Below are positions 1 to 15,044 of a stretch of 15,044 nucleotides of DNA, in pieces. Below the pieces are notes generated by a model that did no database searches, was not told where the DNA came from, and saw nothing but the letters and a program-made list of their open reading frames with translations. The translations under genes and the position numbers were made by a program. The DNA lies in IMG/VR virus record IMGVR_UViG_2713897056_000007. The stretch is one strand, 5' to 3'. How positions within the stretch are numbered: the stretch's first letter is position 1; each line of letters opens with the position of its first letter. The DNA is from a virus (lineage: Duplodnaviria; Heunggongvirae; Uroviricota; Caudoviricetes).

Positions 1-264
1 TTGGAGGATAGCCAGCTCTTCATCCCGTTCTGCCAGCTGGCGTTTGAGACGTGCAATCTCGGTAGACATCTCCAGTTCACGTTCAGAAGACGTCTGCTGA
101 TTTTGCTGTTTACTGCGCCAGTTGTAGAGCTGTGATTCATACAGGCTGAGTTCACGGGCTGCGGCAGTAACACCGATGCGTTCAGCAAGCTTCAGGGCTT
201 CACTGCGAAATTCAGGCGAATGCTGTTTACGGGGTTTTTTACTGGTTGATACTGTTTTTGTCAT
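1..264 (-). CDS. insE: IS3 transposase OrfA (InsE-like), N-terminal 88 codons; 3' end lies outside the window
   Basis: Minus-strand ATG at 264-262 translates MTKTVSTSKKPRKQHSPEFRSEALKLAERIGVTAAARELSLYESQLYNWRSKQQNQQTSSERELEMSTEIARLKRQLAERDEELAILQ, an HTH/leucine-zipper IS3 OrfA. Not in the ORF track because no stop codon falls inside the window. Confidence 0.85.
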   Translation of the reverse strand, partial: MTKTVSTSKKPRKQHSPEFRSEALKLAERIGVTAAARELSLYESQLYNWRSKQQNQQTSSERELEMSTEIARLKRQLAERDEELAILQ

Positions 265-329
265 GTGAGTCACCTCTGACTGAGAGTTTACTCACTTAGC
301 CGCGTGTCCACTATTGCTGGGTAAGATCA
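1..329 (-). mobile_element. IS3-family insertion sequence, partial; terminal inverted repeat ends at 329 and the element continues beyond the window start
   Basis: Reverse complement of 265-329 reads TGATCTTACCCAGCAATAGTGGACACGCGGCTAAGTGAGTAAACTCTCAGTCAGAGGTGACTCA, which I recognise as the IS3 left end, followed directly by the OrfA start. Recognition is from memory, not a search. Confidence 0.85.
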
Positions 330-799
330 GTAAGGCCCCGACACCACCTAAAGGTGTGCAGCCGATTACAAATTTTGACGCCAACCGCTACCTCGGAAAA
401 TGGTATGAAATAGCTCGCCTCGAGAACTGGTTCGAACGTGGTCTGGAACAGGTCAGCGCTACTTATGAAAAACGGAACGACGGAGGGATTCGCGTACTTA
501 ACCGTGGATACGATCCAACGAAAAACAAATGGAGCGAGAGCGAAGGTAAAGCATACTTTACTGGAGATACTAAAACTGCAGCGTTGAAAGTTTCGTTTTT
601 TGGCCCCTTCTATGGTGGCTATAATGTAATCAAACTGGATGATGAGTATAAGTATGCTCTTGTCAGTGGTCCGAACAGAGAATACCTATGGATTCTGGCA
701 AGGACCCAAACTATTCCAGATAATGTAAAAGCAGACTATGTGCGTACCGCTCAAAAGTTGGGATTCAATGTCAATGAACTATTATGGGTTAAACAATAA
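330..799 (+). pseudogene. Blc-like bacterial lipocalin (outer-membrane lipoprotein family), 5'-truncated by the IS3 insertion; signal peptide and lipobox missing
   Basis: Track ORF 314-799 translates ...APTPPKGVQPITNFDANRYLGKWYEIARLENWFERGL...FFGPFYGGYNVI..., with lipocalin hallmarks (NFD..RYLG.WYEIAR; FFGPFYGGYNV) resembling E. coli Blc. Its first five codons are IS3 terminal sequence with a TTG pseudo-start; host sequence begins at 330, inside the mature lipoprotein N-terminus. Confidence 0.6.
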
Positions 800-827
800 A
801 ATCCCCACCCGAAATGATACTTATTAG

Positions 828-854
828 AAAAAAACCAGCCTTTGGGGAGGCTGG
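828..854 (-). terminator. Rho-independent terminator downstream of Q (tR'-like), functional orientation minus
   Basis: CCAGCC (835-840) / GGCTGG (849-854) stem with 8-nt loop; on the minus strand it is followed by a run of seven T (complement of A828-834). No U-tract follows it on the plus strand. Confidence 0.55.
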
Positions 855-954
855 CTAAATCAGGAAACAAGCTGTTATATGATAATAACTACGTTGCGAT
901 TCCAACATTTAAAATGTTAGACTAATGAAAATCAGACAGCAACTTTTCCTTTAA

Positions 955-1332
955 TTATTTCGAACAATCAGCATCCATCTCCAATCGGAGATCCAACACC
1001 ATCAGCATGCCCTCCACTACGCCCTCAGCTTTCTGGAGCATCCTGCCAACCCAACAATCAGATCGCCCATGCTTACGTGCAAGCGCCATAAAAGTCATGC
1101 CGCCGACATAATAGTCCACCAATAAATCATGTAAATCGCTGTTGTTTTTTTTCAGGCGAGCCATACATTCACAAATGATCATCGCGTCATCGTCACAGCA
1201 TTGCGGACGAGATCTTACTTTTGAAGGAATTAATCCCTTAAAACCGGCGGCAATGGACGACCAGGTCACATCTTCATGATTATTAGCCGCCCATGCCCCC
1301 CAACGCTCAAGAACCATCTGAATATCACGCAT
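955..1332 (-). CDS. Lambdoid late-gene antiterminator Q-like protein (phage 82/21-type Q; QuuD/QuuQ-like)
   Basis: Track ORF 955-1347 begins at a TTG; the first ATG (1332) is preceded by GGAG at 7 nt. Translation [34 protein letters not shown]...[32 protein letters not shown] matches my recollection of small Q antiterminators of E. coli cryptic prophages. Placement (last gene of the rightward operon, followed by a terminator) fits. Confidence 0.7.
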
Positions 1333-1349
1333 CAACTTACTCCACAAAA

Positions 1350-2399
1350 TTAGGCCAGCACACCAATTGCCAGCGCGCGATCGATAAATCGAAAAATCAG
1401 CTCCAGTTGGGAGCCATACTTCTCTTCAAATGCCACGGTATCCGTATGCAACTCGTCGTGATGCTTTCTGCACAAAGGCAAAACAAAGAGATCATGTGCT
1501 TTGGTTCCCATTCCGCCCTGCCCGTGACCAATCAGATGATGCGGATCGTCGGCTGGCATACCGCAGCAAGCACACGGCTGTGTCTTAACCCAGCGTGTGT
1601 ATTTCTCCTTAACCCACCGGTGACGTTTAGGCAGCTTCATGAAAGATTCCGGAGACTCTGGATCAACGGTGATGCTTACCACCGTCTTTTCCTGTGATGG
1701 GTTTTGTTGCTGGTGGGCGTGAGGCAACGGTGCAAGATTTTTTGTGCGCTGTTTCAATATGCTGGTGGCGGTCTGCTCTCCCGGTACGATGTCGCTTTCG
1801 CGGTACACCGAGCAGATTTTTTCCGCTGGTAATCCCAGCGAGCGACGTAATACCGCTTCCGGTAGCGCGTCCGCCAGCTGATTGCGGACCGCCCACCAGG
1901 ATAATTCAGCCAGAGATAATTCACGCTCCTGCGTACCGCTTATTGCGTGACCGATGACGTCAATCATCCATGCTGACAGGTTTTGATGAGCAAGTTGCTC
2001 GAGTGATTCGGATGTCTGGTCACGCAGCTGGTTGTCGCAGTGCCAGCACAACACCATTGCGCCGGTACCATAACGGTGAATGACGGTTTCACTATGGTGA
2101 TAATCGCCGTGTGGCCACTGGCAGGATTTAACATGGCGCAGTAACCAGTCAGACAATGCGCCAGCGCCACCAGCAGCACGAATCACTCGTTCGTCGCTGA
2201 AAAATGGCAGTAATGATTTATCCTCCGCCAGCGGCTGGCGAACGGCAGGAACGACCCCGGACGGCAGATTACGCATGCTTTTCGGTTCCGGCTCCACCAG
2301 TACCCGGGTATTGTGGAATACCGGCATGGATTCACGGCCCGGCTTAACGATCACCAGCCCGAGTTCCGGTACCAGAACAGGTCGAAGTAATACCCGCAC
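1350..2399 (-). CDS. ydfU: YdfU-like DUF968 prophage protein with C-terminal HNH-like Cys/His motif
   Basis: 349-aa ORF with GTG start preceded by GGAGG at 4 nt, translationally coupled to the upstream gene (stop at 2401-2403). C-terminus ...[20 protein letters not shown]...[10 protein letters not shown] is an HNH-type zinc-finger nuclease signature. Lies next to Q as ydfU does next to quuQ in Qin (from memory). Confidence 0.75.
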
Positions 2400-2400
2400 G

Positions 2401-2679
2401 TTACCTCCAGATGCGTTGCTGGAATGTGCGGGACGGACGCGGTGGGCGTTCGGAGTAAGGAAGCCTGACGGAGATTATCCAGTGACGGTAGCCGAGGCTA
2501 AGGGCTTTTTTAACCTCGTATCCGCGCCTGCGGTAACACTGAATTATCCATTCAGCCTGCTCTTCAGTGCATGGTGGATGCTGGAACCAGTCCGATTTGA
2601 ATGCATGAAAACGCCGTCCGCACCTGCTGGCAAAGACGGCAGAATCATCAGAATTGTGTAATTTGGTATCGTGCGCCAT
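2401..2679 (-). CDS. Hypothetical prophage protein (nin-region position; possibly Rem-like); start uncertain
   Basis: Track ORF 2401-2790 begins at a TTG with no SD. The only in-frame ATG is at 2679 (MAHDTKLHNSDD...CTEEQAEWIIQCYRRRGYEV...), with a weak SD. Stop abuts the ydfU start. Confidence 0.4.
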   Translation of the reverse strand: MAHDTKLHNSDDSAVFASRCGRRFHAFKSDWFQHPPCTEEQAEWIIQCYRRRGYEVKKALSLGYRHWIISVRLPYSERPPRPSRTFQQRIWR

Positions 2680-3033
2680 CGGTTGTCTCTGCTGGCGCAG
2701 CAGGTGCCAGTTGTTCAGGCTGGCGTATAAAGTATAAATAAACTGGTTCCAGTGTAAAGCCCCTACATTAATGGAATAAAAGTCAAACAACAGATTGTTG
2801 GGATAAACACAACGCTTATTATTAAAAGCGATTAGATAAATTAAATTTTAATGTTATGCAATTTTACCAGATCACCATAACATCTCGTTTGAAACCACCG
2901 AAACAACAACCATATCAATATTGATTATGTTAAAGTGAGTAAATATGGAAAACAACAAATCTGCACATTACGCTCCTTTTTTATCTGTGATACTTTTTGT
3001 TTTATGCTGTGTGTGGGCATTATTTTTATAAAA

Positions 3034-3063
3034 ATATTTACAGATAAAATAAACCCGCCGAAG
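3034..3063 (-). terminator. Rho-independent terminator downstream of hok (minus-strand orientation)
   Basis: Stem AACCCGC (3046-3052) / GCGGGTT (3057-3063) with a 4-nt loop; on the minus strand it is followed by TTATTTTATCT. No T-tract on the plus-strand side. Confidence 0.55.
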
Positions 3064-3137
3064 CGGGTTAAGCGCGGGTGCGTTGAGGATGCCTGACACA
3101 TCAGAGGCGGCGAGGGATTTCTCCCTCGCCAAGTCTC

Positions 3138-3293
3138 TTACTCCTCAGGTTCGTAGACTGTGAAGACAGCGACCTCCATCTGGCCGGTTCGGATTCGTAC
3201 CTCGCAGAGGTCTTTCCTCGTTACCAGTGCCGTCACTATGACGGTTAAACAGATGACGATCAGGGCGATTAACATCGCCTTTTGCTGCTTCAT
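3138..3293 (-). CDS. hokD: Hok-family type I toxin (HokD/RelF-like small membrane toxin)
   Basis: ATG at 3293 with AAGGAG 9 nt upstream; 51-aa product MKQQKAMLIALIVICLTVIVTALVTRKDLCEVRIRTGQMEVAVFTVYEPEE, near-identical to my recollection of HokD/RelF. Track ORF 3138-3350 is the same frame extended 19 codons upstream to an ATG at 3350. Confidence 0.85.
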   Translation of the reverse strand: MKQQKAMLIALIVICLTVIVTALVTRKDLCEVRIRTGQMEVAVFTVYEPEE

Positions 3294-3504
3294 AGCCTGC
3301 TTCTCCTTGCCTTTCGGCACGTAAGAGGCTAACCTAGATTTGCCGTTCATAGATTGAGCCTCAGATTAATGTTAAGCGTCTTGCAGGACGCGTAATGTTA
3401 ACTGGGGCTTTTCTCTATCTGCCTTTGGTGTTCATGCCTGAGGCAGATAGCCTCAAGCACCCGCAGCAATTCTACTTAACTCCCGTCACCTCGCCAATAT
3501 AAAA

Positions 3505-3594
3505 TCAATCAGAAAGGCGATCCATAAGAACAACAGCAAGACAATAAATTGCCATTACAGCCGCAATAGCTAGCGCACATTTGAGAACCAGCAC
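3505..3594 (-). CDS. Candidate small hydrophobic peptide (29 aa, GTG start), unannotated-type sORF upstream of hok
   Basis: GGAGG then 5 nt then GTG at 3594; translation (M)LVLKCALAIAAVMAIYCLAVVLMDRLSD is a single predicted transmembrane helix. A candidate promoter TTGAAT-17-CATATT lies upstream on the minus strand. Below the track's length cutoff; coding status unproven. Confidence 0.25.
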   Translation of the reverse strand: MLVLKCALAIAAVMAIYCLAVVLMDRLSD

Positions 3595-3910
3595 GACAAC
3601 CTCCTGTATTGGACGTACACCAGTTCTGATAAATATGAGGCTGTCTCATCATTGATTCAATATAACTATTGGGTATAGTTTCTGTGATTTTGTTCTGTAG
3701 AAATGGAACACAACAACCAGTCACCACCAGCACTTCTTTAAATACGCCAAGTCCGACGCAAGCTAACCTTCTAGTCCGCTTTGAGCGATCTGCAGACATT
3801 GCTAGCAGCCTTCTGTGTGAATTCTCAGGGAGCAGGTCGGCATAGCATCACGTTGAGGCTCTTACCCTACTTGTTGACACCAACCCTAACTCCACAGACT
3901 GATTCATAAA

Positions 3911-4912
3911 TTAGTAATCTGCGTGTTTCGCACTTTTCAGAAATGCTTTCATATTTTCATTAGGTCGCTCAATTTCGAAGTTACTTCCATATAACTCTTG
4001 TAATTTTGGCCATAACTTACTTAATAACCCTCTCCTGCGATAAAATGGATGTATCCAAACGGTAGATAGGTACGGAGAATTTGCATTTGAATTGTTTATT
4101 GTGACCAGCCCAACTAAACATTGTCGATAACCACTATTATCCATTGATTGTATTTCTTCGACGAATGGATACGCGATTACATCAGTCCAACCATGATCGG
4201 TTGTATCCCATTGCATTCCGTCATGACATTCCTTCGACTGATAGCGGCGTAAAGCTACACACGCGAGCTTTTGCCAATCTGGAGAATTAATTGTGATCTC
4301 TTCATCGTATGACGCGCCTATTGGAGCGGGTATTGGTCTGATTAATCCAGCATGGCATTCATCATAGAACTTCATGTTTCCCTCAGAAACGTTGTGTACG
4401 TTGGGTTGCTCCATGTGTGCGCCATTCAAAAATAGCTCTGATAGTAGTGTATCTACACTGTAATCTTTATTGATTATTGTCGGCTTAGAGTTTTTCTTAT
4501 TAAGGCCGCGAGTAACGATTTTTTGATCAATGTTAACAACATGGAATAATCCGTCGGGGAGGCTAGCGAACCACGATGGGGCATCGGACCAGAATAGCAT
4601 GCCTTTTGTACTTCTTAAGAGTTTAATTAAGTTAATACAAGCTTCTTCACTAGTCTTGCCGTTGATGCGAAGTATGTTAGGACTAAAGTAATATTCATCC
4701 ATATCAGGGAATGCAGCTTCGCAAAACTCCTGTACATAATTTAGCACCTGGATTCTACAGAGATCATCATAGCTGGTAATAACTAAGGGGGTATCTTCAT
4801 TACTATTATGATTATCAATAATGCAATCTATAGCGAGACTTACTGCTTTGCGTATCACTTCAGTTGAATCTAACGACTCTAAAAATTTTGTCTTTCGTGT
4901 GCGAATATCCAT
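3911..4912 (-). CDS. Hypothetical protein, downstream gene of AT-rich two-gene cassette; weak GNAT-like motif near C-terminus
   Basis: 333-aa ORF, ATG at 4912, 15 nt after the stop of the upstream cassette gene. N/K/I/Y-rich, AT-rich coding sequence unlike its neighbours. C-terminal ...CLVGLVTI...YLSTVWIHPFYRRRGLLSKLW loosely resembles the GNAT CoA-binding strand-helix; tentative. Confidence 0.7.
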   Translation of the reverse strand: MDIRTRKTKFLESLDSTEVIRKAVSLAIDCIIDNHNSNEDTPLVITSYDDLCRIQVLNYVQEFCEAAFPDMDEYYFSPNILRINGKTSEEACINLIKLLRSTKGMLFWSDAPSWFASLPDGLFHVVNIDQKIVTRGLNKKNSKPTIINKDYSVDTLLSELFLNGAHMEQPNVHNVSEGNMKFYDECHAGLIRPIPAPIGASYDEEITINSPDWQKLACVALRRYQSKECHDGMQWDTTDHGWTDVIAYPFVEEIQSMDNSGYRQCLVGLVTINNSNANSPYLSTVWIHPFYRRRGLLSKLWPKLQELYGSNFEIERPNENMKAFLKSAKHADY

Positions 4913-4927
4913 GTATGACCTGCGCTA

Positions 4928-5950
4928 TTAAAATTCATGAATGAACGGTTTGTCATCTGGTTGCAAAATGGTGGTTTTATTCGTTGCTACATTTAAACTG
5001 TTGTAGAGCATAATTGCCAGGTTCGATGCATTTTCAATCAGCGTTTCAAGATCCTGGTCTGTAATCACTACGAGGTTCCCTTCTTTATCCTTTCCACCAC
5101 GATGCACTAAGTGATTTCGATTGAGGGTTGCCAATTCAATAGCTTCTATCGGACAGTCTTTTTGTACTTTTATATCGAATGTAGCTTCATAGCGGTCGAT
5201 TACCTTTTTAGTGCTATGCCAGCTTGCACTGATCAAGTGTTCCTTGATTGACCTGATTAGCTCTCCCCTAATTTTCTCGATGGGTTCACCCTTGAAAGGC
5301 AACGCAGCAATATCTTTGCTTACTTTAAATTCAGTCTTACCTTTTTCTATACAATTGGCTATGTAGACATCATCTTTCTCTATAGAATTAATGAATAGCT
5401 CAACATAAAGCGTTTCCAAAGCTGTAATAACATTCGTGTAGAGCAAACTAAGCAAGTGGTTTTTTTGCTGTTGTTCAGTTTTATCTTTTGCAAGTTTTTT
5501 TATTTTATCGATATTATCAATGAATTTTAAATACGGATTACCGGAAGACGTTACAGCGTCGTAGATATCATCATCGTACCAATCATCTATATTATTTGAG
5601 TTTCCAGACCAGTCAAAACATTGTGTTTGTAATTCATCTACTAATTCCTCAATATACTCAGATTTAACATATTGACCGAAGATGGATTGTAGTTCTTCGC
5701 TCGCATCATACGGCCCGCCATATATGTAAGCATAGCCACCTTCTCTACTTTCATACGGACAAGCATTTGCCGGATCTTCAAAGTTTTCAAAGAACCAGTT
5801 TTTCATTACTTCGAGTTGATCTTTTTTGCTTATGTATTTTAAAGATTTTAGTGGAACTTTCTTTCCATTAACCTCGAAAACAATTTTCACGATGTAACGC
5901 TCCCTTGTATCAATTGCGCAACTATTATACCACAGCGAAATACAGGGCAT
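4928..5950 (-). CDS. Hypothetical protein with C-terminal HEPN-like RNxxxH motif, upstream gene of AT-rich two-gene cassette
   Basis: ATG at 5950 preceded by AAGGAGG at 6 nt. Alternative GTG start at 5890 (MKIVFEVNGKK...) with AGGGAG SD and an extended -10 TGGTATAAT (5932-5924, minus). Motif ATLNRNHLVHRGG about 50 aa from the C-terminus fits the HEPN Rx4-6H signature. Track ORF 4928-6040 over-extends to a non-ATG start. Confidence 0.7.
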   Translation of the reverse strand: MPCISLWYNSCAIDTRERYIVKIVFEVNGKKVPLKSLKYISKKDQLEVMKNWFFENFEDPANACPYESREGGYAYIYGGPYDASEELQSIFGQYVKSEYIEELVDELQTQCFDWSGNSNNIDDWYDDDIYDAVTSSGNPYLKFIDNIDKIKKLAKDKTEQQQKNHLLSLLYTNVITALETLYVELFINSIEKDDVYIANCIEKGKTEFKVSKDIAALPFKGEPIEKIRGELIRSIKEHLISASWHSTKKVIDRYEATFDIKVQKDCPIEAIELATLNRNHLVHRGGKDKEGNLVVITDQDLETLIENASNLAIMLYNSLNVATNKTTILQPDDKPFIHEF

Positions 5951-6081
5951 AACCTGCCTCCTTAAACTAACATACCATGAGCCAGCAATGTCCGCTATTG
6001 GCACAAAGCGGACAACCACGCTAGCTCTACCCTGTGCCACAAAATGTCAATTTGCATCTGAACTAATGCACTTTAATCTCG

Positions 6082-6504
6082 TCACTTCAATAAATACCGA
6101 ACATCACCCTGATAAAACGACAATATGCGCTGCATAACTTCACTCTTCCGGCACTCGCGACAGATTATGTTCTGACGCCTGTCGTAGCGACGTATTTCTC
6201 CGTCAGGTAATGACCAGATAAGGTCCGGATCAACCGCAGATGGTTTCTTCAGCTTTGCCCTTGAGAGCTTTTTACGGGCATTTTGCCAGTCCTTACGCGC
6301 CTGTTCAGACGGGAATAACCCGTAACCAGAGTTGCATACATCGCCGCTGGCAACCAGCTCTCTTGCGAGAACGCTCATCAGATATCTTGTCGCACCTGTC
6401 TTGACTTCCAGTTGCCGTAACGTCTCACGCCCACTCTGGCGTACGAGTTCAACAACCTGTCCTTTAATTTTTTCCCGCTCTTCTTGTGTAAAAACTTTTG
6501 CCAC
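6082..6504 (-). CDS. Hypothetical prophage protein (140 aa) downstream of the replisome organizer
   Basis: GTG start at 6504 with AGGAGG 4 nt upstream; product MAKVFTQEEREKIKGQVVELVRQSG...RRQNIICRECRKSEVMQRILSFYQGD. No family recognised. Confidence 0.6.
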   Translation of the reverse strand: MAKVFTQEEREKIKGQVVELVRQSGRETLRQLEVKTGATRYLMSVLARELVASGDVCNSGYGLFPSEQARKDWQNARKKLSRAKLKKPSAVDPDLIWSLPDGEIRRYDRRQNIICRECRKSEVMQRILSFYQGDVRYLLK

Positions 6505-6644
6505 AAGCCCTCCTGAAAATTACCTCATGACCAGAAATTAACACTTACCCCCTGAAGCCCGGCGGAATTTCGTTATCCGGTTCAGAAATATGATTCACAC
6601 AACGCTGGTTGTTCGTGCCGCTTACCGGGAGCAACCAGGGGTTC

Positions 6645-7616
6645 TCAAAATTCCGGTCCGGTCCAAAAAAACGTCGTCGCTCGCTGAACAAATTCCGTTC
6701 CCGTTTTCCCGGTAGCCGCCAAGTATCTTGCGTAACGCCTCACGCCATCCAGCATGGCCTCTGGTGGCACCCCCTCGCGTAATCTGGCCTTCCAGGCACT
6801 GAAAGCGGATTTCTTCGGGTTTGCCCCAGCACGCAACGGGTACTCCCGCCAGACCTGTTCGAACACATCCGGATAATCCACTCGTCCCACAGACTGCCCG
6901 ATGTTTTCCGGGACTACCCGATCGGCTTCCCGCTGAATGGCGGAATCGGCTTCGGGCTGCTGCAGTTGGTGTGATTGCTCCGGCCTTGCGGTCATCACCT
7001 GCTGCACAGCGCCCGAATCGGCTTTCAGCGCATACGCTGAATCGGCTTCCGGTGTCGTGCCTGCTGGCTGACCAGGATTGACGGTCTGAACATCCCCTGC
7101 CTGGTTCGTGGCGTTTTTTACGCCATGGACCATAGTGTTTTGATCTTCTTGATCTGTATCTTTATCTGTATCTTTATCTGTCGTGACTCGTCGTGACATG
7201 TGCGTGACATTTCGTGACGCGCCGTGACAATCGCCATTTTGTTCCCGCTTTCTTTCCCTCTCTCGCTGCGCCCTCTTGCGCTCTGCAGGAGATTTTGCGG
7301 TTTGCGAAATATTGCCGTTGTCCTCTTTAAGCACCTGGCGTTTTTCCCATCCAGTGATTAAATCACCATCAAGTACCCGCCCCTGCATCGTCTGCAAAAT
7401 TGAATCAATTACCTCTTCTGTCACGTCGAGCGCACTTGCCAAATCTTCTGTCGTGACATCAATGTGACCTCGCGTGACATTTCGTGACGCGCTCACCAGG
7501 AGGTGGATATACACTGCCATCACTGTTGCAATTGGCTGCCCTGACACCCTGGCAATTGTTCGCCACTTAGGGTCATTTGGCATGTCATGCCATAATCTGA
7601 GCCAGGCGTTAGCCAT
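6645..7616 (-). CDS. Phage replisome organizer / replication initiation protein (lambda O-like)
   Basis: ATG at 7616 with AGAGG upstream (track ORF starts at a GTG two codons earlier). N-terminus MANAWLRLWHDMPNDPKWRTIARVSGQPIATVMAVYIHLL is typical of the phage replisome-organizer N-terminal domain. Gene carries internal iteron-like repeats, as lambda O does. Confidence 0.75.
   Translation of the reverse strand: MANAWLRLWHDMPNDPKWRTIARVSGQPIATVMAVYIHLLVSASRNVTRGHIDVTTEDLASALDVTEEVIDSILQTMQGRVLDGDLITGWEKRQVLKEDNGNISQTAKSPAERKRAQRERERKREQNGDCHGASRNVTHMSRRVTTDKDTDKDTDQEDQNTMVHGVKNATNQAGDVQTVNPGQPAGTTPEADSAYALKADSGAVQQVMTARPEQSHQLQQPEADSAIQREADRVVPENIGQSVGRVDYPDVFEQVWREYPLRAGANPKKSAFSAWKARLREGVPPEAMLDGVRRYARYLAATGKTGTEFVQRATTFFWTGPEF
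7148..7228. repeat. Iteron-like array inside the O-like gene: tandem ATCTGTATCTTT units, then five CGTGAC motifs at 10-11 bp spacing (candidate ori)
   Basis: CGTGAC at 7182, 7192, 7203, 7213 and 7223; tandem 12-mer ATCTGTATCTTT at 7152-7175; GATC sites at 7142 and 7151. Encoded on the minus strand as ...SRRVTTDKDTDKDTD... Confidence 0.55.
7452..7488. repeat. Second CGTGAC iteron-like cluster within the O-like gene
   Basis: CGTGAC/TGTGAC at 7452, 7463, 7473 and 7483 at about 10-bp spacing; the 21-mer GCGTGACATTTCGTGACGCGC is identical to 7202-7222; an inverted copy GTCACG sits at 7419-7424. Confidence 0.5.
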
Positions 7617-7687
7617 ACTCACCTCTTCTGATACCGAATCTTTTTACTCACGAGTTGCCGGAAGCGATTCGATATGGCTATTGTCAG

Positions 7688-8113
7688 TCAATGTACTGCC
7701 ACAGCATTTCCTGCCGGGCCACCACGGTTCATCTGATTGAAACCGGCGATTGCCACTGCGACAAAATCATCAGCGTCTCTCACCAGTCGCTCCCGCGTCT
7801 CCACCAGCTCCCGAAAATAAGCTGAACTGTGGCTGCGCATTCTGGCCACCAGCAAAGGTGGCATTGCCTTTTCGATCGCTGGTAACAACGCCTGAATTTT
7901 TTCAACTGCATCAGGGGTGTCTTTCTCTATCCAGCGGAAAATTTTCTGGGTATTGCGAGCCAGGGCTTCCGGATGGCTGTCGTCGTACAGTTCAGGAAAC
8001 GTCATACCCAACTCAAAATAAGCCTGGGTTATTCCAGCTGCCGGAACTTTTTCGCCATCAGGACGCGCCCAGGCATTCATCGCCATGCGGATGTGTTCAT
8101 GCTTGATTTTCAT
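7688..8113 (-). CDS. ydaT: YdaT-like protein (CII-position gene of Rac-type immunity regions)
   Basis: ATG at 8113 preceded by AAGGGGGGA; 141-aa product MKIKHEHIRMAMNAWARPDGEK... Immediately downstream of, and overlapping, the Cro-like gene, as in Rac ydaS-ydaT. Family assignment from memory and synteny. Confidence 0.6.
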   Translation of the reverse strand: MKIKHEHIRMAMNAWARPDGEKVPAAGITQAYFELGMTFPELYDDSHPEALARNTQKIFRWIEKDTPDAVEKIQALLPAIEKAMPPLLVARMRSHSSAYFRELVETRERLVRDADDFVAVAIAGFNQMNRGGPAGNAVAVH

Positions 8114-8339
8114 GAATCCCCCCTTGGTTAGAAGGCGGATTATGATCAGAACCGGGAATGACAACCGTCGGTATGTGTAACTCATATTTGAGCGCCCCGG
8201 CAGTGACTGCCTGAATTAGCAACGCCCATTTCCACGGAACCTCTTCCCCCCACATACTGACTGTGGTTTTTGACGTTCCTAGAGCTGCGGCTGTTTTAAC
8301 AACTCCGCCAAAATAGCCTAATACTTCTGATTTTTTCAT
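8097..8339 (-). CDS. ydaS: YdaS-like Cro-type HTH regulator (cro analogue)
   Basis: ATG at 8339 with GGAG 6 nt upstream; 80-aa product MKKSEVLGYFGGVVKTAAALGTSKTTVSMWGEEVPW... (HTH of YdaS/Cro type). Divergent from the CI-like repressor; overlaps the ydaT start by 17 nt. Confidence 0.6.
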   Translation of the reverse strand: MKKSEVLGYFGGVVKTAAALGTSKTTVSMWGEEVPWKWALLIQAVTAGALKYELHIPTVVIPGSDHNPPSNQGGIHENQA

Positions 8340-8367
8340 GAGTCGCTCCATAAAACTGAACGCCAAA

Positions 8368-8433
8368 AGTTTAATAATCAAAACCAAAGAAAGTCAAGAA
8401 ACAAAACCATCTGTGTTTTAAAATCAAAACATG
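8368..8433. promoter_or_regulatory. Divergent PR / PRM-like switch region with operator palindromes
   Basis: Minus strand: -35 TTGACT (8397-8392), 18-bp spacer, -10 TAAACT (8373-8368), upstream of ydaS. Plus strand: -10-like TAAAAT (8419-8424) about 7 bp before the cI ATG, with no SD. Palindrome TGTTTT-N6-AAAACA (8414-8431) overlaps the cI start; a weaker copy at 8369-8384. Confidence 0.45.
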
Positions 8434-9069
8434 AACAAGCAAACAATATCTGAACGCATAACCCAACGTATGCATGCGCTAAACCTGAAAGGCAAAGACC
8501 TTGTCAATGCCACTGGCGCATCAAAAGGCTCCGTAAGTCAATGGATGAACGGTGGAGGAGCGCCGTCCTCGCGTTACATAAGTTCACTGGCAAAAATATT
8601 GAAAGTAAACGAAAATTGGCTTCTTAATGGAGGAGAGTTAAATACAGGTGATTCGCTTGATCTATCTTTACCGCCGATAAAAACGGTTCCGCTACTATCA
8701 CTTCAGCAGGCAGCAAGCTGGAGTGATTATATGAAAAATTCCTCAATAACCTCTTGTGTGCAGCTTGTCGGAGAAATCCCGGCCAATACCTTTGCAGTTG
8801 TTCTAGAGAGTGACAGTATGTCAACATCTGGTGGGGGAGTTTCCATCCCAAATGGTTCAACAGTTTTTGTTGATCCCGATCGAACCGTACAACCAGGAAA
8901 TATTGTCCTTGCCTTACCCAAAGGGACCACAACACCTGTCATTCGTAAACTGGAGATAGAAGGGCCGGATATTCTTTTAGTCCCCACGAATCCTCGCTAC
9001 CCTTCAATTATGCTGGATGATCTATCTTGCATATTGGGCGTATGCTTTAAAATTCAACAAAATATTTAA
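8431..9069 (+). CDS. CI-like prophage repressor (N-terminal HTH, C-terminal S24/LexA-type autopeptidase)
   Basis: 212-aa product; HTH region LKGKDLVNATGASKGSVSQWMNG; C-terminal ...VVLESDSMSTSG...VIRKLE...LLVPTNPRYPSIM parallels lambda CI (EGNSM ... FKKLIRD ... LQPLNPQYPMIP). Divergently placed relative to the Cro-like gene. Confidence 0.8.
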   Translation: MNKQTISERITQRMHALNLKGKDLVNATGASKGSVSQWMNGGGAPSSRYISSLAKILKVNENWLLNGGELNTGDSLDLSLPPIKTVPLLSLQQAASWSDYMKNSSITSCVQLVGEIPANTFAVVLESDSMSTSGGGVSIPNGSTVFVDPDRTVQPGNIVLALPKGTTTPVIRKLEIEGPDILLVPTNPRYPSIMLDDLSCILGVCFKIQQNI

Positions 9070-9134
9070 CCGACCTCATCTATTTGATTAACTGTATGCC
9101 ATCGTGGTGATGGCTTAACAGCTGCCTGCTTAAA

Positions 9135-9182
9135 ATGTTTTGATAAAAAAACATTGACCTGAAAAGTTCATTTTTCTAAACT
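9135..9182 (+). promoter_or_regulatory. PL-like early-left promoter with overlapping operator palindrome
   Basis: -35 TTGACC (9154-9159), 17-bp spacer, -10 TAAACT (9177-9182), the same -10 hexamer as the PR candidate. Palindrome ATGTTTT-N6-AAAACAT (9135-9154) abuts the -35 and matches the operator motif at 8414-8431. Confidence 0.4.
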
Positions 9183-9361
9183 TCATTCATTCCCTCTCCC
9201 CACCCCACAGAATGCAGGGCAATACTTCTAGTTACCAGGCAGTGGTCAGGGGTTAAGTAGCCAGCCCGAGGCGTAAGAACATGACGGCAGGGTTCAACTT
9301 TAATAACTATGCAGCAGGTTTTTGTTCCGCTACCCCGGCGTTAAGGGGAAATGAGGTCAGC

Positions 9362-9517
9362 ATGGATACTATCGATCTTGGCAACAGCGAATCTCTGGTA
9401 TGTGGCGTGTTCCCCAACCAGGACGGTACGTTCACCGCGATGACGTATACCAAAAGCAAAACGTTTAAAACCGAAAATGGTGCCCGTCGCTGGCTGGAAA
9501 GAAACTCAGGTGAGTGA
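9362..9517 (+). CDS. ydfA: YdfA-like small prophage protein (51 aa)
   Basis: ATG at 9362 with GAGGT upstream; MDTIDLGNSESLVCGVFPNQDGTFTAMTYTKSKTFKTENGARRWLERNSGE. Length and position (first gene after the repressor, before ydfB/ydfC/dicF/dicB) match the Qin dicA-ydfABC-dicF-dicB operon as I recall it. Track ORF 9281-9517 is the same frame extended upstream. Confidence 0.55.
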   Translation: MDTIDLGNSESLVCGVFPNQDGTFTAMTYTKSKTFKTENGARRWLERNSGE

Positions 9518-9518
9518 T

Positions 9519-9647
9519 ATGGATTTCGACACAATCATGGAAAAGGCTTACGAAGAATACTTCGAAGGCCTTGCCGAAGGCGAAGAAGCTCTCAGCTTCA
9601 GTGAGTTTAAACAGGCGCTTTCCAGCTCGGCAAAATCTAACGGCTGA
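9519..9647 (+). CDS. ydfB: YdfB-like small acidic protein (42 aa)
   Basis: ATG at 9519 with AGGTGA 5 nt upstream, overlapping the ydfA stop; MDFDTIMEKAYEEYFEGLAEGEEALSFSEFKQALSSSAKSNG. Not in the ORF track (short). The out-of-frame track ORF 9514-9723 looks non-coding. Confidence 0.5.
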   Translation: MDFDTIMEKAYEEYFEGLAEGEEALSFSEFKQALSSSAKSNG

Positions 9648-9676
9648 TAAGCGAAGCAGCACCGCGAGGAATCAGT

Positions 9677-9898
9677 ATGCAGAAACGAGAACCCGTCATC
9701 ATCGCGCCAGACTATACCAATGATGAACTTTATGAGTGGATGCGCCAGAAAATTAATGCAGCGCAGGATTTGAAATGGGCCAATGAAGCCAGGGCTAAGC
9801 AGGCTGAAAATCTGTCCGCTCTGGAGCAGGATATCACCAATCTGGAAAAAGCAGCGGCATTAAGCATTGCCAGAATGATTACATACCCGCGTGAATAG
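9677..9898 (+). CDS. ydfC: YdfC-like small prophage protein (73 aa)
   Basis: ATG at 9677 with GAGGA 6 nt upstream; MQKREPVIIAPDYTNDELYEWMRQKINAAQDLKWANEARAKQAENLSALEQDITNLEKAA... Position and size fit ydfC. Confidence 0.55.
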   Translation: MQKREPVIIAPDYTNDELYEWMRQKINAAQDLKWANEARAKQAENLSALEQDITNLEKAAALSIARMITYPRE

Positions 9899-10241
9899 CT
9901 AACCAACGAAGCTAAGGTTGGTAATTAAGGAGTTCTCCACGGGTGAGGTGGAGTGCGTGCGCCGGACACGGGTGAGCATCCGGCACTGACAGTTTACTGA
10001 AAGGATATTTCCCTGAAAAGTCAGACCATAACGCGAAAGCGCACGGCGAGGTAGCTGGTTCATAGATAGCCTGTCGTTAAATTTTCGTCGACCGTGCGCT
10101 TCCGGTTGTGGCAATCCGCGAAATGGCGCGGCGGTAAGTATGGCGGGGTTATTCCTTCCACCGTTGAGGACACCGGGTTGTCAGGTTGACCATACGCTTA
10201 AGTGACAACCCCGCTGCAACGCCCTCTGTTATCAATTTTCT

Positions 10242-10294
10242 GGTGACGTTTGGCGGTATCAGTTTTACTCCGTGACTGCTCTGCCGCCCTTTTT
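10242..10294 (+). ncRNA. dicF: DicF small regulatory RNA (antisense inhibitor of ftsZ and other mRNAs)
   Basis: TTTCTGGTGACGTTTGGCGGTATCAGTTTTACTCCGTGACTGCTCTGCCGCCC followed by TTTTT matches my memory of the 53-nt DicF sequence including its intrinsic terminator; located just upstream of dicB as in Qin. Confidence 0.85.
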
Positions 10295-10463
10295 AAAGTG
10301 AATTTTGTGATGTGGTGAATGCGGCTAAGCGCACGCGGAACAGTTAAAACCAAAAACAGTGTTATGGGTGGATTCTCTGTATCCGGCGTTAATTGTTAAC
10401 TGGTTAACGTCACCTGGAGGCACCAGGCACTGCATCACAAAATTCATTGTTGAGGACGCGATA

Positions 10464-10652
10464 ATGAAAACGTTATTACCAAACGTTAATACGTCTGAAG
10501 GTTGTTTTGAAATTGGTGTCACTATCAGTAACCCTGTATTTACTGAAGATGCCATTAACAAGAGAAAACAAGAACGGGAGCTATTAAATAAAATATGCAT
10601 TGTTTCAATGCTGGCTCGTTTACGTCTGATGCCAAAAGGATGTGCACAATGA
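10464..10652 (+). CDS. dicB: Cell division inhibitor DicB (MinC-dependent)
   Basis: ATG at 10464 with GAGGA 7 nt upstream; 62 aa MKTLLPNVNTSEGCFEIGVTISNPVFTEDAINKRKQERELLNKICIVSMLARLRLMPKGCAQ, recognised as DicB. Track ORF 10359-10652 is an upstream extension of this frame. Confidence 0.85.
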   Translation: MKTLLPNVNTSEGCFEIGVTISNPVFTEDAINKRKQERELLNKICIVSMLARLRLMPKGCAQ

Positions 10653-10840
10653 ATTCAGCATTTGCGCTTGTTCTGACAGTTTTTCTTGTTTCCGGAGAGC
10701 CAGTTGATATTGCAGTCAGTGTTCACAGGACAATGCAGGAGTGTATGACTGCAGCAACCGAACAGAAAATTCCCGGTAACTGTTACCCGGTCGATAAAGT
10801 TATTCACCAGGATAATATCGAAATCCCGGCAGGTCTTTAA
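10649..10840 (+). CDS. ydfD: YdfD-like small membrane protein (reported lysis-inducing prophage protein)
   Basis: ATG at 10649 overlaps the dicB stop (ATGA); 63 aa MNSAFALVLTVFLVSGEPVDIAVSVHRTMQECMTAATEQKIPGNCYPVDKVIHQDNIEIPAGL with an N-terminal hydrophobic helix. Follows dicB as in Qin. Confidence 0.7.
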   Translation: MNSAFALVLTVFLVSGEPVDIAVSVHRTMQECMTAATEQKIPGNCYPVDKVIHQDNIEIPAGL

Positions 10841-10933
10841 AACAGTTCCGTAATAAATATCCGGTTTCATTCTTATATGCCAGCAATGGCAGGGATTTGT
10901 TCATCCTTAAATCTGTCATGAGGTTAAAACAAA

Positions 10934-13405
10934 ATGAGTAAAGTCTTTATTTGCGCCGCTATTCCTGACGAACTGGCAACAAGGGAAGAAGGCGCTGTGG
11001 CTGTAGCCACAGCCATTGAAGCTGGCGACGAACGCCGTGCTCGAGCAAAATTTCACTGGCAGTTCCTGGAACATTATCCGGCTGCTCAGGACTGCGCTTA
11101 TAAATTTATTGTCTGCGAGGATAAACCTGGCATACCCCGCCCTGCCCTCGATTCATGGGATGCTGAATATATGCAGGAAAACCGCTGGGATGAGGAGTCT
11201 GCTTCTTTTGTCCCGGTTGAGACTGAATCCGATCCGATGAACGTCACTTTTGACAAGCTGGCCCCTGAAGTACAGAACGCTGTCATGGTTAAGTTCGACA
11301 CATGTGAAAACATCACCGTTGATATGGTTATTAGCGCACAGGAATTGTTGCAGGAAGACATGGCAACATTCGACGGACATATCGTTGAAGCGTTGATGAA
11401 AATGCCAGAAGTTAACGCCATGTATCCGGAGCTTAAGTTGCACGCCATTGGGTGGGTTAAGCATAAATGTATTCCTGGTGCTAAATGGCCCGAAATTCAG
11501 GCAGAGATGCGCATCTGGAAAAAACGTCGCGAAGGTGAACGCAAGGAAACCGGAAAATACACGTCTGTTGTTGATCTCGCCCGCGCCAGAGCCAATCAAC
11601 AGTACACTGAAAATTCAACAGGAAAAATCAGCCCGGTCATTGCTGCCATTCATCGCGAATACAAGCAGACATGGAAAACACTGGATGACGAACTGGCCTA
11701 CGCTCTCTGGCCTGGTGATGTGGATGCCGGAAACATTGACGGCAGCATCCATCGCTGGGCAAAAAAAGAAGTTATCGACAACGACCGCGAAGACTGGAAG
11801 CGTATCTCGGCATCAATGCGCAAACAGCCTGATGCCCTTCGCTACGACCGCCAGACTATTTTTGGCCTTGTCCGTGAGCGTCCGATCGACATTCACAAAG
11901 ATCCCATAGCACTGAACAAATATATCTGCGAATACCTGACGACAAAGGGCGTGTTTGAGAATGAAGAAACAGACCTGGGCACTGTTGATGTTCTCCAGTC
12001 ATCAGAAACACAAACTGATGCAGTGGAAACTGAGGTATCTGATATCCCAAAAAATGAAACCGCGCCGGAAGCTGAACCATCTGTAGAGCGTGAGGGGCCG
12101 TTCTATTTCCTCTTCGCAGATAAGGACGGAGAAAAATACGGTCGCGCAAACAAACTTTCTGGTCTGGATAAGGCACTGGCTGCTGGCGCCACTGAAATCA
12201 CAAAAGAAGAATATTTTGCCCGAAAAAATGGCACATACACGGGCTTACCGCAAAATGTAGATACCGCTGAAGATTCAGAACAACCAGAGCCGATAAAAGT
12301 TACCGCTGACGAAGTAAACAAAATTATGCAGGCAGCCAATATCAGCCAGCCTGACGCCGATAAGTTGCTTGCTGCATCACGTGGTGAATTTGTTGAAGGG
12401 ATTAGTGACCCGAATGATCCGAAATGGGTTAAGGGGATCCAGACCCGCGATTCTGTGAACCAGAACCAGCATGAATCGGAACGGAACTACCAAAAAGCGG
12501 AACAAAACAGCACAAATGCGTTACAAAACGAGCCAGAAACGAAACAGCCTGAACCAGTGGCGCAACAGGAAGTGGAAAAAGTCTGCACCGCCTGCGGTCA
12601 GACCGGCGGCGGCAACTGCCCTGATTGTGGCGCGGTGATGGGCGACGCAACATACCAAGAAACATTCGATGAAGAGTATCAGGTTGAAGTTCAGGAAGAT
12701 GATCCGGAGGAAATGGAAGGCGCTGAACATCCACACAAGGAGAACACTGGCGGCAATCAGCATCACAATAGCGATAATGAAACTGGCGAGACGGCAGATC
12801 ACTCAATTAAGGTGAACGGTCATCACGAAATCACATCCACCAGCAGGACGTGTGACCATCTAATGATCGACCTTGAAACCATGGGAAAAAATCCTGATGC
12901 CCCGATCATCTCAATAGGTGCAATATTTTTCGATCCGCAAACCGGAGATATGGGACCGGAATTTAGTAAGACTATCGATCTGGAAACTGCTGGCGGAGTC
13001 ATTGATCGGGACACCTTTAAATGGTGGCTTAAGCAATCACGCGAAGCGCAATCTGCCATTATGACCGATGAAATCCCGTTAGATGATGCACTGTTACAAT
13101 TGCGGGAATTTATCGACGAAAACTCCGGTGAATTTTTTGTTCAGGTTTGGGGAAATGGAGCCAACTTCGACAACACGATTTTGCGCCGTTCATACGAACG
13201 GCAGGGGATCCCCTGCCCGTGGCGTTACTACAACGATCGCGATGTACGCACAATCGTTGAGCTGGGGAAAGCCATAGACTTCGATGCCAGAACGGCTATT
13301 CCATTCGAAGGTGAGCGCCATAATGCACTTGATGACGCCCGTTACCAGGCAAAATACGTTTCAGTTATCTGGCAAAAACTGATCCCGAGTCAGGCTGATT
13401 CTTAA
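10934..13405 (+). CDS. Large prophage exonuclease (YdfE / exodeoxyribonuclease VIII-like) with acidic linker, CxxC zinc ribbon and C-terminal DEDDh 3'-5' exonuclease domain
   Basis: 823-aa ORF, GAGGT upstream of the ATG. C-terminal motifs IDLETMG (Exo I), WGNGANFD (Exo II) and HNALDDARY (Exo III) define a DnaQ-like DEDDh fold. CTACGQTGGGNCPDCG is a zinc-ribbon-type motif. Sits between ydfD and xis/int where Qin has ydfE. Confidence 0.8.
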   Translation: MSKVFICAAIPDELATREEGAVAVATAIEAGDERRARAKFHWQFLEHYPAAQDCAYKFIVCEDKPGIPRPALDSWDAEYMQENRWDEESASFVPVETESDPMNVTFDKLAPEVQNAVMVKFDTCENITVDMVISAQELLQEDMATFDGHIVEALMKMPEVNAMYPELKLHAIGWVKHKCIPGAKWPEIQAEMRIWKKRREGERKETGKYTSVVDLARARANQQYTENSTGKISPVIAAIHREYKQTWKTLDDELAYALWPGDVDAGNIDGSIHRWAKKEVIDNDREDWKRISASMRKQPDALRYDRQTIFGLVRERPIDIHKDPIALNKYICEYLTTKGVFENEETDLGTVDVLQSSETQTDAVETEVSDIPKNETAPEAEPSVEREGPFYFLFADKDGEKYGRANKLSGLDKALAAGATEITKEEYFARKNGTYTGLPQNVDTAEDSEQPEPIKVTADEVNKIMQAANISQPDADKLLAASRGEFVEGISDPNDPKWVKGIQTRDSVNQNQHESERNYQKAEQNSTNALQNEPETKQPEPVAQQEVEKVCTACGQTGGGNCPDCGAVMGDATYQETFDEEYQVEVQEDDPEEMEGAEHPHKENTGGNQHHNSDNETGETADHSIKVNGHHEITSTSRTCDHLMIDLETMGKNPDAPIISIGAIFFDPQTGDMGPEFSKTIDLETAGGVIDRDTFKWWLKQSREAQSAIMTDEIPLDDALLQLREFIDENSGEFFVQVWGNGANFDNTILRRSYERQGIPCPWRYYNDRDVRTIVELGKAIDFDARTAIPFEGERHNALDDARYQAKYVSVIWQKLIPSQADS

Positions 13406-13477
13406 TGTTCAACTGTCGCCGGTTGTGACTGGTATTCTGCAACCGGCGCTCGTCTGATGTAAGAGATAAAGAAATCG

Positions 13478-13729
13478 ATGAGCGAAGTAATCATGATTGT
13501 CTCTCCCGGCAAATGGGTATCCGAAGAGCAGTTAATTGCGCTGAAAGGAATAAAAAAAGGTACGTTAAAAAAGGCCCGGGAAAAATCGTTTATGGAAGGA
13601 AGGGAATATAAGCATGTCGCTCATGACGGTATGCCATGGGATAACAGTCCATGCTTTTACAACCTGGAAGAAATTGATCGCTGGATTGAGCGCCAGGCAT
13701 CAGCGAGACCAAGACGTCATCTTACTTGA
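13478..13729 (+). CDS. Excisionase-like protein (putative Xis)
   Basis: 83-aa ORF immediately upstream of the integrase; small basic protein MSEVIMIVSPGKWVSEEQLIALKGIKKGTLKKAREK... Position and size are typical of lambdoid/e14-type excisionases. Start could instead be the ATG at 13493. Confidence 0.6.
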   Translation: MSEVIMIVSPGKWVSEEQLIALKGIKKGTLKKAREKSFMEGREYKHVAHDGMPWDNSPCFYNLEEIDRWIERQASARPRRHLT

Positions 13730-13763
13730 CTAAAAGCCACACTAACTAATGAGAGAAGTTGAA

Positions 13764-15044
13764 ATGAAATATCCGACAGGCGTGGAAAACCATGGAGGGA
13801 AATTACGTATCTGGTTTGTCTATAAAGGCGTAAGAGTCAGGGAAAATCTGGGGGTTCCTGACACAGCAAAAAACAGGCGCGTTGCAGGTGAACTACGCTC
13901 CTCTGTTTGTTACGCAATAAAAACTGGTGTTTTCGACTATGCAAAACAGTTTCCCTCCTCACGCAATCTGGAAAAATTTGGTGAGGCCCGACAAGATTTA
14001 ACCATAAAAGAACTGGCTGAAAAATTTCTGGCACTGAAAGAAACTGAAGTCGCCAAAACATCACTCAACACATACCGTGCCGTCATCAAAAATATCCTGA
14101 GCATAATCGGTGAAAAAAATCTTGCCTCATCGATTAATAAAGAAAAATTACTGGAGGTTCGTAAAGAGCTACTGACTGGATACCAGATCCCCAAAAGTAA
14201 CTATATTGTTACACAACCAGGGAGATCGGCTGTAACTGTAAATAATTACATGACAAATCTTAACGCCGTGTTCCAGTTTGGTGTTGATAACGGTTACCTG
14301 GCAGATAATCCGTTTAAGGGGATCTCGCCATTAAAGGAATCAAGAACCATTCCGGATCCTCTTTCGCGGGAGGAATTTATCCGTCTTATCGATGCGTGCA
14401 GAAATCAGCAAGCAAAAAATTTATGGTGTGTTTCTGTTTATACTGGCGTTCGCCCTGGTGAGCTGTGTGCACTTGGATGGGAGGACATAGATCTGAAAAA
14501 TGGAACAATGATGATCAGGAGAAATTTAGCAAAAGACCGTTTCACGGTACCAAAAACACAGGCAGGAACCAATCGGGTCATTCATCTTATTAAGCCAGCA
14601 ATCGACGCTCTCCGGAGTCAGATGACATTAACGAGACTGAGCAAAGAGCATATCATTAATGTTCACCTCAGAGAGTATGGCAGAACAGAAAAACAAAAAT
14701 GCACCTTTGTTTTTCAACCTGAAGTGTCAGCGAGAGTAAAAAATTATGGTGACCATTTTACCGTTGACTCAATAAGGCAGATGTGGGACGCAGCGATAAA
14801 ACGTGCCGGACTCCGCCATCGAAAATCATATCAGTCGAGACATACTTATGCCTGCTGGTCGCTGACAGCTGGTGCTAACCCGGCATTTATAGCAAACCAG
14901 ATGGGCCATGCAGATGCGCAAATGGTATTTCAGGTATACGGAAAATGGATGTCTGAAAACAATAATGCACAGGTAGCTTTGTTAAATACACAGTTAAGCG
15001 AGTTTGCCCCAACCATGCCCCATAACGAAGCAATGAAAAATTAA
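13764..15044 (+). CDS. Tyrosine site-specific integrase (lambda Int family)
   Basis: N-terminal arm-binding-like MKYPTGVENHGGKLRIWFVYKGVRVRENLG. Catalytic-domain motifs TGVRPGELCAL (Arg), SRHTYACW (His-x-x-Arg), MGHADAQMVFQVYGKWM (Tyr). Stop codon TAA is the last three bases of the window. Track ORF starts 5 codons earlier at an ATG with no SD. Confidence 0.9.
   Translation: MKYPTGVENHGGKLRIWFVYKGVRVRENLGVPDTAKNRRVAGELRSSVCYAIKTGVFDYAKQFPSSRNLEKFGEARQDLTIKELAEKFLALKETEVAKTSLNTYRAVIKNILSIIGEKNLASSINKEKLLEVRKELLTGYQIPKSNYIVTQPGRSAVTVNNYMTNLNAVFQFGVDNGYLADNPFKGISPLKESRTIPDPLSREEFIRLIDACRNQQAKNLWCVSVYTGVRPGELCALGWEDIDLKNGTMMIRRNLAKDRFTVPKTQAGTNRVIHLIKPAIDALRSQMTLTRLSKEHIINVHLREYGRTEKQKCTFVFQPEVSARVKNYGDHFTVDSIRQMWDAAIKRAGLRHRKSYQSRHTYACWSLTAGANPAFIANQMGHADAQMVFQVYGKWMSENNNAQVALLNTQLSEFAPTMPHNEAMKN

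Follow-up and report, generated by a model that had tools for sequence, protein, structure and literature searches.

Lambdoid prophages normally carry, directly after the antiterminator gene Q, the late promoter, a terminator and then the lysis and structural genes on the same strand. In the prophage studied here, the Q gene and its terminator are instead followed by a convergent lipocalin gene that is cut by an IS3 end, which raises the question of whether the late operon has been replaced at this point or whether a cargo gene in front of the late operon has been struck by an insertion sequence. The window, by which is meant the whole stretch of DNA analysed (15,044 nucleotides of the IMG/VR record IMGVR_UViG_2713897056_000007), was identified by whole-window comparison as a Qin-type lambdoid prophage beside rspB/rspA. 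It codes for an integrase (int), xis, an 823-aa exonuclease, dicB/ydfD, a cI-like repressor, cro, replication genes, hokD, ydfU (DUF968) and Q, while three unannotated ORFs gave no matches in PADLOC. The reading favoured here, to which we assign a probability of about 0.87, is that the window represents the early and regulatory arm, from int to Q, of a Qin-type lambdoid prophage integrated at rspB, that the late operon has not been replaced, and that IS3 has simply inserted into the lipocalin gene, the left flank being judged from the relatives of this prophage. The features on which the argument turns are as follows.

1-329, minus strand: left (transposase-proximal, IRL) end of IS3, the element continuing past the window start
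264-1, minus strand: first 88 codons of IS3 orfA (HTH_Tnp_1, E=4e-10)
314-799, plus strand: mechanical fusion ORF of 161 aa, opened by a TTG in the IS3 inverted repeat that is in frame with the lipocalin (MLGKISKAPTPP...)
330-799, plus strand: 5'-truncated blc-type lipocalin pseudogene (Lipocalin_2 and comparison with the IS-free allele)
823-856, minus strand: intrinsic terminator, tR'-like, including the T-run (terminator scan and fold)
857-954, minus strand: stretch separating Q from the terminator, where pR' (the late promoter) and a Q-loading site are expected
955-1347, minus strand: late-gene antiterminator Q of the phage-21/QuuD type (Phage_antitermQ, PF06530, E=8e-51)
3288-3462: sok (Rfam)
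10238-10289: DicF RNA (Rfam)
13749-15044: int, at the far window end

The Q gene and the terminator beyond it

The Q gene named in the preliminary description is borne out by the Phage_antitermQ match, and the protein is related to Q21, with an E-value of 5e-9 against the Q21 structures 6P18/6JNX, and shares 86% identity with QuuD of E. coli K-12. PGAP places the start of the gene 15 nt further in, giving a product of 125 aa. The C-terminal DNA-reading region of the protein differs from those of both Q21 and QuuD.

A Q-proximal terminator had been described at 828-854, and one is present within a few bases of that position, oriented for transcripts of the Q strand. Its hairpin is rich in G+C and has a 9-bp stem at 856-833 on the minus strand (AGCCAGCCT-CCCCAA-AGGCTGGTT, followed by TTTTTCT) and a folding energy of -14.9 kcal/mol (z=-3.66), with none of 200 shuffled sequences as stable. 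It lies 24 nt past the stop codon of the convergent lipocalin gene and is conserved in phage 1H12. A role as the terminator of the lipocalin gene was considered and rejected; read on the plus strand, the fold is less stable (z=-2.08) and no U-tract follows it, and the hairpin at 833-856 is thus primarily a terminator of the Q strand.

The late promoter pR' is expected between 954 and 857, where direct reading finds a candidate pair of hexamers, TTGCTG (942-937) and TAACAT (919-914), separated by a 17-nt spacer. These agree with the consensus at eight of 12 positions, a weak match under the threshold of the promoter scan, and the placement of pR' at 942-914 is accordingly put forward as a weak guess. 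The DNA that separates Q from the terminator is conserved in phage 1H12, with TAATGT as the candidate -10 hexamer there. In phage 21 the Q-binding element (QBE) contains the direct repeat TGAGCA (PMC6606751), which is absent downstream of Q in the window. Placement of pR' and the QBE by transfer from phage 21 was rejected on the absence of this repeat and on the distant relationship of the two Q proteins, as was placement from the region downstream of quuD in the K-12 prophage DLP12, where the alignment showed no homology and the promoter and terminator segment is unrelated to that of the window.

The IS3 end and the truncated lipocalin gene

The IS3 end reported to stop at base 329 was recovered as such. 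Read directly, the terminal inverted repeat (...GCTGGGTAAGATCA / ...GGGTAAGATCA) finishes at base 329, the minus strand from that base reads TGATCTTACCCAGCAATAGTGGACACGCGG..., the TGATC... inverted repeat of IS3, and orfA, with its HTH_Tnp_1 domain, begins about 65 nt inside the left end of the element. The end is identical to IS3 copies annotated by PGAP in E. coli genomes, among them the copy in the near-identical locus of strain Z0117EC0040 ('IS3-like element IS3 family transposase'), and its 60-bp terminus recurs in thousands of E. coli genomes. The exact junction of the window, IRL|GTAAGGCC, was not matched in one piece by any of 5426 complete E. coli genomes, nor was a match found in the GTDB representative genomes (species representatives) or in the JGI metagenome contigs.

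On the far side of this junction, the ORF at 314-799 matches Lipocalin_2 (PF08212) with an E-value of 5.8e-43 over profile positions 2-146 of 146. The loss of about 20 codons, including the signal peptide and the lipobox, had been proposed for this gene, and comparison with the IS-free allele of strain VCSW8 makes the figure exactly 19. That allele (14946-15470 in the VCSW8 locus; MKLWPVLTGIALSFTLIAC|KAPTPP..., 174 aa) begins with a signal peptide of the lipoprotein type, whose lipobox is LIAC, and matches the structures of E. coli Blc (3MBT, 1QWD and 2ACO) with E-values of 8e-67 to 2e-65. In the window copy the breakpoint falls inside the codon of the lipobox cysteine, Cys19 (T|GT), and what remains is the last 2 nt of that codon, codons 20-174 and the stop codon at 797-799. 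The window side of IS3 thus holds a lipocalin lacking promoter, ribosome-binding site, start codon, signal peptide and lipobox, and with the element directly against the two bases left of the Cys19 codon, this copy is a pseudogene of a member of the Blc family. It is probably a simple loss-of-function pseudogene, a plain knockout of a moron.

The chromosomal Blc of E. coli (1QWD, 2ACO, 3MBT) belongs to the same fold family and matches the phage allele over its full length; in the alignment of 3MBT with the intact phage allele roughly two thirds of the positions, judged by eye, are identical. In comparison with the chromosomal protein, the phage lipocalin is a diverged phage-borne paralogue, and the window copy of it is truncated.

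The region beyond the lipocalin gene

The preliminary description had proposed that the late operon was replaced at this point, leaving a cryptic remnant, and had offered as its alternative a moron later struck by IS3. Over 330-15044 the IS3-free relative VCSW8 matches the window at 100.0% identity; it has no IS3 at this site and carries the lipocalin gene intact. Beyond the lipocalin, on the strand of Q, it encodes a 319-aa protein with TudS and DUF1722 domains ('YbgA family') and a 237-aa protein with an AraC-type HTH (Pfam), two cargo genes that gave no matches in PADLOC. Further on stand the lysis genes essD (holin), rrrQ and rzpQ, then cspI and gnsB, and then nohA and the genes for the large terminase, portal, protease, decoration protein, major capsid protein and tail, all on the strand of Q; no replacement of the operon is seen. 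Z0117EC0040, which is 99.9% identical over the whole window, has its own IS3 in the lipocalin gene and carries the same late genes as VCSW8 through capsid and FI, the extent of the stretch compared. Its junctions (...AAGGCCCC|IS3|CCCGACACC, with a CCC duplication) are 7 bp from the site in the window and differ from those of the window, and therefore represent an independent insertion. The lipocalin 5' end lies directly across IS3 in this strain, and the remnant equivalent to that of the window is annotated by PGAP as a pseudogene. In both closest relatives, then, the genes for lysis and the head follow past the lipocalin on the strand of Q. This is the result that the preliminary description itself had named as fatal to a replaced operon, and in these relatives the claim of replacement or of a cryptic remnant is thereby refuted.

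The moron reading, by comparison, is upheld by sequenced phages. A protein search of phage records found the lipocalin in 12 Escherichia lambdoid phage records, at 96-97% identity to the IS-free allele and mostly annotated as 'Lipocalin Blc'. Phage 1H12 has the gene order Q, Lipocalin Blc (convergent), YbgA, a hypothetical gene, holin, endolysin, Rz and Bor; its gp65, 'Lipocalin Blc' (NC_049947), is the same protein in the same position, convergent after a QuuD-type Q and terminator, and the DNA downstream of Q is nearly identical to that of the window. The two differ in that only the window has an IS3 interrupting the gene at the lipobox cysteine codon, and in their backbones, which are of the Qin type in the window (ydfU/DUF968, hokD, dicB/DicF, rspB site) and of the ninE/rusA/ylcG type in 1H12. 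Phage 1H12 originates from a cultivation study of temperate coliphages (Mathieu et al. 2020; PMC6969025), which counts blc among the morons and reports it from more than 50% of the 19 lambda-like phages. The blc moron and IS disruption of this kind are both already known. A 201-bp probe centred on the insertion site matched 1133 of 5426 complete E. coli genomes, 1113 of them contiguously, so that the module is common and interruption at the site is rare (~2%).

The slot between Q and the holin gene is also swapped for other cargo. Stx phages carry stx in the same slot. In K-12, DLP12 is a close structural analogue of the window, with quuD, a convergent nmpC::IS5B and then essD-rrrD-rzpD; the two share the 86% identical Q, an IS-interrupted convergent gene for an outer-membrane protein as cargo and a lysis cassette on the strand of Q, while they differ in that the DLP12 cargo is a porin gene with IS5 near its 3' end, and that of the window a lipocalin gene with IS3 at its 5' end. 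DLP12 has lost most of its structural genes; the stretch of it compared here extends to nohD. The K-12 prophage Qin shares with the window the rspB-adjacent site, ydfU, hokD/sok, ydfA-C, DicF, dicB and ydfD, and its late region (essQ-rrrQ-rzpQ-cspI-gnsB-nohA) is likewise similar. It differs in its Q gene, ydfT (250 aa), and in carrying cspF/cspB/ynfU in the slot between Q and holin rather than the lipocalin/TudS/AraC island, and it is without most structural genes. These arrangements show that lambdoid phages generally use the interval between Q and the holin gene as a cargo slot. A cargo island of about 3.3 kb after Q and a tR'-like terminator is standard for this Q module. With the interval serving as a cargo slot, a convergent foreign gene immediately after Q and tR' is to be expected and is not anomalous. 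The correct label for the locus would be an IS3-disrupted blc moron pseudogene in a typical Qin-type lambdoid prophage, neither a prophage boundary nor a replaced operon, and beyond correct annotation its importance is slight.

It may still be argued that the prophage ends near IS3 and that its late operon was lost, for example by an IS3-mediated deletion, so that the lipocalin fragment would be either the last phage-side or the first host-side sequence. Deletions and inversions are among the rearrangements that IS3 copies can cause. No late genes lie within the window, its exact junction is unmatched in the databases searched, and IS-associated decay is common in this prophage family, Qin of K-12 being cryptic. 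Strain 300490, with an IS3 in this region, has lost the early region and has ydfU fused to rspA, and rearranged versions of the prophage therefore exist. The loss of the late operon is nonetheless quite unlikely, given that the nearest relatives (100% and 99.9% identical over ~15 kb) keep their late regions, that four of the four sister IS3 insertions examined are simple and flanked by 3-bp duplications, and that the lipocalin is cargo inside sequenced phage genomes rather than host DNA marking the end of a prophage.

Under the favoured reading of a simple insertion, IS3 would have entered the lipocalin gene within its codon for the lipobox cysteine, splitting off the promoter, start codon and signal peptide, which would lie beyond the window start, from codons 20-174. 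The far end of IS3 is then predicted to read ...GGCCTGTGTCCATATTACGTGGGTAGGATCA towards the gene (TGATCCTACCC... from the far side) and to abut ...ACTCTTATAGCATGTA, with GTA as the predicted target duplication in this genome, and the flank beyond that end is expected to be ...CTCTTATAGCATGTA, with the lipocalin 5' end, YbgA, the holin gene and the structural genes. Q-modified RNA polymerase would start between 954 and 857, pass the terminator, run antisense over the lipocalin remnant and cross IS3 co-directionally with the transposase genes, and the predicted read-through would carry it into the lysis genes. That Q-modified complexes ignore terminators is established for Q21 and Q-lambda (PMC6606751), and by analogy the insertion need not have inactivated the phage.

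A further proposal, that a shortened, cytoplasmic lipocalin is made from the TTG at 314 under the control of the outward-facing IS3 end, stands as far as the ORF is concerned: the TTG is in frame and opens 161 codons. In EP91B the same TTG is joined to a remnant in which the hydrophobic core and the lipobox survive (LLGKIIALSFTLIAC...), and PGAP annotates that fusion as an intact Blc. Expression from IS3 fared less well, and the fusion ORF in the window is probably not expressed, as the promoter scan found no promoter-like site on the plus strand of 1-694 and direct reading of 296-313 (CTTAGCCGCGTGTCCACTA) found no Shine-Dalgarno motif before the TTG. IS3-family elements carry an inward -10 in IRL and an outward -35 in IRR, and the end facing the gene is IRL, the transposase-proximal end, with its promoter pointing inward. 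Blc is an outer-membrane lipoprotein and is not known to have a cytoplasmic role, and the equivalent remnant in Z0117EC0040 is called a pseudogene, all of which makes the acquisition of a new function by a signal-less lipocalin highly improbable.

IS3 insertions in the cargo island

The survey of IS3 insertions was centred on the lipocalin site and is not exhaustive. A complete IS3 measures about 1.26 kb and carries orfA and orfB, linked by a programmed frameshift. In four sister insertions (Z0117EC0040, EP91B, XJ5.2 and GF31) the complete element and both flanks are present, with 3-bp duplications of CCC, TTG, ATT and TGT, respectively. The positions recorded within the island, apart from those of the window and Z0117EC0040, are as follows.

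EP91B: TTG site in the lipocalin 5' end, on a different prophage backbone
GF31: TGT site in the lipocalin 5' end, in the opposite orientation
XJ5.2: 3 bp upstream of the YbgA start codon (ATT duplication)
M23917: in the middle of blc
300490: at the blc 3' end
ATCC 8739: inside the TudS/YbgA gene, with another IS3 inside Q

Around the lipobox codon, a stretch of 35 bp contains at least four distinct IS3 sites, which occur in both orientations, in different strains and on two prophage backbones. The TGT site, the GTA-adjacent site of the window and the CCC site are within 8 bp of each other. In strains H48 and H49 a 148-bp span was matched in two pieces, as in EP91B.

IS3 may have a target hotspot at the 5' end of phage blc, or inactivation of the gene may be selected for again and again, a suggestion that is rather doubtful at present. 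If true, it would point to a local DNA feature preferred by the IS3 transposase, or to a cost in fitness that the phage lipoprotein imposes on some hosts, and the clustering at the lipobox region could inform either the target choice of IS3 or the cost of phage-encoded lipoproteins.

In 65 genomes an IS3 end in the opposite orientation lies upstream of the lipocalin site, no more than about 560 bp away, and among the 12 matches listed of those 65, most IS3 ends are in the TudS/YbgA gene. IS5, ISVsa5 and ISKpn26 also occur nearby.

IS3 insertions at the 5' end of the lipocalin gene

IS3 is inserted in or near the phage lipocalin gene blc, which lies convergent to Q, both in the window and in prophages of other strains, at the following positions:

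Window, 329/330: junction of IS3 with blc
Strain Z0117EC0040 (L001), 14069-14072 and 15329-15332: IS3 junctions
EP91B (L003), 1300-1304 and 2561-2564: IS3 junctions
GF31 (L005), 1279-1282 and 2539-2542: IS3 junctions
XJ5.2 (L004), 1294-1297 and 2561-2564: IS3 junctions, upstream of the YbgA gene
EP91B (L003), 2545-3057: IS3-blc fusion ORF, comparable to window 314-799

In EP91B, a TTG within the IS3 inverted repeat is joined in frame to the blc remnant (LLGKIIALSFTLIAC...), which retains the hydrophobic core and lipobox, and the fusion is annotated by PGAP as an intact Blc lipoprotein. The IS3 end is thus the predicted source of a substitute start codon and N-region for the EP91B Blc.

Independent IS3 insertions form a cluster at the blc 5' end, with four distinct sites in 35 bp. 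Target duplications of TTG, TGT and CCC occur at three of these, the window site being the fourth, and both orientations of IS3 are present. A fifth IS3 site is located 3 bp upstream of the start codon of the YbgA gene beyond blc. The cluster may mark a hotspot for IS3 targeting, or selection may repeatedly have acted against the lipoprotein.

Cargo genes and prophage decay beside blc

Two relatives of the prophage show the following features:

Strain VCSW8 (L002), 12674-14753: cargo island adjoining blc, past the position of the window start
Strain 300490 (L012), 3782-5690: ydfU-rspA fusion region

One cargo gene codes for a 2-thiouracil desulfurase domain (TudS/DUF523) fused to DUF1722 and a second for an AraC-family regulator, both on the late operon strand. 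An IS3 end is found at most about 560 bp upstream of blc in 65 genomes, and this insertion breaks the TudS gene in most of the matches listed for these. In strain 300490, IS3 is located at the blc 3' end, and a truncated rspA is joined directly to ydfU; the whole prophage early region, from int to ydfU, is therefore deleted, making this locus an example of real decay in the Qin-type prophage family.

Other genes and RNAs of the early arm

The window further encodes:

3138-3462, minus strand: hokD toxin ORF and sok antitoxin RNA (full-length, Rfam 111.7 bits)
3911-4912, minus strand: hypothetical gene, 333 aa, weak C-terminal GNAT match (E=9e-4)
4928-6040, minus strand: hypothetical gene, 370 aa by ORF (963 nt in PGAP), weak sub-threshold HEPN/RES-NTD1 match (E=2e-4)
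8431-9069, plus strand: cI-like repressor ORF, 212 aa, HTH_3 (weak, E=2.4e-4) and Peptidase_S24
10238-10289, plus strand: DicF sRNA (Rfam 76.7 bits), upstream of dicB/ydfD

The adjacent hypothetical genes, flanked by a DUF977 replication-region gene and hokD, occupy the slot that holds relBE/ydfV/flxA in the K-12 Qin prophage. PADLOC returned no match for either, and they could represent an uncharacterised accessory or defence pair. The N-terminal HTH half of the cI-like repressor appears to have been overlooked by PGAP, since only a 339-nt 'LexA family protein' gene, corresponding to the C-terminal S24 part of the 212-aa ORF, is annotated here in near-identical genomes. The hokD/sok and DicF-dicB/ydfD loci are standard Qin features.

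Follow-up and report, generated by a model that had tools for sequence, protein, structure and literature searches.

The closest described relative of the locus considered here is hokW/mokW/sokW of the Stx2 phage 933W and the Sakai prophage Sp5 (933W/Sp5). The HokW protein is toxic and localises to the inner membrane, and the 71-nt sokW RNA counteracts it; on exposure to mitomycin C, sokW is depleted and HokW is raised in a RecA-dependent manner, and removing the hokW/sokW locus cuts phage release by half (PMC8621323). Identity between HokW-type proteins and the Hok protein of plasmid R1 is just 44% (PMC8621323).

The DNA analysed here, a 15,044-nt stretch (IMG/VR record IMGVR_UViG_2713897056_000007) that we refer to as the window, belongs to an E. 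coli lambdoid prophage of the Qin/Rac type. Over the region of interest it is 100% identical to the chromosome of a canine E. coli, in which PGAP annotates on the minus strand, in order, the Q antiterminator, ydfU (DUF968), a hypothetical gene, hokD, two further hypothetical genes, a DUF977 gene, a replisome organiser, YdaT and Cro, with a LexA-family repressor, ydfABC and dicB on the plus strand beyond Cro. An Rfam scan of the window places the DicF RNA at 10238-10289. From this gene order, hok and the 29-codon ORF that precedes it (here called the sORF) can be assigned to the nin region, with hok in the orientation of the early-right operon. The neighbours upstream of hok are hypothetical ORFs, the DUF977 gene and the replisome organiser, and neither the ORF list of the window nor the annotation of the identical genome includes relB or relE. 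An earlier, sequence-only reading of the window had remarked on this hok gene without relBE, on a structured leader ahead of it and on a short hydrophobic ORF further upstream; all of the features so described do lie on the minus strand, at the coordinates then assigned to them.

We consider that the region is made up of two adjacent, separable modules on the minus strand, a complete hok/mok/sok cassette (3052-3497) and an independent small gene (~3498-3797), and would put the probability of this reading at roughly 0.78. The features of both modules are listed in Table 1. Phage HannyBb has plus-strand ORFs annotated over the same region, but these are antisense to both the hok leader and the sORF and for that reason unlikely to be genes.

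Table 1. Features of the hok/mok/sok cassette and of the adjoining small gene, in window coordinates
Feature	Position	Strand	Basis
Intrinsic terminator of hok mRNA	3052..3069	-	Terminator scan, fold
fbi element, hok 3' UTR, partner of the 5' end	3074..3088	-	Fold; alignment
hok toxin CDS, 51 aa, HokD/HokW lineage	3138..3293	-	ORF list, Pfam, PGAP hokD in 100%-identical genome
mok frame, 70 aa, in frame with hok	3138..3350	-	ORF list; collinear with annotated mokW of 933W
Candidate Sok promoter, TTGCCT-17-TAACCT	3307..3335	+	Read from sequence; absent from consensus-scan output
Sok antisense RNA gene, overlapping the mok start: 5' tail, long terminator hairpin, U-run	3342..3412	+	sokW alignment, fold
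Sok-target hairpin of hok mRNA, mirror of the Sok terminator	3357..3409	-	Rfam, folds, alignment
First hok-leader hairpin, 10-bp perfect repeat; helix 1 of Rfam RF01794	3415..3450	-	Fold, Rfam
tac, 5'-terminal element of hok mRNA, pairs with 3' fbi	3451..3464	-	MFE and centroid folds
hok promoter, TTGGCG-17-TAGAAT	3469..3497	-	Promoter scan
29-codon ORF, very probably a gene for a single-pass membrane peptide, MLVLKCALAIAAVMAIYCLAVVLMDRLSD, GTG start	3505..3594	-	ORF list, substitution pattern
Shine-Dalgarno AGGAGG, 5 nt before GTG	3600..3605	-	Sequence
Candidate sigma-70 promoter, TTGAAT-17-CATATT, containing a palindrome	3632..3660	-	Sequence, conservation
Conserved non-coding part of the sORF module	3661..3797		Homology boundaries, alignment

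Several lines of evidence identify the first module. The 70-amino-acid product of the longer hok frame matches Pfam HOK_GEF (PF01848) at E=3.6e-21 and 74.9 bits against a cut-off of 22, whilst a match to the NCBIfam Hok subfamily falls below its cut-off because the 70-amino-acid Mok form was used as the query. At the RNA level, 3288-3462 matches Rfam RF01794 (sok) with 111.7 bits against a gathering score of 59 (E=3e-25); as built, this model describes the strand of the hok leader, running from the 5' end of the mRNA as far as the ATG of hok, and its position 1 aligns at 3462, placing the 5' end of the hok mRNA at ~3462-3464. Megablast finds the segment 3051-3482 in 80 phage records, including those of 933W and VT2-Sakai, where mokW, hokW and the SokW antisense RNA are annotated. 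The 933W/Sp5 locus is collinear with that of the window, with 93% nucleotide identity over 417 nt; the alignment is gap-free from the hok -10 up to and including fbi, and allows the annotated sokW (L001 1777-1847) to be transferred to 3342-3412 on the plus strand.

Structure prediction points the same way. The predicted full-length hok mRNA (3464 to 3048, 417 nt) has a minimum free energy (MFE) of -184.6 kcal/mol (z=-8.8), and both its MFE and its centroid folds are closed by a 14-bp long-range tac/fbi helix in which 3464-3451 pairs with 3088-3074. The fbi element is invariant in the window and 933W and shows a single-base difference in BL21(DE3). Of the two hairpins suggested from sequence alone in the leader, the 10-bp perfect inverted repeat (3415-3424/3441-3450) does form the first hairpin in the hok mRNA, and the imperfect repeat at 3371-3396 is also present but turns out to be only the apex of the longer Sok-target hairpin. 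That hairpin is 16 nt longer than the Rfam consensus, and as the extra 16 nt are found in 933W and BL21(DE3) as well, they are a trait of the lineage and not an oddity of the window. On the opposite strand, the RNA from 3343 to 3418 folds with -33 kcal/mol (z=-6.1) into a short 5' tail and one long hairpin followed by U's, which is the architecture of Sok. The candidate Sok promoter occupies what we take to be the position of TTGCGC-17-TATCCT in plasmid R1. Finally, the in-frame 19-codon ORF that had been seen ahead of hok is the start of Mok, that is, the first 19 codons of the 70-amino-acid frame.

The region thus holds a Hok/Gef toxin, an overlapping mok, a cis-antisense Sok with a terminator hairpin, and the tac/fbi pairing, and on these matches and folds 3052-3497 is a canonical, complete hok/mok/sok type I toxin-antitoxin locus. 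The suggestion of a Mok/Sok-type arrangement was accordingly right for 3294-3464, on the evidence of Rfam, the folds and the 933W alignment. By homology to R1 hok/sok and to hokW/sokW, a stable hok mRNA would start at ~3462 and be held closed by the fold-back of its 5' and 3' ends (tac/fbi). Translation of hok would depend on the overlapping mok frame, and an unstable cis-antisense Sok RNA (~3342-3412, plus strand) would pair with the mok start region and so block mok. Were the unstable Sok to be lost, Hok would damage the inner membrane and, in a prophage, might aid lysis on induction. This part of the locus is already known biology, and merely shows that the prophage carries an intact form of a locus that is truncated in K-12.

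The second module centres on the 29-codon ORF, which is very probably a real protein-coding gene for a single-pass membrane peptide. The GRAVY score of the peptide is 1.81, and in 19-residue windows its Kyte-Doolittle value peaks at 2.70 (residues 6-24); the peptide consists of one hydrophobic helix across these residues, fitting a single transmembrane helix, plus an acidic tail. The ribosome-binding sequence (GGAGG, 5 nt from GTG) and the single transmembrane helix predicted earlier for 3505-3594 were therefore both borne out, the former by the sequence itself and the latter by the Kyte-Doolittle value. Conservation across related prophages and the balance of synonymous to nonsynonymous change had been proposed as checks on whether this ORF is coding, and we examined both in a set of 100 loci comprising 37 distinct 196-nt regions and 18 distinct ORF sequences, with identities down to ~80%. 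The ORF is intact in all 100, with 29 codons, a GTG start, a TGA stop and no indel, even though the flanking sequences do have indels. Its 24 variable sites are distributed 6/3/15 over the three codon positions and correspond to 18 synonymous and 9 nonsynonymous changes, a pattern consistent with coding: the expected synonymous fraction is 0.26 (p=1.2e-5), or 0.30 if the observed transition bias is taken into account (p=7.6e-5), these p-values being approximate since the homologues are shallow and confined to Escherichia/Shigella, and the variants are not phylogenetically independent. The replacements are all conservative (A/V/T, V/I, M/V/T/I, D/E, R/H and C6Y), and the hydrophobic core is retained. 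Variable columns number 24 of 90 in the ORF against 52 of 68 in the 68 nt that precede it.

Might these constraints nevertheless act on something other than a peptide? The ORF could be untranslated, its conservation being that of a DNA or RNA element, such as an upstream element of the hok promoter or part of a longer transcript, or the result of hitch-hiking with hok. The antisense frame that shares the wobble positions of the sORF is itself rich in synonymous changes (17:12), as such an explanation would allow, but this excess is weaker than that of the sORF frame and the antisense frame has a stop; in a six-frame comparison, the sORF frame alone is both open and synonymous-enriched. Similarly, diversity is limited, with all homologues at least ~80% identical, yet even within this range variation is biased towards third positions, indels are kept out of the ORF, and the Shine-Dalgarno sequence and its spacing are conserved. 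Proximity to hok, in 97 of the 100 copies, would also suit an untranslated element; against this, the ORF is intact in the three loci where hok is absent, and the fold of its mRNA is ordinary. PGAP annotates nothing at the sORF in almost every genome, the exception being one in which it appears as WP_000960667.1, a 'hypothetical protein'. The GTG start is invariant among the 100 loci, which we counted against the coding case. Weighing these points, we regard an untranslated ORF as unlikely and favour a translated gene at this position, although some of the conservation could reflect hitch-hiking with hok. A longer ORF of 96 amino acids that overlaps the sORF (3509-3799) was dismissed, since homologues have lost its ATG and carry a 14-nt deletion that puts it out of frame.

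The sORF has expression signals of its own. Across the 100 loci the Shine-Dalgarno core reads GGAGG in most and GGAGA or GGGGG in a few, and its spacing from the start codon is constant except in one locus (L021), which has a 2-nt insertion beside it. Further upstream, the candidate sigma-70 promoter matches the consensus at 8/12 positions, a moderate score on account of which it went unreported by the promoter scan. Its -10 hexamer, CATATT, is kept in 99/100 loci, and its -35 hexamer, TTGAA(T/G), is kept in 81/100 and replaced in 18/100; both motifs are retained even beside diverged spacer and flanking sequence. BL21(DE3) has a deletion by which the DUF977 gene is joined to the region upstream of the sORF, such that the ORF and its Shine-Dalgarno sequence survive and the promoter is lost. 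Whilst conservation of the hexamers favours the promoter put forward in the sequence-only reading, the small palindrome noted within it does not stand up so well. This palindrome, ATGAG-N5-CTCAT (3635-3649), spans the promoter spacer and the -10. In most close relatives ATGAG has become ACGAG, which breaks the repeat, and the diverged group lacks it; on this alignment it is not a conserved operator.

Beyond the promoter, the conserved non-coding part of the module contains a second palindrome, AACTAT-N5-ATAGTT (3664-3680), and a hairpin, GTCCGCT-N10-AGCGGAC (3774-3797), that sits at the mosaic boundary. Three further candidate elements were considered and rejected. A structured RNA or sRNA in 3661-3797 was discarded, with an RNAalifold covariation term of ~0 and no credible Rfam match at E<=1; a LexA box in the sORF 5' UTR was discarded by eye, its spacing being wrong; and a 5'-3' closing helix in the sORF mRNA was discarded, the fold having z=-1.8 and the aligned homologues displaying no compensatory changes by eye.

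How, then, is the small gene related to hok? The hok promoter is downstream of the sORF, whose stop falls 8 nt short of the hok -35 and 43 nt short of the 5' end of the hok mRNA; the sORF is therefore no part of the hok leader. The distribution of the two modules among phages bears this out. The segment 3051-3482 is the sole segment that most phages share with the window, and the 306-bp segment 3483-3788 is common to a different, partly overlapping set. 933W and many others have hok but no sORF; conversely, E. coli NCTC9112, E. coli GIMC1405 and a Shigella flexneri have the sORF but no hok/sok. In the 97 other sampled copies, the sORF stands directly before hok, at the same 8 nt from its -35, so that a functional tie to hok is conceivable. 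A terminator scan finds no terminator between the sORF stop and the hok promoter, and read-through from the sORF into hok would therefore be expected.

With the same strand as hok, tight linkage to it and no terminator in the 43 nt before the hok mRNA, the sORF might be imagined to serve as a regulatory uORF, the translation of which would modulate read-through or the folding of a 5'-extended transcript, the peptide itself having no role. We find this extremely improbable. Selection appears to act on the amino-acid sequence, in that residues are exchanged conservatively and the helix keeps its hydrophobic character; the sORF is also found in loci that have no hok; and hok has its own promoter and works without the sORF in 933W/Sp5.

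A peptide of this kind beside a toxin gene also raises the question of a second toxin. The sORF would in that case encode a type I toxin like TisB, ZorO or DinQ that is checked by an unseen antisense or divergent RNA, making the whole a double toxin cassette. The predicted product is a small hydrophobic peptide, with 29 residues, a single transmembrane helix and a polar tail; TisB and ZorO are in the same size class, and the sORF adjoins another type I toxin. However, its C-terminus is acidic and not basic or aromatic, and BLASTP gives no alignment of the peptide with Hok. Two promoter-like sites on the plus strand could drive an RNA, one antisense to the sORF (3476-3505) and one divergent from it (3652-3679), but around half of the variants have lost the key A in the -10 of the antisense site and that site is gone where hok is absent, and the divergent site, along with the whole upstream segment, is missing from the most diverged loci, in which the ORF is still kept. 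Between the upstream region and the sORF mRNA, complementarity reaches 9/10 nt at best, which is at chance level, and a trans-acting RNA complementary to the sORF mRNA was rejected with nothing better than 9/10 nt. There is no Rfam match in 3500-4000 and no covariation in the upstream segment, and the Shine-Dalgarno sequence is strong and not sequestered. Within the reach of sequence comparison, which does not fully exclude such an RNA, no cognate antisense or divergent RNA travels with the sORF. Since the searches for a cognate RNA, the mRNA structure and the comparison with Hok were all negative, membership of the type I toxins is unsupported and we think a double toxin cassette very improbable.

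A broader proposal is that the 29-residue peptide works with Hok, by modulating the membrane or conferring immunity, as a co-toxin, or as a helper of the holin type whose transcript continues into hok on induction, or else founds a new type I toxin family; this too we consider improbable. Our best guess is that the peptide is an accessory small membrane protein of the prophage 'moron' type, with a partner of Hok or an independent toxin being less likely. The proposal of an additional small membrane peptide was in any event right for 3505-3594, given the coding-type substitution pattern.

On the two-module reading, a moderate sigma-70-type promoter and a strong Shine-Dalgarno sequence would drive production of the 29-residue peptide, which presumably becomes an inner-membrane protein expressed from that promoter in the lysogen. 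Transcription initiated at the sORF promoter, and on induction also that from pR and the early-right operon, should run into hok against the convergent Sok promoter; the loss of sokW reported on induction would be in keeping with such read-through.

The ORF and its promoter are present in 1,959/5,426 complete E. coli genomes, at up to three copies per genome and roughly 2,200 copies overall. In REL606 and E. albertii, among others, older gene calls list the product as 'conserved hypothetical protein' or 'membrane protein'. No peptide family to which it could belong is present in NCBIfam, Pfam, PHROGs or PADLOC, and a phmmer search of 1.84 billion representatives with a 30-residue version of the peptide retrieves only 9 near-identical proteins, most of which are gene-caller N-terminal extensions through non-coding sequence. 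A scan of one genome per species finds the sORF in Escherichia/Shigella only, apart from short MAG contigs that are probably E. coli contamination. Literature searches with the peptide sequence in full text, and with hokD together with small-protein screens, returned nothing on the 29-codon ORF.

The value of the 29-codon gene is modest: it appears to encode a conserved small membrane protein under selection and is carried by roughly one in three complete E. coli genomes, including those of widely used strains such as UTI89, BL21(DE3)/REL606 and the type strain, and RefSeq annotation almost always omits it. As the gene is not found in the Qin prophage of K-12, the strain behind most small-protein screens, it is invisible to screens based on K-12. 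Within the large class of small membrane proteins of bacteria it is one of the uncharacterised members, and nothing so far marks it as unusual. Were the peptide a partner of Hok, the hok cassette found in many prophages would include a protein that has gone unrecognised.

Two other tiny hydrophobic ORFs were noticed beside hok loci. Together with these, the present gene suggests that the lambdoid nin region may hold several overlooked membrane micro-proteins.

Comparison with known systems places the two modules quite differently. In its size, its one helix and its own Shine-Dalgarno sequence, the sORF resembles both TisB, ZorO and DinQ and the non-toxic small inner-membrane proteins; it differs from small membrane peptides of the TisB/ZorO/DinQ type in having no curated-family similarity and no cognate RNA that we could find.

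The hok/mok/sok module has its parts in common with the locus of plasmid R1, as far as can be told from the Rfam and Pfam matches and the folds: a Hok of ~50 amino acids, a mok that overlaps it, a Sok made in cis as antisense RNA from a promoter within the leader, the 5'-3' fold-back pairing and the GGxGCUUGAGGCU 5' end. R1 hok/sok is plasmid-borne, whereas the locus in the window is that of a chromosomal prophage, and mok is in frame with hok in the window, as in chromosomal hok loci and unlike R1.

The likeness to 933W/Sp5 is closer still and extends to the mok start, the position of Sok and the 16-nt-longer Sok-target hairpin, as well as to the map location, both loci lying in the nin region and pointing the same way as the early-right operon. 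There are a few residue differences in Mok and in the C-terminus of Hok. The hok -35 region and all sequence upstream of it differ, with 933W carrying an unrelated 27-codon hydrophobic ORF in place of the 29-codon ORF of the window, and 3' of fbi the terminator hairpin of the window is absent from 933W.

The K-12 Qin prophage, with its relB-relE-hokD (relF) operon, offers the third comparison. The Hok protein and the 3' UTR are nearly identical to those of the window and the downstream neighbours (a rem-like gene, ydfU and Q) are shared, but homology begins only ~14 nt before the hok ATG, relBE taking the place of the mok start, the Sok gene, the leader hairpins and the hok promoter. The window does not have this relBE-hokD arrangement, and the observation that its hok gene lacks an upstream relBE, although correct, is no anomaly: to judge from the K-12 alignment, it is relBE-hokD of K-12 that is the derived, truncated form, and hok with mok and sok but without relBE that is the normal one.

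Many genomes, E. coli O157:H7 among them, match this region of the window only at positions 3484-3527, and in so doing retain the hok -35 region together with the final seven codons of the 29-codon ORF (the sORF, predicted to encode a single-pass membrane peptide). The persistence of this remnant beside the hok -35 region suggests that the ORF ancestrally adjoined this hok lineage and that recombination cut it in the prophages that now carry the short match alone. A different rearrangement is seen in BL21(DE3), where a deletion has brought the sORF region up against a truncated DUF977 gene (positions 2523-2932 of that locus, L011). The DUF977 frame now runs through sORF codons 1-13 in a different reading frame; the Shine-Dalgarno (SD) sequence and the ORF itself are intact, and the sORF promoter is gone.

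Features in and around the sORF module and elsewhere in the window, with the counterpart ORF of phage 933W (locus L001)
Feature	Position	Strand	Remarks
28-codon hydrophobic ORF, MENNKSAHYAPFLSVILFVLCCVWALFL	2945-3031	+	SD AAGGTGAG
Palindrome AACTAT-N5-ATAGTT	3664-3680		almost invariant; abuts sORF -35
Hairpin GTCCGCT-N10-AGCGGAC	3774-3797		exactly at the mosaic junction (prophage homology break)
Two cargo ORFs	3911-6040	-	between DUF977 gene and sORF module
DicF small RNA	10238-10289	+	full-length Rfam match, 76.7 bits
27-codon hydrophobic ORF, MTWPEAFANVGTVMAVVLVVYSICRWR	L001 1939-2022	-	same position as the 29-codon ORF

The palindrome and the hairpin belong to a conserved stretch of the sORF module that does not code for protein. 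Some sequence changes at the hairpin are G-U-compatible on the minus strand, and RNAalifold found no covariation support. Beyond the module lie the two cargo ORFs, one of 333 aa (phrog_16994) with a weak GNAT match (PF00583, 19.9 bits, slightly under the cut-off) and one of 370 aa (phrog_17908) that weakly matches HEPN_RES_NTD1. What fills this slot differs elsewhere: DUF4145, QueH, a dATP/dGTP pyrophosphohydrolase or methyltransferases are found there in other genomes. The slot has the look of a hotspot for variable cargo or defence genes. The anti-phage peptidase IteS, also in other genomes, occupies the position of the window's hok, on the opposite side from the cargo slot. Further along, DicF lies in its expected context, ydfABC-dicF-dicB.

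Another very small hydrophobic ORF in the window, 28 codons long, is convergent with hok and ends ~20 nt short of its terminator. Three diverged E. coli loci, with nucleotide identity as low as 74%, preserve the length, start, stop and SD of this ORF; several of the changes are synonymous, and it is also found at loci without hok. The 261-bp segment that carries it is present in 1,188 of 5,426 complete E. coli genomes and the ORF is annotated in none.

Phage 933W, which carries hokW, has a 27-codon ORF unrelated to the 29-codon ORF of the window. Its ATG overlaps the L0139 stop codon (ATGA), its 3' end lies ~15 nt ahead of the hokW -35, and tblastn detected homologues in 91 phage records, the most distant at 54% identity and some of them in other genome contexts. 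One and the same pre-hok slot is thus occupied by two unrelated micro-ORFs for putative membrane peptides.

Follow-up and report, generated by a model that had tools for sequence, protein, structure and literature searches.

A DS-33 HEPN-GNAT defence cassette in a variable slot of a lambdoid prophage

Introduction

Several described systems resemble the two-gene cassette reported here in part. PD-T4-2 (Vassallo et al. 2022, PMC9519451), likewise an accessory anti-phage system of E. coli, carries in its B subunit a RiboL-PSP-type HEPN domain (PF18735), the HEPN sub-family to which gene A of the cassette also appears to belong. However, PD-T4-2 pairs this HEPN with a DUF262/ParB-like NTPase (PMC10952713), is without HEPN/RES-NTD1 and protects against T4. 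The architecture of gene A itself, HEPN/RES-NTD1 joined to a MAE_28990/MAE_18760-type HEPN, was catalogued by Anantharaman et al. (2013, PMC3710099) with KPK_1764 as an example, and an Abi-like role was predicted in which the N-terminal domain interacts with the phage and the HEPN acts as the RNase. That work is prediction only, and a GNAT partner and a prophage location, both features of DS-33, go unmentioned in it. HepS of Gifsy-1 (PMC13043305) and DARNA/PD-T7-3 (bioRxiv 10.64898/2026.02.22.705581) are constitutive, single HEPN proteins on prophage or accessory DNA; the former is activated by the tail-tip protein J, the latter by SSB-bound ssDNA, and both cut tRNA anticodon loops. HepS, like the present cassette, occupies a lambdoid accessory slot near replication genes. 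Gene A is laid out differently from both, HepS being shorter than 250 aa and consisting of HEPN only, and DARNA combining an N-terminal HEPN with a Pds5-like C-terminal domain. An identification of gene A as either protein was rejected on architecture and on the absence of detectable sequence similarity.

Two toxin-like groups also invite comparison. In HEPN-MNT (HepT-MntA) systems, where MntA AMPylates HepT, the partner is a nucleotidyltransferase, whereas that of DS-33 is a GNAT protein, the two DS-33 genes are not mutually dependent, and A has an extra N-terminal domain. The GNAT toxins TacT, AtaT, ItaT and KacT share their fold with gene B and are small GNAT genes on mobile elements, but they measure ~160-175 aa and come with RHH/DUF1778 antitoxins, whereas B, at 333 aa, has an N-terminal domain of its own, is tolerated without a partner, and ends its motif A in L instead of the final G/A. 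Profile searches of Pfam, NCBIfam and PDB sequences returned no sequence-level match between B and these toxins.

DS-33, working name 'GNAT', was published with DefensePredictor (DeWeirdt et al., Science 2026, PMC13092281), which scored its gene A at 9.45 and its gene B at 1.08. [quoted passage not shown] In the mutant assays (five phages, two replicates), wild-type log10 protection was 3.8 and 2.6 for T7, 3.3 and 2.4 for T3, 4.0 and 2.0 for Bas67, and 5.0 and 5.9 for Bas26, with T5 entered as '-'. Protection fell to <=0.54 for all five phages in ΔHEPN and to <=0.78 for all five in both replicates of R258A (Table S7). The ΔGNAT strain gave 4.8 and 4.3 (T7), 3.3 and 3.3 (T3), 4.0 and 3.3 (Bas67), 5.0 and 4.9 (Bas26), and 1.7 and 0.5 (T5), equal to or above wild type in nine of the ten measurements and, for T7, by +1.0 and +1.7 log. 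Both ΔGNAT and ΔHEPN strains were viable and were plated. The supplement also lists PD-T4-2_B as an HHpred-type match for gene A (probability 96.1, 55% of the protein); DS-33 is absent from the main-text discussion of that paper (PMC13092281). What has been published is that the system defends, that it needs A with its R258, and that it can do without the tested B allele; to this we add the folds, the invariance of the motifs, the distribution of the genes and the variability of the slot.

Results and discussion

Identity and composition of the cassette

The window, i.e., the whole 15,044-nt stretch of Caudoviricetes DNA that was analysed (IMG/VR record IMGVR_UViG_2713897056_000007), holds a cassette of two minus-strand ORFs, 3911-4912 (333 aa) and 4928-6040 (stop-to-stop), co-oriented and 15 nt apart as the original prediction had described them.

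4928..5890, minus strand: gene A (DS-33A, WP_014639476.1, 320 aa)
4913-4927, minus strand: A-B spacer, 15 nt, read from the sequence
3911..4912, minus strand: gene B (DS-33B family, WP_000354966.1, 333 aa)

Gene A is identical to DS-33 A over 320 of 320 residues (WP_014639476.1), gene B matches DS-33 B at 332 of 333, and the gene order and the 15-nt spacer are the same in both. The cassette is DS-33. The sole difference lies at residue 289 of B, a proline here and a leucine in the tested clone; P289 is the common allele (at least 1000 contigs), L289 being found on 31. The anti-phage function suspected from the sequence is thereby borne out by a validated system with an identical A and a near-identical B (PMC13092281), while the remark that both proteins fell outside the named families has been overtaken: the 2013 catalogue (PMC3710099) already lists the architecture of A, and a name for the system followed in 2026. 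Among 43 paired loci, the 15-nt spacing is identical in 42 and off by 1 nt in the remaining one (L119).

The sharp compositional difference first noted for the two genes holds for overall GC (0.361 in gene A, 0.391 in gene B and 0.378 in the cassette, vs 0.474 in the remaining window). At third codon positions, the cassette (GC3 ~0.35) likewise departs from the flanking DUF977, replication and DUF968 genes (0.49-0.56), but cI (0.36) and int (0.39) are similarly low, so that low GC3 is not cassette-specific within this prophage. A sequence scan of the window found no intrinsic terminator 3' of gene B.

Start and upstream region of gene A

Gene A is preceded by three elements on its coding strand.

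5990..6013, minus strand: inverted repeat GTCCGCT-N10-AGCGGAC at the upstream edge of the mobile cassette, read from the sequence
5924..5932, minus strand: putative extended -10 promoter of the A-B operon, TGgTATAAT, from sequence and conservation
5900..5906, minus strand: ribosome-binding site AAGGGAG, conserved, 9 nt 5' of the GTG start

We place the start of gene A at GTG 5890, giving 320 aa, and not at ATG 5950 as had been assumed. This choice follows from the RefSeq call (WP_014639476.1), from homologues in other genera, which keep the GTG but not the upstream ATG and all open with MK[IV]VF, and from the conserved extended -10 (TGGTATAAT, 5924-5932), which is situated between the two candidate starts. 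ATG 5950 is preceded by a good Shine-Dalgarno sequence, and a minor 340-aa form of A may be made from it. The extended -10, recognised by reading the sequence together with its conservation, is TGGTA(T/C)AAT in every cassette copy aligned, from which we infer that it drives the A-B operon; a simple sigma-70 scan did not report it because its -35 is poor. DNA homology with other cassette copies begins at the inverted repeat, which is conserved along with the cassette in Serratia and metagenome loci and may serve as an operator or form an insulator hairpin.

Gene A carries an invariant HEPN motif

The 320-residue protein divides into two predicted HEPN-type domains.

5546-5890, minus strand: N-terminal HEPN/RES-NTD1 domain, ~aa 1-115
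4967-5536, minus strand: C-terminal RiboL-PSP-type HEPN domain, ~aa 119-308
5102..5119, minus strand: HEPN motif R258-N-H-L-V-H263, predicted catalytic (320-aa numbering)

The motif, found within ...ATLNRNHLVHRGG..., is by itself at chance level, as 29% of shuffled versions of protein A contain an R-x4-6-H, and the further match in A, at R213, is non-conserved. Its significance rests instead on family invariance, on fold and on the published mutagenesis. R258, H263 and R264, together with E159, are invariant in 37 gene A homologues down to 26% identity, the predicted structure contains the four-helix up-down bundle of the HEPN fold, and both R258A and ΔHEPN abolish defence (PMC13092281), which upholds the proposal of a HEPN-type effector.

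Against PF18870 (HEPN/RES-NTD1), the window protein scored 22.2 bits (E 1.9e-4), below the gathering cutoff of 27.4, while all 37 family members match at E <= 0.01 and the NTD1 core, W32-F33...D39-P40...E50-G-G...G58-G-P60, is invariant among the 37 homologues. PF18735 (HEPN_RiboL-PSP) did not match the window protein at E <= 1, but it matched 19 of the 37 aligned homologues (best E 9.9e-10), and many homologues carry a precomputed PF18735 annotation. As the window protein itself falls under the Pfam thresholds, its family assignment rests on homologues and predicted structure, and membership in PF18735 would follow by transitivity. Over the most conserved segment of NTD1 (aa 41-60), the structural model is of low confidence (pLDDT ~59), so that any role assigned to this segment is a guess. 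The A family profile found nothing meaningful among PDB sequences (best E 0.048). For A and B alike, PADLOC v2 models gave no credible match, NCBIfam gave none, and PHROGs returned only phrog_17908 and phrog_16994, both of unknown function. The cassette does not belong to PD-T4-2, as no DUF262 gene lies in or adjoins it and the PADLOC PD-T4-2 models did not match at E <= 1; the likeness given by the DS-33 authors is a remote one, confined to the HEPN domain.

We read the cassette, with a probability of about 0.7, as a moron-type anti-phage operon in a variable slot of a Qin/Rac-like lambdoid prophage, in which A is a lone-acting HEPN defence. The lysogen would make A from the cassette's own extended -10 promoter, A being harmless there, and infection by T7-like and some T5-like phages would activate it as a HEPN ribonuclease whose composite site, R258/H263, arises through dimerisation. 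HEPN/RES-NTD1, which is present on RES toxins too, is probably the sensing or gating module. Cleavage of RNA would halt translation and phage production, and the outcome would probably be abortive infection. Judging from HepS, DARNA/PD-T7-3, ApeA and PrrC, the most plausible targets would be the anticodon loops of tRNA, or mRNA. B would be an acetyltransferase of the GNAT fold, with an N-terminal domain private to its family, that is co-transcribed with A, is neither antitoxin nor toxin to A and is unneeded for the defence measured so far; most likely it is a modulator (a mild brake) or provides a second, independent accessory function. The original prediction had implied a need for both genes, which is contradicted by ΔGNAT keeping its defence (PMC13092281).

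Gene B is a GNAT-fold protein

Gene B divides into a family-specific half and a GNAT half.

~aa 1-185 of B: N-terminal domain, alpha/beta, family-specific
~aa 186-333 of B: C-terminal GNAT-fold domain
4022..4054, minus strand: GNAT motif A, I287-H-P289-F-Y-R292-R-R-G295-L-L297, predicted acetyl-CoA pyrophosphate-binding loop

Motif A of GNAT proteins has the consensus (V/I)xPxx(Q/R)xxGx(G/A), and it is on this basis that we assign residues 287-297, found within ...WIHPFYRRRGLLSKLW... (P289 at 4046-4048). H288, P289 and R292 are invariant in 39 gene B homologues; G295 recurs in many but not all of them, and L, K or M stands in place of the final G/A in the family. Protein B shows the alpha/beta fold of GNAT proteins, and its PF00583 score (19.9 bits) lies under the cutoff of 20.7, with 23 of the 39 family members matching at E <= 0.05. 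The motif A segment is the one that had been pointed out as loosely GNAT-like. The B family profile found nothing meaningful among PDB sequences (best E 0.037). An exhaustive profile search of 1.84 billion representatives found the N-terminal domain of B only in the full-length family and its fragments. Standalone homologues of the GNAT half (~160 aa), on the other hand, occur in phages and integrative elements directly behind genes for primase or replication.

The published assays leave the dispensability of B in doubt, because the tested allele carries P289L at an invariant motif A residue and the mutants were challenged with only five phages. It is conceivable, though rather unlikely in our view, that B is an active acetyltransferase that tunes the HEPN protein by acetylating A, or an RNA or protein sensed by A, and so sets its threshold or widens its phage range. 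If so, the published dispensability would be an artefact of a rare allele, and the P289 pair would be the first acetylation-gated HEPN defence, the acetyl counterpart of AMPylation in HepT-MntA.

The two genes occur together and apart

Within one enterobacterial/Aeromonas clade, sequence relationships indicate that the pair is inherited as a unit. Inside this clade (~80% identity at its lower end, several genera), the identities of A and of B to the window copies correlate with r = 0.98, and the two co-occur in 209 of the 209 E. coli genomes having either gene. Such co-divergence, with predicted co-transcription and the fixed 15-nt spacer, would be expected of a two-component system whose GNAT protein puts a covalent brake on the HEPN by acetylating A or its RNA target, with B as an integral regulator and infection lifting the brake. 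The equal or stronger protection by ΔGNAT then reads as though a brake had been removed, and its full effect may be hidden if P289L is a hypomorph. Natural decay products fit as well: L101, L102 and L123 have A internally deleted but still carry the cassette promoter with B, as is usual for antitoxin-like genes when a pair decays. We nonetheless consider a covalent brake unlikely. The ΔGNAT strain is viable and defending, and its gain, measured in two replicates, is modest and may be an artefact of expression changed by the deletion. The blood isolate SF-173 carries IS1 in B with A intact. Moreover, 77 of 80 other genome loci retrieved carry a member of the A family alone, only two have B alongside, and B homologues at <=56% identity are never found with A.

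Clustering of the immediate neighbours of the A family in these 80 genomes yielded no recurrent partner; some copies lie within a type III R-M operon or adjoin a TIR protein or an integrase. B is likewise solo outside the clade, next to an AAA_13 ATPase, an XamI/Eco57I R-M pair or a HigB toxin, or directly 3' of a P4-type primase. These neighbourhoods, and the standalone GNAT-half homologues, would suit two independent genes stacked in a prophage hotspot, A being a solo HEPN defence and B an MGE accessory gene in its own right that acts on a different target, for instance to defend against other phages, in counter-defence, or by modifying a molecule of the host or the phage. The B-bearing ΔHEPN constructs were undefended against five phages, which would place any function of B elsewhere, and the DefensePredictor score of B is far below that of A. 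However, hotspot stacking usually leaves less than the constant spacing, the single putative promoter and the strict co-divergence seen here across ~20% of amino-acid change and several genera, and the three loci at 86% identity that have B only arose from the pair by deletion and were not acquired independently. Fully independent cargo is a real but doubtful possibility.

That A and B are so tightly inherited together, and that ΔGNAT defends somewhat more strongly, fits a functional interaction between the two, a point on which the lone-acting A reading is vague.

The prophage slot exchanges its cargo

In this E. coli prophage, the cassette lies between hokD/sok and the replication genes. K-12 Qin has relBE in the same slot (by hokD/sok, upstream of the replication/immunity region), and its order, hokD-relE-relB-ydfV-flxA-...-dicC/dicA, agrees with where the original prediction placed relBE, ydfV and flxA; the proteins and mechanism of relBE are unrelated, and the likeness is positional only. 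This position and the two-gene operon layout could suggest a classical type II toxin-antitoxin pair (HEPN toxin with GNAT antitoxin, or the reverse) that replaced relBE and serves mainly to stabilise the prophage, all the more as HEPN and GNAT are both known toxin folds (HepT; TacT/AtaT). Such a pair is very improbable here, and that part of the earlier proposal falls. Each gene is tolerated alone in the laboratory (ΔGNAT, ΔHEPN) and in nature, where the clinical isolates SF-173 and AHB12, the latter with A truncated by IS1 and B intact, are knock-outs of either gene that argue against a toxin-antitoxin pair. The obligate co-occurrence of type II pairs is not seen, as A and B do not co-occur beyond one clade; a DNA-binding antitoxin domain is absent, and proteins of ~320-333 aa are far above the typical size of toxin-antitoxin components.

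No INPHARED phage genome contained the cassette, the DUF977 flank alone giving matches. In a sample of E. coli prophages, the interval from hokD to DUF977 holds FRG, RelA/SpoT, DUF4209, QueH, alpha/beta-hydrolase, DUF7167, SAM-methyltransferase or KilA-N genes, so that related prophages share the same flanks and differ in cargo, as expected of a hotspot and of the horizontal acquisition originally proposed. The hokD-to-replication junction of Qin/Rac-like prophages is, on this survey and the K-12 map, a swap slot for conflict genes (relBE, RelA/SpoT, DUF4209-HEPN, FRG), and with DS-33 the cargo of a widespread ExPEC/APEC prophage now includes a HEPN defence that has been validated and works as a single protein. 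We found the cassette in 209 of 5426 complete E. coli genomes, among them S88, UTI89, APEC O1, IHE3034 and the type strain ATCC 11775.

Identity of the cassette with a published defence system

The original prediction had put forward two adjacent genes, gene A (a HEPN protein of 320 aa) and gene B (a GNAT-fold protein of 333 aa), as a candidate anti-phage or toxin module, an interpretation that is supported because the genes make up the published defence system DS-33. In the supplement of DeWeirdt et al. ('DefensePredictor', Science 2026, PMC13092281), the tables list WP_014639476.1 together with WP_000354965.1 as a replicated system (working name 'GNAT'). For the assays, the pair was placed under its native promoter on a low-copy plasmid, in MG1655. 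Gene A of the window is identical to the tested protein (320/320), and gene B differs by one residue. The finding is therefore not new, since these very genes have already been published as a defence system and dissected by mutation. The remaining interest lies in the trigger, the target and the role of the GNAT partner, the last being subject to a caveat about the tested L289 allele of gene B.

Protection (log10, two replicates) by DS-33 and its mutants against five phages (Table S7 of PMC13092281)
Wild type: T7 3.78/2.60; T3 3.30/2.40; Bas67 4.0/1.98; Bas26 5.0/5.9; T5 0.77/0.08
ΔGNAT: T7 4.78/4.30; T3 3.30/3.30; Bas67 4.0/3.30; Bas26 5.0/4.9; T5 1.73/0.55
ΔHEPN: -0.48 to 0.54 over all five phages
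R258A: -0.30 to 0.78 over all five phages

By these values, defence needs both the HEPN gene and the arginine of its motif, while the GNAT gene is dispensable for these five phages. PMC13092281 leaves DS-33 out of its main text and offers no mechanism; in its supplement, gene A is noted as remotely matching PD-T4-2_B. In PD-T4-2, the PF18735 HEPN protein is partnered by a DUF262 protein, whereas the partner in DS-33 is a GNAT.

Prophage context and start of gene A

A Qin/Rac-like lambdoid prophage of B2-type E. coli, integrated beside ompW, makes up the window, and the cassette is 100% identical in S88, UTI89, APEC O1, IHE3034 and ATCC 11775. Its features are, in minus-strand order:

DUF968 gene, then a hypothetical gene, minus strand, ahead of hokD
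3138-3293, minus strand, hokD, directly downstream of the cassette
3288-3462, minus strand, full-length sok antisense RNA (Rfam RF01794, 111.7 bits)
3911-4912, minus strand, gene B
4928-5890, minus strand, gene A
6082-6504, minus strand, DUF977 gene, with replication genes and then the cro/cI region beyond
Farther along, past the cro/cI region, ydfABC, DicF, dicB, exonuclease, xis and int
10238-10289, DicF sRNA of the early-left operon (RF00039, 76.7 bits)

Qin-like prophages typically carry both hokD/sok and DicF. The backbone is shared with K-12 Qin, in which, however, relE-relB-ydfV-flxA sits between hokD and the immunity region, in line with the original prediction. The slot between hokD and DUF977 is variable: in other E. 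coli prophages it holds FRG, RelA/SpoT, DUF4209, QueH, alpha/beta-hydrolase, DUF7167, SAM-methyltransferase and KilA-N genes (survey hits H31-H56). The RelA/SpoT-domain cargo resembles CapRel-type defences. DUF4209 is counted as a HEPN family (PMC3710099). Overall, the slot has the appearance of a defence/moron hotspot. Between sok and gene B lies a Cys-rich ORF of 96 aa (MSADRSKRTRRLACVGLG...CCCSYGSPF; 3509-3799, minus strand) that is without RefSeq annotation but is found again, with a few substitutions, in a second prophage (L106, 8718-9008). Instead of a gene, it may be non-coding leader sequence of the hok locus.

The earlier observation is confirmed except for where gene A starts: the window contains the two ORFs, the 15-nt gap that separates them and each of the two peptide segments quoted. 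The claimed contrast in composition holds for the cassette (GC 0.378 vs 0.474 in the rest of the window; GC3 ~0.35 vs 0.49-0.56 in flanking genes), although cI and int are likewise AT-rich. Gene A had been taken to start at ATG 5950, which should be corrected to GTG 5890 on four grounds: the RefSeq protein has 320 aa; every homologue from other genera begins with MK(I/V)VF; GTG 5890 and its ribosome-binding site AAGGGAG are kept across cassette copies, while the upstream ATG is replaced by TTG, TAC or ATC; and a conserved extended -10 element, TGGTA(T/C)AAT (5924-5932), is placed between both candidate starts. Just 5' of this promoter, a 7-bp inverted repeat (GTCCGCT-N10-AGCGGAC; 5990-6013, minus strand) is kept along with the cassette in Serratia and in metagenomes and is the point from which cassette copies are homologous; it is possibly an operator, insulator or recombination site.

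Conservation and proposed mechanism of the HEPN protein

The HEPN-like motif noted earlier is present, but a lone R-x4-6-H match does not count as evidence, as it arises in 29% of shuffles of protein A, which has a second, unconserved match. Conservation is more informative on this point: across 36 homologues that align full length down to 26% identity, and that include Acidobacteriota, Chloroflexota, Cyanobacteria and Desulfobacterota, R258, H263, R264 and E159 are invariant, together with an N-terminal core (M29, W32, F33, D39, P40, P45, E50-G-G, G58-G-P60). PF18870 (HEPN/RES-NTD1, the N-terminal domain NTD1) matches 37/37 family members and PF18735 (RiboL-PSP-HEPN) 19/37, with the window protein below threshold for both. 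A 2013 catalogue already lists the architecture as a predicted Abi-like nuclease, and the N-terminal domain occurs on RES toxins too (PMC3710099). The most conserved stretch of NTD1, residues 41-60 (CPYESREGGYxYIYGGPYDA; window 5711-5770), is modelled at low confidence (pLDDT ~59), which suggests a flexible or ligand-/partner-dependent loop and makes the stretch a candidate sensing element.

Published work establishes both the defence phenotype and its dependence on R258, and a predicted structure shows the fold and motif of gene A. As the most likely mechanism, we propose that gene A would be a self-contained sensor-effector, made in the lysogen from the cassette promoter and latent before infection, which on infection would act as a HEPN RNase via R258/H263 and shut down translation. 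Its RNase activity, dimerisation, NTD1 sensing, RNA target and abortive infection are suggested by analogy with HepS (PMC13043305), DARNA/PD-T7-3 (bioRxiv 10.64898/2026.02.22.705581), ApeA and PrrC.

The GNAT partner and distribution of the two genes

The loosely GNAT-like segment of the original prediction corresponds to GNAT motif A (I287-H-P-F-Y-R-R-R-G-L-L297), in which P289 and R292 are invariant, and this conservation makes gene B probably an active acetyltransferase. The tested allele (WP_000354965.1) carries L289, found on 31 contigs, vs P289 of the window allele (codon 4046-4048) on at least 1000; position 289 is an invariant proline in 39 homologues and the canonical proline of motif A. 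The published dispensability of gene B may thus understate its role. The N-terminal ~185 residues form an alpha/beta domain for which PDB gave no strong match; across 1.84 billion representative proteins, it turned up in no further architecture. Homologues of the GNAT half also exist as separate proteins of ~160 aa (E 1e-37 to 1e-20), encoded directly after, and sometimes overlapping, primase/replication genes (DUF3987, an 802-aa primase-like protein, DUF3631) of phages and integrative elements (L155, 4001-4483; L156, 2938-3420; L158, 4001-4474), an uncharacterised MGE-associated GNAT family.

Gene B would be either a modulator that mildly restrains A or the carrier of a separate MGE function independent of A. 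Independence is favoured by the distribution of both families, A normally being a solo gene and B being solo outside one clade. Among 80 genome loci of many phyla, B lies beside A in only two (plus S88) and A has no recurrent neighbour; some A homologues occur between Mod and Res of a type III R-M system, beside a TIR protein or integrase, or amid housekeeping genes. B homologues of ≤56% identity, mostly from marine Gammaproteobacteria, are all without A and adjoin an AAA_13 ATPase, a XamI/Eco57I R-M pair or HigB. Restraint of A is favoured by the slight gain of defence after ΔGNAT and by co-divergence: in the enterobacterial/Aeromonas clade the spacer does not change, the identity of A to its window copy (85-100%) tracks that of B (78-100%) at r = 0.98, and both genes are present in 209/209 E. 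coli genomes having either, so that within this clade they are one unit.

Natural disruptions bear on both roles. An IS1 interrupts B in blood isolate SF-173, leaving A intact, a natural knock-out in line with independence, and an IS1 truncates A in isolate AHB12, leaving B intact. In three B-only loci, intact B at 86% identity is directly preceded by a remnant made up of the region with the cassette promoter and the final 16-20 codons of A (L101, 7817-7982; L102, 6380-6484, where the remnant immediately follows a P4-type primase; L123, 1422-1589); they are therefore internal deletions of A, from at least two independent events, and their retention of B fits a modulator. Taken together, these loci show that neither gene is addicted to the other, and a classical toxin-antitoxin relationship is not supported.

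In a Bdellovibrionales MAG (L025, 2712-8562), an A homologue is embedded in a type III restriction-modification operon, flanked by an N6/N4 DNA methylase and a ResIII helicase subunit, in agreement with the link between HEPN genes and R-M systems described in 2013 (PMC3710099). A 3.3-kb contig of a Collinsella sp. MAG (Actinomycetota; L002, JAIHTM010000277.1) has the cassette too, with proteins 100% identical to those of E. coli, almost certainly through binning contamination, not horizontal transfer. Finally, L106 (IMG/VR UViG_2585427777_000024, 7644-8606) encodes a 320-aa in-frame chimera of a DnaC-like N-terminus (Walker A GKPGTGKNH) and gene B residues 133-333. The deletion that created the chimera took out the remainder of dnaC, the genes in between, gene A and the beginning of B, and NCBI has the same protein as an E. 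coli hypothetical (P0148).

Follow-up and report, generated by a model that had tools for sequence, protein, structure and literature searches.

The window, that is, the whole stretch of 15,044 nucleotides of viral DNA analysed here, contains at 6645..7616 on the minus strand a gene for a 323-aa protein with the NCBI name 'phage replisome organizer'. The open reading frame list lets this gene begin at a GTG at 7622 (ORF 6645-7622), but the ATG at 7616 is the likelier start, because it has a GAGG 7 nt upstream and agrees with the MAN(S/A)WLRLW start of the homologues. Around the gene lie a CI-like repressor gene (8431-9069, plus strand), a P22-Cro-like gene (8097-8387, minus strand), a YdaT/CII-like gene (7688-8185, minus strand) and a DUF977/Ren-like gene (6082-6504, minus strand), and by this gene content the surroundings of the initiator gene are those of a lambdoid early region. 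No P gene or phage helicase-loader gene follows the initiator gene in the window, no partition protein was found among its neighbours (Cro-like, YdaT/CII-like, DUF977/Ren-like and others that are unknown), and no terminase gene is adjacent to it.

Profile searches matched the protein over its full length to PHROG 3729, 'replication initiation protein' (E = 4.3e-226, residues 3-320 on positions 1-318 of 356), with weaker PHROG matches to 'replisome organizer' and 'DnaD-like helicase loader', and the NCBI protein clusters of the gene are likewise named 'phage replisome organizer'. Searches of Pfam (E <= 0.01) and NCBIfam with the whole protein returned no family. At the level of the N-terminal domain, 7 of 22 diverse N-domains gave sub-threshold matches to PF09681 (Phage_rep_org_N; best E = 0.002), the window N-domain scoring 13.0 bits against a gathering cut-off of 23.3, and a permissive Pfam scan of the 22 N-domains yielded no match to Phage_rep_O. 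The description of the gene as 'O-like' in an earlier note on this DNA therefore had to be abandoned, since the protein, having no Pfam match, is no homologue of lambda O. The protein is predicted to consist of an N-terminal winged-helix domain (aa 1-~98), a basic helix (aa 110-127), a disordered linker (aa ~129-245) and a helical C-terminal module (aa ~246-323). A full-length AF2 model from a shallow alignment was unusable (pLDDT 47, with residues 129-188 below 50), and a model of the N-domain was used in its place. The N-domain is predicted to adopt a DnaD-NTD-like winged-helix fold, DnaD-NTD being the closest in rmsd; Foldseek against the PDB gave no significant match, only scattered wHTH regulators, and sequence searches of the PDB, run with the protein and with an N-domain profile, gave nothing meaningful. 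The canonical recognition helix (aa 67-77), as read from the sequence, is acidic.

Two arrays of a short direct repeat lie inside this gene, here called B and A. Array B (7182..7228) was found by a motif scan of the window to hold all five copies of CGTGAC that the earlier note had seen there at 10-11-bp spacing, on the plus strand at 7182, 7192, 7203, 7213 and 7223 (spacing 10/11/10/10), and Tandem Repeats Finder recovered the array at a period of 10-11. In gene orientation, these are five direct GTCACG words at gene positions 389, 399, 409, 420 and 430 (gene-order spacing 10/10/11/10), which encode C-H-G-A-S-R-N-V-T-H-M-S-R-R-V-T, the peptide with which the disordered linker begins. Array A (7452..7488) is promoter-proximal and lies upstream of array B by about 230 bp in the gene, at gene positions 129, 139, 149 and 160. 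The cluster of four CGTGAC reported here at 7452-7488 is real, but only three of its copies are exact (plus strand, at 7452, 7473 and 7483), the fourth being TGTGAC at 7463 (5/6); in gene orientation, array A thus reads as direct GTCACG at 7483-7488, 7473-7478 and 7452-7457, with GTCACA (5/6) at 7463-7468. It encodes A-S-R-N-V-T-R-G-H-I-D-V-T (aa 43-55), in which the word is read in three frames as SR, VT, GH and VT. In the N-domain model, the array A loop (residues 43-56) is well ordered, between helix 29-45 and helix 56-63. The statement of the earlier note that the repeats double as a peptide linker thus applies to array B and to the 12-mers described below, whose peptide is disordered, and not to array A, which encodes an ordered loop of the N-domain. 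Furthermore, a single copy in inverted orientation, absent from the list in that note, is located at 7420..7425 (gene position 193), where it is encoded by D-V-T.

The two arrays have an identical 21-mer in common, GCGTGACATTTCGTGACGCGC, which was confirmed as exact at 7202-7222 and 7472-7492 and for which the chance expectation is none. Eight same-strand copies of the motif were observed in 343 nt, compared to 0.047 expected from the motif rate in the window outside this region (Poisson P = 5e-16). The repeat unit of 10-11 bp has a conserved core of 6-7 bp and variable flanks (consensus nnATGTCACGCn), without a dyad. Plasmid iterons, which are direct repeats of 17-22 bp to which the Rep protein of the replicon itself binds, have a longer unit than the 10-11 bp of the direct repeats seen here. 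That both arrays lie inside a replisome-organizer gene, as had been proposed, is borne out by their position within 6645-7616 on the minus strand and by the PHROG 3729 match and NCBI name of that gene.

The comparison with homologous organizer genes, a check that the earlier note had suggested, was carried out on a sample of 52 loci from contigs, one genome per species. Both arrays are kept at the same positions in about 25 homologues with 58-99% aa identity, which share a layout with four copies between gene positions 129 and 160 and another 3-5 around 387-430, and whose hosts belong to the Enterobacterales, Pseudomonadales, Burkholderiales and Neisseriales. Clear arrays are missing from seven of about 50 homologues, in two of which the N-domain is joined to a different, GIY-YIG-like part. 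More distant genes form a GTAACG and a CGAACGC subfamily, each with its own word at the same array positions and spacing as in the GTCACG family; in the CGAACGC subfamily, the word stands at gene positions 131, 141, 151 and from 362 and 372 onward. In all subfamilies, both arrays of any one gene carry the same word, and as this word differs between subfamilies, the pattern points to one trans-acting reader with changed specificity. The inverted copy is found at gene position 193 in most GTCACG-family homologues, always with GTG as its Val codon; in locus L107 of the GTAACG family this codon is GTT, giving CGTTAC, the inverse of the GTAACG word.

The spacing of the words is 10 bp in 101 cases and 11 bp in 30 cases in the GTCACG family, and 10 bp in 35 cases in the CGAACGC family. 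The length of the arrays varies in steps of 21 nt, corresponding to two units (10 + 11 bp) or seven codons, and the array A loop takes insertions of extra motif copies in loci L086, L105, L110 and L123 and in O157. The offset between the two arrays ranges from roughly 258 to 350 bp across homologues, for which reason the idea of a fixed helical phase between arrays A and B was dropped. In phage Tritos, whose complete genome is 46 kb, groups of at least three GTCAC within 60 nt occur only in the two arrays of the initiator gene, which is the sole annotated replication gene of this phage.

Such repeats could be a by-product of a repeated peptide (V-T or S-R-N-V-T) or of a structure or signal in the mRNA; the peptide ASRNVT does occur twice in the protein, and the inverted copy could in principle pair with the direct copies in RNA. 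The word, however, starts in frames 0, 1 and 2 in 83, 54 and 58 cases, respectively, and is translated as S-R, V-T or G-H, successive copies falling into successive frames because of the 10-bp register. Since the three frames give different peptides, the explanation by a peptide repeat was rejected. Moreover, the silent positions are frozen in the word and variable beside it: in the GTCACG family (23 distinct genes), the third-codon-position entropy, calculated for amino-acid-conserved columns only, is 0.23 bit in the word versus 1.34 bit outside (Mann-Whitney p = 1e-6), and the CGAACGC family replicates this result (0.18 versus 1.20 bit, p = 3e-6). When the DNA word alters, the peptide alters with it, for example from ASRNVTRGH to ASNATERGRTQ. 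RNAalifold found no conserved structure (-5.5 kcal/mol, covariation term +0.09, 0 compensatory pairs), and mRNA structure was rejected on this basis as the explanation of the frozen silent sites. We thus consider it extremely improbable that the repeats are a by-product of peptide or mRNA; to judge from their silent sites and shifting peptides, the arrays are conserved as DNA, not as protein.

The gene in the window is a mosaic. Its C-terminal half (to about window position 7140) has ~81% DNA identity to the Stx phages POCJ13 and 75/02, while its N-terminal half with both arrays (7150-7605) has ~70% DNA identity to Pseudomonas phages and an Aeromonas phage, the joint falling within the purine-rich tract described below. 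It is the N-terminal module that the arrays accompany: phita81A of Pseudomonas and pAEv1818 of Aeromonas, two phages with the same N-module, carry 4 + 4 and 4 + 3 copies, respectively. The Stx phages POCJ13 and PhiR5_2, which have only the C-terminal module in common with the window gene and possess a different N-module, are devoid of the arrays. Repeats of their own were also sought in genes with the Stx-phage-type N-domain, and only in-frame EADS-coding repeats of the common C-module were found. Among relatives, the C-terminal modules are interchangeable (DnaT-like, Stx-phage type and others), and in the O157:H7 version a DnaT-like domain is fused to the module, with a P-like gene coming next. 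The downstream and neighbouring genes vary as well, comprising unrelated small ORFs and a gene for a 609-aa protein in phita81A, a helicase-like gene in pAEv1818 and the P-like gene in O157. The co-occurrence of arrays and N-domain is in part trivial, as the arrays sit within the N-domain coding sequence.

These comparisons bear on the identity of the protein that reads the arrays. The parC centromere of plasmid R1 consists of two sets of five 11-bp repeats, which two sets of 4-5 repeats at 10-11-bp spacing resemble, and a comparison of winged-helix cores yielded no specificity residues; the arrays might accordingly be a partition centromere-like site, a packaging site or a site for a host factor or for the YdaT/CII-like or DUF977 regulator. 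Different from ParR/parC, however, the window has no adjacent parM- or parR-like genes, and neither a partition gene nor a terminase gene adjoins the arrays. The neighbours differ between the window, phita81A, pAEv1818 and O157 while the arrays stay, the motif class is not sorted by host taxon, and the N-domain is the only constant partner of the arrays. A reader other than the encoded initiator is therefore very unlikely in our view.

Array B (7182-7228) abuts an A-rich, purine-rich tract (7138..7181; ACAGATAAAGATACAGATAAAGATACAGATCAAGAAGATCAAAA in gene orientation) inside the initiator gene, the arrangement that characterizes lambda-type origins. The tract encodes T-D-K-D-T-D-K-D-T-D-Q-E-D-Q and is a candidate DNA unwinding element. 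The tandem units and two GATC sites that had been described beside the array were found again in the form of 2.9 copies of the 12-mer TCTTTATCTGTA at 7147-7181 (Tandem Repeats Finder) and of GATC at 7142-7145 and 7151-7154, and the GC content dips to 0.35 at 7120-7179. Already the O157:H7 version does not keep the GATC pair. In nearly all homologues, and in all three word classes, the last array B copy is directly followed by a purine-rich tract resembling (GATAAA)n. Over 45 nt, the tract in the homologues has an AT content of 0.66 compared to 0.45 gene-wide, and purines make up 71% of its coding strand. At third codon positions, A/T accounts for 88% in the tract and for 44% elsewhere in the gene (n = 34, Wilcoxon p = 1e-10), and this difference is also seen when only GC-rich genes are considered (83% versus 26% A/T), which shows that AT-richness is selected at the DNA level, as expected of an unwinding element. 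The length of the tract is polymorphic between E. coli strains (+18 nt).

Just past the A-rich tract, the window contains an inverted repeat (7102..7132) with a 13-bp stem and a 5-nt loop (DNA fold -10.9 kcal/mol, z = -4.5). It is retained in POCJ13 and goes with the C-terminal module of the Stx phages, not with the arrays. A conserved hairpin after the tract, as in ori-lambda, was considered and rejected, and the hairpin is not counted in the conserved origin, since it is present in the window and missing in homologues with other C-modules.

The earlier note had proposed that repeats at one-turn spacing, as expected of initiator-binding sites, mark a candidate ori in the organizer gene, and the conserved arrays, the concerted change of the word in both of them, the frozen silent sites, the selected AT tract, the confinement of the clusters to this gene in Tritos and the predicted winged helix of the N-domain strongly support this proposal. 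We conclude that the region is probably the replication origin of the prophage, embedded in the gene for its own initiator. Array B and the tract would form the core origin, and array A together with the inverted copy would form an auxiliary block for the same protein. We propose that the initiator, through its winged helix and basic helix, would bind the GTCACG words, one per helical turn (10-11 bp) and on one face of the DNA, so that several protomers would align side by side on each array. Loading of array B would then open the abutting A-rich tract, the easiest place to melt, and the variable C-terminal module would subsequently recruit the helicase. Since no phage loader gene follows, the helicase route in the window would have to be that of the host DnaB-DnaC, while relatives would use a phage DnaC-like, P-like or helicase protein. 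Array A would serve as a second binding block, whose most likely role is to act together with array B through looping or wrapping of the DNA, or to modulate initiation. We infer these roles, of the encoded protein as the reader, of the tract in melting, of the C-terminal module in helicase recruitment and of array A, from the features described above. Some observations weigh against the reading as an origin: the acidic recognition helix, the seven homologues devoid of clear arrays, the varying offset between arrays A and B, and the motif types that cut across the N-domain tree with no discriminating residue in aa 1-42 or 57-98.

The sites might instead be bound by the initiator mainly for purposes of control, with the true start of replication elsewhere; in this way the early-right operon could be autoregulated, the initiator titrated or handcuffed, or co-resident prophages excluded. 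Such a role would fit the presence of two separate arrays, with array A placed in the sequence that codes for the domain and distant from every AT-rich tract, and the up to 6 copies of the module per E. coli genome, which make cross-talk possible; ectopic copies of ori are reported to inhibit lambda (PMC3349717, PMC4488673). Array B, however, invariably adjoins an AT-rich stretch that is itself selected at the DNA level, as is typical of an unwinding element, and the complete genome of Tritos holds no further motif cluster. A control role of array A, moreover, is compatible with an origin at this locus and does not exclude it. We therefore regard control as the main function of the sites as unlikely, and an origin within the initiator gene as the better explanation.

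Full-text literature searches retrieved no description of this origin and no binding, unwinding or origin assay for the family. The plan itself, an origin within the gene for its initiator, is known, and is very probably found here in a different and very common gene family. The origin of lambda contains four iterons of roughly 19 bp. Ori-lambda is located in the middle of O and combines iterons with an AT-rich tract (PMC7466680). As in lambda O and ori-lambda, and also in the Stx phages P27 and 933W, the origin proposed here lies in the initiator gene, with repeats followed by an A-rich tract along the direction of transcription; repeats and tract encode a linker between N-terminal DNA-binding and C-terminal helicase-recruiting parts, and cro and cII precede the gene in the early-right operon. 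Additional repeats lengthen the protein in lambda-type genes (PMC7466680), as they do here in 21-nt steps of 7 codons. Different from lambda, the protein has no sequence homology to O (no match to Pfam Phage_rep_O), the repeat, instead of being a ~19-bp iteron, has a core of 6-7 bp that recurs in a 10/11-bp register and lacks an internal dyad, a second array lies in the region coding for a folded domain, and no P gene follows in the window. Of the likeness to lambda drawn in the earlier note, the plan of an origin in its initiator gene thus stands, while the protein is no homologue of O and the repeats are no 19-bp iterons.

Replisome organizers of phages of Gram-positive bacteria offer a second comparison. 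SPP1 gp38 binds the direct repeats of oriL inside gene 38, beside an AT-rich unwinding element (PMC6316719), and TP901-1 ORF13 and Tuc2009 Rep2009 bind repeats within their own genes (PMC8965321). These organizers resemble the window protein in having direct repeats within their own gene beside an AT-rich element, in the DnaD-NTD-like winged-helix N-domain (predicted for the window protein), in the weak similarity to PF09681 and in the NCBI name. On the other hand, the window protein remains below the Pfam threshold (13 versus 23.3 bits), the hosts of its family are Proteobacteria, and the C-terminal modules of the family are different and interchangeable. SPP1 furthermore has a second origin, oriR, whereas the Tritos genome showed no second origin outside this gene.

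Less closely related systems share single features. In RepA_N plasmids such as pAD1, short repeats clustered within repA make up the origin, so that, as proposed for the window, such repeats are both initiator sites and translated within the initiator, but the protein family is unrelated and the plasmids are those of Gram-positive bacteria. The ori and crr of satellite phage P4 and the origins of SaPIs have short (6-8 bp) initiator-binding repeats in two separated blocks, in P4 with ori and crr kilobases apart, and their initiators are a primase-helicase or helicase. The window likewise has short repeats in two separated blocks, whereas the blocks of P4 and SaPIs are intergenic or flank an AT-rich region and are served by initiators of the primase-helicase or helicase type. 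What is unusual about the present arrangement is the short core in a 10/11-bp register, the presence of two arrays, one of them within the coding sequence of a folded domain, the overprinting in three reading frames and the existence of at least two or three word classes.

This widespread module was found in 2,078 of 5,426 complete E. coli genomes, where a single genome may carry as many as six copies, and prophages of O157:H7 are among those that have it; it is also present in phages of Pseudomonas, Aeromonas and many other Proteobacteria. Its relatives number roughly 1,400 at the protein level, and IMG/VR contains 583 loci. A known origin with its specificity classes (GTCACG, GTAACG and CGAACGC) would allow cross-activation or titration of initiators among co-resident prophages to be predicted, and would provide a handle for compatible replicons derived from phages. 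It would also offer a clean natural system for the co-evolution of a DNA-binding protein with sites that are overprinted in three frames on its own gene.

Residues that could account for the different words were compared between the GTCACG and CGAACGC genes. Within aa 1-42 and 57-98, no residue separates the two groups. Outside the arrays, positions 114 and 117 in the basic helix discriminate best, along with a 9-aa indel, and the strongest discriminators are encoded by the arrays themselves (H51 versus R51, V47 versus T47, S141 versus E141 and H131 versus N131), with Q/Y/W117 in the adjoining basic helix discriminating alongside them. It is conceivable, though we give the idea little credence, that the binding sites encode their own reader, the array loop (aa 43-56) and/or the linker peptide touching the DNA word. 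If this were so, one mutation would alter site and reader together, and new origin specificities, as well as immunity from co-resident prophages, could arise by a built-in route. The motif type does not follow the tree of the N-domains cleanly, in that L109, with GTCACG, groups with L105 and L107, with GTAACG. Moreover, L105 mixes GTCACG and GTAACG words, and this mixing, together with the grouping of L109, suggests that position 3 of the word may simply be degenerate.

Within the candidate origin carried by the initiator gene, the copy number of the iteron-like GTCACG repeats was found to vary by steps of 21 nt, in array A (7452-7488) in the homologous loci L086 and L138, and in array B (7182-7228) between the window and locus L001. 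One 21-nt step comprises two repeat units (10 + 11 bp) and corresponds both to seven codons and to two helical turns; a change of this size keeps the reading frame of the initiator as well as the helical face of the repeats.

The A-rich tract abutting array B (7138-7181), the candidate DNA unwinding element, contains GATC sites at 7142-7154, which were also found after array B in loci L002, L089, L090, L096, L104, L107 and L109. GATC was present in this tract in 9 of the 12 homologues from Enterobacterales and Aeromonadales, which are Dam-positive host orders, compared to 1 of the 33 homologues from other hosts (Fisher test, p = 2e-6, uncorrected for shared ancestry). The tract of the O157:H7 and E. 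albertii versions carries no GATC sites. E. coli ECL27977 (locus L139) has 18 nt more in its (GATAAAGATACA)n tract than the window has at 7147-7181, while the iterons are identical; the candidate unwinding element is polymorphic in length between E. coli strains.

The mosaic joint of the initiator gene also lies inside the purine-rich tract, at 7140-7155, where similarity to the N-module of Pseudomonas and Aeromonas phages stops and similarity to the C-module of Stx phages begins. The common (GATAAA)n sequence may be a recombination joint at which N- and C-modules are shuffled. In addition, fusions of the N-domain with a GIY-YIG-like segment or with HNH domains (PF01844, PF14279) were found, as in loci L126 and L134 and in proteins P0141, P0151, P0178 and others, and the arrays are absent from L126 and L134, which encode the same N-domain.

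Directly after the A-rich tract, an inverted repeat with a 13-bp stem was identified at 7102-7132 (DNA fold of -10.9 kcal/mol, z = -4.5). In ori-lambda, a palindrome lies beside an AT-rich region, and the inverted repeat of the window is reminiscent of this arrangement by analogy. It is part of the C-module that the initiator gene shares with Stx phages and has no general counterpart among the homologues. Read on the + strand, the repeat resembles a terminator, with a T-rich tail after it.

The part of the gene that codes for the disordered middle of the initiator contains, at 6919-7052, four + strand copies of GAATCGGCTT(C) (GAAGCCGATTC in gene orientation), encoding the peptide (E/K)-A-D-S and arranged as two pairs with a spacing of 24 bp within a pair and 96 bp between pairs. 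The gene of Stx phage POCJ13 (L003, 2794-2903) carries the same repeats. Since all copies share one reading frame, selection for a peptide motif would look the same here as selection for a DNA site.

Helicase, DnaC-like and P-like genes are all absent from the region after the initiator (3911-6504), which encodes a DUF977/Ren-like gene (6082-6504), a 370-aa protein (PHROG 17908, weak HEPN/RES N-terminal match) and a 333-aa protein (PHROG 16994, weak GNAT match). Among the relatives, POCJ13 and PhiR5_2 encode DnaC, pAEv1818 a 'replicative helicase', phita81A a 609-aa protein and O157 a P-like protein.

Further along the window, the + strand carries an 823-aa ORF (10934-13405) whose C-terminal domain is of the Rv2179c-like 3'-5' exonuclease type (E = 1e-66). 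The isolated phage Tritos, which has the same initiator gene, carries at a similar position a gene of equal length (2,472 nt) annotated as exonuclease VIII (RecE), the likeness being one of length and position, and its genes include DicB, DicF and YdfD. Together, this likeness and the Tritos DicB, DicF and YdfD genes assign the window to a lambdoid prophage of the Rac/Qin-like type.
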